Assembly: GCF_000009705.1 (NCBI RefSeq)
Contig: NC_003272.1
Coordinates: forward strand, 4,800,001 to 4,832,000
DNA: 32,000 bases
Direction of reading: 5' to 3'
DNA from: Nostoc sp. PCC 7120 = FACHB-418
GTDB lineage: Bacteria; Cyanobacteriota; Cyanobacteriia; Cyanobacteriales; Nostocaceae
Under the pieces are notes generated by a model. The model was not told where the DNA came from, did no database searches, and saw only the letters and a list, made by a program, of their open reading frames with translations. The translations under genes were made by a program, and so were the position numbers. Shown piece after piece: positions 1 through 32,000 of the stretch. Position 1 is the first letter of the stretch; each line of letters opens with the position of its first letter.

Positions 1-1403
1 TGATTTGGACTTTAGTATCCCAGGCTGTCTGTCGTTGAATCAAGGGTTCTTCTGGGGTGAGTGTGGAGTAAGTTGCTAAAAGTGGTAGTTGGACTGTAAA
101 TGTGGCTCCTTGTCCTTCTCCTGGGCTAGCAACTGATACTTTACCATTGTGAAGCTCAACGAGATTACGCACGATCGCCAGACCTAAACCCAGTCCTCCT
201 TGATTTCTGGTTGTGGTAGCATCTGCTTGGCGGAAACGGTCAAACACATAAGGCAAAAACTCAGGACTGATGCCTGTACCTGTGTCAATTACCTGAATCT
301 GCACATTAGTCTCTACTTGTTCTAGGCAAATTTCTACCCGTCCACCTTCAGGAGTAAACTTGACTGCATTGGAAAGTAGGTTCCAAATCACTTGCTGTAA
401 ACGTTCTGGGTCGGCAGAAACTAAACCAATATCAAAATTCAGGCGAGATATAATTTGGATTGATTTGGTATTGGCAATTGGGCGGACGGTATCTAGTGCG
501 GCTTGAATTACCGGAATCAATTTTGTGGGGCGCACAAGCAAGCGAATGTTACCGCGAATAATCCGGGAAATATCGAGTAAGTCTTCAATTAATTGAGTTT
601 GGGCTTGAGCATTGCGCTCAATGGATTCTAAAGCTTGTTCAATCTTTTCTGGTGACAGTTTGCGGGTGCGGAGCAGGCGCGACCAGCCTAAAATACCATT
701 GAGGGGCGATCGCAATTCATGGGAAACTATCGCTAAAAATTCATCTTTCATACGACTGGCTCTTTCCAGTTCTATACGAGCTGCCCGTTCTCGTTCTAAA
801 GCTTGCGCCCGCTCTTCAGTTACCATTAATTCGCTTTGGCGTAGTGCTTTTTCTGCTTGTATGCGCTCTGTTACATCTAACACTAGTGATAGCACAGAGG
901 TAACACTACCTTCTTCATTAGTAATGCTGGAGTTGTACCATTCGCAATAAATGACTCTGCCATCTTTGGTATAGTTGCGATTGTATTGGATAATTTGCGC
1001 TTCTTGGCCACTGAGGAGGCGATCGCTCACCTCTGCGACTGCTGTCATATCTTCCTCATAAACTATATGCAAATCTTGAATGTATTTTCCTATTACTTCT
1101 TCTGCCAGCCAGCCAAAGATTTTTTCAGCAGCCGATGACCAACGGGTAACGCACAAGTGGCAATCCCACTGCACTACTGCCAAAGGAGTAGTATCTATGT
1201 GTAGATTTAAAAGCTGTAGGGCATTTTGCAAAGCCAATTCAGATTGTTTACGCTCTGTGATTTCCTGGGTAATGGTCATTCCCGCAAAAATCTCACCATC
1301 ATCATTCCTCACAGGTAAAACATGGACTTCATAAACGCGATGTCCATAGGGTGCTTCAAAACGGGAGCTGATGCCTGCAAATGCTTGGCGATAGGTTGAC
1401 ATC
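1..1403 (-). pseudogene. Sensor histidine kinase, C-terminal fragment (second half of a PAS domain, a further PAS domain, HisKA, HATPase_c). It runs off the window at position 1 and is separated from its N-terminal part by an IS insertion.
   Basis: My minus-strand translation from the ATG at 1403 reads MSTYRQAFAGISSRFEAPYGHRVYEVHVLPVRNDDGEIFAGMTITQEITERKQSE... (PAS C-terminal half). It continues to the H-box AIVSHELRSPLNGILGW and the ATP-binding G-boxes DTGTGI and GGLGLGLAIVRNLVELHNGKV. This frame is absent from the ORF track because it leaves the window. The + strand ORFs 612..950 and 1080..1334 are antisense artefacts. Confidence 0.85.
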
Positions 1404-1560
1404 CTCCCCCGTTTAGAAAACGGGGGATTCCAAGAATCACTTCTTGGGCTTTCTCTTTCCACGACTCGACTTATTTGGAGGAGTTACCTCACCCAAACAG
1501 AGGTCGATATCTCCAGAGACTTGAGATCCTGTGTGTCCCACAGTACGTAGTCCTAGTTCA
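1376..1560 (-). ncRNA. Predicted TnpB omega-RNA (reRNA). The scaffold overlaps the tnpB 3' end and the right end of the element, and is followed by a guide of about 20 nt read from the flanking kinase sequence. Boundaries are approximate.
   Basis: This is inferred from the established architecture of TnpB elements, in which the omega-RNA spans the 3' end of tnpB and the RE and its guide is the DNA just outside the RE. Here the RE hairpin is at 1405..1427 and the flank 1395->1376 reads CCTATCGCCAAGCATTTGCA on the minus strand. The sequence gives no direct evidence of transcription. Confidence 0.35.
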
Positions 1561-2754
1561 AGTATGTTCCGTGCAGCGTTCCAATCCCTGTCTTGAATAT
1601 GTCCACAGTGAGGGCAAGCATGAGTTCTTGTACTCAGCGACTTTTTCACTACTTCGCCACAGTTGGAACAATTCTGCGAAGTGTGATGGGGTGGGACTGC
1701 AACAGTCACTACACCAAACACTTTGCCGAAATACTCAACCCATTGCCGAAACTGCGTCCACGCTGCATCACTAATCGACTTGGCAAGATGTCTATTCCTG
1801 ACCATGTTCCGCACCTGCAAATCCTCATAGGCTACCAAGTCGCTAGACTGGACTACGCACCTCGCCAACTTTACGGCGAAGTCTTTACGCTGCCTACTTA
1901 CTTTAAGGTGTTTTCTACTCAAGCGATTTCTTGCCTTGACTCTGTTGTTAGAACCCTTCTTGGTTTTAGACAATCTGCGTTGCAATCTCTTGAGAGACTT
2001 TTCGCTTTTACGCAAGTGTCTAGGGTTCTCAACTGTATTGCCTTCGCTATCGGTCAAGAAATGGTTCAATCCCACATCCAGCCCAATAGTTTTAAGCGTT
2101 GGTTCTCGCCTTTCTACTCGCTCTTGGTCAATGCAAAACTGCGCGTAGTACCCATCGGCACGACGCACAACCCGCACCCTCTTGAACTGTTTCAACTGGT
2201 AGAAATGCAAGTCACGAGTTCCCCAGAGTTTGAAAGTTCCTGCTTTAAATCCGTCGCTAAAAGTGACATAACGACGGTCACTACTAAGCTTCCAGCCGCT
2301 AGTTTTATACTCAACACTCCCATGCGTCTGTTCTTTTTTAAAGCGTGGATAACCTTTCTTCCCGGTTTTGTTTTGCTTGCAATTGTCAAAAAACCGAGCA
2401 ATTGCACTCCACGCTCTTTCAGCAGAAGCTTGTCGAGCCATAGAGTTGAGTTTGGCAACGAACGGAAAGTTTTCATTGGCAGCAAGGACAGCGCAATAAG
2501 CACTCAAATCATACCTGCCGATGTTTTGGTTGTCCATCCAGTACCGGAGGCAAGCATTGCGGACAAAACGAGCAGTTTTAATCGCCTCATCCAGCAATTG
2601 ATACTGCTCGTTTGTTCCTTCAAGTTTTGTCTCAAATACTAGCATTTTTACGTCAAACTCTCTGACGTAATTATACCATGTTACGACCGAATAAATTCGG
2701 TCATTCGCTTATATCCCCCGATTAAAAATACGGGGGCTTTACGCTTCACGGCTC
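1396..2754 (-). mobile_element. IS200/IS605-family insertion sequence of the TnpB-only (IS1341/IS608-like) type, 1359 bp, with no tnpA, inserted into the histidine kinase gene.
   Basis: On the minus strand the element sits immediately 3' of TTAC (2755..2758) and ends in TCAA (1396..1399). These are the target and right-end tetranucleotides I recall for IS608. Both ends carry the same subterminal hairpin motif CCCCCG-N9/10-CGGGGG (2715..2736 and 1405..1427), about 18 nt and 9 nt from the ends. There are no terminal inverted repeats and no target duplication. Joining the flanks restores one open PAS reading frame (...SSKVEL|PYRQAFAG...). Confidence 0.8.
1437..2645 (-). CDS. tnpB: TnpB (OrfB/IS605-family RNA-guided endonuclease), 402 aa.
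   Basis: RuvC-I motif IGLDVGLNHF, RuvC-II glutamate in VAYEDLQVRNM, zinc finger CSNCG...CPHCG, and RuvC-III DRDWNAARNI. The N-terminal part is typical of OrfB_IS605. The 349-aa ORF on the opposite strand (1593..2642) is an antisense artefact. Confidence 0.9.
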   Translation of the reverse strand: MLVFETKLEGTNEQYQLLDEAIKTARFVRNACLRYWMDNQNIGRYDLSAYCAVLAANENFPFVAKLNSMARQASAERAWSAIARFFDNCKQNKTGKKGYPRFKKEQTHGSVEYKTSGWKLSSDRRYVTFSDGFKAGTFKLWGTRDLHFYQLKQFKRVRVVRRADGYYAQFCIDQERVERREPTLKTIGLDVGLNHFLTDSEGNTVENPRHLRKSEKSLKRLQRRLSKTKKGSNNRVKARNRLSRKHLKVSRQRKDFAVKLARCVVQSSDLVAYEDLQVRNMVRNRHLAKSISDAAWTQFRQWVEYFGKVFGVVTVAVPPHHTSQNCSNCGEVVKKSLSTRTHACPHCGHIQDRDWNAARNILELGLRTVGHTGSQVSGDIDLCLGEVTPPNKSSRGKRKPKK

Positions 2755-3271
2755 GTAACTCAACCTTAGAAGAAGTTTCTGGGGGGAGTGCTTCCCAAAT
2801 TGTTTTACCTTCCATATCAGCTTTCGTAATTCCCACCACCTCTAACCCTAAACCTGCTGCCAAGATGAAGCGTAGATTTTGGTCAAACAGGAAAACGCCA
2901 CCATTGGGAATATTTTCTAGAACTGTGTGGATTAAATTTTGATTACTTTGTAAGGCTGCTTGTGTTTGTTTAAAGGCTGTAATATCGTCGGTAACTTCTG
3001 GTAATGTAGATAATTCTTGCTGGTGGCTATGCAGTTTGTCTTCTGGGTGCGGATGTTCAGTGACATCTTGCTTGGTGGCTGTGAGGATAAAAGCAATACC
3101 TGTGATAATGATGGCAATTAGTTCTAGCCAAAAGGTGAGCGCGATCGCTAATCTAGATACGGGAAAGCAAGAAGAAATATAAGGCTCACCCTGGTATATA
3201 GCTATTGCCTGAGTAAAAATCAGCACTAGCCAAGCCAAAATTAACACAATTTGTCTTTTGTGGAGCAACAT
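2681..3271 (-). pseudogene. Sensor histidine kinase, N-terminal fragment (two TM segments plus the first half of a PAS domain). The genuine gene sequence is 2755..3271. The last 25 codons (2681..2754) are read-through into the left end of the IS.
   Basis: Hydrophobic segments IVLILAWLVLIFTQAIAI and LAIALTFWLELIAIIITGIAFIL are followed by the PAS start LIHTVLENIPNGGVFLFDQNLRFILAAGLGLEVVGITKADMEGKTIWEALPPETSSKVE. The junk tail LRAVKRKAPVFLIGGYKRMTEFIRS* begins exactly at the TTAC insertion point. Confidence 0.8.
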
Positions 3272-3595
3272 AGACTTGCCAGGGTAATAAAGAGAAATCT
3301 AACTTTGTTCTATGCTCAACTTCATAATGTATCAGTGTCTTCACAAGCTAGACTAGTCAATTTCAAAAAGCTTATTTTAGCGACTGATTAATGGCTAGTA
3401 TTATCCCCTTTCACAGAAATTCTGATACATATTGGATGTGTTGCAGGGGTGTAGAGCTATACGCTACTACCGATGTATTTGTATCATCCAAAAAATGAAA
3501 TGGTGTCAGAGTTGAGAGAATGTTGATGACAAACATTCTTTTATTATTGCTGTACTTTCATTAATTGGGAAAAGAGAAAATAGCTTTTTAGTGAT

Positions 3596-3718
3596 AGGAC
3601 TCATATCTGAAAACTAAAAATCAAGGGTGTAGGGGTGTAGGGGTTTTCAACATTTACACCCCTATACCCTTACCCCCTTACACCCAGTCTCAAAAGACAA
3701 ACTGGGTGCGGAAGTCCT
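3596..3718. repeat. MITE-like palindromic repeat, copy A, with a degenerate left terminus.
   Basis: It shares AAAAATCAAGGGTGTAGGGG...CACCCCTATACCCTTAC...CACCCAGTCTCAAAAGACAAACTGGGTGCGGAAGTCCT with the copies at 12341 and 20394. Confidence 0.7.
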
Positions 3719-3908
3719 AACTGATTTCTCTTTTTCTCTGAGCATAAGGAAAATATTTAGCAAAATCAGAAAAACTGACTCGGAATAATGTTAATTTTCG
3801 TAAAATTACGGACTTTAAAACTAGAAACATGATACTTACCTAGTTAAACTAACAAGAGTGCATCTGTACTGCTAGTTAATAAAATGTAGATGTGGCGCTA
3901 TAGCCTCA

Positions 3909-6900
3909 ATGATTCCAGTACAACTTGTCCTGAAAAATTTTCTGAGTTACCGTGATGCAACTTTAGATTTTCGTGGTTTGCATACGGCTTGTATTTGTGG
4001 TTCCAATGGAGCGGGTAAATCATCTCTCCTCGAAGCCATCACATGGGCGCTATGGGGTGAAAGTCGGGCGGCGGCTGAAGATGATGTGATCAATTCTGGT
4101 GAAAAAGAAGTTAGGGTTGATTTCACTTTTCAAAATAATCAGCAAAAATATCGGATAATTCGTAGTAGAATCCGGGGTGCATCTGGGGTTTTGGAATTTC
4201 AAATCGAAACACCCTCTGGCTTCCGGGCTATTACTGGTAAAGGTGTCCGAGCCACCCAGGATTTGATTTTAGAACACATAAAGCTTGATTACGATACTTT
4301 TATTAACTCTGCTTATCTACGTCAAGGACGAGCAGATGAGTTTATGCTCAAACGTCCCAGCGAACGTAAGGAAATTTTGGCGGAGTTGTTGAAGCTCAAT
4401 CAATATGATGAATTGGAAGAACGAGCCAAAGATTCATCGCGTCAATTTAAAGTGAGGGCGGAAGAATTAGAGCGTTCTTTGGAATCGATTAAAACTCAGT
4501 TACAACAACGGGAAAACACCAAAGCCCAAAGGGCAGAGTTAGAAGCAGAAGTTAACCAACTGCAACAGGTACAAGCTTTTGAGACGATTCAGTTGCAGAG
4601 TTTGCAGGTGATTCAACACCAGAGGCAAAATAGCGAACAGCAGTTAAATTTTATCAGGCAACAATACCAAAATTTGACACAAGATAGCGAGCGCCTCCAA
4701 CAAGAACAGTCCGCCATCACAACTCAGTTAGCTGAGTTAGAAGCTATCTTGCATCGGGAAGAGGAGATTCACAACGGTTATAGCCACTACCAAAGTCTGC
4801 AATCCCAAGAAGAAGCATTTGCTGTCAAATTTGACGAACACACCCGCGCCACAGCCTTACGTCAACAAAAGCAACAACAGTTAACTAAACAAATTCACGA
4901 ACTGGAAAGACAACTCCAACAAGTCCAAGGACAATTGGAAGCTTTAAAGCAGCAAGAACAAGAAATTCAGCACACCTTGAGTAAATCGGGGGAAATAGAA
5001 GCAGCTTTAGCCCAACTCGCCGCCGCCCGTCGCCATCTAGCGCACCTGGATGAACTGCAAATGCAGGTTTCCCCCTTGCTGCAACAGCGCCAACGTCTAC
5101 AAAGTCATTTAGACAGGGTTCATGCGGGGTTAGTCGCCAGGCTCGAACAATTACAAGCCACAGAAAATCAACTACAACGAGCCTCCCAACGCCAACCCCA
5201 ACTGCAACAAGCAGTGATGGAAGTGGCGATGCAAATTGATCAAATGGAGAAAGACAGGGTTTATTTGCAACGGGTACAAGAAAAAGGCCATGAAAGACGG
5301 AATTTTATTGAACGACTGCAAGCCCAACAACGGGAATATGAGAGATTATTGGGAGAAATGGAGCAGAAATTGCAAATGCTCCGCAACCCCGACGCTATCT
5401 GTCCTTTGTGCGAACGTCCTTTAGATGAGCATCATTGGAATCGGGTAGTAGATAAAACCAAAGATGAGTATAAGGAGACTGAGGGGCAATTGTGGGTGTT
5501 TCGTGAGCAAATGGCGGTATCTGATCGGGAAATTCAGGTATTAAGGCAGGAATATCGGGAAATATCCCAGAAATTAAATGCTTACGATACTTTACGGGAA
5601 CAGCGAGGACAATTAGCCGCCCAACTGCAATCTACAAGCGATGCTGAACAACAATTACAACAATTGGCAGCCGAAAAACAACACTTAGAGCGATCGCTTC
5701 AAGCTGGTGATTTCGCCCTAGATCAACAAGCCGAATTGCGGCAATTGGAACAACATCTGCAACAATTAAATTACAATGAGCAAGACCATGCCCTGGCTCG
5801 TAGCGAAGTGGAAAGGTGGCGATGGGCAGAAATTAAGCAAGGACAGATCAAAGATGCTACCAAGCGCCTAGCGACACTCGCAGCCCGCAAACCAGAATTA
5901 GAAGCCCAAATTACGCAAATACAAACCAGAATCCAGCAAGATCAGACTGATTCGGAAGATGCTCAACAAATCGCAGCCCTTGAGCAGCAAATTACCGACA
6001 TTGGTTATAGTTCTGAGCAGCATAACAACCTGCGTCTAGCAGTGCGTCAGTCCCAAGCTTGGCAGTTGCGTTACCAGCAGCTTTTATCAGCCCAGCAACA
6101 GTATCCCCAACTCCAGGGCAGATTGCAAGATTTGGAAGCCTCTAAACTTGCCAGATTGCAGGAAAGACAACAACTCGCCACCCAAATCGATAGTCTTGTG
6201 GAGCAGTTAGCCCAAGCTGCTAACCCAATGCAGCAAATCCAGGCTTTAGAACAACAGTTAGCCACGAGACGGCGACAACTAGACGAAAGCATCACCCAGT
6301 TAGGACGTTTAGAACAGTTAGCCCATCAATTAGAAACACTGCAAACTCAATATGAGGAGCAGCAGCAACAATACCAAACTTGCAAACAGCAATATCGGGT
6401 ATATCAGGAATTAGCCCAAGCGTTTGGTAAAAATGGCATCCAAGCTTTGATGATTGAGAACGTGTTACCCCAACTGGAAGCTGAGACAAATCAACTGTTA
6501 TCAAGGCTGAGTGCAAATCAACTGCACGTACAATTTATTACCCAAAGAGCAGGTAAGGGCAGTAAATCTACCAAGAAAAATGCCAAGCTCATAGATACCT
6601 TAGATATTCTCATTGCCGATGCCAGAGGTACAAGAGCTTATGAAACCTACTCCGGTGGGGAAGCCTTTAGAATTAACTTTGCGATTCGTTTAGCCTTAGC
6701 GAAACTATTAGCCCAAAGAGCCGGAGCCGCATTGCAACTATTGATTGTAGACGAAGGTTTCGGTACACAAGATGCTGAAGGATGCGATCGCCTAATTGCC
6801 GCCATTAATGCGATCGCCAACGATTTCGCCTGCATCCTCACTGTTACCCATATGCCCCACCTTAAGGAAGCCTTTCAAGCCAGAATTGAGGTAGATAAAA

Positions 6901-6935
6901 CGCAACAGGGGTCAAGGATTCGGTTGTTAACTTAA
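3909..6935 (+). CDS. sbcC: SbcC/Rad50-family SMC-like ATPase (double-strand-break repair nuclease subunit), 1008 aa.
   Basis: N-terminal Walker A CGSNGAGKSSLLEAI. A very long Gln/Leu/Glu-rich coiled coil carries a central zinc-hook CxxC (AICPLCERPL). The C-terminal part has the signature YSGGEAFRINFAIRLALA, Walker B LLIVDEGFGTQD and the H-loop VTHMP. Confidence 0.85.
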   Translation: MIPVQLVLKNFLSYRDATLDFRGLHTACICGSNGAGKSSLLEAITWALWGESRAAAEDDVINSGEKEVRVDFTFQNNQQKYRIIRSRIRGASGVLEFQIETPSGFRAITGKGVRATQDLILEHIKLDYDTFINSAYLRQGRADEFMLKRPSERKEILAELLKLNQYDELEERAKDSSRQFKVRAEELERSLESIKTQLQQRENTKAQRAELEAEVNQLQQVQAFETIQLQSLQVIQHQRQNSEQQLNFIRQQYQNLTQDSERLQQEQSAITTQLAELEAILHREEEIHNGYSHYQSLQSQEEAFAVKFDEHTRATALRQQKQQQLTKQIHELERQLQQVQGQLEALKQQEQEIQHTLSKSGEIEAALAQLAAARRHLAHLDELQMQVSPLLQQRQRLQSHLDRVHAGLVARLEQLQATENQLQRASQRQPQLQQAVMEVAMQIDQMEKDRVYLQRVQEKGHERRNFIERLQAQQREYERLLGEMEQKLQMLRNPDAICPLCERPLDEHHWNRVVDKTKDEYKETEGQLWVFREQMAVSDREIQVLRQEYREISQKLNAYDTLREQRGQLAAQLQSTSDAEQQLQQLAAEKQHLERSLQAGDFALDQQAELRQLEQHLQQLNYNEQDHALARSEVERWRWAEIKQGQIKDATKRLATLAARKPELEAQITQIQTRIQQDQTDSEDAQQIAALEQQITDIGYSSEQHNNLRLAVRQSQAWQLRYQQLLSAQQQYPQLQGRLQDLEASKLARLQERQQLATQIDSLVEQLAQAANPMQQIQALEQQLATRRRQLDESITQLGRLEQLAHQLETLQTQYEEQQQQYQTCKQQYRVYQELAQAFGKNGIQALMIENVLPQLEAETNQLLSRLSANQLHVQFITQRAGKGSKSTKKNAKLIDTLDILIADARGTRAYETYSGGEAFRINFAIRLALAKLLAQRAGAALQLLIVDEGFGTQDAEGCDRLIAAINAIANDFACILTVTHMPHLKEAFQARIEVDKTQQGSRIRLLT

Positions 6936-6938
6936 TTG

Positions 6939-9677
6939 TTATTTATAATACTGCTGGGCTAAAAACTCTTGGGCTTCGACTTGATTTGTAATGTTTCCAT
7001 CTAAAGTTTTAGCTAGTAAATCATCTAGCATTTGTCGATACTGCGGCCCTGGTTTATATCCTAACTTCTTGAGGTCATTACCATTTAAAATTGGTTGAAC
7101 GTTAGCCCAGACTGTTAAGTATTGCCAGATTTGCCGCCTGATGGGGCGCTGGCTTTGTAAAGCAATCAAAATTAGTATTTCTAAATTGTACTTGCGTAGT
7201 AGTTGAACTACTTGGCTGGGGCGTTGATATTCAGATAAAGATTGTATAATCTCAGTCTGAGCAACAGCGAGGTTTTGCAAGTGCTGAATGCTATCTTCTT
7301 GTAATTGCAGATTTTTGGCAACTTTACCTCGATACTTTGGTGCGAGGTGGGCAATAATGGCTTCTAAGCGCATTTGCCAAGGAATTAGGTTTTGTTGGGG
7401 GTCAAATCGCCGCAAACAACGTTCTAGTAAAAGTAGTTGTTTTGTGAGTTCACTATCTAAACTCAGGGTAGGATGGATGCACTGTAATGCCCCTAAGTCA
7501 TCGAGTAATTGCAAAGCAGATCGCCAGTAAGGTGCTTCTAATATGTGCTTGAGTTCAGTTTTGAGTCGAGTTTGCAGGGCTGGGGTTTTGGTATTGTTTT
7601 GGGCAGTGCGATCGTAAACACCACTGTTGATGGCATAGCGGATATATTCTTCGGTGCGTGGTTCAATGGCAAATCCAAAACGCACAGCAAAGCGCACACC
7701 GCGATAAATCCGGGTGGGATCTTCGATAAAGCTATTGGCGTGCAGGACGCGGATTTGCTTGGCTTTTAAATCTAATAAACCGCCAAAGAAATCGAGTAAA
7801 TCGCCAGCACGGGGAGAGGTAAGGCGCAGGGCGAGGGCGTTGATGGTGAAGTCACGGCGATATAAGTCTTGGCGAATGGAACTGGCTTCAACTTCAGGAT
7901 TCGCGGCGGGGTAAGGATAAAATTCCGTCCTGGCGGTGGCAATATCTACCCACAAAGAATCTAAGTCTGGGTCTTTGTGCCACAACAAAGCAGCCGTTTG
8001 AAAAGCACCGTGGATTTCTAAACGGGCAGCTGGATAAATTTCTTGCAGTGCCTTTGCTAGTTCCACACCTGCACCCACATCGGCTGATTTGTGGAAGCCA
8101 TCAACTACCAAATCTATATCTGTAATCATGAGCGTGCCGGCGGCTGCTTCTGCCAACAGCAAATCTCGCACCGCACCACCAACTAAATACAAATGCCAAC
8201 CCCTTTCCTCGGCGGCTTGGGAAGCAGTGGTGAGTAATTGCCAGAGTTGGGGAGTAAGACGCGATCGCAATTCATGACTGAGGGAAGTTTTCAACTCAGC
8301 ACCCATATCTCGGAACTGGCTTAAAGCCCCGCTACCACCGACAGCAATATTTTGATGCAGTTCCCGTAAAACATCGGTACGAGTGACGATACCCACTAAC
8401 TGCTCATTTGCCAATACTGGCAAGCGACCGATATCATAGGTCACCATCAGCGACTCAATTTGTGGCAACGTCGTCTCTGGGGTGATGGTTTTTAAATCAG
8501 TGGTCATGTAACCTTTGACTGGCGCATGACTAAATCCGTGATGTAGGGCGATATCCAAATCACGGCGAGAAATAATCCCCACCAATTGCCCTTGGGGATT
8601 AACCACAGATAAACCAGAATGTCCGTAGCGTAATAAAATGCGCTGTGCTTCGGCAATTGTAGTTTCTGGGCGAATTGTGCGGACTGGGGAAGACATCAAA
8701 TCCCTAGCTGTGGGGGGATGAGGAATAGCCGCCTTGATACCTTGGAGGAGTTGTTGAAGGATATCTTGGCTATCAACGCCACGTAAATTGAGTGATGCTG
8801 CTTGGGAATGACCACCACCGCCCAAGGGTTGAAATAATTGGTCTAGATGCAGACCGGGAATTTGCGATCGCCCAATTACTGTGAAACGGGAATCATCTTT
8901 ATTTGATGGGTGTTCATTTGCCAACAGCAAAGCATCAATTTCTGTTAACTCTATGAGCTGCGACGCTAGACTTGATAACCCAGGGACATAACCATCTGTT
9001 GTTAAAGTCACCCAAGCGATAGTATAACCACGTAAGCAAAGATATTCTAATTTTTCCAACGCTTCCGTTAATAGTCGCTGCAATTGGGGAGATAAACCAG
9101 GGTCACGGTAATTAGTAATTACAGATAAACTAGCACCCTGCGCCATCAACCAAGCTAAAGCTAAGGCATCCCTGGGAGTTGATTGGTCGTAGGTAAGGGA
9201 ACCCGTATCTACATGAATACCCAAAGCCATCACCGTTGCTTGGGCAGGATTGAGAGCGATTTGCTGCCGTTGTAATTCCTCCGCAATCAGGGTTGTAGTT
9301 GCACCCACCGAGGCGACATGAAACTGAGTTGCAGGGATATCTGATGTTTGTCCTGTGTGATGGTCGTAAACCGTAATTTTCTTAACTTGAGGTAAATCTA
9401 ACCACTCAGCCGGCTTACCCAGGCGATCGCGTTGTTGGGCATCTACTATAGTGAGCGATCGAATTTTGTCCGCATTTACCGAGCGTCTTTCAATTAAAGG
9501 ATACTCATCCCGATGTAGCGCCAAAAAATCTCGCACAGGTGGATGCGCGCCCCCAGTCAACACAATCTTGCTTCCGGGTAATAGGCAAGTTAGTCCTACG
9601 GCTGCGCCCAATGTATCAAAATCGGCTGTTGTGTGGCAAAGAATTAAATCCATGTTTAACTTTTGGCGGCTCCACAT
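6939..9677 (-). CDS. Multidomain DHH/DHHA1 phosphoesterase + tandem CBS + class II nucleotidyltransferase (CCA-adding enzyme / poly(A) polymerase family), 912 aa.
   Basis: DHH motifs HTTADFDTLGAA and VYDHHTG, and the DHHA1 motif GGGGHSQAAS. Two CBS modules (MSSPVRTI...GIISRRD and YMTTDLKTI...GIVTRTD). Nucleotidyltransferase head LYLVGGAVRDLLL...DIDLVV, then RRDFTINALA and EDPTRIYRGVRF. An alternative start at Met9 (9653) is possible. Confidence 0.85.
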   Translation of the reverse strand: MWSRQKLNMDLILCHTTADFDTLGAAVGLTCLLPGSKIVLTGGAHPPVRDFLALHRDEYPLIERRSVNADKIRSLTIVDAQQRDRLGKPAEWLDLPQVKKITVYDHHTGQTSDIPATQFHVASVGATTTLIAEELQRQQIALNPAQATVMALGIHVDTGSLTYDQSTPRDALALAWLMAQGASLSVITNYRDPGLSPQLQRLLTEALEKLEYLCLRGYTIAWVTLTTDGYVPGLSSLASQLIELTEIDALLLANEHPSNKDDSRFTVIGRSQIPGLHLDQLFQPLGGGGHSQAASLNLRGVDSQDILQQLLQGIKAAIPHPPTARDLMSSPVRTIRPETTIAEAQRILLRYGHSGLSVVNPQGQLVGIISRRDLDIALHHGFSHAPVKGYMTTDLKTITPETTLPQIESLMVTYDIGRLPVLANEQLVGIVTRTDVLRELHQNIAVGGSGALSQFRDMGAELKTSLSHELRSRLTPQLWQLLTTASQAAEERGWHLYLVGGAVRDLLLAEAAAGTLMITDIDLVVDGFHKSADVGAGVELAKALQEIYPAARLEIHGAFQTAALLWHKDPDLDSLWVDIATARTEFYPYPAANPEVEASSIRQDLYRRDFTINALALRLTSPRAGDLLDFFGGLLDLKAKQIRVLHANSFIEDPTRIYRGVRFAVRFGFAIEPRTEEYIRYAINSGVYDRTAQNNTKTPALQTRLKTELKHILEAPYWRSALQLLDDLGALQCIHPTLSLDSELTKQLLLLERCLRRFDPQQNLIPWQMRLEAIIAHLAPKYRGKVAKNLQLQEDSIQHLQNLAVAQTEIIQSLSEYQRPSQVVQLLRKYNLEILILIALQSQRPIRRQIWQYLTVWANVQPILNGNDLKKLGYKPGPQYRQMLDDLLAKTLDGNITNQVEAQEFLAQQYYK

Positions 9678-9790
9678 TCTCTGCTATGGGGTTTTCTGGA
9701 AGAATATCTGACATACTCTCACACAGCACTATGAGCAGATGCTTTAGTTAATGGTACTTCATGAGTTTCGCCACTAAACGCTGCTGTTAG

Positions 9791-9943
9791 TTCAGGACTA
9801 GCGATCGTGGCAAGGTGCATGATACACGACTGGTTGCAGCAATGTTAGTGCATGGGTTAAACCATATCCTAACGTTTAATATTAGTGATGTTGCCCGTTA
9901 TTTAGAAATTACTCCTGTTCACCCCAAAGAGATAAAACCATAA
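9791..9943 (+). pseudogene. Remnant of a PIN-domain (VapC-like) toxin gene. Only the C-terminal ~50 codons remain.
   Basis: My translation reads FRTSDRGKVHDTRLVAAMLVHGLNHILTFNISDVARYLEITPVHPKEIKP*. The pattern G-x-VHD-x-RLVAAM...HG...ILTFN..DF/V.RY is the C-terminal catalytic-Asp region of a VapC/PIN family. In-frame TAG and TAA codons lie immediately upstream, and there is no start codon and no room for the N-terminal ~90 aa. Confidence 0.6.
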
Positions 9944-10006
9944 GACAATTTATAAGACTTGATATCATTTTCATAGGGTCTAGCTAGCATACATTGACTA
10001 AGAGAT

Positions 10007-10378
10007 ATGAATCAGCCATCAAATTTGCAGGTCAAATATAAAAAAATCTTTCCTATTTTTATGCTAATTTGTAGCATTTTTATACTTTATGTATCATTAG
10101 TAGCCGGATTTTCGCTAAATACAATTACAGGTTTAATACTTTTACTGCTCAGTTTTTTAATGTTGACACGCACTGTAGCTGTGATTACTCCAAATGAGAT
10201 TCAGATGATGAATCTATTAGGAATTACAGTTAAAACATATTCTTACACTCCCGACCAAATTGTAATTGCAAATAATAGCGTTTATGTTAATGGTAAAAAA
10301 GTTCTTTCAGGTTTGTGGGCAGACATCAATATTAAAGAAGTAAAAGAATTTTTCTTACAAATACAAGAAGAACAATAA
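10007..10378 (+). CDS. Hypothetical small membrane protein (two predicted TM helices), an AT-rich orphan-like ORF.
   Basis: The ORF has an ATG start, the hydrophobic stretches IFPIFMLICSIFILYVSLVAGF and ITGLILLLLSFLML, and markedly AT-rich codon usage compared with its neighbours. I recognise no family. Confidence 0.5.
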   Translation: MNQPSNLQVKYKKIFPIFMLICSIFILYVSLVAGFSLNTITGLILLLLSFLMLTRTVAVITPNEIQMMNLLGITVKTYSYTPDQIVIANNSVYVNGKKVLSGLWADINIKEVKEFFLQIQEEQ

Positions 10379-10465
10379 ATTTGGGGTTCCTCAAGAGGCA
10401 TCGTGTCCTATCACCTCCAGATTTTTTGAATATAAGTAGAAGTAAGATCACTCTCAATATACAAG

Positions 10466-10549
10466 GGTGTGTCAGACGGCTCAAATGCTTTCAATAAAAA
10501 GATTCTTGATATCTGACGCACCCTACTAATATGCCAGTTGCGTAAGTCT
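10466..10549. repeat. Repeat-element fragment: a 12-bp imperfect inverted repeat followed by a TIR-like end.
   Basis: GGGTGTGTCAGA (10466..10477) pairs with TCTGACGCACCC (10512..10523). TGCGTAAGTCT (10539..10549) then resembles the TGCGTAAGTCCT terminus of the MITE-like family. Confidence 0.4.
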
Positions 10550-10744
10550 TGATATAGCGGACTGTTGACTCACAATAATGGTCAGCCGACATAAAATTAT
10601 TAGCTCAAGGTGCGGAAAAAATACCAGTTTTACCGCCAGAAGCATTTACCCGTGAAATCCTAGCTTTCACGGTAAAACAATCTTGAATCACTAGGGTTGT
10701 TATGCACCAGGGGGTGGATAGAAGGCCATCACTTCACGACTTAC

Positions 10745-11140
10745 TTAGCAGCCACAATTTATTTTGGTACCGAGCTGCGCTTTCTTGCCATCAGTGGCGT
10801 AACCATCACGTTTCCACCAATCAAGGCCACCAATCAGTTCGCGTACGTCAAAGCCCAAGGTCAGTAAATTGAGTGCTGTTTTAGTCGAGGCGTTGCAGCC
10901 AATGCCGTCGCAATAGCAAACGTAAAGCTTTGATTTATCCAGCATCTGGGTCGAATTGAAACAGATTTCTTTGTGTGGAAGGTTCAGCGCTCCCGGAATA
11001 TGTTCATCCGCGAAGGCAGCCTCTGAACGACCATCAACGATGGTTATTGCCTGCCCTTCGTTTAGCGCAATGTAAAGATCCCATGAGTCCATCTCATACG
11101 CAAGTTTACGTTGATAGTGCGCCATTTGATCTACGCTCAT
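10745..11140 (-). CDS. Rhodanese-domain sulfurtransferase, 131 aa.
   Basis: Single rhodanese fold pattern IVDGRSEAAFADEHIPGALNLPH with the active-site loop CYCDGIGCNAS. Confidence 0.8.
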   Translation of the reverse strand: MSVDQMAHYQRKLAYEMDSWDLYIALNEGQAITIVDGRSEAAFADEHIPGALNLPHKEICFNSTQMLDKSKLYVCYCDGIGCNASTKTALNLLTLGFDVRELIGGLDWWKRDGYATDGKKAQLGTKINCGC

Positions 11141-11377
11141 TATTCTTTCCTTTCTGTTGAACGAAGTTGATTGATAATGCTTGACAGCGATGATTGGGCA
11201 TTAGGCTACATACAGATTTGGTGTAATCACACCCCGAAAGTATTGACTGTGGACTAATGACCATAGTGACCGAATTTCTGGTAGCTTACAATTAAGGAAA
11301 AACTGTCGGTGTCGCCAGTTACGATATTCTATTTTTAGTACTTTCTTTAGTATTTCGCTGTCTTGGGAGAAGTCAAA

Positions 11378-11566
11378 ATGACCATAATATTCCAATTTGC
11401 TTTGGTAGCGCTTGTGTTGGTGTCTTTTGTCCTAGTTGTGGGCGTGCCTGTTGCTTATGCCACTCCACAAAACTGGGTGGAATCTAAAAAGCTCCTTTGG
11501 CTTGGTTCCGGTGTTTGGATTGCTTTGGTGCTTTTAGTCGGATTGTTAAACTTTTTTGTGGTCTAG
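11378..11566 (+). CDS. psbZ: Photosystem II reaction-centre protein Z (Ycf9), 62 aa.
   Basis: [62 protein letters not shown] is a recognisable two-helix PsbZ sequence. I chose the ATG at 11378, which has GGGAGA 8 nt upstream, over the TTG at 11363 given in the ORF track. Confidence 0.9.
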
Positions 11567-11760
11567 ACAGGCGCTTTGTCTTAGCCAAGATAAATAATAT
11601 CGACACTACAGGGGCAGGAGAGCCGCCAACACAGGTACAAAATCCAAGAAAAATTTACCATTTTTTCTTGTTTTCCCTACCTAATTGTGTTCTCCTGCTC
11701 TTCAATATTTAGAGAAGAAATGTATATTGACAAGAAGTATATTAGATTCCAGGTAGAGTC

Positions 11761-12333
11761 ATGGCAGTTTTCGAGGGAACTTTTACTCAAACAGAACCTT
11801 TGCGTTTAGCGGTAGTGATTGGTCGGTTCAATGACCTTGTAACCACAAAGCTACTAGCAGGATGTCAAGATTGCTTAAAACGCCACGGTGTAGATCCCGA
11901 TCCCCACGGGAATCAAGTAGACTATGTTTGGGTTCCTGGAAGTTTTGAAGTACCTCTTGTTGCTCGTCAACTAGCTCTTACCCATCGTTATGATGCAATC
12001 ATCTGTCTTGGTGCTGTGATTCGTGGACAAACACCCCATTTTGATTATGTCTCCGCCGAAGTATCCAAAGGCATTGCTGCTGCTAGTTTCCAGACAGGCG
12101 TACCTGTAATTTTTGGGATTTTGACAGTAGATACCATGCAGCAAGCTTTAGAAAGAGCAGGTATCAAAGCTAATCATGGTTGGGACTATGCCATGAATGC
12201 TCTAGAAATGGCTAGCCTTATGCGCCAATTGCGTTCTAACGTTACAGATTCTTACTCCCAAACCCAATCCTTACCAGCCGCCTTTCCCAATGCCAGCATT
12301 GGTAAATTGACCGCAGAGTCTGAAGAAGTGTAA
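11761..12333 (+). CDS. ribH: 6,7-dimethyl-8-ribityllumazine synthase.
   Basis: [22 protein letters not shown]..., [30 protein letters not shown] and [10 protein letters not shown] are classical RibH motifs. Confidence 0.9.
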
Positions 12334-12340
12334 AAAAGTC

Positions 12341-12466
12341 AGGACTTACGCATGAAAACGAAAAATCAAGGGTTTGGACAAGGATATAGGGTATATATGT
12401 TTAAAACCCCTACACCCTTACACCCTTACACCCTGTCTCAACAGACAACCTCGGTGCGTAAGTCCT
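12341..12466. repeat. MITE-like palindromic repeat, copy B, complete with perfect 12-bp termini.
   Basis: AGGACTTACGCA at 12341..12352 pairs with TGCGTAAGTCCT at 12455..12466. The interior is a GGGT/ACCC-rich imperfect long hairpin that includes CCCTTACA octamer repeats and the sub-hairpin CACCC(T/A)G-N14-C(T)GGGTG. It begins 8 nt after the ribH stop. Confidence 0.75.
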
Positions 12467-12561
12467 ATTGATTAGTCTCCAGCCCTCAGTTAGCAAAATT
12501 TACAAGTTTAAACAGTTGACAAATAAAAATTAATCTGGCATATTTAGATATAGTGAAGTTT

Positions 12562-12633
12562 GCGGGTATAGCTCAGTGGTAGAGCGTCACCTTGCCAAGG
12601 TGAATGTCGCGCGTTCGAATCGCGTTACCCGCT
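12562..12633 (+). tRNA. tRNA-Gly (anticodon GCC). CCA is not encoded.
   Basis: Acceptor stem GCGGGTA/TACCCGC, D-arm AGCTCAGTGGTAGAGC, anticodon stem-loop TCACC-TTGCCAA-GGTGA, T-arm GCGCG-TTCGAAT-CGCGT, discriminator T. Confidence 0.93.
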
Positions 12634-12825
12634 TTTAGAGGAATAAATAAAAGTAGCCTTAAAAGTGAAAAGCTGTAGTGCAGGTTTCGCTACAATCATT
12701 AGTGTGTAAGCTAATCACTTTTTTGTAGGGGTTATACTACACTAGTTACTAGCTGGGTAGATAGCCTTATTATCAGGTGCATAATTAGCCCAAAAACTTC
12801 GAGGGAGAGTCAGGGAAACTGTTTC

Positions 12826-12876
12826 CTTTACACCCTCACACCCAGTCTCAACAGATAATCTGGGTGCATAAGTTCT
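12826..12876. repeat. MITE-like repeat, partial copy C (right arm only).
   Basis: CTTTACACCCTCACACCCAGTCTCAACAGATAATCTGGGTGCATAAGTTCT aligns with the right arms of copies B and D. Confidence 0.6.
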
Positions 12877-12988
12877 AATTTTAGATAGGAAAATGCAGAA
12901 ATTTTAAACAAGAAGTTAACGTGGTTTTAATACCCACACTCATACAATCCTGATTACTTGTCATGTATGGGGTTCTTAATTTTAAATT

Positions 12989-13423
12989 TTGAATTTTAAA
13001 TTGCTGAAAACGCTTGTGCAATCTAAAAAACCCGAAAAAATCGATTTCAATACGGAATACCCGTGTCCTTGCCGTCGCCGAGGGCGGTTAGTACCGATTA
13101 CACTGACAGAGGCATTTGGTTGCGATCGCTGTCAGCAAATCTTTGTTGTAGAAGATAATGGCCATGTATTAGAACAGCTTTCAACCACCTATCCCTACAA
13201 ACGTGCTTGGCGTTGGACAGGGAATAGTTGGCAAGTTGTCCACCCAAAATTGCGAGAAAGCTATTTACCTATAGCATTGGGCATTATTTTCGTGCTAGTG
13301 ATTATATGGCTACCATTAGCACTGCGACTGGCCAATGGTTCTAGTATCATCGCTTGGGCAATGGTGGCAGTATTGTTGGCTATTTTGCCAGCACTCATGG
13401 TCTGGCTTACTTACAGACGATAA
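12989..13423 (+). CDS. Hypothetical zinc-ribbon membrane protein (CPC...CDRC followed by two TM helices), 144 aa from a TTG start.
   Basis: The cysteine pairs YPCPCRRRG and GCDRCQQIF suggest a zinc ribbon. C-terminal hydrophobic segments are LPIALGIIFVLVIIWLPLAL and IIAWAMVAVLLAILPALMVWL. The stop lies 4 nt before the proA-like ATG. The start codon is uncertain because the ORF track uses TTG. Confidence 0.6.
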   Translation: MNFKLLKTLVQSKKPEKIDFNTEYPCPCRRRGRLVPITLTEAFGCDRCQQIFVVEDNGHVLEQLSTTYPYKRAWRWTGNSWQVVHPKLRESYLPIALGIIFVLVIIWLPLALRLANGSSIIAWAMVAVLLAILPALMVWLTYRR

Positions 13424-13427
13424 CTCA

Positions 13428-14693
13428 ATGACCGTTGCAGCTTTAGATGATTGTCCCGAACCCATGAAAAGCGCCAAACGCGCTTTTCAAGCTTCCCTGA
13501 AGTTAGGTACTACCAAGGGAATAGATCGTAGTCGCGCTGTTTTGGCAATGGCACAGGCGCTAGAAAACGCATTTGACGACATTTTAGAAGCCAATACCTT
13601 GGATCTAGAAGCTAGTCGAGAAATGGCAGTGCCAGAACTGATTTTGGACTGGCTGAAATTAACTCCCACCAGGTTAGAGATTACAGTAGAAATTCTGCAA
13701 AGGTTGGGAGAAATATCAGACCCATTACGCCGGGTAAGAAACGCCGACTATCAGCCAGAAGATTCTCAGAGTTATTCTCAGTTAATGCCTTTGGGAGTAA
13801 TTGGATTTATTTATGAAGCGTTTCCCGATTTAGGAGCGATCGCCGCAGGTTTGTGTATTAAAACCGGTAATAGTATTATCCTGAAGGGTAGTACAGAAGC
13901 TAGTCATTCTAATGCGGCGATCGTAGAAGCATTACAACACGCGATCGTCGAAGTTGGACTACCATCAGGCTGTATAGAACTTGTCACTACAGAACATGGC
14001 GGTTCCCTGCGGGATTTAATCACCCAAGACCAATATATCAACTTGGTAATTCCCTACGGACGTTCCAGTTTAGTACAGCAGGTAATGCGCCAAGCGACTT
14101 GCCCGGTGTTAAAGTCAGCAATGGGTAACTGTTACCTCTACTGGTCGTTAAATAGCAGCTTAGACATGGTACGTTGGATGATTCTCGATAGCCATGAAAG
14201 CGAACCAGATCCCGTCAACGCTATTGAGAAAGTCTTAATTCATCGTCAAGCCATGCCTTCATCTTTAGCTGTTTTGTGGAATAGCCTCAAAGAGAAAGGG
14301 TTTGAAATTAAAGGCGACGGGGAACTAGTAGAAGCCTTTCCCCAGTTGCAGCTAGCAAAAGATAACGAATGGGGCAACGCTTATTTAACTAAGACAGTGG
14401 CATTTAAACTGGTAGATAGTTTGGATGGAGCGATCGCCTGGATAAATCAATACAGTAGCGGTCATGCTGACTCCATCGCCACTGAGTCCTATCAAGAAAG
14501 TCGCCAATTTGCCTTAGGAGTTAACAGCGCTGCCACCTATATCAACACATCCCCACGCTTCTCTCGTAACCCTTCACGGGGTGATTCTGTGTTTTTAGGT
14601 ATGTCCAATCAAAAAGGTCATCGCCGGGGGTTTATCAGCCTAGAAACTTTGACTACCCTCAAACACATTATTCAGGGGAATGGGAGATTTTAA
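13428..14693 (+). CDS. Gamma-glutamyl-phosphate reductase (ProA)-like ALDH-superfamily protein. It is a divergent paralog that appears to lack the catalytic cysteine.
   Basis: ProA-like blocks: ILEANTLDLEASRE, PLGVIGFIYEAFPDLGAIAAGLCIKTGNSIILKGSTE, LVIPYGRSSLV, and SGHADSIAT...NTSPRFS. The position that aligns with the Cys of E. coli [12 protein letters not shown] reads DPVNAIEKVLIH (Val). I chose the ATG at 13428, so the ORF-track extension back to 13335 overlaps the upstream gene. Confidence 0.7.
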   Translation: MTVAALDDCPEPMKSAKRAFQASLKLGTTKGIDRSRAVLAMAQALENAFDDILEANTLDLEASREMAVPELILDWLKLTPTRLEITVEILQRLGEISDPLRRVRNADYQPEDSQSYSQLMPLGVIGFIYEAFPDLGAIAAGLCIKTGNSIILKGSTEASHSNAAIVEALQHAIVEVGLPSGCIELVTTEHGGSLRDLITQDQYINLVIPYGRSSLVQQVMRQATCPVLKSAMGNCYLYWSLNSSLDMVRWMILDSHESEPDPVNAIEKVLIHRQAMPSSLAVLWNSLKEKGFEIKGDGELVEAFPQLQLAKDNEWGNAYLTKTVAFKLVDSLDGAIAWINQYSSGHADSIATESYQESRQFALGVNSAATYINTSPRFSRNPSRGDSVFLGMSNQKGHRRGFISLETLTTLKHIIQGNGRF

Positions 14694-14840
14694 GTTTGGT
14701 AATGGGTAATAATGTTGTTTTCCCTTCTGCTTCCCTGCCTCTTAATAGTCCTTACACCAGGCGATCGCAGGCCATGATAAGTTGATCTAGTACCCCTATA
14801 TAACGATGCTGGGGTTCAAAAAAATTAACATAACAAATTT

Positions 14841-15386
14841 ATGACAACCGAAATTAATATTCCTAATTTAGTCAATCTCGAATATATTCCCTATATTGAT
14901 GAAAATGGGCAATTACCAGAAAATTATCAAGAAAAAATAGGGGTGTATGCAATCTTTGACCAGGAAAAAACATTACAGTTTGTCGGATATTCTCGTGATG
15001 TTTATTTAAGTTTGAGACAGCATTTAGTCCGTCAGCTACAACATTGCTACTGGGTGAAAGTTCAAACAATTGAACGTCCCAGTCGGACTGTTTTAGAAAA
15101 TATTGAAAAGGCTTGGATAGCCGAAAACGGAACTACACCTGTGGGGAATGGAGAACAGAAAGAAATATGGACGCAGCCTGTAGATGTGAAAAAATTCATG
15201 ACAGACGAAGAACAGACGAATTATCACAAACCCACTAATGATGAACTCACACAAATGAAAATTATTAAAAATGTAGCTCGACGAGTAGAGACGGAAATTT
15301 TAGCATCTTTAGAATTACGTGGGTTAAAAACTCAATTGCGTTTTAATCCTAAGTTAAAAGAAGACGGTTTACTAGATTTGAAATGA
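14841..15386 (+). CDS. GIY-YIG nuclease-superfamily domain protein, 181 aa.
   Basis: The N-terminal block IGVYAIFDQEKTLQFVGYSRDVYLSLRQHL matches the GIY-(x10)-YIG/YVG pattern and the following R...H helix. The C-terminal part is unassigned. Confidence 0.6.
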   Translation: MTTEINIPNLVNLEYIPYIDENGQLPENYQEKIGVYAIFDQEKTLQFVGYSRDVYLSLRQHLVRQLQHCYWVKVQTIERPSRTVLENIEKAWIAENGTTPVGNGEQKEIWTQPVDVKKFMTDEEQTNYHKPTNDELTQMKIIKNVARRVETEILASLELRGLKTQLRFNPKLKEDGLLDLK

Positions 15387-15489
15387 AACTTGCCTGGAAA
15401 CTAGGTAAGCAGGGGAAAATAACTTTTGACTATGGACAAATGACAACTGACAACGCCTATATTAGACTAGCTAGTCTCTGAAGTCTGCT

Positions 15490-16980
15490 ATGACCATACA
15501 GCTGTTGAACGATCGCTATCAAGTTATCCGCACATTGGGTGCTGGGGGGTTTGGTGAAACCTATCTAGCTGAAGACACCTATATGCCTTCTAAGCGGCGG
15601 TGTGTGGTCAAACAATTACGACCGATTCAAAACAATCCTCAGATTTACCAGCTAGTACAGGAAAGATTCCAAAGGGAAGCAGCAATTTTAGAAGAACTAG
15701 GTGGTGCAACCGAACAAATTCCGGCACTATATGCTTATTTTTCCGCCGATGGGCAATTTTATTTAGTGCAGGAATGGGTTGAAGGGGATACACTTACAGG
15801 CAGACTACAACAACAAGGGTTATTTACGGAAAGTGCGATTCAAGAACTTTTGGTAAATTTGTTACCTGTGTTGGAATATGTCCACTCTAAACACATTGTC
15901 CACCGTGATATTAAACCAGATAACATTATTCTGCGTCATCGTGACGGTAAACCTGTACTCATTGATTTTGGTGCAGTGCGGGAATCAATGGGAACAGTCG
16001 TCAATTCCCAAGGTAATCCTACCAGTTCCATTGTCATTGGTACACCCGGATATATGCCCAGTGAACAAGCAGCCGGAAGACCAGTTTATTCCAGCGATTT
16101 GTATAGTTTAGGTCTCACAGCCATTTATTTATTAACTGGAAGACAGCCACAAACGTTAGAGATAGACTCCCAGACTGGGGAAATTATGTGGCGACAGTAC
16201 GCCAGTCAGATGAATCCGATTTTAGCTAGTGTACTTGATAAAGCGATCGCCTACCATCCACGCGATCGTTATGCCACTGCTAGAGCCATGTTAGATAATT
16301 TACAAAGTATCAGCAGTCCCATTCCCCCTACACAACCGTATTTTGCACCACCTCCAGTAGTATCTGCGCCACCACAGCCGACCGTTCCCGTAGCGCCCCA
16401 AGCAAACGTTACAGGTAATAATCAAAAAGGTATCCTCTTTGGTAGTTTGATTGCAGGCGGCTTAATCGGTGCATCAGTAATTATCGGACTAGCATTTACC
16501 AGGACACCGCAACCTGTAGCCGAAAACAACAACACATCTCCAGTCAATTCAATAACAGAAACACCAGTAATTAAAGCAACTCCTGAGGTTACCCAACCAC
16601 CAGTTACTGCACAACCTATTGTCCCATCCCCTCAACAACAGGTTAACTCTTCACCCTTTCCTTCCATCACATCTGTGCCAATAGATGTAAACATCAATAA
16701 CAATAATTATTTGTGGCTTTCCCAACAGGCTGTGACCGATGCAGATTTAGATGATAAAGATGGTTACACTCTAGATATTATGCGTAATACGGTGTTTGCT
16801 CGTCATGGTCGCCGTTTTGATAATCCAGGTTTACAAGATTACTTTAATAATCAACCTTGGTATAACCCCATATATTCACCTAAAGAATTTCCTATAAAAT
16901 TGCTGACAAGACTAGAGCAACGAAATGTGGATTATATTGCCGCATACCAAAAACGTTATAATTTGAGACATTTTAAGTAA
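15490..16980 (+). CDS. Hanks-type Ser/Thr protein kinase with a Pro-rich linker, one TM helix and a C-terminal YARHG domain, 496 aa.
   Basis: GAGGFGETYLA, VVKQL, HRDIKPDNIIL, DFG and GTPGYMPSEQ. TM helix ILFGSLIAGGLIGASVIIGLAF. C-terminal NTVFARHGRRFDNPGLQDYFNNQPWY is the YARHG motif. Confidence 0.9.
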   Translation: MTIQLLNDRYQVIRTLGAGGFGETYLAEDTYMPSKRRCVVKQLRPIQNNPQIYQLVQERFQREAAILEELGGATEQIPALYAYFSADGQFYLVQEWVEGDTLTGRLQQQGLFTESAIQELLVNLLPVLEYVHSKHIVHRDIKPDNIILRHRDGKPVLIDFGAVRESMGTVVNSQGNPTSSIVIGTPGYMPSEQAAGRPVYSSDLYSLGLTAIYLLTGRQPQTLEIDSQTGEIMWRQYASQMNPILASVLDKAIAYHPRDRYATARAMLDNLQSISSPIPPTQPYFAPPPVVSAPPQPTVPVAPQANVTGNNQKGILFGSLIAGGLIGASVIIGLAFTRTPQPVAENNNTSPVNSITETPVIKATPEVTQPPVTAQPIVPSPQQQVNSSPFPSITSVPIDVNINNNNYLWLSQQAVTDADLDDKDGYTLDIMRNTVFARHGRRFDNPGLQDYFNNQPWYNPIYSPKEFPIKLLTRLEQRNVDYIAAYQKRYNLRHFK

Positions 16981-17229
16981 TTAATTAGCAGCTTCTAGAG
17001 ATTTTTTAATTTGTTTTAATTGCTTCCAAAGTTGGTGAATTTGTTTATAGGCTTCTTCTGGAGCAATTTTTCCACCTGTTTGGAGACTACAAATATAGGT
17101 GACACGTTGAGAAAAATCTTGAAGATGTGCATTGAAAGCTACATACTCCTCCTTGAGTTCTCCATTATATGGATTACGAGGATAGAGAAAATCGCATAAT
17201 TCAGACAGGAAATCAGATTTAGTATTCAT
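16981..17229 (-). CDS. Hypothetical small soluble protein, 82 aa.
   Basis: An ORF with an ATG start and coding-like composition. Its stop codon abuts the kinase stop, so the two genes are convergent with no gap. I recognise no family. Confidence 0.5.
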   Translation of the reverse strand: MNTKSDFLSELCDFLYPRNPYNGELKEEYVAFNAHLQDFSQRVTYICSLQTGGKIAPEEAYKQIHQLWKQLKQIKKSLEAAN

Positions 17230-17306
17230 GGGATGTAATTAGCAATAGGTTGAATATTTGACAAGCAGATAATTGAGCATAAATAATATTTTTTACATAT
17301 ATCAAA

Positions 17307-17606
17307 TTAATTTGACTGCAAACTTCGCTTGTCTAACTTCCAAGTATGACCCTTTTGACAGGCATTACAAGCAGCAGTTTTAGGTTCAAAATCAAGACAA
17401 CCAATTGCCTGTTCAGAACAAGCTTTTTTAGGGTGTACAGTACACTTTAAACGATAATCATTAGTGAAATATTCACAATTATGACAAGGAACTTGATGTA
17501 ATTTCCACAAAAAAGAGATTCCTTGTCTACAAGTCGCCCACATACTACAAAGTAATAAAATCATGATTACCCAAGCAGATAAGGCACACAAAATTGTAGC
17601 CATCAC
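17307..17606 (-). CDS. Hypothetical Cys-rich membrane-anchored protein, 99 aa.
   Basis: N-terminal TM helix ILCALSAWVIMILLLCSMW followed by the cysteine motifs CHNCEYF...KCTVHP...CSEQAIGC...CNAC. No family is assigned. Confidence 0.5.
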   Translation of the reverse strand: MMATILCALSAWVIMILLLCSMWATCRQGISFLWKLHQVPCHNCEYFTNDYRLKCTVHPKKACSEQAIGCLDFEPKTAACNACQKGHTWKLDKRSLQSN

Positions 17607-17638
17607 TATTTGTTACTCCACAAAAAAATTTAGGAAAT

Positions 17639-17670
17639 TGCCTACAGTAAACTACCTTTAACCGTAGGCA
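17639..17670 (-). terminator. Possible terminator hairpin downstream of the 320-aa CP43-like gene.
   Basis: A TGCCTAC / GTAGGCA 7-bp stem with an 18-nt loop. On the minus strand a T-rich run (ATTTCCTAAATTTTTTT) follows, but it is not adjacent to the stem, so the call is weak. Confidence 0.3.
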
Positions 17671-17698
17671 GGGAAAGGAACTTGAGAAAAGCTAGTGA

Positions 17699-18661
17699 TT
17701 AGGAAATGTTACGCCCTCTCCAAGCGTGCCAAACATAACCCAAGAAAGCTAATATCCCTAGAAAAAATTGAATATTGGCAGCAAATAAACGTTCCGAACC
17801 GTAAAATTCCGTCGGAAAAACTGTAGTATTGTATCCCACAAAGCTGGCAGAAATCCAAGCCATCAAGGCTAAACCCAGTAAACTGTAAGCCAAAATTTCT
17901 TCGCCATTTTCTATTGGTAAAATTCTTCTCACCCAAGCAAATGGCTGTACGATAATATGCCAGATACCGCCAAAAATTAAAATGCCGCCAATCCAAATAT
18001 GACCACCAATGACATCCTCTAGATTGTCTACAGTTGCTATTCCTAAAGGATGCCAAGTATGATCTTTTAACCCGACTAAATAACCGAAAATTATGCCTGG
18101 GTTAAGAGTAGGGTTAGTAATCGAGCGTACATCTCCCAAATTAGTGTCATAAATGCCGCCAAAAAACATGGCTTTTAGCACTAGTAAGAATGCTCCTAAA
18201 CCCAGAATAATTAGGTGATGTCCTAAAATCAAACTCAATTGTTTAGGGTCATTCCATTCATAATGAAATTGCGCCGTTCTCCCACCGTTATTGTATAAAA
18301 TTGCTGGAGTGCGAAATACATGAAATAGTCCGCCTGCACCCAATACCGCAGAGGCAATTAAATGCAGTACACCAATGACGAAATAGGGATAGGTATCAAT
18401 TACTTGACCACCAACACCTACTCCCCAACCTAAGGTTGCTAGGTGTGGTAATAAAATTAAACCTTGCTCATACATGGGAACGTCAGGAACAAAGCGAAGG
18501 ACTTCTGAGATGGTAGTTGTTCCTGCCCAAAACATAATTAAGCCGGCATGGGCAATATGTGCGCCTAATAATTGACCAGATAAATCAGTCAAACGAGCAT
18601 TACCAATTAACCAAGGTAATTGTGTGTTTGCTGCAAAAGTTCTATCAGTAGAAATTGCCAC
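17699..18661 (-). CDS. CP43-like chlorophyll-binding protein (IsiA/Pcb family), paralog 4 in transcription order, 320 aa with a GTG start.
   Basis: [40 protein letters not shown] and [25 protein letters not shown] are typical of the six-helix CP43/IsiA family without the large lumenal loop. Its length and N-terminus align with the three neighbours. Confidence 0.85.
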
Positions 18662-18904
18662 TGTTATCTATCCTCTCTAGAAAAGTGCTGAGTTATGTAT
18701 AGACTCAGCACACTGACCTCATCCTTATCACTCAGAGAGCGAGACCGAAACTGACAACTGATACCAACTCAAAATTGAGAAATCCAAATTTTACAATGGT
18801 TTTAGGATTTGGATTTGTTTCATGATGTTGTTGAATTGGTATAAGGAGTTATTGAGATGCCATTGCTTTAACTTGCACATCTTTTCATGTTGGCTGTTAA
18901 CAGT

Positions 18905-19050
18905 TGACCGTTAGCCCTCCGGGTACTCTTCGAGAACTCCTTTCCTACGGAACGCTCCGCGAACGGAGAACGGCAGTGACGCTCCTAACGTCGCTACCGC
19001 AATCGACGGAAACCGCCAAGACTGCGACTGCCTCACAGCCAACAAACCAT
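18905..19050. other. GC-rich structured island within an AT-rich intergenic region. It could be a repeat element or a small RNA.
   Basis: A local run of CG-containing sequence (CCCTCCGGGTACTCTTCGAGAACTCC...ACGCTCCGCGAACGGAGAACGGCAGTGACGCTCCTAACGTCGCTACCGCAATCGACGGAAACCGCC). It holds two adjacent hairpins: CTCCG-CGAA-CGGAG (18955..18968), and an 11-bp stem CGGCAGTGACG / CGTCGCTACCG (18971..18999) with one mismatch and one wobble pair. Confidence 0.4.
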
Positions 19051-19083
19051 ACAAGTGACTATGTAATTTAAAAGCGTAATAGC

Positions 19084-20118
19084 TTACTCAGCACTACTAA
19101 TGGCATTCAATGACTTTTCAATTTGCCTAAAGTCAACGCCAATAGCGCGTAGCGCGTGCCACAGATGACCTTGCAAGAAGAAGAAAGCTAAGAAAAAGTG
19201 AGCATTAGCTAACCATGCTCTCGCACTGTAGCCGCCATCAGCTAACTTGACTGTATCGGCAAAATAAGGAGTGACACCAAACTTTAATTCTAAGGGCGCA
19301 CCATAGAACTCTACAGGATAAGCTAAGGTGTTGACCGCACAAAAATAAGCGGCGACAAACCCAGCCAAAGCAATACCACCCAAAGAATAAGAAAGAATCG
19401 CTTCACCAGAAAAGATTAACAGCTTTTTAGCCCAAGGTAACGGCTCTTTGACGATGTGCCAAATACCGCCACCAATCAGGATTAAACCTACATAAATATG
19501 ACCACCCACCAAATCTTCTAGGTTGTTAACACTGGCAAAATGAGTTTGATAGCCATAGATAACAAAGGGGTTGAGGGTGGGATGGTTAACTACTCTGACA
19601 ACCTGAGTTGTTGCGTCGTATAGTCCTCCCCAAAACATAGCTTTTCCTACCAGTAATAAAGCTGCCATGCCTAAAAACAGGAGGTGATGCCCTAAAATCA
19701 AACCGAGTTGTTTCGGGTCGTTCCATTCAAAGTGAAATTTACGAGCAGAACCAGTAGTGTTTTTTAAATTGCGTGGCCCTTTGAAGGTATGAAAGAGCGC
19801 ACCTGCTCCCAAAACGGCAGAAGAGATTAAATGCAAAGCTCCAATGACAAAGTAAGGGTAAGTATTGACTACTTGACCAGATACACCAACACCAAAACCC
19901 AAAGTAGCTAAATGGGGTAACAAAATAAGTCCTTGCTCACCCATTGGGATTTCGGGTTTGTAACGAGAAATTTCAAACCATGTAAACGCCCCTGCCCAGA
20001 GGGTTGTCAGAGCAGCTTGGGCTACGTGTGCGCCGATGAATAAGCCAGAGAGATTGGCGAAGCGGGCATTACCAGCCCACCAATCATATTTGATGTTGGG
20101 ATTATCGTATGTCTGCAT
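19084..20118 (-). CDS. isiA: Iron-stress-induced chlorophyll-binding protein IsiA (CP43'), 344 aa, the most canonical-looking paralog.
   Basis: [68 protein letters not shown] and [14 protein letters not shown]. The size and motifs fit IsiA. Confidence 0.85.
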
Positions 20119-20330
20119 TGGTTTCTAAATTTATAGAGTTGTTGCCAGAAATACTCAAGTATTGGCTGATTAACTTCAGCATAAAAAATTTGAGAGAATA
20201 ACTAGAGTTAATTGAATGCTTGAAGTTAACAGTTGATTTGGGTGGATATAAATCTAATTTATTGAAAAAGATTCTTAATTAATACTATTTTTTACAAAAG
20301 TTAACAATTATTTTGCAGTCAATTTAACAG

Positions 20331-20363
20331 CAAAAAATCGGCGACAATAAGTAATTTTGTCGC
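20331..20363 (-). terminator. Candidate Rho-independent terminator for the two-gene isiA-like/isiA-psaL transcription unit.
   Basis: The minus strand reads GCGACAA-AATTACTTA-TTGTCGC followed by CGATTTTTTG. It lies about 325 nt downstream of the 20689 stop, beyond MITE copy D. Confidence 0.4.
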
Positions 20364-20393
20364 TGTCAAAAAGGGTGAATCACCAATTAAATT

Positions 20394-20534
20394 AGGACTT
20401 ACCCATGAAAACCAAAAATCAAGGGTTTGGGCAAGGATATAGGGGTGTAGTGGTAAATATTTAAAACCATTACACCCCTATACCCTTACACCCTCACACC
20501 CAGTCTCAACAGACAATCTGGGTGCGTAAGTCCT
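20394..20534. repeat. MITE-like palindromic repeat, copy D, complete.
   Basis: AGGACTTACCCA...TGCGTAAGTCCT termini with one mismatch. It aligns along its whole length with copy B and is flanked by T and A. Confidence 0.75.
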
Positions 20535-20688
20535 ATAAATAGGAGAGTATTTACACCTCTACAACATAGGTTTGAAAAACCAAATTTTCTGTGTGCATAA
20601 GTGGTCAAACATCAGGTCACAATTCATTTTTACAAGTTTGATTACTGTAGAATAACCCGACTTTTTTCAACATTTGGAAACCTGATAT

Positions 20689-22119
20689 TTAGAAAAACAA
20701 ACTGCTATTAGTTACGAGCAAATAAGCAAATAAAGCTCCGCCGCAGCTACCAACTATCCAACCAGCATTAAACTCGCTCCAAGACTTAGCTGTTTTGAGA
20801 TTTTCTGGTAGCTCACCTTGGGGAGATTTGCCTTCTTGAAACCATGCACTGCCATATAGCCACAGGCATATTGATAAAATCAATAACAGACCAATGGTTG
20901 CAAGCAGTCCGGCTTGATTAGCAAACTCTGTATTCCGCAAGGGGCCTAATTTGACGAAGGGGCCAAGCAGGAAATAGCCATGAGCCATGCCGATTTCTAA
21001 GCCACGGGCAAAGGCAGACAAACCCGGACGATAAATTGGCAGATTTACCAAAAACTTCAGCGTCAAATCAGAAGTATTAATTGGGGTTTGGAGGTTTCCT
21101 AGTTCTGGTGTATCCAGATAGTTGACTACTCCCTGTTCAAAATTCAATCCAGCCTCTAGGACACGCACTCTCAAAGCGTGCCATATATGACCAGATAGAA
21201 ACACAATTGCCAAAGCAAAATGGCTGGTTGCTAACCAAGTACGAACCGAAATTACCCCTGATGTACTACTGAATCCCAAAGGGCCATAGAACTCAGTCGG
21301 ATAAACGGTGTCATTAACAGTCACAAAGTATGCGGCTAATAAACCCATATAGGCTAGAGCAGCAAGACTATAGGATAAGTAGGCCTCACCAGACCAGAAA
21401 AGTACCTTTTTCGCCCAAGCAAAAGGTTGAGTCAAGATATGCCAAAATCCCCCACCAATGCAGAGAATGCCTACCCAAATATGGCCACCAACAACATCTT
21501 CTAAGTTATTGACAGCAGCCATTCCCTGCTTGCCAAATGCACCGAAGAGATAACCAAAAATCCGAGCCGGATTGACAGTGGGTTCAGTAATGACTCTGAC
21601 AGATGCAACCGTTGAATCATAAAGACCGCCCCAAAATAAGGCTTTTGCGACCAACAACCAAGCACCTGCACCTAACAACAGTAAGTGAATGCCGATGATT
21701 GTGGTCATTTTGTCTTCATCTTCCCAGTCATAACCAAAGAAACCAGGAAATTGATTGTTTTCGGGCAATACTTCTGGCCCCAACAAGGCATGATAAATAC
21801 CACCCGCAGCGAGTACAGCCGAACTAACTAAATGCACTACACCAATGACGAAATAAGGATAAGTATCAATGATTTGTCCCCCATCACCAATACCAAATCC
21901 CAAGGTTGCTAAATGAGGCAGTAAGATTAACCCTTGTTCGTATATAGGTAGGGAGGGGTTGTATTTGGTGATTTCAAATAGGGTCATTGCCCCTGCCCAC
22001 AGGATAATTAAGCCTGCATGGGCAATGTGCGCTCCTAATAGACGACCTGAGAGATTGATAAACCTAGCGTTACCTGCCCACCATCCATATTGTTGGGGGT
22101 TGATTGTTGCCGTAGTCAT
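20689..22119 (-). CDS. IsiA(CP43')-PsaL fusion protein, 476 aa.
   Basis: The N-terminal ~330 aa belong to the IsiA family ([31 protein letters not shown]...). The C-terminal ~140 aa are PsaL-like ([52 protein letters not shown]...[16 protein letters not shown]). Confidence 0.9.
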
Positions 22120-22121
22120 AG

Positions 22122-23150
22122 TTAAATTACCTGCCCACGAGTTGGAAGTAAAACTTTTCCGGTCCGGAAATCAAAACCTGCCGCGCGGAGGGCGTGCCAA
22201 AGATGCCCTTGCAGGAAGAAAAAGCCCAGCCAAAAGTGAGCATTTGCTAACCAAACACGAGAGGATAATAAATCTGCACTTTGGAAGTAGGGAAAGCGGT
22301 CAAAACCAATACTCAATGCTGGCCCAAAAAACTCTACAGGGTAAGCCAGTGTGTTGATAGAAACAAAATAAGCCGCTATCAAACTCATTAAGCTTAATGC
22401 ACCTAAGCTGTAGGAAAGATATGCTTCTCCTGACCAAACAAAGAGACTTTTGACAAAAGCTGAAGGCTCGGTGGTAATGTGCCAGAGACCCCCAGCAATG
22501 CAGAGAATACTGACCCAAATATGACCACCAACCAAGTCTTCGAGATTATCGACTCCCGCAATCCAATATTTATGACTACCAAATAGGTAGCTAAAAATAG
22601 TTGCAAAGTTCCAAGTCGGATGAGAAATAACTCGCACTTCTCCTAATGTGGGGTCGTATAAGCCTCCAAAAAAGACGGCTTTGGCAACGAGTAAGCCTGC
22701 TCCTAAACCTAGCAAAACTAAATGTATGCCCAGGATAGTCGTCATTTTATTAGCATCTTGCCAACGGTAGCCAAAGAAGGAAAATCTCTCTTCCAGAATG
22801 GCAGGGCCGAGGAGAGCATGAAAAATTCCGCCTAGACCCAGAAAGGCAGAGCTAATCAGGTGTAATACTCCAATCACAAAGTAGGGATAGGTATCTATAA
22901 CCTGACCACCACTACCCACACCCCAACCCAGAACGGCTAAATGGGGTAGGAGAATTAAGCCTTGCTCATACATTGGTTGTGATGTCTGGAAACGGGCTAG
23001 TTCAAACAAGGTTGTTGCTCCTGCCCACAGCACAATTAAGCCTGCGTGAGCCACATGAGCGCCTAACAGTCGCCCTGAAAGATGAGTTAAGCGAGCGTTA
23101 CCAGACCACCAAGGGATAGAGTTGGGAGTTTGCACAGCGATGCTCGTCAT
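22122..23150 (-). CDS. CP43-like chlorophyll-binding protein (IsiA/Pcb family), first gene of the array, 342 aa.
   Basis: [43 protein letters not shown] and [16 protein letters not shown]. Its stop is 2 nt from the start of the fusion gene, so the two are probably co-transcribed. Confidence 0.85.
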
Positions 23151-23199
23151 CGTGTCATTTCCTAAGAATGGTTTGAAATGGTTATGATGCGGAAAAAAA

Positions 23200-23265
23200 C
23201 TTATTGACTATTTATATCAATAAGTCTGGAGGATATCTTAGCAGATTTATTGAAATAAATTATCA
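23200..23265 (-). promoter_or_regulatory. Candidate operator region upstream of the isiA-family operon, possibly Fur-type.
   Basis: A perfect 8-bp inverted repeat CTTATTGA-N9-TCAATAAG (23200..23224) lies about 50 nt upstream of the ATG. On the minus strand TGATAATTTATTTCA (23251..23265) resembles the 7-1-7 Fur box TGATAATNATTATCA. Confidence 0.3.
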
Positions 23266-23653
23266 GTAAGTGAAAATAAATTTTGAGATGTTGGGGCGAT
23301 CGCTCATTACCAATCAAAAAGTCGTAGAGGCGGCAGAAATCAAGATTTATCCCACAGATAGAAATTTCGTCTCTAGTAACAAATCAATCATTATCAGTCT
23401 CTTACAAGGGAAAAGATTTGGAACTCTCTGTCATTACTGCACGAAGATAAGGGGTAAAGTTGATTCCACAATTTCGCATATAGCTGATGTTGGCAAGCTT
23501 CGTTGTAGTAAATTGTAGTTTGTGTAGCGGGAGTTTTTGATCCATCCGTAAGCGATAATCACTTATGCGAACAGGAATGGGCTTTTGGTCTGGTTTGGAA
23601 TTCTAGATATTTAACTACAAAAAATTAGTGCATCTGCTCCTAACTATTAACTT

Positions 23654-24910
23654 ATGAATCCAGTAGATATTCTTATTCTTTCCAATGGGCCTGGTGAGGT
23701 AACAACCTGGGTACGTCCTGTAGTTAAAGCTTTACGTGAAAAACTGAGTGATGACCGTGTTCAAGTCAGGATTTCTGTAATTTTGTCACCATGTCCTAAT
23801 GCTAGTGGCAAAGAAGCTGCGATCGCACTTTCTTACCCAGAAGTGGACAGAGTACAGTCAGCAGAGCATTTTTGGCAATTTTTGCTTTGGGGGAGAACTG
23901 TTGACAATTGGGATTGGCGAAGTAAAGGGGTAGTTATTTTCCTGGGAGGTGACCAGTTTTTTCCTGTAGTCATCGGCAGAAAACTGGGCTATCGCACAGT
24001 AGTTTACGCAGAATGGGAAGCCCGTTGGCATAACTTAATTGACCGTTTCGGAGTTATGAAACCCCTAGTTGCAGCCAAAGCATCCCCTAAATACGCCCAT
24101 AAGTTCACAGTTGTCGGCGACTTGATGTTAGAAGCCAACGCCCAACTCCCCAACGCCCCACACCCCACACCCCACACCCCAATCATAGGTATTTTACCAG
24201 GGTCAAAAGCAGCAAAATTAACCCAAGGCATACCATTAATGCTAAGTATTGGTGAGTATATCCACAGCAAAAAGCCCGAAACAAAGTTTGTGATTCCAGT
24301 CGCCCCGACTTTGGATTTAAAAACTTTGGCTAGTTTCGCCGATTCCCAAAAAAACCCATTTGTAGAAACCTTTAGCTTTTCTGGCGCTTCCTTAATTTCC
24401 CCAGATAACAATCACCAGCGCTCCATTTTGAAAACAGATAATGGCTTAAATGTGGAGTTATGGCAAGAAAATCCTGCTTATGAATTATTATCCCAATGTA
24501 GTATCTGCCTAACCACAGTTGGAGCTAACACGGCTGAGTTAGGGGCTTTAGGCGTACCTATGATAGTTTTACTCCCTACACAACAACTTGATGCGATGCG
24601 TTCTTGGGACGGTTTACCAGGATTATTGGCAAATTTACCAGGTGTGGGTTCGACCTTTGCCAAGATGATTAACTGGCTGTTTCTTAGACGCAAAGGTTTA
24701 TTAGCATGGCCAAATATTTGGGCGCAGGAAGAAATAGTCCCAGAACTTGTAGGTAAACTCCAGCCGCAAGAAGTTGGGGAAATGGTTTTAGATTTGCTAA
24801 ATCATCCTGAGAAATTGGAACAGATGCGAGGGAAACTCCGCCATGTTCGTGGTGAAAGCGGAGCAGCCCAGAAGTTAGCACAGATAGTTAGTGAAGAAAT
24901 TGGGAATTAG
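23654..24910 (+). CDS. Lipid-A-disaccharide synthase (LpxB)-related glycosyltransferase-like protein, 418 aa.
   Basis: ILILSNGPGEVTTWVRPVV at the N-terminus and CLTTVGANTAELGALGVPMIV in the C-terminal half resemble the cyanobacterial LpxB-related family. I recall this family from memory, and the function is uncertain. Confidence 0.55.
   Translation: MNPVDILILSNGPGEVTTWVRPVVKALREKLSDDRVQVRISVILSPCPNASGKEAAIALSYPEVDRVQSAEHFWQFLLWGRTVDNWDWRSKGVVIFLGGDQFFPVVIGRKLGYRTVVYAEWEARWHNLIDRFGVMKPLVAAKASPKYAHKFTVVGDLMLEANAQLPNAPHPTPHTPIIGILPGSKAAKLTQGIPLMLSIGEYIHSKKPETKFVIPVAPTLDLKTLASFADSQKNPFVETFSFSGASLISPDNNHQRSILKTDNGLNVELWQENPAYELLSQCSICLTTVGANTAELGALGVPMIVLLPTQQLDAMRSWDGLPGLLANLPGVGSTFAKMINWLFLRRKGLLAWPNIWAQEEIVPELVGKLQPQEVGEMVLDLLNHPEKLEQMRGKLRHVRGESGAAQKLAQIVSEEIGN
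24156..24181 (+). repeat. In-frame heptanucleotide tandem repeat, (CCCCACA) x 3.7, inside the LpxB-related CDS.
   Basis: The sequence reads CCCCACA CCCCACA CCCCACA CCCCA and encodes ...APHPTPHTPI.... Confidence 0.9.
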
Positions 24911-24914
24911 GAGA

Positions 24915-24935
24915 GACAACTGACAACTGTCAACT
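24915..24935. repeat. STRR-like heptamer repeat GACAACT GACAACT GTCAACT in the 24-nt gap between convergent genes.
   Basis: Read directly from the sequence. Related short runs occur at 15435..15455 and 18747..18770. Confidence 0.8.
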
Positions 24936-25384
24936 TAATCAGATTGTCCGTCACGTCGCCCTAGTTCGTAAATACCACAACCCATACAAGCAAGTATACC
25001 CGTACTAATAGCCCAGCTACGTCCTAAGCTGATTTCCACTCCCCAGTTGCATAAAGCGCCAATTACCAGAAACGGCACAATACTAAAAAGTGATGCGTAA
25101 AAGGCGTTTTGAGCTTCTCTGGCTTTGCGAGTTTTTTCAAATTCTGTTTGGCTAGTATACAGCGATCGCTCGGCAAAGTTAAACCAACGGTTAAGTTGCT
25201 CGATGACCCATTCACTCAACGGCGAAAAACCTAGATATAGCGCCAAAGACCACAGACTAGCGCCGGCGATCGCGATCGTGTTCAACTCAAAACGAAAAGG
25301 TAAAATTTCAGTCAGCATGGCTTGAGGAGTCCTGCAAGTGGTCAGATCGACACTTAAGCTAATGTCAATCGACATATTCAGCAA
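24935..25384 (-). CDS. Hypothetical membrane protein, 149 aa. The start is uncertain and could be Met23.
   Basis: Hydrophobic segments IAIAGASLWSLALYLGF, LFSIVPFLVIGALCNWG and ISTGILACMGCGIY. No family is assigned. Confidence 0.55.
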   Translation of the reverse strand: MLNMSIDISLSVDLTTCRTPQAMLTEILPFRFELNTIAIAGASLWSLALYLGFSPLSEWVIEQLNRWFNFAERSLYTSQTEFEKTRKAREAQNAFYASLFSIVPFLVIGALCNWGVEISLGRSWAISTGILACMGCGIYELGRRDGQSD

Positions 25385-25872
25385 TTTTAAGCATAAACGC
25401 TAACAATATTTTGAATACTTGGCAACTATCTTTTGATGTGAGTCGTCATTCGATTGACAGAATTCTCTGAATCAACTCATGTCCAGGAATACTGAGTTGA
25501 AAATCCTCATCAGGATTAATTGTTTATTTCGATACAGCTTCCAAGTTGATTAAGTAAATACGTAAGTACAGCCATCATCTTTCTCTATATTTTAGATATT
25601 TTTCTGAATCATGTGGTTATTGGATGGCTAATAACCCTCTCTCATGGTGGCGCTTAAGATAAATTTGACAGGTTAAAGCTTTATATCGTAAGCTGTTTGA
25701 CTAAAGCAGTAGTAATACTTAAGTACATACGTAAACAGCGATTCTCAAAAACCATAAAAAATATATTTTGGCAATGTGATTAATTTAAATTTTGTGATTA
25801 TTTTTCCCAATTTATTTACAAGAACTTCACAGGAATTAGATACAAACATATTGAGTGGCTTAAGGAATAAAA

Positions 25873-26571
25873 ATGATTAATAGGCAAGAGAGATTAGCAT
25901 TTTCTGGAGCCACACTATTAGTACTAGGGTTAAATATTTTTAGCTTTATAGCTTTATTCCCTAAGGCGGAAGTTGTGATAGCAAGAGAGACAAGATCAAA
26001 CACAACAGCCAGAAGCAGTGGTTGGTTATCAGCTTCCTTCCCAGTAGAAAACTTTCAAGCTTACACATCTGCTTTTGGCTATCGCCGTTCTGCGACTGGT
26101 GGAGATGGTTGGGAATTTCATAGTGGCTTAGATATTGCTGCGCCCCAAGGTAGTTACATTCGCAATTGGTGGGCAGGTACAGTGATTAAAGTAGGCGATC
26201 GCACAGCCTGTGGTACACATATAGTTATTAAGTCAGGTCAGTGGGAACATACTTATTGCCACATGGAAGGTTATGTAGACACCGCAAATGGTCGCCGCTT
26301 TTTGATTGACCGCCCTGGTGGAATTCAAATTTGGGAAGGTCAAACCATACCCACCGGAGCCAGAATAGGTAGAGTCGGGATGACCGGACGCACCACAGGG
26401 CCACACCTGCATTGGGGATTAAAGTACGCCAATAATTATGTAGATCCAGCAATGGTCTTACGAGAAATGTTTTCCCAACAACAAATTGCTAGAGGGCGTG
26501 GAAACGTCAACACTCAGCAATCACAAGTCATTATTCAAGAGTCAAATAATACTCCTAATTTTGGCTATTAG
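25873..26571 (+). CDS. M23 (LytM-type) peptidoglycan metalloendopeptidase, 232 aa, with an N-terminal membrane anchor.
   Basis: The HxxxD motif HSGLDIAAPQGSYI and the HxH motif GPHLHWGLKY, with an N-terminal TM helix ATLLVLGLNIFSFIALF. Confidence 0.85.
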   Translation: MINRQERLAFSGATLLVLGLNIFSFIALFPKAEVVIARETRSNTTARSSGWLSASFPVENFQAYTSAFGYRRSATGGDGWEFHSGLDIAAPQGSYIRNWWAGTVIKVGDRTACGTHIVIKSGQWEHTYCHMEGYVDTANGRRFLIDRPGGIQIWEGQTIPTGARIGRVGMTGRTTGPHLHWGLKYANNYVDPAMVLREMFSQQQIARGRGNVNTQQSQVIIQESNNTPNFGY

Positions 26572-26696
26572 TAAATATTAATAGTGGCGTGGCAATACTC
26601 AACTTGTGCATTGTAATAGTGCATTAGTAGATTGGGTGGAAGCTTTGCAGAAACCAACATGATCCAACAAACACTAAATTGCTAAAAAGTGCCAGA

Positions 26697-26903
26697 CTAT
26701 TTAAATTGAGATATGAGATTATATATAAAAATGAAAATTATCAAAAAACAACTACTTAAAACAGAAACACTGAGAGTTATAAATGCAGGTATATTCAGTG
26801 ATTGAATCAGAATTATAGCTGCAACACTGAAAATGATAGCAACGATAAAACTAATAAGACTGATGACATTTTTATTCAAAATACTCTCCCCACTCTCTTC
26901 CAT
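26697..26903 (-). CDS. Possible small hydrophobic protein, 68 aa, very AT-rich.
   Basis: The ORF has two predicted TM helices (ISLISFIVAIIFSVAAIILI and LSVSVLSSCFLIIFIFIY). It has no recognisable family and could be a chance ORF in AT-rich DNA. Confidence 0.35.
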   Translation of the reverse strand: MEESGESILNKNVISLISFIVAIIFSVAAIILIQSLNIPAFITLSVSVLSSCFLIIFIFIYNLISQFK

Positions 26904-27005
26904 AAAGGCTTAATTTACTAATAAATCATTAGCCTATGGAAATGCTGTAAACAGCATTACGTAAAATGGTTGAGAGCCTTGTTAACTGAGGAAAATTCTA
27001 CATAA

Positions 27006-27042
27006 TAAGATCCCCAACTTCTCAAAGAAGTTGGGGATCTTA
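27006..27042. terminator. Perfect 16-bp-stem palindromic hairpin downstream of pyk. It may be a terminator or a member of a REP-like palindrome family.
   Basis: TAAGATCCCCAACTTC-TCAAA-GAAGTTGGGGATCTTA, about 100 nt downstream of the pyk stop. No adjacent U-tract on either strand. Confidence 0.45.
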
Positions 27043-27070
27043 GTCGATTTTCACAGAGTTGCGTTGAGAA

Positions 27071-27132
27071 TGGGTGTAAGGGTTTTAAACATTTACATTT
27101 ACACCCCTACACCCCTCTACCCCTACACCCTT
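27071..27132. repeat. MITE-like repeat, partial copy E (central GGGT/ACCC hairpin core only).
   Basis: TGGGTGTAAGGGTTTTAAACATTTACATTTACACCCCTACACCCCTCTACCCCTACACCCTT resembles the cores of copies A, B and D. The termini are absent. Confidence 0.5.
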
Positions 27133-27143
27133 GTTTAAGTTAA

Positions 27144-28913
27144 TTAAGGAGTTCCTACTGCTCCGGAATAAACTAAACCTCGTTGCAAATCCAGAGTCAA
27201 AATTGCTCCATCACGGATAACTTGCGTGGCTTTCTTCACACCTACAATCACCGGCACACCCAGGCGTAAACCAATCACCGCCGCATGACTAGTTAAACTT
27301 TCATCCTCTGTAATAATCCCGCCGGCTTTGCGAATCGCCTCGACAAAATCTGCACCTGTGCGGGGTGCAACCAAAATATCACCAGCGTTAAAGTTCCCCA
27401 CATCCATCCCGGTGTGAGCAACCCTAGCACAACCGCTTACCAAACCCTGTCCTAGACCAATTCCCTGTCCTAGAACTGCCGTTACCACTTCAACTTTAAT
27501 CAAGTCCGTTGAGCCAGATACCCCTTGTAACGTCCCGGCTGTCATCACGACTAAATCACCTTCAAACAGTAAACTATGCTCTTGGGCGACGTTAATGGCG
27601 GCTTGGAAAGTTTGACCAGTGGAAGGTAATTCTAAGACCAACAAAGGTTTTACGCCCCACACCATTTGTAGTTGACGAGCTACGTTAACGTGGGGTGTTA
27701 CTGCCAAGATTGGTGTTTGGGGGCGGAATTTGGAAACGTTGCGTGCAGTCGCCCCTGTTTGGGTGAGAGTCATAATTGCTGCTGCTCCCAACTGTTCAGC
27801 AATTTGACCTACAGCTTGGCTGATGGCGTTGGGAATAGAACGGCGGTTATCTCGCATTTGGCGTAATTTACTAGCCATAGCTTCTTCCTGCTCGATGCGT
27901 TCGGCAATTCTTGCCATTGTCGCCACTGCTTCCACTGGGTAGCTACCCACAGCCGTTTCATTGGAGAGCATGACCGCATCTGTACCATCAAGAATGGCAT
28001 TGGCTACATCGGACACTTCCGCGCGGGTGGGACGGGGATTGCTCACCATGCTATCTAACATTTGAGTAGCAGTGATGATGGGAATCCCCAAGCGGTTTGC
28101 TGTGGCAATTAAGCGCTTTTGTAGTACGGGGACATCTTCTGCTGGTAGTTCTACACCTAAATCGCCTCTAGCCACCATTACGCCATCACATAAAGCGAGA
28201 ACTGCTTCCATTTGTTCGATCGCTTCATGCTTTTCTATTTTGGCAACTACCGGCACTTGTTTACCAGTGCTGGAAATTAGCTCTTTAATTTCAATGATGT
28301 CTTGCGGATTGCGGACAAAGGAAAGGGCTACCCAATCAACACCCTGATCTAGACCAAACATCAGATCCTCACGATCTTTGTCGGTCATGGCTTTAATTGA
28401 GAGATAAACGCCAGGAAAGTTAACACCTTTGTTATTAGATAACTTACCTGCTACAGTCACCCGACAGTTCAAATCCCCTTTGTCGCGGTTGATATCCTCT
28501 ACCACCATTTCTACACGGCCATCATCCAGGAGGATTTTTGCACCTACAGGGACCTCATCTGCCAAATAATCGTAGGTGACACAGCTAATTTCTTGACTAC
28601 CAACAACTGGGCGATTTGTTAAGGTGAAGCGATCGCCTTTAGCTAAAACTATAGACCCGTTTTCAAACTTTCCCAAGCGAATTTTTGGCCCTTGCAAATC
28701 TTGGAGAATTGCCACTGGCTGATTTAGTTCAAAAGCGGTTTGCCGAATTAGGCGAATACTACGCTGATGGTCGGCGTGGGAACCGTGGGAAAAGTTGAGT
28801 CGCAGCGTTGTTGCACCCGCTTCAATGATGGCTTTCAGCATTTCGGGGCTACTAGTGGCAGGGCCAATTGTAGCGACGATTTTTGTCCGGCGTACAGAAT
28901 CTCTTAATTGCAT
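27144..28913 (-). CDS. pyk: Pyruvate kinase with a C-terminal PEP-utilising (mobile) domain, 589 aa.
   Basis: RRTKIVATIGPAT, LRLNFSHG, MVARGDLGVE and ATQMLDSM. The C-terminal extension carries GIITEDESLTSHAAVIGLRLGVPVIVG. Confidence 0.92.
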   Translation of the reverse strand: MQLRDSVRRTKIVATIGPATSSPEMLKAIIEAGATTLRLNFSHGSHADHQRSIRLIRQTAFELNQPVAILQDLQGPKIRLGKFENGSIVLAKGDRFTLTNRPVVGSQEISCVTYDYLADEVPVGAKILLDDGRVEMVVEDINRDKGDLNCRVTVAGKLSNNKGVNFPGVYLSIKAMTDKDREDLMFGLDQGVDWVALSFVRNPQDIIEIKELISSTGKQVPVVAKIEKHEAIEQMEAVLALCDGVMVARGDLGVELPAEDVPVLQKRLIATANRLGIPIITATQMLDSMVSNPRPTRAEVSDVANAILDGTDAVMLSNETAVGSYPVEAVATMARIAERIEQEEAMASKLRQMRDNRRSIPNAISQAVGQIAEQLGAAAIMTLTQTGATARNVSKFRPQTPILAVTPHVNVARQLQMVWGVKPLLVLELPSTGQTFQAAINVAQEHSLLFEGDLVVMTAGTLQGVSGSTDLIKVEVVTAVLGQGIGLGQGLVSGCARVAHTGMDVGNFNAGDILVAPRTGADFVEAIRKAGGIITEDESLTSHAAVIGLRLGVPVIVGVKKATQVIRDGAILTLDLQRGLVYSGAVGTP

Positions 28914-29401
28914 AGGGGCTGATTCTAGGGAGCTATCTAGTGAGTCATAGTAAATTAAGGGGCATTTAGTTTTCAGTCACTGTTATATCCGTGACTCAAA
29001 CTATGGGAGATGTTATGGAACTGTGAGATAGACTAGATATCGTACACTAATCTGGGTTCCATCCTTCCGTAGAGAAGGTTTCTTACATCAAAATTATTCG
29101 TGATACGGATAGCACACCCTATTGATCAGCAAAGACGAGTTTTACTCTACAAGAATTTTTATGGAAAATGGCTGTAAGGGTTTTGGTAAACTACTCTTCT
29201 GCACCCCTTACCTCAACCATTGATTTCTTGTTTTACTGAGTAAATCCCAAAATACTTGGGTCTTGTCTGGAATCATAGCGCTATTCACCTGCTAATCAGC
29301 ATAGGTTTTTGATAAATCTCCCTATACAAAACATTACAAAAGTTTATTATCTTCTAATATTTGTCGTATATTTGTAATGTTTGATCACAAAGGAGACACA
29401 A

Positions 29402-30322
29402 ATGCTCTCATTGGAGGCACAGCAGTTACCAAAAATCCCACCAAAGGAATTTTTAGCGCCTCCTGGTGATTTTAACCCCACGATGCTTTTATTTTCGGCA
29501 TCGGTGGTCATGTTGATTTTGTCGAACTTTGGCTATTGGCTTTGGCAATGGCCTCATTGGCTATGCTTCAGCACAAATACCCTAGCTTTACATTGTGCAG
29601 GGACAGTCATTCACGATGCTTGTCATCAATCTGCCCATCGTAATCGGATAATTAATGCCATGTTAGGTCATGGTAGCGCGTTGATATTGGCTTTTGCTTT
29701 TCCTGTGTTTACGCGGGTGCATTTGCAGCATCACGCCCATGTTAACCATCCCAAAGATGACCCAGATCATTACGTCTCTACAGGTGGGCCACTGTGGCTA
29801 ATCGCTGTACGGTTTTTGTACCATGAGGTATTTTTCTTTCAAAGAAAGCTGTGGCGCAAATATGAACTGCTGGAGTGGTTTATCAGTCGCTTAATTGTCA
29901 TTACAATTGTTTACATTTCCGTTCAATATCATTTCCTGGGCTACATTCTCAATTTTTGGTTTATCCCCGCATTCATAGTTGGTATAGCTTTAGGACTATT
30001 CTTTGATTATCTGCCCCATCGTCCTTTTGTGGAACGCGATCGCTGGAAAAATGCCCGCGTCTACCCTGGAAAGTTACTCAACATCTTAATTATGGGGCAG
30101 AATTACCACCTAATTCATCATTTATGGCCTTCTATCCCCTGGTATAACTATCAGCCAGCCTATTATGTAATGAAGCCACTGTTAGATGAGAAAGGCTGTT
30201 ATCAAACTTCAGGATTGTTGCAGAAAAAAGATTTCTTTGAATTTGTGTATGACATCTTTTTAGGGATCAGATTTCACCATCACAAAGAAGAAAAAGTATC
30301 AAGTAATAATCTAGAGGCATAG
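29402..30322 (+). CDS. crtR: Membrane di-iron desaturase-family protein, most likely a cyanobacterial-type beta-carotene hydroxylase (CrtR).
   Basis: Three His boxes: HDACHQSAH, HLQHHAH and HLIHHLWPSIPWYNY. Its size of about 306 aa and its hydrophobic segments fit CrtR. I chose the ATG at 29402, which has AAGGAG 6 nt upstream, over the TTG at 29381. The CrtR assignment is from memory of the family, and an alternative is another desaturase-like enzyme. Confidence 0.6.
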   Translation: MLSLEAQQLPKIPPKEFLAPPGDFNPTMLLFSASVVMLILSNFGYWLWQWPHWLCFSTNTLALHCAGTVIHDACHQSAHRNRIINAMLGHGSALILAFAFPVFTRVHLQHHAHVNHPKDDPDHYVSTGGPLWLIAVRFLYHEVFFFQRKLWRKYELLEWFISRLIVITIVYISVQYHFLGYILNFWFIPAFIVGIALGLFFDYLPHRPFVERDRWKNARVYPGKLLNILIMGQNYHLIHHLWPSIPWYNYQPAYYVMKPLLDEKGCYQTSGLLQKKDFFEFVYDIFLGIRFHHHKEEKVSSNNLEA

Positions 30323-30339
30323 CGTGATCGCCACTTTGT

Positions 30340-30930
30340 ATGTCCACCCCCCCTTATATTCAACTCAATACTGTTCTGCAAAACTTCGCAGATATTCCAG
30401 CAGATGAAATTCAAAAGTTAAACCAAACTTTTTACCCACTACCTTTAACTGCTGGAGAGTTTTTCATTCAGGCGGGTGACATACCCCGGCAAATTGGATT
30501 CGTTATTTCCGGAATCTTACGTCTCTACTACGTAAATGCATCGGGTACAGAATTCACAAAATCATTTTGCCCAGAAGACCATTTTGTTGCTGCCTACAGT
30601 GCGTTGATTTTAAAACAGCCAGCTCAATTTTATATTGAAGCTTTAGAAGACTCATTATTATTAGTTGCCGACTATGACAAGTTCACCCAATTATGTGCAG
30701 AGCATTCATGCTGGCAGATAATTAAGCATAAATTTTTAGAAGCATTGTATCTTAAAAAAGAAAAACGCGAGGCAGAGTTACTTCTAGATGATGCCACGAC
30801 CAGATACCAAAAATTTCTGGCGGAATATCCTCATCTAGATCATAGAGTCAAGCAGTATCACATTGCCTCTTATCTGGGCATTTCACCTGTGTCTCTTAGC
30901 CGAATTAGGAAAAATTTCCACCCTGATTAA
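30340..30930 (+). CDS. Crp/Fnr-family transcriptional regulator (cNMP-binding domain plus a C-terminal HTH), 196 aa.
   Basis: A beta-roll region (FFIQAGDIPRQIGFVISGILRLYYVNASGTE) and the HTH QYHIASYLGISPVSLSRIRK. The gene starts 17 nt after the crtR-like stop. Confidence 0.8.
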   Translation: MSTPPYIQLNTVLQNFADIPADEIQKLNQTFYPLPLTAGEFFIQAGDIPRQIGFVISGILRLYYVNASGTEFTKSFCPEDHFVAAYSALILKQPAQFYIEALEDSLLLVADYDKFTQLCAEHSCWQIIKHKFLEALYLKKEKREAELLLDDATTRYQKFLAEYPHLDHRVKQYHIASYLGISPVSLSRIRKNFHPD

Positions 30931-31006
30931 CATAAGTTAATGACTTCACCATTGCTCCAGATTACATCTAAAGAAGATGTTCTGAAATGCGCTTACTAAA
31001 CTGGCA

Positions 31007-31777
31007 ATGGTGAAAAAAGTATTACATCCGGCTTACAACAAGAAATCTCCAATTTCAACCCAAGGCAACACAGTTTTAATCACTGGAGGTGCATCAGGAA
31101 TTGGTTTGGCACTAGCACACAAATTTCTGCAAGCGCAAAATACAGTGATAATCACTGGACGGAATGCTGAAAAATTAGCTGGCGTAAAGGCATTATGGCC
31201 GGAAATTCTCACTGAAGTTGCTGATTTACAGGATTTAAATATCTTGCAAAAGCTAGTCAATCGTTACCCAAATGTGAATATCCTGATCAACAATGCTGGC
31301 ATTCAATATAACTACGAATTTACCAATCCAGAAATTACCCCAGAGTTAATCGAAGCAGAGTTACGAACTAACTTAATTGCGCCATTGCAATTGATTAAAC
31401 TGATGTTACCCCATCTGTTGAACAAGCCCGAAGCCGCGATTATAAATGTTTCCTCTGGCTTAGGATTAGTTCCCAAAGAAAGCGCACCTGTCTACTGTGG
31501 TAGTAAAGCAGGGATACATATTGCTACTAAAGCCTTGCGCTGGCAACTCGAAACCACATCTATTAAAGTATTTGAAATTATCGCGCCTTTAGTTGATACA
31601 CCCATGACTCAAGGACGGGGTAAAGGGAAGATTTCCCCTGATGCACTGGTAAATGAATTTTGGCATGATTTTACACGCGATCGCTATGAAATGCGAATCG
31701 GTAAAACCAAACTACTGTTTTTCCTCCAGCGATGGTTTCCCCAACTAGCAGACAAAATTCTGCGCCCTGGAATTTAA
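31007..31777 (+). CDS. Short-chain dehydrogenase/reductase (SDR) family oxidoreductase, 256 aa.
   Basis: The TGxxxGxG motif VLITGGASGIGLALA, NNAG, a catalytic Ser in NVSSG, and the YxxxK motif YCGSKAG. Confidence 0.85.
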   Translation: MVKKVLHPAYNKKSPISTQGNTVLITGGASGIGLALAHKFLQAQNTVIITGRNAEKLAGVKALWPEILTEVADLQDLNILQKLVNRYPNVNILINNAGIQYNYEFTNPEITPELIEAELRTNLIAPLQLIKLMLPHLLNKPEAAIINVSSGLGLVPKESAPVYCGSKAGIHIATKALRWQLETTSIKVFEIIAPLVDTPMTQGRGKGKISPDALVNEFWHDFTRDRYEMRIGKTKLLFFLQRWFPQLADKILRPGI

Positions 31778-31815
31778 CTTAATTGGGCGCAAGCCAGGTT
31801 TTCTCATCACTTCAA

Positions 31816-32000
31816 TTAAACTCTTGACTCTACTATTTGCTGCGGTGCTTGTAGCGCCTGGGGTAAACTCCAATCAGGGCGCAGTTTCCGAGCTTCGCGC
31901 AAATAAATGTGATGAACCGGGACAGAGGTTGGCTGGTAGGCGTGGATTAAGAAACGGATACAGCGCTGTAAACTACCTTCAACGTGCATCTGCTGTACAT
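31816..32000 (-). CDS. The 3' end of an unidentified CDS that runs off the window (60 codons plus the stop).
   Basis: My minus-strand translation reads VQQMHVEGSLQRCIRFLIHAYQPTSVPVHHIYLREARKLRPDWSLPQALQAPQQIVESRV*. It is open to the window edge, and I do not recognise a family. Confidence 0.35.
   Translation of the reverse strand, partial: VQQMHVEGSLQRCIRFLIHAYQPTSVPVHHIYLREARKLRPDWSLPQALQAPQQIVESRV

Follow-up and report, generated by a model that had tools for sequence, protein, structure and literature searches.

Positions 1396 to 2754 (minus strand) of the analyzed 32-kb stretch of Nostoc/Anabaena sp. PCC 7120 DNA, called the window below, are occupied by a 1,359-bp element of the IS200/IS605 family that carries tnpB only. 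The element is inserted precisely into the gene of a hybrid PAS sensor histidine kinase. It is very likely an IS1341-type insertion sequence that is non-autonomous and has ends homologous to those of IS608, and we infer that it is mobilized by a Y1 transposase supplied in trans and maintained by TnpB homing. As an insertion sequence the element is genuine but unremarkable, and its presence here has already been published: this insertion into a PCC 7120 histidine-kinase gene was catalogued in 2010 (Wolk 2010, as cited in bioRxiv 10.64898/2026.02.14.705889). The tnpB gene of the element is most likely all3986.

The interrupted kinase gene and its empty site

The 5′ fragment of the kinase (2755 to 3271, minus strand) encodes a transmembrane N-terminus and the first half of a PAS_4 domain, as assigned by domain search and by the ortholog P0001. 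The 3′ fragment (1 to 1395, minus strand) encodes the second half of PAS_4 followed by PAS, HisKA and HATPase_c domains according to the domain search, with a receiver domain beyond the window, and matches the annotated PCC 7120 proteins P0007 and P0003 at 100% identity. Removal of 1396 to 2754 resulted in one stop-free frame of 637 codons up to the window edge, which contains ...PPETSSKVELPYRQAFAGISSRFEAPYGH... and in which Pfam PAS_4 covers residues 125-223 of the joined protein, spanning the junction at 172/173. The two fragments are the halves of one PAS domain, as had been proposed in a preliminary description of the window. The uninterrupted ortholog that would be expected from this was found in Anabaena sp. 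CCY 9910, which encodes a 764-aa kinase (93% identical) reading ...SSEVELPYRQAFAG... The CCY 9910 DNA is colinear with the joined flanks (93.6% identity over 2,541 nt), the neighboring genes are the same, and the junction is gapless at ...GAGTTAC^C(C/T)TATCGCC... (^, insertion point), exactly as predicted.

Both kinase fragments carry protein annotations of their own in PCC 7120-type genomes (196 aa and 594-618 aa), which might suggest two separate, independently conserved genes and a coincidental in-silico join. This reading is refuted by the gapless empty site of CCY 9910 and we give it practically no credence: joining the fragments restores a single PAS_4 domain, the ortholog and the colinear 2.5 kb of DNA with the same neighbors run across the junction, and the ATG at which the 3′ fragment is annotated to start (MSTYRQ...) belongs to the right end of the element.

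Boundaries, ends and copies of the element

The boundaries of the element were defined by comparison with the empty site (L011) and with identical copies elsewhere, among them that of the cyanophage A-1(L). On the minus strand, the left end reads ...TCTAAGGTTGAGTTAC^GAGCCGTGAAGCGTAAAG-CCCCCG-TATTTTTAAT-CGGGGG... and the right end ...GGAAT-CCCCCG-TTTTCTAAA-CGGGGG-AGGATGTCAA^CCTATCGCCAAGCA. The tetranucleotide TTAC (2755 to 2758, minus strand), read directly from the sequence, lies outside the element, is present 5′ of all nine distinct copies and equals the left cleavage sequence (C_L) of IS608; it is the target and left cleavage tetranucleotide and the predicted target-adjacent motif (TAM) of TnpB. 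The left-end core (2715 to 2754, minus strand) consists of the 14-nt linker GAGCCGTGAAGCGT, AAAG (2737-2740), which equals the IS608 guide sequence G_L, and the hairpin CCCCCG-N10-CGGGGG (2715-2736). It is followed by a second hairpin, GACCGAATTTATTCGGTC (2685 to 2702, minus strand), and an equivalent hairpin occupies the same place in L123, L182, L027 and L049. The right-end core (1396 to 1430, minus strand), delineated from the sequence, its relatives and IS608, comprises GAAT (1427-1430), the hairpin CCCCCG-N9-CGGGGG (1406-1426), the spacer AGGATG and TCAA (1396-1399). Across 77 relatives GAAT...GAGGATGTCAA is nearly invariant and the 3′-terminal TCAA is invariant. The guide tetranucleotides AAAG and GAAT thus lie directly 5′ of the left and right subterminal hairpins. 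The distance from the left end to the start of the left hairpin is 18 nt, as previously described, and 10 nt (TCAA included) separate the right hairpin from the right end, where about 9 nt had been given. Exactly two matches to CCCCCG-N8-11-CGGGGG occur in the window, both at the ends of the element (0 expected, 100 shuffles). No terminal inverted repeats were found at the ends by an inverted-repeat scan and there is no target duplication, as the empty site holds TTAC once and no duplicated bases. The earlier reading of TTAC on the left and TCAA on the right, without inverted repeats or target duplication, therefore holds in the sequence, the scan and the empty site alike.

Copies with 0-1 mismatch over 1,359 bp occupy nine distinct insertion sites with unrelated flanks, at least eight of them besides that of the window. 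They are located on a PCC 7120-type chromosome, on two plasmids and in cyanophage A-1(L). The preliminary description had predicted that other copies would share its termini, and the boundaries TTAC^GAGCC...GTCAA^ were present at 9/9 sites. The insertion is recent, since the copies are identical and the kinase frame has not decayed. The lack of HIP1 sites (GCGATCGC), previously taken as a sign of recent or foreign origin, was confirmed as such (0 in the element) and carries no statistical weight, because the 22 sites in 32 kb lead to an expectation of 0.98 in 1,359 bp (P(0) = 0.38).

TnpB and its predicted ωRNA

The sole gene of the element is tnpB (1437 to 2645, minus strand), which encodes a 402-aa RNA-guided nuclease of the OMEGA/Cas12-ancestor type (Pfam OrfB_IS605, 1.5e-32; Cas12f1-like_TNB, 2.1e-21). 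The protein aligned over its full length to the ISDra2 TnpB structures 8EXA/8H1J (E 2e-40). The RuvC triad is intact, with D190, E274 and the DRD motif at 352-354 aligned to D191/E278/D361 of ISDra2, and both zinc-ribbon CxxC pairs are present (CSNC...CPHC). A putative promoter region just before the ATG (2646 to 2676, minus strand), assigned by consensus, includes a -10 box TATAAT (2670-2675) and a 5′-UTR hairpin ACGTCA-N7-TGACGT (2650-2668); a TAnnnT box was present in 74/79 relatives and a 5′-UTR hairpin of at least 6 bp in 60/79.

The last ∼148 nt of the element (1396 to 1543, minus strand) are predicted to form an ωRNA scaffold that takes in both the tnpB 3′ end and the right end of the element. 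Its stems are located at 1543-1529, at 1519-1452 (multi-stem), at 1447-1430, with the tnpB stop codon in the loop, and at 1427-1405, the right-end hairpin. The prediction has strong covariation support: in a 77-sequence alignment (A1) the 32 pairs were 98.7% paired and 21 of them showed compensatory changes. The covariation score of 0.418 compared with at most 0.082 in slid controls and was matched by 0/500 shuffles. The minimum-free-energy fold of the single sequence contained the same stems, and the region gave a weak, sub-threshold match to HgcC. By analogy with the ISDra2 reRNA, whose guide is taken from the flank (Karvelis 2021), and with the TnpB homing model (Meers 2023), the kinase flank is predicted to supply the 16-nt guide CCTATCGCCAAGCATT (1380 to 1395, minus strand), which together with TTAC would define the donor joint. 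TTAC is predicted to be the TAM, since in ISDra2 and the Geobacillus elements the TAM and the target of TnpA coincide.

Comparison with known families

The likeness to IS608 (ISHp608) pointed out in the preliminary description was checked by alignment to authentic IS608 DNA and against the published IS608 parameters (C_L TTAC; C_R TCAA, 10 nt from the hairpin; G_L AAAG; G_R GAAT). All four tetranucleotides and the 10-nt right spacer agreed, whereas the left spacer, counted in the same way, is 18 nt in the window element and 20 nt in IS608. Both elements are inserted 3′ of TTAC, end in TCAA, have a guide tetranucleotide abutting each subterminal hairpin on its 5′ side (AAAG on the left, GAAT on the right) and lack terminal inverted repeats and target duplication. 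In both, the feet of the hairpins read CCCC/GGGG and the left hairpin is followed by GGGGATA(C/T)AAG, and the 10-nt right-end tail is AGTATGTCAA in IS608 and AGGATGTCAA in the window element; the IS608 counterpart of the right-end core is GAATCCCC...GGGGAGTATGTCAA. In contrast, the hairpins of the window element are perfect 6-10-bp palindromes while those of IS608 are imperfect, IS608 carries tnpA and tnpB in the same orientation, the two TnpB proteins are 27.6% identical, and the host is a cyanobacterium rather than Helicobacter pylori.

The ISDra2 element of Deinococcus radiodurans shares the RuvC D/E/D and zinc-finger motifs of TnpB and a structured RNA that spans the tnpB 3′ end and continues as far as the right end, with a flank-derived guide (predicted in the present case). 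It differs in its TAM/target (TTGAT instead of TTAC), in being autonomous with a tnpA of its own, and in that its TnpB activity has been proven experimentally, whereas that of the window TnpB is inferred. The IS1341 group and IS891 of Anabaena resemble the window element in their lone tnpB, the lack of tnpA, inverted repeats and target duplication, and their presumed mobilization in trans. The IS891 TnpB is reported to match the HTH_OrfB_IS605 Pfam, whereas the window TnpB has no match at E<0.01; IS891 was compared by description only.

The element thus has the fixed target, 3′ cleavage motif, hairpins and guide sequences of the IS200/IS605 family, along with the absence of inverted repeats and target duplication. 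It does not encode a Y1 HUH transposase, which places it in the non-autonomous, TnpB-only (IS1341-type) subgroup. The split RuvC domain with D, E and D, the zinc ribbon and the covarying, structured ωRNA scaffold place its TnpB among the OMEGA nucleases. It is not a member of the IS607 family, as there is no gene but tnpB and the ends are of the Y1/IS608 type. IS607-type elements are not known to carry hairpins of this kind.

Transposase supply and autonomous relatives

As stated in the preliminary description, the element contains no tnpA. There is none in the rest of the 32-kb window either, and none was found adjacent to the element's genomic relatives (0/80). A cognate Y1 TnpA was not found among the named PCC 7120 proteins in the best 120 matches, nor beside the copies examined. 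The one tnpA seen on a PCC 7120-type plasmid, that of L003, was considered and rejected, as it is frameshifted and comes from a TTGAT-targeting element with different ends.

Autonomous cyanobacterial relatives (L182 from Nostoc sp. PCC 7524, and the metagenomic L117 and L123) combine almost the same left end with the same or a similar right end and an IS608-like Y1 tnpA. Their left end reads TTAC^GAGTCGTGA(A/T)GCGTAAAG-CCCCCG...CGGGGG-ATATAAGCGAA and is followed by a second hairpin; over its first 24 nt, the window element shows 96% identity to L123 and 92% to L182. All three end in GTCAA, like the window element, and the right-end hairpin of L123 (CCCCCGTTTTCTAAACGGGGG) is identical to that of the window element. 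What sets them apart from the window element is a gene for an IS608-like Y1 TnpA (133-149 aa), which lies immediately within the left end and on the opposite strand. They also have a different and shorter TnpB (373-385 aa, ∼30% identical to that of the window element), and the elements are 1,679-1,725 bp long, compared with 1,359 bp. The proposal that the element is mobilized by TnpA in trans is supported by these near-identical ends, although the transposase itself was not found among the named PCC 7120 proteins in the best 120 matches.

In TnpB relatives at 75-95% identity the right end and the ωRNA were observed to be nearly constant, and the left ends to be of several unrelated types. Such varied left ends on close TnpB relatives would imply modular exchange of the transposase-recognition module.

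An antisense reading frame across tnpB

The list of open reading frames includes a 349-codon antisense frame (1593 to 2642, plus strand) that is codon-aligned with tnpB. Peptide and transcript claims for this 'TnpB_rev' have been made in bioRxiv 10.64898/2026.02.14.705889. Codon avoidance was analyzed in 23 distinct relatives, in which TTA/CTA accounted for 0/526 Leu codons and TCA for 0/539 Ser codons, while pairwise ∼40% of the same-amino-acid codons differed. Control codons were unaffected, and the G+C content of the clade equaled that of relatives with many antisense stops. It is possible, at somewhat below even chances, that tnpB is 'ambigrammatic' in a clade of cyanobacterial elements, with selection keeping the in-register antisense frame of ∼350 codons free of stops, either for a functional protein or because it is translated for another reason.

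Discussion

[quoted passage not shown] Both subterminal hairpins would be bound by a Y1 TnpA acting in trans, AAAG would pair with TTAC and GAAT with TCAA, and the top strand would be cut after TTAC and after TCAA. The excised strand would be circularized and then joined to single-stranded DNA at a replication fork, 3′ of a further TTAC, and the donor would be resealed as TTAC^CCTATCGCC... TnpB, guided by an ωRNA with the 16-nt guide from the right flank, would recognize TTAC as its TAM and cut the donor joint, so that recombination with the sister copy could restore the element (homing). Inactivation or truncation of the kinase gene would be a side effect.

Two other explanations of the element were considered. 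The lack of an adjacent tnpA at this locus and in the 80 relatives, together with the failure to find a cognate TnpA in PCC 7120 (named proteins, best 120 matches), would also fit an immobile relic or a domesticated TnpB (e.g., an RNA-guided regulator like TldR) that simply happens to be situated between two kinase-related genes. Yet nine identical copies at unrelated TTAC sites, one of them in a phage, the intact RuvC triad, conserved ends common to autonomous elements and the exact empty site of a sister species make this highly improbable. The copies could alternatively have spread independently of a Y1 transposase, by TnpB/ωRNA homing and recombination alone, by phage transfer or by a serine (IS607-type) recombinase; the TnpB-only state of all 80 genomic relatives, the identical copy on a lytic cyanophage and the several left-end types, which suggest modular exchange, point in this direction. 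However, homing restores only sites that match the guide and thus does not explain nine unrelated flanks that share just TTAC. Moreover, the ends carry the full IS608-type Y1 signal set, the same ends accompany a Y1 tnpA in L117, L123 and L182, and no serine recombinase was seen, the gene content of the element being tnpB alone. Spread of this kind is accordingly judged very unlikely, and transposition by a Y1 enzyme acting in trans is the preferred explanation.

The finding in itself matters little: IS200/IS605 elements with tnpB alone abound, and the way they work, by a trans-acting Y1 TnpA and TnpB/ωRNA homing, is established. The locus does represent a clean, delimited natural case, with an empty site, a TAM, a predicted guide, a covarying ωRNA and some nine identical copies, of which one is carried by a phage. 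This makes it a convenient system in which to study TnpB homing, in a cyanobacterium amenable to genetics, and the compact 402-aa TnpB is a candidate TTAC-TAM nuclease. Of more interest than the insertion are two by-products of the analysis, the modular left ends and the antisense frame that is apparently selected to stay open. If this selection is real, the frame would encode a functional protein (the TnpB_rev of the preprint) or would need to be translated for another reason, and it may modulate the expression of TnpB or of the ωRNA, or the behavior of the element in its host or phage.

Boundaries of the insertion and the interrupted kinase gene

The insertion occupies 1396-2754 on the minus strand (1,359 bp), 3' of a TTAC flank at 2755-2758. 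Read on the minus strand, with a slash at each element boundary, the left end is ...TCT AAG GTT GAG TTA C/GAGCCGTGAAGCGTAAAG CCCCCG TATTTTTAAT CGGGGG ATATAAGCG... and the right end is ...CCCAAGAAG TGA TTCTTGGAAT CCCCCG TTTTCTAAA CGGGGG AGGATGTCAA/CC TAT CGC CAA GCA.... The position 3' of TTAC and the lack of terminal inverted repeats, both claimed in the preliminary description, were borne out by the sequence and by an inverted-repeat scan, which detected none in the element. The left hairpin begins 18 nt from the left end, in line with the earlier estimate, and the distance from the right hairpin to the terminus was measured as 10 nt instead of the "about 9" given before. The motif CCCCCG-N8-11-CGGGGG was present in only two places in the 32-kb window, both of them element ends, where none would be expected by chance. 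In single-stranded DNA folding both hairpins formed, and the right one could be extended to 10 bp. The sole long sense ORF (1437-2645, minus strand) encodes 402 aa with the Pfam domains OrfB_IS605 and Cas12f1-like_TNB. A copy of GCAGGATGTCAA at 11857 lies inside the lumazine-synthase gene and was discarded as a chance match. HIP1 sites are indeed absent from the element, but their absence could not be upheld as a sign of foreign or recent origin: the 32 kb contain 22 sites, 0.98 would be expected in 1,359 bp, and the probability of finding none is 0.38.

In the literature, IS608 has the left cleavage tetranucleotide TTAC 19 nt 5' of the left hairpin, the right cleavage tetranucleotide TCAA 10 nt 3' of the right hairpin, and the left and right guide tetranucleotides AAAG and GAAT. 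The element ends were aligned to those of authentic IS608 from the H. pylori plasmid pUM157. The left end reads TTAC/N16-AAAG-CCCC...GGGGATACAAG in IS608 and TTAC/N14-AAAG-CCCCC...GGGGGATATAAG in the window, and the right end reads GAATCCCC[...]GGGGAGTATGTCAA/ and GAATCCCC[...]GGGGAGGATGTCAA/, respectively. The resemblance proposed in the preliminary description was thus recovered in the alignment, with all four tetranucleotides and the right-end spacing identical, whereas the left spacer of the element is 2 nt shorter and the TnpB proteins are only 27.6% identical. The preliminary description was thus confirmed and its interpretation supported: the insertion is a TnpB-only IS200/IS605 element of an ordinary kind with IS608-type ends, and it had been catalogued before.

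In silico deletion of 1396-2754 yielded one stop-free frame of 637 codons that extends to the window edge. The joined kinase contains a complete PAS_4 domain (residues 125-223), restored across the junction at residue 172/173 from the two fragments that had been proposed as its halves, followed by PAS, HisKA and HATPase_c. When the joined kinase was used as a protein query, the search retrieved a 764-aa protein of Anabaena sp. CCY 9910 with 93% identity over the full query, reading ...PPETSSEVELPYRQAFAGISSRFEAPYGH... across the junction. Its gene is flanked as in the window, upstream by an SbcC-like gene encoding 1008 aa and downstream by one encoding 231 aa. The CCY 9910 DNA and the joined window aligned as one colinear block of 2,541 nt with 93.6% identity; the element is absent and the predicted junction is ungapped, at ...GAGTTAC/C(C or T)TATCGCCAAGC.... 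Several PCC 7120-type genomes encode only a truncated 3' kinase fragment of 594-618 aa. Together, the colinear ortholog and the truncated fragments show that the two kinase fragments are one recently split gene. The annotated start of the 3' fragment, MSTYRQ... (from the 594-aa PCC 7120 protein), is an ATG within the terminal GGAGGATGTCAA of the element. This conserved right-end tail (1396-1407, minus strand) has an outward-facing ATG, which is here in frame with the kinase fragment, so that the element could supply the start codon of the truncated kinase.

Copies in other replicons

The identical 402-aa TnpB is encoded on many contigs. Copies were fetched from ten places, among them two sites of a PCC 7120-type chromosome, of which this locus is one, and plasmids of 408 kb and 104 kb. 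All fetched copies are 1,359 bp long, differ by 0-1 mismatch and lie in unrelated flanks, and all have the boundaries TTAC/GAGCC...GTCAA/, so that the TTAC-left and TCAA-right boundaries deduced from the single locus are common to them. In the contig from JGI metagenome 3300030446, the element has the left flank of the plasmid copy (also seen in copies L001 and L004) on one side and the right flank of the kinase locus on the other; this contig is most likely a chimera, misassembled through the repeat.

A full-length copy with 100% identity, again 3' of TTAC, was also found in cyanophage A-1(L) and Nostoc phage A1 (KU234533). In the lytic Anabaena phage A-1(L) (OR360731) it occupies 51669-53027, flanked by a hypothetical gene on one side and a thymidylate kinase gene on the other. 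No empty-site relative of A-1(L) was found in the phage collection searched. In PLSDB the element was not found on any PCC 7120 plasmid, the only match being one of 77% in Nostoc UHCC 0926. A 2026 preprint (bioRxiv 10.64898/2026.02.14.705889) reports that the phage tnpB is identical to PCC 7120 all3986, alr4104, alr7228, alr7231 and all8010. The window tnpB fits all3986, as four tandem isiA-like genes lie 15-20 kb away. According to the preprint passage that cites Wolk et al. 2010, the insertion was described in that earlier work; going by this passage, the histidine-kinase insertion is not new and is already in the literature. The four tandem isiA/CP43'-like genes (17699-23150, minus strand) include one (476 aa) fused to a PsaL domain, and each has a full-length IsrR antisense-RNA Rfam match opposite it (18079, 19548, 21549 and 22586, plus strand; 117-154 bits).

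Possible source of the transposase

No Y1 tnpA adjoins this tnpB in the window, in the PCC 7120-type copies or in 80 relatives, which agrees with the preliminary description, where mobility was said to need a TnpA supplied in trans. A first Y1 TnpA regular expression found one gene only, a tnpA that is frameshifted and lies on a plasmid of the PCC 7120 type. This tnpA belongs to an IS605-type element with a tnpA and a 407-aa tnpB (994-2604 of the 408-kb plasmid CP183474), ∼300 bp from another copy of the element, and the frameshift is located near the N-terminus (MEVKHGRGYVY / CNEYHIVW). Three intact relatives of this neighbour (L094, L095 and L098) end in GAGGTTCAA, and because they insert at TTGAT and have different hairpins, the plasmid tnpA was rejected as the trans-acting partner.

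Scanning metagenomes for the left-end motif CGTGAWGCGTAAAGCCCC gave 80 loci. TTAC flanks most of them, and 11 of the 80 have an IS608-like Y1 tnpA that is 34-39% identical to IS608 TnpA. In most of the 11 loci the tnpA lies on the opposite strand, ∼60 nt in from the left end, and in most a different tnpB, ∼30% identical to that of the window, follows. Two of the loci (L117 and L123) are complete 1.68-kb elements; the first 24 nt of their left end match the window element at 96% identity, and their right-end hairpin is identical to its own. The TnpA family of elements of this type has 385 members at E<=1e-20; its organism-named members are cyanobacteria, including Nostoc sp. PCC 7524, which has an element of the same architecture. 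Thus, a cognate Y1 transposase family exists in autonomous cyanobacterial elements that share these ends, which supports the earlier interpretation that the element would be mobilised by a TnpA in trans.

TnpB and the predicted ωRNA

TnpB residues 7-370 align with the solved ISDra2 TnpB (E 2e-40), and D190, E274, the DRD motif (352-354) and both CxxC pairs are retained. The relatives comprised 80 genomic loci with 73-95% amino acid identity, nearly all titled cyanobacteria and one contig from an Acetobacteraceae MAG. Their last ∼45 nt are nearly invariant outside the hairpin (GAATC-hairpin-GAGGATGTCAA); in the hairpin, both length and sequence vary freely. RNAalifold applied to the last 240 nt of a 77-sequence alignment gave a set of stems over 1543-1396, which was reproduced by the single-sequence fold. 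Across the 32 pairs, 98.7% of the cells were paired and 21 pairs had compensatory changes; the covariation score was 0.418, versus <=0.082 with slid partners, and none of 500 shuffles reached it. The loop of one predicted stem contains the tnpB stop codon. The stems are the predicted form of the expected ωRNA scaffold, comparable to the ∼150-nt reRNA of ISDra2. No Rfam family matched the element at the gathering threshold, and the minus strand of 1383-1494 gave a sub-threshold match to HgcC (RF00062; E 0.04, 20.6 bits versus a gathering score of 50). HgcC is a family of archaeal ncRNAs linked to the 3' ends of IS1341-type tnpB genes, and the weak match would be consistent with the ωRNA assignment. 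In alignment rows L049, L077, L047 and L081/L090 the ωRNA region is lengthened by insertions of 25-50 nt. They fall within the loop that follows the first stem, the multi-stem or the terminal hairpin, which may be places where extra sequence is tolerated or where small nested repeats reside.

By analogy, the predicted guide would be the 16 nt past the right end, CCTATCGCCAAGCATT, and the predicted target-adjacent motif TTAC. With a guide taken from the right flank and this motif, the donor joint TTAC/CCTATCGCC... would be an exact TnpB target, as in the homing model, and nine copies would have nine different guides, one per copy. At guide position 2, the natural empty site in CCY 9910 departs from the guide predicted for the window (TTAC/CTTATCGCC versus TTAC/CCTATCGCC), a synonymous difference in a Pro codon.

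Left-end types and the antisense ORF

Among the TnpB relatives with 75-95% identity (L013-L092), the right end and the ωRNA are nearly invariant and the left ends, compared 130-450 nt upstream of tnpB, are of several unrelated types. One is the window's IS608-like end, another reads TTTAC/C..TGGGTCTAAAG-hairpin, and others contain a long nested-hairpin block of ∼90 nt (GAGATGAATCG...AAAAAC...GTTTTT). A strict TTAC-N13-16-AARG-hairpin regular expression matched only 7 of the 80 relatives, since it was too strict and the other types place the hairpin foot differently. The combination of a shared right end with unrelated left ends suggests modular swapping, in which the TnpA-recognition module is exchanged between elements.

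An ORF of 349 codons (1593-2642, plus strand) runs antisense to tnpB in codon register with it, and peptides and transcripts were reported for it (bioRxiv 10.64898/2026.02.14.705889). The sense codons TTA, CTA and TCA read as stops on the antisense strand; they are absent from codons 3-363 of the window tnpB and make up 6.1% of codons in the window host genes. Over the same ∼350 codons, 23 of 68 distinct intact relatives lack antisense stops, a further 20 contain one or two, and 10 contain at least ten. Among the 526 Leu codons of the 23 open relatives there is no TTA or CTA, and among their 539 Ser codons no TCA. Pairs of these relatives nevertheless differ at ∼40% of same-amino-acid codons, and in invariant columns synonymous changes have occurred at least 37 times for Leu and 27 times for Ser. 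Use of the control codons GTA, ACA and GCA does not differ between groups, and G+C is 46.2% in the open group versus 45.0% in relatives with at least ten stops. Antisense-stop codons number 10-25 in more distant relatives. Past codon 350 the three codons occur normally. The pattern resembles that of ambigrammatic narnaviruses, and on these codon statistics selection likely keeps the antisense frame open.

Amino acid conservation is 56% for the antisense product versus 86% for TnpB, and the product had no match in Pfam. An exhaustive phmmer search returned 354 cluster representatives, some of 330-644 aa, with 28-31% identity. These database "homologs" are probably wrong-strand gene calls, shadow ORFs of distant tnpB genes, and were not accepted as independent evidence of function. 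It is possible that the antisense ORF encodes a functional protein. The interest of the locus lies mainly in these by-products, the apparent swapping of left ends and the antisense ORF.
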